A DNA stretch of 212 nucleotides. It comes from Escherichia coli (GTDB lineage: Bacteria; Pseudomonadota; Gammaproteobacteria; Enterobacterales; Enterobacteriaceae). Position numbers and translations under genes: made by a program. Where the stretch lies: NCBI RefSeq assembly GCF_003334255.1, contig NZ_QOWU01000281.1; one strand, written 5' to 3'. Positions 1-212 of this stretch are shown here, piece after piece. Positions within the stretch are counted from its first letter, which is position 1, and every line of letters starts with the position of its first letter. The notes under the pieces were generated by a model. The model made no database searches and was not told the DNA's origin. It worked only from the letters and a program-made list of their open reading frames with translations.

Positions 1-22
1 AAAAACGAGTATTTTTAGTCAT
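1..22 (-). CDS. IS3-family transposase OrfA (N-terminal helix-turn-helix subunit), 5' end only: start codon plus six codons, continuing beyond the window
   Basis: Minus-strand ATG at 22-20 followed by ACT AAA AAT ACT CGT TTT encodes M-T-K-N-T-R-F. This matches the recalled N-terminus of IS629/IS1203 OrfA (MTKNTRFSPEVRQ...). The start is preceded by a GAGG SD with a 7-nt spacer. Confidence 0.8.
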
Positions 23-34
23 CCTGTTTACCTC
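23..34 (-). promoter_or_regulatory. Ribosome-binding site for orfA
   Basis: The minus strand reads GAGGTAAACAGG immediately 5' of the ATG. GAGG lies at plus-strand positions 31-34, 7 nt from the start codon, and a second AGG directly abuts the ATG. Confidence 0.6.
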
Positions 35-51
35 TTTCTCAGGAAGTTTAG

Positions 52-76
52 TCTCCAGGATTCCCGGGGCGGTTCA
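52..76 (-). repeat. Left terminal inverted repeat (IRL) of the IS element; outer boundary at position 76, inner boundary approximate
   Basis: The outermost bases on the minus strand are TGAACCGCCCCGGGAATCCTGGAGA. IS3-family elements carry imperfect terminal IRs of roughly 25-40 bp beginning 5'-TG. The inner limit cannot be set without the right end (IRR), which is outside the window. Confidence 0.7.
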
Positions 77-208
77 ACCGTGTGGCTGTCACTTAGTCTG
101 GCGGCTATCGTGAACCGTTCAGCGAGTCGGACATTAAGAGCGCGGTTGTAGATTCAATTGGTCAACGCAACAGTTATGTGAAAACATGGGGTTGCGGAGG
201 TTTTTTGA
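77..208. other. DNA flanking the IS insertion; apparently non-coding, identity unknown
   Basis: Plus-strand stops at 94, 111, 135, 149, 179 and 206 interrupt two of three frames. The remaining frame (97-212) has no ATG and no SD-associated start. The minus strand also carries multiple stops. I do not recognise the locus. Confidence 0.5.
196..200 (+). promoter_or_regulatory. Putative Shine-Dalgarno sequence (GGAGG) for a downstream plus-strand gene
   Basis: A perfect GGAGG core lies 8 nt upstream of the ATG at 209-211, which is canonical spacing. Confidence 0.35.
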
Positions 209-212
209 ATGA
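209..212 (+). CDS. Possible start of an unidentified plus-strand CDS running off the 3' end of the window (only ATG plus 1 nt visible)
   Basis: ATG at 209-211 sits 8 nt after GGAGG, and an in-frame TGA at 206-208 lies immediately upstream, so an ORF would begin fresh here. The call rests only on SD and start-codon geometry; there is no coding sequence to assess. Confidence 0.3.

Follow-up and report, generated by a model that had tools for sequence, protein, structure and literature searches.

An insertion sequence that ends close to a start codon raises the question of whether it has landed in the regulatory region of a host gene. The window analyzed here, a stretch of 212 nt of Escherichia coli DNA taken at its full length, has the tip of an IS629-type element at position 76 and an ATG at position 209 pointing the other way. 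The preliminary description of this DNA had suggested that the insertion may have displaced or replaced the promoter of the neighboring gene. Our analysis leads to a different reading. The window is very probably a three-layer nest of insertion sequences, in which an IS911-like element was split by IS30 and then received an IS629-type insertion, with no loss of host regulatory sequence.

Three insertion sequences in 212 nucleotides

The first 76 nt of the window hold the end of an IS3-family element, read on the minus strand:

1 to 76, minus strand: left end of an IS3-family element of IS629/IS1203/IS3411 type, covering IRL, leader and codons 1 to 7 of orfA
50 to 76, minus strand: IRL of the IS629-type copy, TGAACCGCCCCGGGAATCCTGGAGACT, with its tip base at 76
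35 to 31, minus strand: AGAGG, Shine-Dalgarno of the IS629-type orfA
1 to 22, minus strand: start of the IS629-type orfA, with its ATG at 22 to 20, 54 nt inside the tip

From position 76, the minus strand of the window reads TGAACCGCCCCGGGAATCCTGGAGACTAAACTTCCTGAGAAAGAGGTAAACAGGATGACTAAAAATACTCG, and the segment in full is TGAACCGCCCCGGGAATCCTGGAGACTAAACTTCCTGAGAAAGAGGTAAACAGG-ATG-ACTAAAAATACTCGTTTTT. By megablast, positions 1 to 76 matched 22,808 places in 3,553 of the 5,426 complete E. coli genomes (E = 3e-31). Identity was 100% (76/76) in approximately 2,000 E. coli records, one of them annotated “IS3-like element IS3411 family transposase,” and 97.4% (74/76) with O157 copies annotated “IS3-like element IS1203 family transposase.” Isoform-level identity, taken as at least 95% to named copies, was found over the 76 nt of the window. 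IS1203 and IS3411 are regarded as isoforms of IS629 (PMC3271280). The IS629/IS1203-type identity proposed earlier for this segment is confirmed, with the nearest copies over the 76 nt carrying the PGAP label IS3411, and orfA is indeed transcribed leftward, its ATG opening the peptide MTKNTRF.

Full IS629-type copies in four loci measure 1310 bp, with TGAACCGCCCC...GGGGCGGTTCA as their ends. An imperfect terminal repeat starting TGAACCGCCCC was found at both ends, and the end in the window is the IRL of these 1310-bp copies. In the full copy in locus L003, IRL and IRR share 13 identical bases, followed by 3 mismatches and 9 identical bases. The 54-nt offset from the tip to orfA recurs in IS1203 copies annotated by PGAP (e.g., in L004, where the CDS ends at 2522 and the tip lies at 2576).

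The opposite side of the window belongs to IS30, on the plus strand:

145 to 146, no strand: GT, left copy of the IS30 2-bp target duplication
147 to 212, plus strand: left end of IS30, 100% identical to K-12 IS30 copies
147 to about 172, plus strand: IRL of IS30 (26 bp), TGTAGATTCAATTGGTCAACGCAACA, which begins TGTAGATTCAATTGG
196 to 200, plus strand: GGAGG, Shine-Dalgarno and ribosome-binding site of the IS30 transposase
209 to 211, plus strand: start codon of the IS30 transposase, the CDS start of WP_001254932.1 in locus L001

The gene read rightward from position 209 in the preliminary description thus has a real start, 132 bp from the IS629-type tip and divergent from orfA, but it encodes the IS30 transposase and is not a host gene. 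The protein, WP_001254932.1 (383 aa, MRRTFTAEEK...), matches NF033563 at 276 bits, with a cutoff of 80. IS30 is 1221 bp long and bordered by GT...GT in L001, L008, and L009, whose alleles are identical or near-identical to positions 77 to 212 of the window. The 2-bp duplication was read in these three loci, the right end of IS30 lying outside the window. The uninterrupted IS911-like element has one AC/GT at the IS30 site. Since GT flanks IS30 on both sides where the uninterrupted element has this single AC/GT, IS30 split the IS911-like element 5 nt past its AAAAAAG heptamer. A 2-bp duplication is characteristic of IS30, and hot-spot targeting has also been described for it (PMC9333248). A clean IS tip with a nearby ATG and Shine-Dalgarno does not by itself point to a host gene, since the ATG may belong to another mobile element, and such geometry calls for caution.

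A variant of this element was also observed. At 3126-4297 of L003, a 1172-bp IS30-like element sits in a P2-type phage tail gene and is flanked by a 2-bp duplication, AG. It has positions 147 to 198 of the window in common but departs from it shortly ahead of the ATG (GGAGGTTTGGAACTATGG), and the N-terminus of its transposase is a different one (WP_032161728.1).

Between the two elements lie 70 bp derived from an IS911-like member of the IS3 family:

77 to 146, minus strand: IS911-like IS3-family fragment, 70 bp, a pseudogene, 100% identical to genes labelled “IS3 family transposase” by PGAP
146 to 105, minus strand: last 13 codons of OrfA and its stop, TALLMSDSLNGSR
144 to 77, minus strand: overlapping orfB frame (-1), the start of the orfB part, RALNVRLAERFTIAARLSDSHT (RALNVRLAERF...)
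77 to 79, no strand: ACC, candidate 3-bp target-site duplication beside the IS tip

The origin of this fragment can be read from copies in other genomes. In an IS30-free copy (L007), which is an orfA/orfB element, the equivalent of positions 77 to 146 directly follows the A-run frameshift motif on its 3' side, and in L001 the heptamer AAAAAAG (A6G) adjoins the fragment. The complete ORFs of the IS911-like element match the IS3-family transposase model NF033516 at 268.7 bits (cutoff 160), and the relatives named by PGAP, ISEc31 and ISEc52, are approximately 94% identical over the 70 nt of the fragment. Its OrfA tail presumably resembles that of IS911. A 23-aa ORF on the plus strand (80 to 151) was set aside as having arisen by chance, antisense to the coding frames of the IS911-like element.

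Several further observations concern the IS911-like element. L007 has a run of 11 A (2075-2090) where L001 has AAAAAAG, and PGAP flags this copy as frameshifted; the run looks like a slippage expansion at the programmed frameshift site. At 111 to 121, inside the fragment, there is an 11-nt palindrome, TGAACCGTTCA, whose first 7 nt equal the IS629 tip TGAACCG. We considered this 7-mer (111 to 117) as a targeting signal for IS629 and rejected it, as a single short match 35 bp from the insertion point; the likeness of the palindrome to the tip is probably a coincidence. Elsewhere, in E. coli O103:H2 FWSEC0007 (L013, 1976-3290) and 13 further genomes, an IS629-type element abuts a copy of the same IS911-like element and cuts it short at the 5' end. 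That copy is otherwise intact and the IS629-type element lies at a different position from the one in the window, making this a second, independent entry of IS629 into the same IS911-like element.

The junction at 76/77 and the order of insertion

The preliminary description had resolved the IS boundary to the base, between positions 76 and 77, and given the canonical tip this stands. Four other copies of the element (L002-L005) match the window through 76 and diverge from 77, so that homology stops at the tip and does not run on into the flank. An allele free of IS629 was found in E. coli O43 RM10042 (L001), which matches positions 75 to 212 at 100%, as do many plasmids. Here, the IS911-like fragment and IS30 occur without IS629, and the empty site reads ...GCTGACA ACC GTGTGG. 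The dinucleotide CA at 75-76 is common to the IS tip and the empty site, and by alignment alone the breakpoint could fall anywhere from 74/75 to 76/77, a 2-bp ambiguity. This shared CA is microhomology between tip and target that arose by chance. We place the breakpoint at 76/77 because position 76 is the last base of the canonical tip, ...GGTTCA.

The composite of IS911-like fragment and IS30 is widespread, while the IS629 junction was seen nowhere else. Positions 75 to 212 without IS629 are present at 100% identity in 245 complete genomes (at least 80% coverage) and in many plasmids. Megablast found no contiguous full-length match to the window in PLSDB or in the 5,426 complete E. coli genomes, and the IS629 junction was likewise absent from both. 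At least 80% of the window was covered in 3 of the 7,698 matching records (H1, H2, and H3), each of which has another arrangement. The exact junction, searched as 25- to 29-mers over 76/77, was absent from GTDB representative genomes, JGI metagenome contigs, and IMG/VR. Because the composite is common without IS629 and the junction occurs in no collection searched, the IS629-type copy was the last of the three elements to arrive. The absence of the junction from every collection searched also points to a source strain that has not been sampled and makes the junction a possible strain-specific marker; IS629 site typing serves STEC lineages.

These observations suggest a simple series of events. 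IS30 first inserted into the IS911-like element at a hot spot 5 nt past the A6G heptamer, duplicating GT and killing the element. Later, an IS629-type element would have integrated into the orfB frame of the dead element, in the same orientation and at a distance of 70 bp from IS30, so that its IRL tip lies at position 76. Members of the IS3 family transpose by a copy-out-paste-in route with a circular intermediate (PMC9333248, PMC9330008), and the IS629-type element is expected to have moved in the same way. A simple insertion predicts a left junction of ...CAGGCTGACAACC/TGAACCGCCCCGG with a 3-bp duplication, or ...GACAACCG/TGAACC with a 4-bp duplication. The junction, of which one IS629 end is visible, probably arose by simple transposition with a 3-bp duplication. 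Nested insertion of this kind is ordinary, and all three elements, as well as such nesting, were already known. The biological weight of the event is small: an element inserted into an insertion sequence that was already inactivated, and host genes and promoters were left untouched.

Other origins of the junction and the promoter question

The triplet beside the tip, ACC, occurs once in the empty-site allele L001 and is therefore target-derived. The same three elements would also be found side by side if the 76/77 junction had come from an IS629-mediated rearrangement, such as an adjacent deletion, an inversion, an IEE-type deletion, or recombination between IS629 copies. ACC would then be unduplicated at the far end of the IS629-type copy, and the DNA to its left would not be the remainder of the IS911-like orfB. 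Perfect flanking repeats are indeed often missing around these elements. Three of the four full copies that we sampled lack one, the exception being L003 (GAA, 3 bp), and matching repeats of 3 to 4 bp were reported at only 21 of 47 IS629 sites in O157 (PMC3271280). Deletions promoted by IEE beside IS629 are documented (PMC9330008), and IS-dense regions often reshuffle, the arrangement of IS629, IS3-family fragment, and IS30 differing among L002, L011, L004/L005, and L013. On the other hand, the right flank runs on from the empty-site sequence without loss, as a plain insertion predicts, and nothing in the window requires a rearrangement. We therefore consider a rearrangement possible but rather unlikely. 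A synthetic version of the predicted left junction (the empty-site flank ending in ACC, joined to the IS629 IRR) found no contiguous counterpart among complete E. coli genomes; the search returned instead 14 genomes in which an IS629-type element lies at the 5' end of the IS911-like element, approximately 315 bp off.

How a triplet beside an IS629 tip can mislead was seen in two O157:H7 loci. A 1310-bp IS1203 occupies positions 1267-2576 in L004 and 1267-2576 in L005, at sites 349 bp apart (on L005) in the same IS600 remnant, the two loci belonging to two O157 lineages. The two alleles serve as each other's empty site, and exactly 3 bp were added per insertion. However, the triplet on the IRL side is not a copy of the target in either case (GTGAAC/IS/TAC-CTCG and CACGACC/IS/AAC-AACG), and the additional AAC found at the second site is identical to the triplet targeted at the first. 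This pattern suggests a local hop that retained a donor-derived circle-junction spacer. Consequently, a triplet next to an IS629 tip need not be a target duplication.

Returning to the window, its architecture also invites the suspicion of an assembly artefact, either a short contig bounded by repeats or a chimeric join of collapsed IS repeats. A 70-bp core of low copy number lies between two high-copy repeats, and the exact junction is in no public collection searched. Yet the join falls exactly at the canonical tip and the flank is exact from the empty site, which is the signature of transposition and not of a misjoin through shared sequence; the adjacency within 77 to 212 is, moreover, independently present in hundreds of genomes. 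An artefact of this kind seems very improbable.

The idea that IS629 landed among the upstream control sequences of a host gene starting at 209, displacing or replacing its promoter, fits the divergent geometry and the 132 bp from tip to ATG, but is even harder to credit, as the gene is the IS30 transposase, IS30 itself begins at 147, the 70 bp in between are dead IS911-like coding sequence on the other strand, and the IS629 end facing the gene is IRL, not the IRR in which such elements carry the outward -35 for hybrid promoters, according to a review (PMC9330008).

The proposed displacement of a native promoter is contradicted by the flank itself, an IS911-like fragment followed by IS30. The 62 nt between the IS30 tip and the ATG are all present and identical to those of autonomous copies. 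Because IS30 carries this whole 62-nt leader with it, the IS629 insertion removed no native regulatory sequence; what it disrupts is a pseudogene alone, and it would be expected to have no effect on expression of the IS30 transposase. Consensus and Rfam scans found no consensus-grade promoter, terminator, or Rfam family in the 212-nt window, and the stretch 147-208 showed no strong sigma-70 site in the consensus scan. IS30 is said to have a weak promoter of its own inside its left end, as reported by Dalrymple and Arber (EMBO J 1985).

The IS30 target site and comparable nests

The same IS30 site recurs in related elements. Three diverged IS911-like variants carry IS30 at the same AC/GT, 5 nt past the A6G heptamer (...AAAAAAGGCTAC/CGCGCTCTTAATG...). 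The site corresponds to positions 145-147 of the window and to 3069-3072 and 4291-4293 of L001, with counterparts in L008, L009, L011, and L004/L005. L011 carries IS30 at the same dinucleotide in the opposite orientation, and this insertion is therefore independent. In the O157 loci L004/L005, IS30 occupies the homologous codon in IS600. When reconstructed, the IS30 target resembles that of the arcA-proximal IS30 in K-12, ATTGCGTTCTTGATG (...GC..TCTTGATG). On fairly good evidence from these sequence comparisons, the frameshift windows of IS3-family elements seem to contain a conserved hot spot for IS30, and the recurrence is of the kind expected from sequence-specific targeting. A broader proposal, in which such nests arise from the target preferences of insertion sequences instead of random pile-up and IS3-family elements serve as sinks for other insertion sequences, is doubtful at present; the recurrence of IS629 in IS3-family elements was seen among loci picked by a query holding both elements.

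The individual elements and their nesting can be compared with known systems. In its tip (TGAACCGCCCCGGG), 54-nt leader, and MTKNTRF start, the left end in the window is like IS629/IS1203/IS3411 of O157:H7, O111, O26, and Shigella, with 97.4-100% identity over 76 nt. It differs from the O157 IS1203 copies by two substitutions, at positions 44 and 63 of the window. The named full copies of IS1203/IS629 are 1310 bp long, with orfA/orfB and a frameshift pseudoknot annotated, whereas the element in the window is known from 76 nt alone.

In K-12, IS911 is interrupted by IS30A, giving IS911' and IS911'' at approximately 6 min (PMC9333248). As in that case, an IS911-type element has been split by IS30 here; the loci that we analyzed are split at AC/GT past A6G, with a 2-bp duplication, and we infer from L009 that the exact site is the same in K-12. 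One candidate for the K-12 IS911::IS30A copy itself, H49, was rejected, being the IS30 copy near arcA. The element in the window differs from the K-12 case in being diverged (approximately 94% identical to its ISEc31/ISEc52 relatives over 70 nt) and in having received an additional IS629-type insertion.

A parallel in order and orientation is offered by the O157:H7 loci L004 and L005, in which IS1203, an IS600 remnant, and a left-end fragment of IS30 lie by traT and ISEc8. There, too, the IRL of an IS629-type element faces an IS3-family remnant that abuts the IRL of IS30 at the homologous codon. However, the remnant in O157:H7 is IS600 (only approximately 60% similar over this stretch), the spacing is 261 or 612 bp compared with 70 bp in the window, and IS30 is truncated.

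Follow-up and report, generated by a model that had tools for sequence, protein, structure and literature searches.

Insertion sequence ends in the window

The analysed stretch of Escherichia coli DNA, 212 nucleotides in length and hereafter called the window, is a mosaic of insertion-sequence ends. It begins with two IS3-family sequences, namely the left end of an element and the remnant of a further transposase gene, and finishes with the left end of IS30 (Table 1). In the IS629/IS1203-type element, the terminal TGAACCGCCCC begins at position 76 and the first ORF starts at 22..20 (MTKNTRF...), directed away from IS30. A total of 2,837 E. coli records match window positions 140-212 at 99% identity or more, those listed being 100% identical and annotated as IS30, and positions 75-212 are present with 100% identity on several E. 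coli plasmids. The whole junction of positions 1-212 had no record in E. coli or plasmid collections, and a query with positions 79-212 found no match in the phage collection.

IS30 is among the oldest known bacterial insertion sequences. The window stops 4 nt into its transposase ORF, and the full length of the element was checked on an identical reference copy in the same orientation (L003, in which position 2001 corresponds to window position 140). In L003 the element spans positions 2008-3228 (1,221 bp) and contains one long transposase ORF, the CDS at 2070-3221, which begins 62 nt from the tip and is annotated as an IS30 family transposase of 383 amino acids (DDE; ORF-A). The right end is an imperfect inverted complement of the left terminal inverted repeat (IRL), so that the element is bounded by imperfect terminal inverted repeats of 26 bp beginning with TGTAGATTCAA (window 147-172, L003 2008-2033). 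Together with the near-identity to known copies, these features identify the element as IS30. The left end is also identical in sequence to the canonical IS30 left end, with IRL, the weak ORF-A promoter and the ORF-A start, for which citing papers refer to Dalrymple, Caspers and Arber 1984 and to Dalrymple and Arber 1985.

The preliminary description of this DNA had placed the start of a downstream ORF at position 209, and this is indeed the annotated start of the transposase (L003 CDS 2070-3221); in all 29 aligned relatives the transposase ATG lies exactly at element position 63. The other motifs it had listed were found as described when checked in the sequence. These are the complementary hexamers CGCAAC (166-171) and GTTGCG (191-196), the GGAGG at 196-200 that has G196 in common with the 3' arm of this stem, the TTTTTT at 201-206, and a mini-ORF (186-212) that translates to MGLRRFFE* and whose TGA overlaps ATG209.

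IS30 was found at one and the same position (junction ...AAGAGCGCGGT/TGTAGATTC) in two diverged versions of an IS3-family remnant, namely window 77-146 and L003 1938-2007. The two flanks are about 75-88% identical by eye and the IS30 portion is 100% identical. This sequence comparison suggests either that IS30 inserted at a preferred target more than once or that the IS30 copy was replaced.

Table 1. Features of the 212-nt window. H1 to H4 denote the four helices of the predicted fold-back, given as RNA.
Feature	Positions	Strand	Remarks
Left end of an IS3-family element, IS629/IS1203 type	1-76	-	Sequence comparison
Remnant of another IS3-family transposase gene	77-146		Sequence comparison
IS30 left end	147-212	+	100% identity to annotated IS30
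IS30 left terminal inverted repeat (IRL), 26 bp, TGTAGATTCAATTGGTCAACGCAACA	147-172	+	Provides the 5' arms of H1-H3; ends compared in L003
H1 5' arm, AUUCAA	152-157	+	Predicted to pair with 205-210; MFE folds, RNAalifold
H2 5' arm, GGUC	160-163	+	Predicted to pair with 199-202
H3 5' arm, CGCAAC	166-171	+	IRL positions 20-25; holds the GCAAC box, invariant in the IS30-like set
H4 5' arm, UUAUGU	174-179	+	TTATGT/TATGTG, the best -10-like hexamers for the weak native promoter, overlap this arm
Hairpin loop, GAAA	180-183	+	Predicted by folding
H4 3' arm, ACAUGG	184-189	+	Probable native transcript start at ~180-195
Mini-ORF, MGLRRFFE*	186-212	+	Most likely fortuitous; no Shine-Dalgarno sequence; ATG in 9/41 relatives
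H3 3' arm, GUUGCG	191-196	+	G196 is the first Shine-Dalgarno base
Shine-Dalgarno sequence (SD) of the transposase gene, GGAGG	196-200	+	8 nt 5' of the annotated ATG; G196 paired in H3, G199-G200 in H2
H2 3' arm, GGUU	199-202	+	Rich in G-U pairs; folds, RNAalifold
T6 run, spacer between SD and ATG, no terminator tail	201-206	+	Not conserved; terminator scan negative
H1 3' arm, UUGAAU	205-210	+	Overlaps A209 and U210 of the start codon
IS30 transposase ATG, ORF running off the window	209-212	+	RefSeq annotation

Predicted fold of the IS30 left end and its recurrence in relatives

In MFE folds, the stem formed by 166-171 and 191-196 is the core of a longer structure. The models describe the IS30 left end as a nested fold-back of four short helices (H1-H4), by which IRL is predicted to pair with both SD and AUG. 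The preliminary description had not mentioned the outer pair of helices (160-163/199-202 and 152-157/205-210). An inner pairing of ATG (176-178) with CAT (185-187) had been proposed there, and both triplets are present, but the predicted pairing is longer and consists of six pairs between UUAUGU and ACAUGG, including two G-U pairs. Since the 5' arm noted initially is the inner end of IRL, the structure reads as the end of the element folding onto its own translation start. The 3' arms cover both the SD and the start codon, with G196 contained in H3, G199 and G200 in H2, and A209 and U210 in H1; in IS30 itself, only one to three of the five SD bases are paired.

The predicted stability of this structure exceeds what base composition would provide. 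The segment 166-196 has a free energy of -11.9 kcal/mol compared to -4.2 +/- 1.7 kcal/mol in dinucleotide shuffles (z = -4.5), and none of 1,000 shuffles was as stable. For the segment 160-212, for which the preliminary description had called for an energy estimate, the value is -13.8 kcal/mol (z = -2.1); the longer segments 147-216 (-19.5 kcal/mol, z = -3.3) and 152-210 (z = -3.9) also fold beyond chance. The initial impression of a hairpin that touches the SD just upstream of a real start codon and that has a regulatory look is supported. A search of both window strands with the Rfam 15 covariance models gave no match at E <= 1.

To obtain relatives, one genome per bacterial species was scanned, which yielded 80 loci encoding transposase relatives with 47-97% identity. 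Anchoring on the conserved IRL tip left 65 distinct left ends, each of which was folded from position 1 to ATG+5. The mean z-score against shuffles was -1.92, with negative values for 92% of the 65 elements, and in 62 of them at least four of the 17 bases from SD to AUG were paired with element positions below 34. The arm sequences differ by lineage and include CGCAAC/GTTGCG (IS30), ATGCAA/TTGCAT, CGCAACAC/GTGTTGCG, CAACATC/GATGTTG, ACCCTAT/ATAGGGT and CACCCTC/GAGGGTG. Of the conservation that the preliminary description had proposed to look for, the part concerning the stem is therefore borne out, as the hairpin recurs with differing arms in the 65 left ends; the part concerning the mini-ORF is not, as its ATG is present in 9 of the 41 left ends that have the same tip-to-ATG spacing as IS30.

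The register of the pairing shifts between lineages, so that tests that do not depend on an alignment carry most weight. When the 5' and 3' halves of an element were compared with chimeras made with distant elements, its own halves folded better in 60 of 65 cases, by a mean of 5.6 kcal/mol, and for IS30 none of 40 chimeras matched its own halves. A double difference that cancels composition had a mean of -11.1 kcal/mol; 96% of 1,788 distant pairs gave a negative value, as did each of the 65 elements. Together with the shuffles, these chimera and double-difference tests rule out a chance origin of the hairpin. The alignments add compensatory changes at individual pairs. In an alignment of 29 sequences, the IS30 structure pairs 73% of cells, compared to 33-42% with slid partners, and covariation is observed at the pairs 20-50 (CG 8, UG 8, UA 4, AU 2) and 32-39 (GC 12, AU 11). 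For 14 IS30-like sequences, RNAalifold recovered H1, H2, H4 and, of H3, the two basal pairs; four pairs in this consensus are compensatory. All six pairs of H1 were predicted, five of which are kept in 14/14 sequences and one in 13/14, and the pairing of H2 is kept through changes from GU to GC and from UG to UA. The pairing is hence conserved with compensatory change, the pattern expected under selection. RNAalifold found no consensus structure for the mixed 29-sequence alignment; in a second subgroup it recovered just the inner helix, which is invariant and shows no covariation.

In 41 of the 65 left ends, exactly 62 nt separate the IRL tip from the ATG, and most of the remaining ones have 59-63 nt. 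The spacing is held in relatives with as little as about 50% protein identity. Such rigidity may stem from the promoter, the hairpin and the site at which the end is bound acting as joint constraints.

Transcript starts and the cost of opening the translation start

With reference to Dalrymple et al. 1984, PMC9783932 describes the native IS30 promoter as having its -35 within IRL and its -10 'in an internal symmetrical sequence'; the promoter is weak (PMC13393415). A consensus promoter scan of the region returned no site, and a low-threshold listing of hexamer pairs gave weak candidates only, with at most 7 of 12 matches. Each of the candidates with a -35 in IRL leads to a start at 180-195; by geometry alone, a -35 inside IRL would place the start at about 179 or later. 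From a start at ~180-195 we infer that the native mRNA should be without all of the 5' arms. The search for a -10 position common to the family was uninformative, the positions being diffuse, and a literature search for a mapped insI1 start site gave nothing useful.

A second promoter is documented at the junction of IS30 circles and tandem dimers, from which high transposase levels have been reported (PMC9333248). We rebuilt this junction from the real ends (L003 3189-3228 plus 2008-2047, with a 2-bp spacer) and obtained a near-consensus promoter, with TTGACA in IRR and TAGATT in IRL separated by 17 nt. Its predicted start, at about 160-161 (element position 14-15), lies inside the fold-back. 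The predicted junction transcripts would lose H1 and most of H2 and keep the inner 166-196 hairpin. This indicates that the block is partial at best, because the junction RNA keeps the inner hairpin and high transposase levels are nonetheless reported.

We estimated the effect of these different 5' ends on the accessibility of the translation start. The mean unpaired probabilities of SD and AUG differed modestly between 5' ends and depended on the 3' end, and for this reason we turned to the opening cost, the energy for unpairing the 17 bases between SD and AUG inclusive. Across the 65 elements, the opening cost was 10.7 kcal/mol with the real IRL region, 7.1 kcal/mol when positions 1-39 were shuffled, and 5.4 kcal/mol when the 5' end was set at about position 40. 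Shuffling lowered the cost in 56 of 65 elements (p = 2e-10, a value that overstates independence because of the shared phylogeny of the 65 sequences). For IS30 itself, with 3' ends at window-equivalent positions 246-330, the cost was about 10.3 kcal/mol for an external transcript, 9.5 kcal/mol for 5' ends at 160-162, as in the predicted junction transcripts, 8.9 kcal/mol at 166, 5.4 kcal/mol at 172 and 5.2-6.4 kcal/mol at 186-188. Dropping the arm 166-171 thus cuts the predicted cost from 8.9 to 5.4 kcal/mol, which means that the CGCAAC arm gives most of the predicted occlusion. It should be noted that the contrast for IS30 is sensitive to context, amounting to only 6.4 versus 5.7 kcal/mol with the 3' end at window-equivalent position 400. 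As a thermodynamic prediction, read-through RNA would consequently be translated less well, at an extra opening cost of about 4-5 kcal/mol that becomes weaker in a long 3' context.

Possible roles of the fold-back

We consider it probable, if by no means certain, that the fold-back of IRL onto the transposase translation start disfavours translation of transcripts that enter the element from outside, in the manner of IS10 and IS50. In RNA transcribed across the IS30 end from an external promoter, positions 152-171 and 174-179 would fold onto 184-210, and the resulting helices would sequester three SD bases (the first in H3, two others in H2) together with A209 and U210 of the start codon (H1). 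The energy required for ribosome binding would be raised, and transposase would as a result be poorly translated from read-through RNA. A native promoter that is weak and has its -35 in IRL would start transcription 3' of all 5' arms; the native mRNA would carry the 3' arms only and would leave SD and AUG comparatively open. IRL would then have two jobs, serving as the transposase recognition site in DNA and as an anti-SD and anti-AUG sequence in RNA.

This interpretation has to be weighed against several others, one of which places the complementarity at the level of DNA. Here GTTGC would be an inverted second copy of the GCAAC box, or the sequences would be sub-terminal modulators, with a role in transposase binding or in autorepression of the promoter. 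Szabo reportedly described in 2008 that sub-terminal sequences internal to IRL modulate IS30 transposition. The N-terminal domain of the IS30 transposase gives a footprint on the inner inverted repeats that overlaps the promoter, according to PMC3299598 (citing Stalder 1990), and the antisense strand also folds beyond chance (z = -1.42), as any palindrome would. However, 60 of 65 elements fold more stably on the sense than on the antisense strand. G-U pairs are threefold more numerous on the sense strand (155 versus 50), and its z-score after control for composition is significantly lower (-1.92 versus -1.42, p = 3e-4, with the same reservation about relatedness). Between 7 and 31 nt separate the GCAAC box from its partner arm, a variation that fits an RNA loop and not a fixed protein site. 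These four results point to a structure of the sense transcript rather than a protein-binding palindrome. Moreover, several relatives have 5' arms that lie wholly outside the conserved GCAAC box and are unrelated in sequence (ACCCTAT/ATAGGGT, CACCCTC/GAGGGTG, CATACC/GGTATG), and the 3' arm follows the SD and AUG instead of keeping a fixed distance from IRL. We regard an explanation at the DNA level as improbable. Far less probable still are two readings at the RNA level, both of which the preliminary description had raised. The stem and the T6 run could form a weak intrinsic terminator or attenuator that stops transcription into IS30. The T6 run does follow the stem after 4 nt, and if H2 forms the stem extends to 202 and is followed directly by UUUU; a precedent is the left-end terminator of IS200, which acts against impinging transcription (PMC4513863). 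Yet the base of this extended stem is rich in G-U pairs, and the terminator scan of the region returned no site. An intrinsic terminator has a G+C-rich stem followed directly by a conserved U tract, and here a 4-nt gap comes after the strong stem; the preliminary description, pointing to this gap and to the shortness of the stem, had held that this is not a canonical terminator. Among the 41 relatives with the same spacing, T6 is found in one and T5 in three, whereas the hairpin is conserved. The other reading assumes that the mini-ORF is translated, possibly leaderless from A186, and that the UGA/AUG overlap couples it to translation of the transposase. The ORF and its ATGA overlap exist, and a native start at about 186 would place the AUG at the very 5' end of the mRNA. 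The overlap arises, however, because the second codon of the transposase is AGA, AAA or AAG. A leader or coupled ORF would be expected to have initiation signals of its own that are conserved in relatives, but there is no SD 5' of ATG186, this ATG occurs in the 9 of 41 relatives mentioned above, all of them close to IS30, and an upstream ORF ending at the overlap in 6 of 41. Neither the T6 run nor the mini-ORF start being conserved among the 41 equally spaced relatives, the terminator and the mini-ORF were both rejected.

Two further possibilities concern the transcripts on which the hairpin would act, and we hold each of them to be unlikely, although less so than the alternatives above. The hairpin might chiefly affect RNA that the element itself produces from the junction promoter, in which the segment 166-196 would lie at the extreme 5' end (start at ~160-161) and could stabilise the mRNA or set a fixed, moderate level of translation. 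The junction promoter is documented (PMC9333248) and its geometry was computed from the real ends; an RNA beginning at 160-162 contains the inner hairpin and still costs 9.5 kcal/mol to open, and IS200 provides a precedent in the form of a constitutive SD-sequestering stem in its native 5'UTR (PMC4513863). This would leave unexplained the conserved and covarying outer helices H1 and H2, which are absent from junction transcripts, as well as the pairing of the AUG itself. The nested hairpin might also sort transcripts by their start and so constitute a translational gate with three states, built into a 60-nt segment that is also, as DNA, the transposase-binding site and tuned to the copy-out-paste-in cycle. 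External read-through RNA would form all four helices, with SD and AUG masked; junction RNA, starting at ~160-161, would lose the outer helices, which would free the AUG, and would keep the inner 166-196 hairpin right at its 5' end as a possible stabiliser; RNA from the weak native promoter would form none of the helices. If such a gate exists, its design might be general to the IS30 family, in which the 62-nt spacing from tip to ATG is widely conserved.

The preferred reading, in which the fold-back acts against read-through transcripts, resembles known systems. In IS10 and IS50 the proximal arm lies 5' of the native start site, so that only transcripts from outside form the occluding hairpin; the structure of IS50/Tn5 is analogous to the IS10 fold-back. 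Fold-back inhibition in IS10/Tn10, for which PMC13181058 cites Davis, Simons and Kleckner (1985), is said to protect against fortuitous activation by external promoters. As in these elements, the structure in IS30 is made by a left-end inverted repeat, its distal arm lies over the transposase translation start, and the native promoter is weak. With a native start at ~180-195, the proximal arm would lie upstream of that start in IS30 too. In contrast to IS10 and IS50, IS30 has its terminal inverted repeat, transposase-binding box included, as the proximal arms, and the models yield four short nested helices instead of one long stem, with an SD that is partly paired and an effect that is predicted. 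Sequestration of translation signals has also been reported for IS10 and IS3 (PMC13181058). IS200 shares with IS30 a left-end inverted repeat and an RNA hairpin at the transposase SD; in the tnpA 5'UTR this stem-loop sequesters the SD and lowers 30S binding (PMC4513863). Both of its arms are contained in the native 5'UTR, which results in constitutive repression, and a separate terminator deals with impinging transcription (PMC4513863), whereas the 5' arms of IS30 should be absent from the native mRNA.

The dyad seems to correspond to the 'internal symmetrical sequence' in which PMC9783932 places the -10, and the dyad itself was evidently noted in 1984. What is added here are the extended fold-back onto the AUG and the family-wide co-evolution of the arms, that is, a device of a known kind in a known element. 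No statement of a fold-back mechanism for IS30 was found in the searchable literature, from which older subscription papers are mostly absent. If the interpretation is right, the fold-back would be how IS30 and its relatives, including the medically important ISApl1 and ISAba125, silence their transposase inside transcribed genes, and the inner end of IRL would be constrained twice over, as a protein-binding sequence in DNA and as a pairing arm in RNA. It would add one family to a textbook class of mobile-element control and opens no new question.

Two observations were made just downstream of the translation start. At L003 2089-2111 (window-equivalent 228-250, past the end of the window), at about codons 7-14 of the transposase ORF, there is a terminator-like hairpin, CAGAGG-AAAAAG-CCTCTG, followed by T5. 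The terminator scan did not flag it; it dominates the local folds and, when truncated, competes with the SD region for pairing. In the IS30 copy of E. coli CDC#03-98 (L001 2650-2680), a deletion of about 46 bp extends from the T-run after the SD to the T-run after this downstream hairpin. The deletion takes out the normal ATG, and the RefSeq CDS at that locus is shorter and begins at a different start.

Follow-up and report, generated by a model that had tools for sequence, protein, structure and literature searches.

A 212-bp stretch of Escherichia coli DNA very probably made of three stacked insertion sequences

The 212 nucleotides of Escherichia coli DNA analyzed here (the window) carry the end of an insertion sequence (IS) beside 136 bases of other sequence. 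Whether that insertion is biologically meaningful depends on the identity of those bases, positions 77–212. The preliminary description of the window, made from the sequence alone, treated them as a single flank and offered several options: an ordinary intergenic region, plasmid DNA or part of another degraded element. The BLASTN search and context inspection that it proposed gave a clear answer, namely an IS3-family transposase next to IS30.

We are close to certain that positions 1–212 comprise three stacked insertion sequences: the end of an IS1203-type element, a remnant of an IS911-like element and the left end of IS30 (Table 1). Since many database records contain the flank with 100% identity (E = 3e-64 to 9e-65), it is not chance sequence. 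It consists of a 70 bp remnant of a transposase gene followed by the first 66 bp of IS30. The single flank of the preliminary description is thus real, and its left border at 76/77 was correctly drawn: the inverted repeat (IR) of the IS1203-type element ends at window position 76. However, the flank has two parts, and that description missed the second element border at 146/147, where local alignment places the start of IS30.

Table 1. Features of the window and of the IS30 target site within the IS911-like element.
Feature	Position in window	Strand	Evidence
IS1203/IS629-type IS3-family left end	1–76	−	100% over 76 bp to many 'IS3 family transposase' copies
IS1203-type terminal IR, 25 nt, TGAACCGCCCCGGGAATCCTGGAGA on the minus strand	52–76	−	Repeat arms of L012
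IS1203-type orfA start, 7 codons (MTKNTRF), ATG at 22→20	within 1–76	−	
IS911-related IS3-family remnant, 70 bp, element coordinates 412→343	77–146	−	100% to the intact L004 copy
orfA 3' end in the remnant, last 13 codons, TALLMSDSLNGSR then stop			
orfB start in the remnant, −1 frame, RALNVRLAERFTIAARLSDSHT			
GT dinucleotide, IS30 target, one copy of the 2-bp duplication	145–146		L005, L003a, L014
26-bp IS30 target site in the IS911-like element, ATTAAGAGCGCGGTAGCCTTTTTTAA			
IS30 left end: 26-nt left IR (IRL) at 147–172, leader, transposase ATG at 209–211	147–212	+	

Identity of the three elements

The right-hand part of the flank, which the preliminary description had not placed, is a recognizable IS30 left end with its IR and transposase start codon. 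All 66 visible bases agree with the left ends that the annotation of E. coli K-12 MG1655 gives for IS30A and IS30D (100% identity), including the insI start codon and the 26-nt IRL. A full-length copy is present in locus L002 (6071–7291), where IS30 starts at the base equivalent to window 147. That copy is 1,221 bp long and bounded by 26-nt IRs (6071–6096 and 7266–7291; 88% complementary), of which the window contains the left end only. It encodes a single DDE transposase of the IS30 type (L002 6133–7284), which scores 276.5 bits on the NCBIfam model NF033563 for the IS30 family (cut-off 80) and to which the window contributes only ATGA (209–212).

The left-hand element reads, on the minus strand, from the terminal IR through the 5' leader into the first codons of orfA. 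A full element of this type lies at 1267–2576 of locus L012 (1,310 bp), with 25-nt IR arms that a repeat search found to be 92% complementary (1267–1291 and 2552–2576). Window 1–76 corresponds to L012 2501–2576, and window 52–76 matches the opposite IR arm at 92%. From the L012 IR coordinates, positions 52–76 are therefore the IR and position 76 is the final base of the element. Aligned over all 1,310 bp, the L012 element shows 96.1% identity with a copy to which PGAP gives the name 'IS3-like element IS1203 family transposase'. Its length of 1,310 bp, IRs of about 25 nt and high identity to a named IS1203 are those of the IS1203/IS629 group, of which the window shows the first 76 bp only. The element resembles IS1203 and IS629 of E. 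coli O157:H7 and Shigella in length (1,310 bp), in its 25-nt IRs and in the orfA start MTKNTRF; a further likeness is that close copies are annotated with the ALIL frameshift pseudoknot. In contrast, window 1–76 is only 97–98% identical to the O157 copies, not 100%, and the records that match it exactly carry just the label 'IS3 family transposase', not IS1203.

Between these two ends lies the remnant of a third element, as the preliminary description had suggested among its options: positions 77–146 are 100% identical to an intact IS911-like copy in locus L004. The intact copy at L004 2354–2425 matches window 75–146 at 100%, and the local alignment ends exactly at 146. The whole element spans L004 1510–2767 (1,258 bp) and sits within a phage tail assembly gene. 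It has 26-nt IRs (TGTAGTGG...CCACTACA) and is surrounded by a 3-bp target duplication, ATC. Its orfA is in frame 1 from position 73 (C-terminal end ...ILKKATALLMSDSLNGSR, then stop), its orfB is in frame 3 (−1 relative to orfA), and the slippery heptamer A AAA AAG occupies positions 333–339 in the orfA frame; the PGAP annotation is 'programmed frameshift'. The coding strand from coordinate 413 on reads ...TGTCAGCCTGTGTTCTGC. The element thus shows the properties of the IS3 family: a DDE (rve) core, TG...CA IR ends, 3-bp duplications, and an orfB placed −1 to orfA (frame 0) with an A AAA AAG site of the kind that yields an OrfAB transposase. More than 2,000 E. coli records contain it at an identity of at least 99%; its surroundings there are unrelated to one another and include cpdB, tssF, phage tail genes and plasmids.

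The remnant follows directly on the A AAA AAG frameshift site and covers the changeover from orfA to orfB. IS30 has severed it from the slippery site and orfA, and the IS1203-type element has severed it from the remaining orfB. On plasmids that do not have the IS1203-type insertion, the remnant sequence extends leftwards. For example, the minus strand of L002 holds a single 302-codon open frame that spans the remnant and reaches the IS30 junction; it scores 303 bits on the NCBIfam model NF033516 for IS3 family transposases (cut-off 160). Plasmid pEcoFMU073332b (L001, about 5845–5910) carries a different IS3-family element in the same orfB remnant; its transposase lies at 4312–5844 on the minus strand, and the element stops some 95 bp left of the point at which the IS1203-type element is inserted in the window.

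Judged against the K-12 copies IS911A and IS911B, the host of the remnant is best regarded as a relative of IS911 and not as IS911 itself. It is 66–88% identical to these copies in the alignable parts, which falls short of near-identity; with IS911A, identity is about 88% over 41–67 bp beside the junction and 66–81% over the other aligned parts. The IRs of the host element resemble those of IS911, and its orfA shares the end ...ILKKATALLMSDSLN, which we take to be typical of IS911-type elements. A likeness to ISEc31 was also found. For the copy of the IS911-like element in L003a, the PGAP label is 'IS3-like element ISEc31 family transposase', and its name derives from that label. This copy has IS30 at the same site and agrees with window 82–212 at 96% identity; over the 916-bp orfB part, identity is 92%.

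An Rfam model matches the intact element outside the window. The model isrC 'Hfq binding RNA' (RF01387) aligns to L004 2577–2699 on the minus strand (150 bits, E = 8e-38); the match covers the full model and lies over the orfA start. The RF01387 model seems to coincide with IS3-family transposase sequence.

Other scans of the window returned nothing beyond the three elements. No Rfam family matched anywhere in the window at E ≤ 1, and this includes the ALIL frameshift pseudoknot, which was expected as possible in the remnant. The RNA fold of the remnant had no extra stability relative to shuffles (z = 0.71) and so gives no sign that a frameshift-stimulating structure was kept in the 70 bases. 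A scan of the window for promoters and terminators found none, and the window contains no host gene. The only open reading frame of at least 20 amino acids in the window (23 amino acids, 80–151, plus strand, GTG start) was rejected as spurious; it lies on the strand opposite the orfB remnant and terminates within the IS30 IR.

These identities bear on the option of ordinary single-copy DNA beside an IS, whether intergenic or from a plasmid backbone. Many of the 100% matches are indeed plasmid-borne, and some have no PLSDB feature beneath them. Yet on the same records the matched stretch carries the RefSeq annotation 'IS3 family transposase / IS30-like element IS30 family transposase', the flank stretch is in frame with an IS3-family orfB, and the flank exists in multiple copies, both chromosomal and plasmid-borne, with unrelated surroundings. 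The intergenic or backbone reading is refuted and retains practically no probability: positions 77–146 are coding sequence of an IS3-family element on the opposite strand.

Recurrent insertion of IS30 at one dinucleotide

The uninterrupted target in the IS911-like element reads ...GAGCGCGGT^AGCCTTTTTT..., and the bases right after the insertion point (^) are AGCC. In L005, L003a and L014, GT is present on both flanks of IS30 (in L005 at 2427–2428 and 3650–3651); the window displays one copy. The same dinucleotide, with the same GT duplication, is occupied in L014 by an IS30 in the orientation opposite to that of L005. In L003a, IS30 sits at the same site in a diverged copy of the element (about 8% over the orfB part). 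Likewise, in K-12 (locus L015) IS30A lies at the homologous [AC] of IS911A (270539–270540 and 271762–271763), and IS30D links an IS911B half to an IS600 half at equivalent sites. The IS species with IS30 at this site therefore include the host element studied here, K-12 IS911 and, at the equivalent site, IS600.

The nested architecture and insertion point of the window are also those of IS911A::IS30A and IS911B::IS30D in K-12 (insN / insI / insO). As in the window, IS30A is inserted at [AC] four bases past TTAAAAAAGGCT in the frameshift window and is accompanied by a 2-bp duplication. The two differ in orientation: the IRL of K-12 IS30A points toward the orfA half, whereas that of the IS30 in the window points toward the orfB half.

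In PMC9333248, IS30 is described as generating a 2-bp target duplication and preferring nearly palindromic hot spots, and the legend of Fig. 3A mentions IS30A interrupting IS911. The GT duplication around IS30 agrees with the 2-bp duplication stated there. Both the duplication and the use of a preferred site are seen at this locus, where the same position is struck in both orientations. The junction between remnant and IS30 is a known kind of event, and the site behaves as an IS30 hot spot. A match of the target to the lambda LHS hot spot was considered and rejected. Out of about 350 alignments, the best one has its centre on the published site, which is weakly supportive, but it gave only 15/26 identities and the self-complementarity of the target was only 12/26, too weak for a consensus match.

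The remnant–IS30 junction is widespread. Counting records that cover at least 80% of positions 77–212, 245 genomes (252 records) among 5,426 complete ones of E. coli carry it without change, as do 66 plasmid records, the latter bearing out the earlier suggestion of plasmid DNA. It occurs in at least six different neighbourhoods. The orientation seen in the window (orientation A) was found in those 245 E. coli genomes and the opposite one (orientation B) in 501. By record counts, IS30 holds the site in about one third of the E. coli records that contain orfB of the host element.

It is possible, though we consider it rather doubtful, that this spread goes back to one ancestral IS30 insertion, after which the resulting 2.48-kb composite (IS911-like::IS30) moved in trans or by recombination. 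Across many contexts, junctions in orientation A agree in all of their 136 bp (100% identity), and some composites have kept both outer ends with a 3-bp duplication (AAT in L007, TAC in L003a), which is compatible with transposition as a unit. However, both IS30 orientations exist, each with a clean GT duplication, and the same dinucleotide was struck in the diverged copy and likewise in IS911A of K-12 (about 80–88% identical in alignable parts). Taken together, the two orientations, the diverged copy and K-12 IS911A imply at least three or four independent IS30 events. Repeated use of a hot spot and movement of the composite are not mutually exclusive, and the target duplications around the composite do not discriminate between them. 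In addition to hot-spot reuse, the junction may owe part of its spread to the composite moving as a unit.

The IS1203-type insertion and a proposed order of events

The IS1203-type element separates coordinate 412 of the IS911-like element from coordinate 413. It lies 70 bp away from IS30 and has the same orientation as the remnant. Similarity to the uninterrupted target begins at window 75–77, with a 2-nt ambiguity ('CA'). Of the IS1203-type element, only one end, with one side of its target site, lies in the window. The exact junction between this element and the remnant is absent from complete E. coli genomes and PLSDB plasmids, and exact scans found 0 matches to it in JGI metagenome contigs (40-mer) and in GTDB representative genomes (26-mer). 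Likewise, the whole window is found as a contiguous piece in no record among the complete E. coli genomes or PLSDB plasmids; the best whole-window match, H1, covers 81% in two pieces that lie 610 bp apart in a different arrangement. Among the sequences searched, the window is the only one in which the junction is seen.

IS1203-type copies occur elsewhere in the same IS911-like element. One lies at about coordinate 785 with a 3–4 bp duplication (L013 818–2127) and another at 850 (L003 3767–5076). The architecture of the window therefore recurs in complete genomes, with differing break points.

These observations also bear on whether the junction at 76/77 could be an assembly chimera between repeats with no real insertion behind it. 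The junction is missing from every collection searched, and the window is only 212 bp long with both ends inside multicopy insertion sequences, as in short-read contigs. Nevertheless, the position of the break is exactly the final base of the IR, which is expected of transposition but not of a random chimera, and the nests at about 785 in L013 and at 850 in L003 are comparable and real. We consider a chimera very unlikely; real transposition is much more probable, since the break coincides with the terminal base of the IR.

On the basis of a real insertion, a sequence of events can be proposed. IS30 would first have entered the 1,258-bp IS911-like element at its preferred dinucleotide, four bases past A AAA AAG. 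An insertion at this distance from the slippery heptamer separates orfA and the slippery site from orfB, and would thereby have inactivated the transposase of the IS911-like element. An IS1203/IS629-type element would later have inserted 70 bp deeper into orfB, in the orientation of the remnant. We infer this order by parsimony, because the IS30 junction is widespread and the IS1203-type junction was found nowhere else in the collections searched. By the same reasoning, the IS1203-type insertion appears to be recent and private to the source strain, and the IS911-like copy was most likely already inactivated when it arrived.

Significance of the nested elements

The flank at 77–212 has no function of its own. 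The sole functional sequence within it is the IS30 end, which provides the IR that the IS30 transposase binds and the beginning of the gene for this transposase. What the IS1203-type element struck was another insertion sequence; no host gene, regulatory region or unknown system was hit. We infer that its insertion was neutral and not biologically meaningful, because the sole gene struck is a transposase gene that IS30 also cuts. The preliminary description had judged that nothing in the window required a novel system, and we concur, as all its parts are known insertion sequences. The flank is already-known nested IS debris of a kind common on E. coli plasmids and genomic islands, and no new system is present.

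Nests of one insertion sequence within another are routine on E. coli and Shigella plasmids and genomic islands, and they are a common cause of tiny contigs in short-read assemblies, as here. Positions 1 and 212 of the window both fall within multicopy insertion sequences, and the distinctive sequence between them amounts to only 70 bp. Ends bounded by repeats are the pattern expected of a short-read contig, which may explain the lack of wider context.

The result is of little consequence in itself, and it settles the question left by the first reading of the window. It is of wider interest only in that IS30 recurs at a single dinucleotide in the frameshift windows of IS911-type elements. This recurrence fits documented IS30 hot-spot behavior and is already visible in the K-12 reference annotation. 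It seems reasonably probable that the IS911-type frameshift window (TTAAAAAAGGCT[AC]CGCGCTCTT) is a conserved natural hot spot for IS30, through which IS30 would systematically inactivate several IS species. If so, one insertion sequence would be preying on others.
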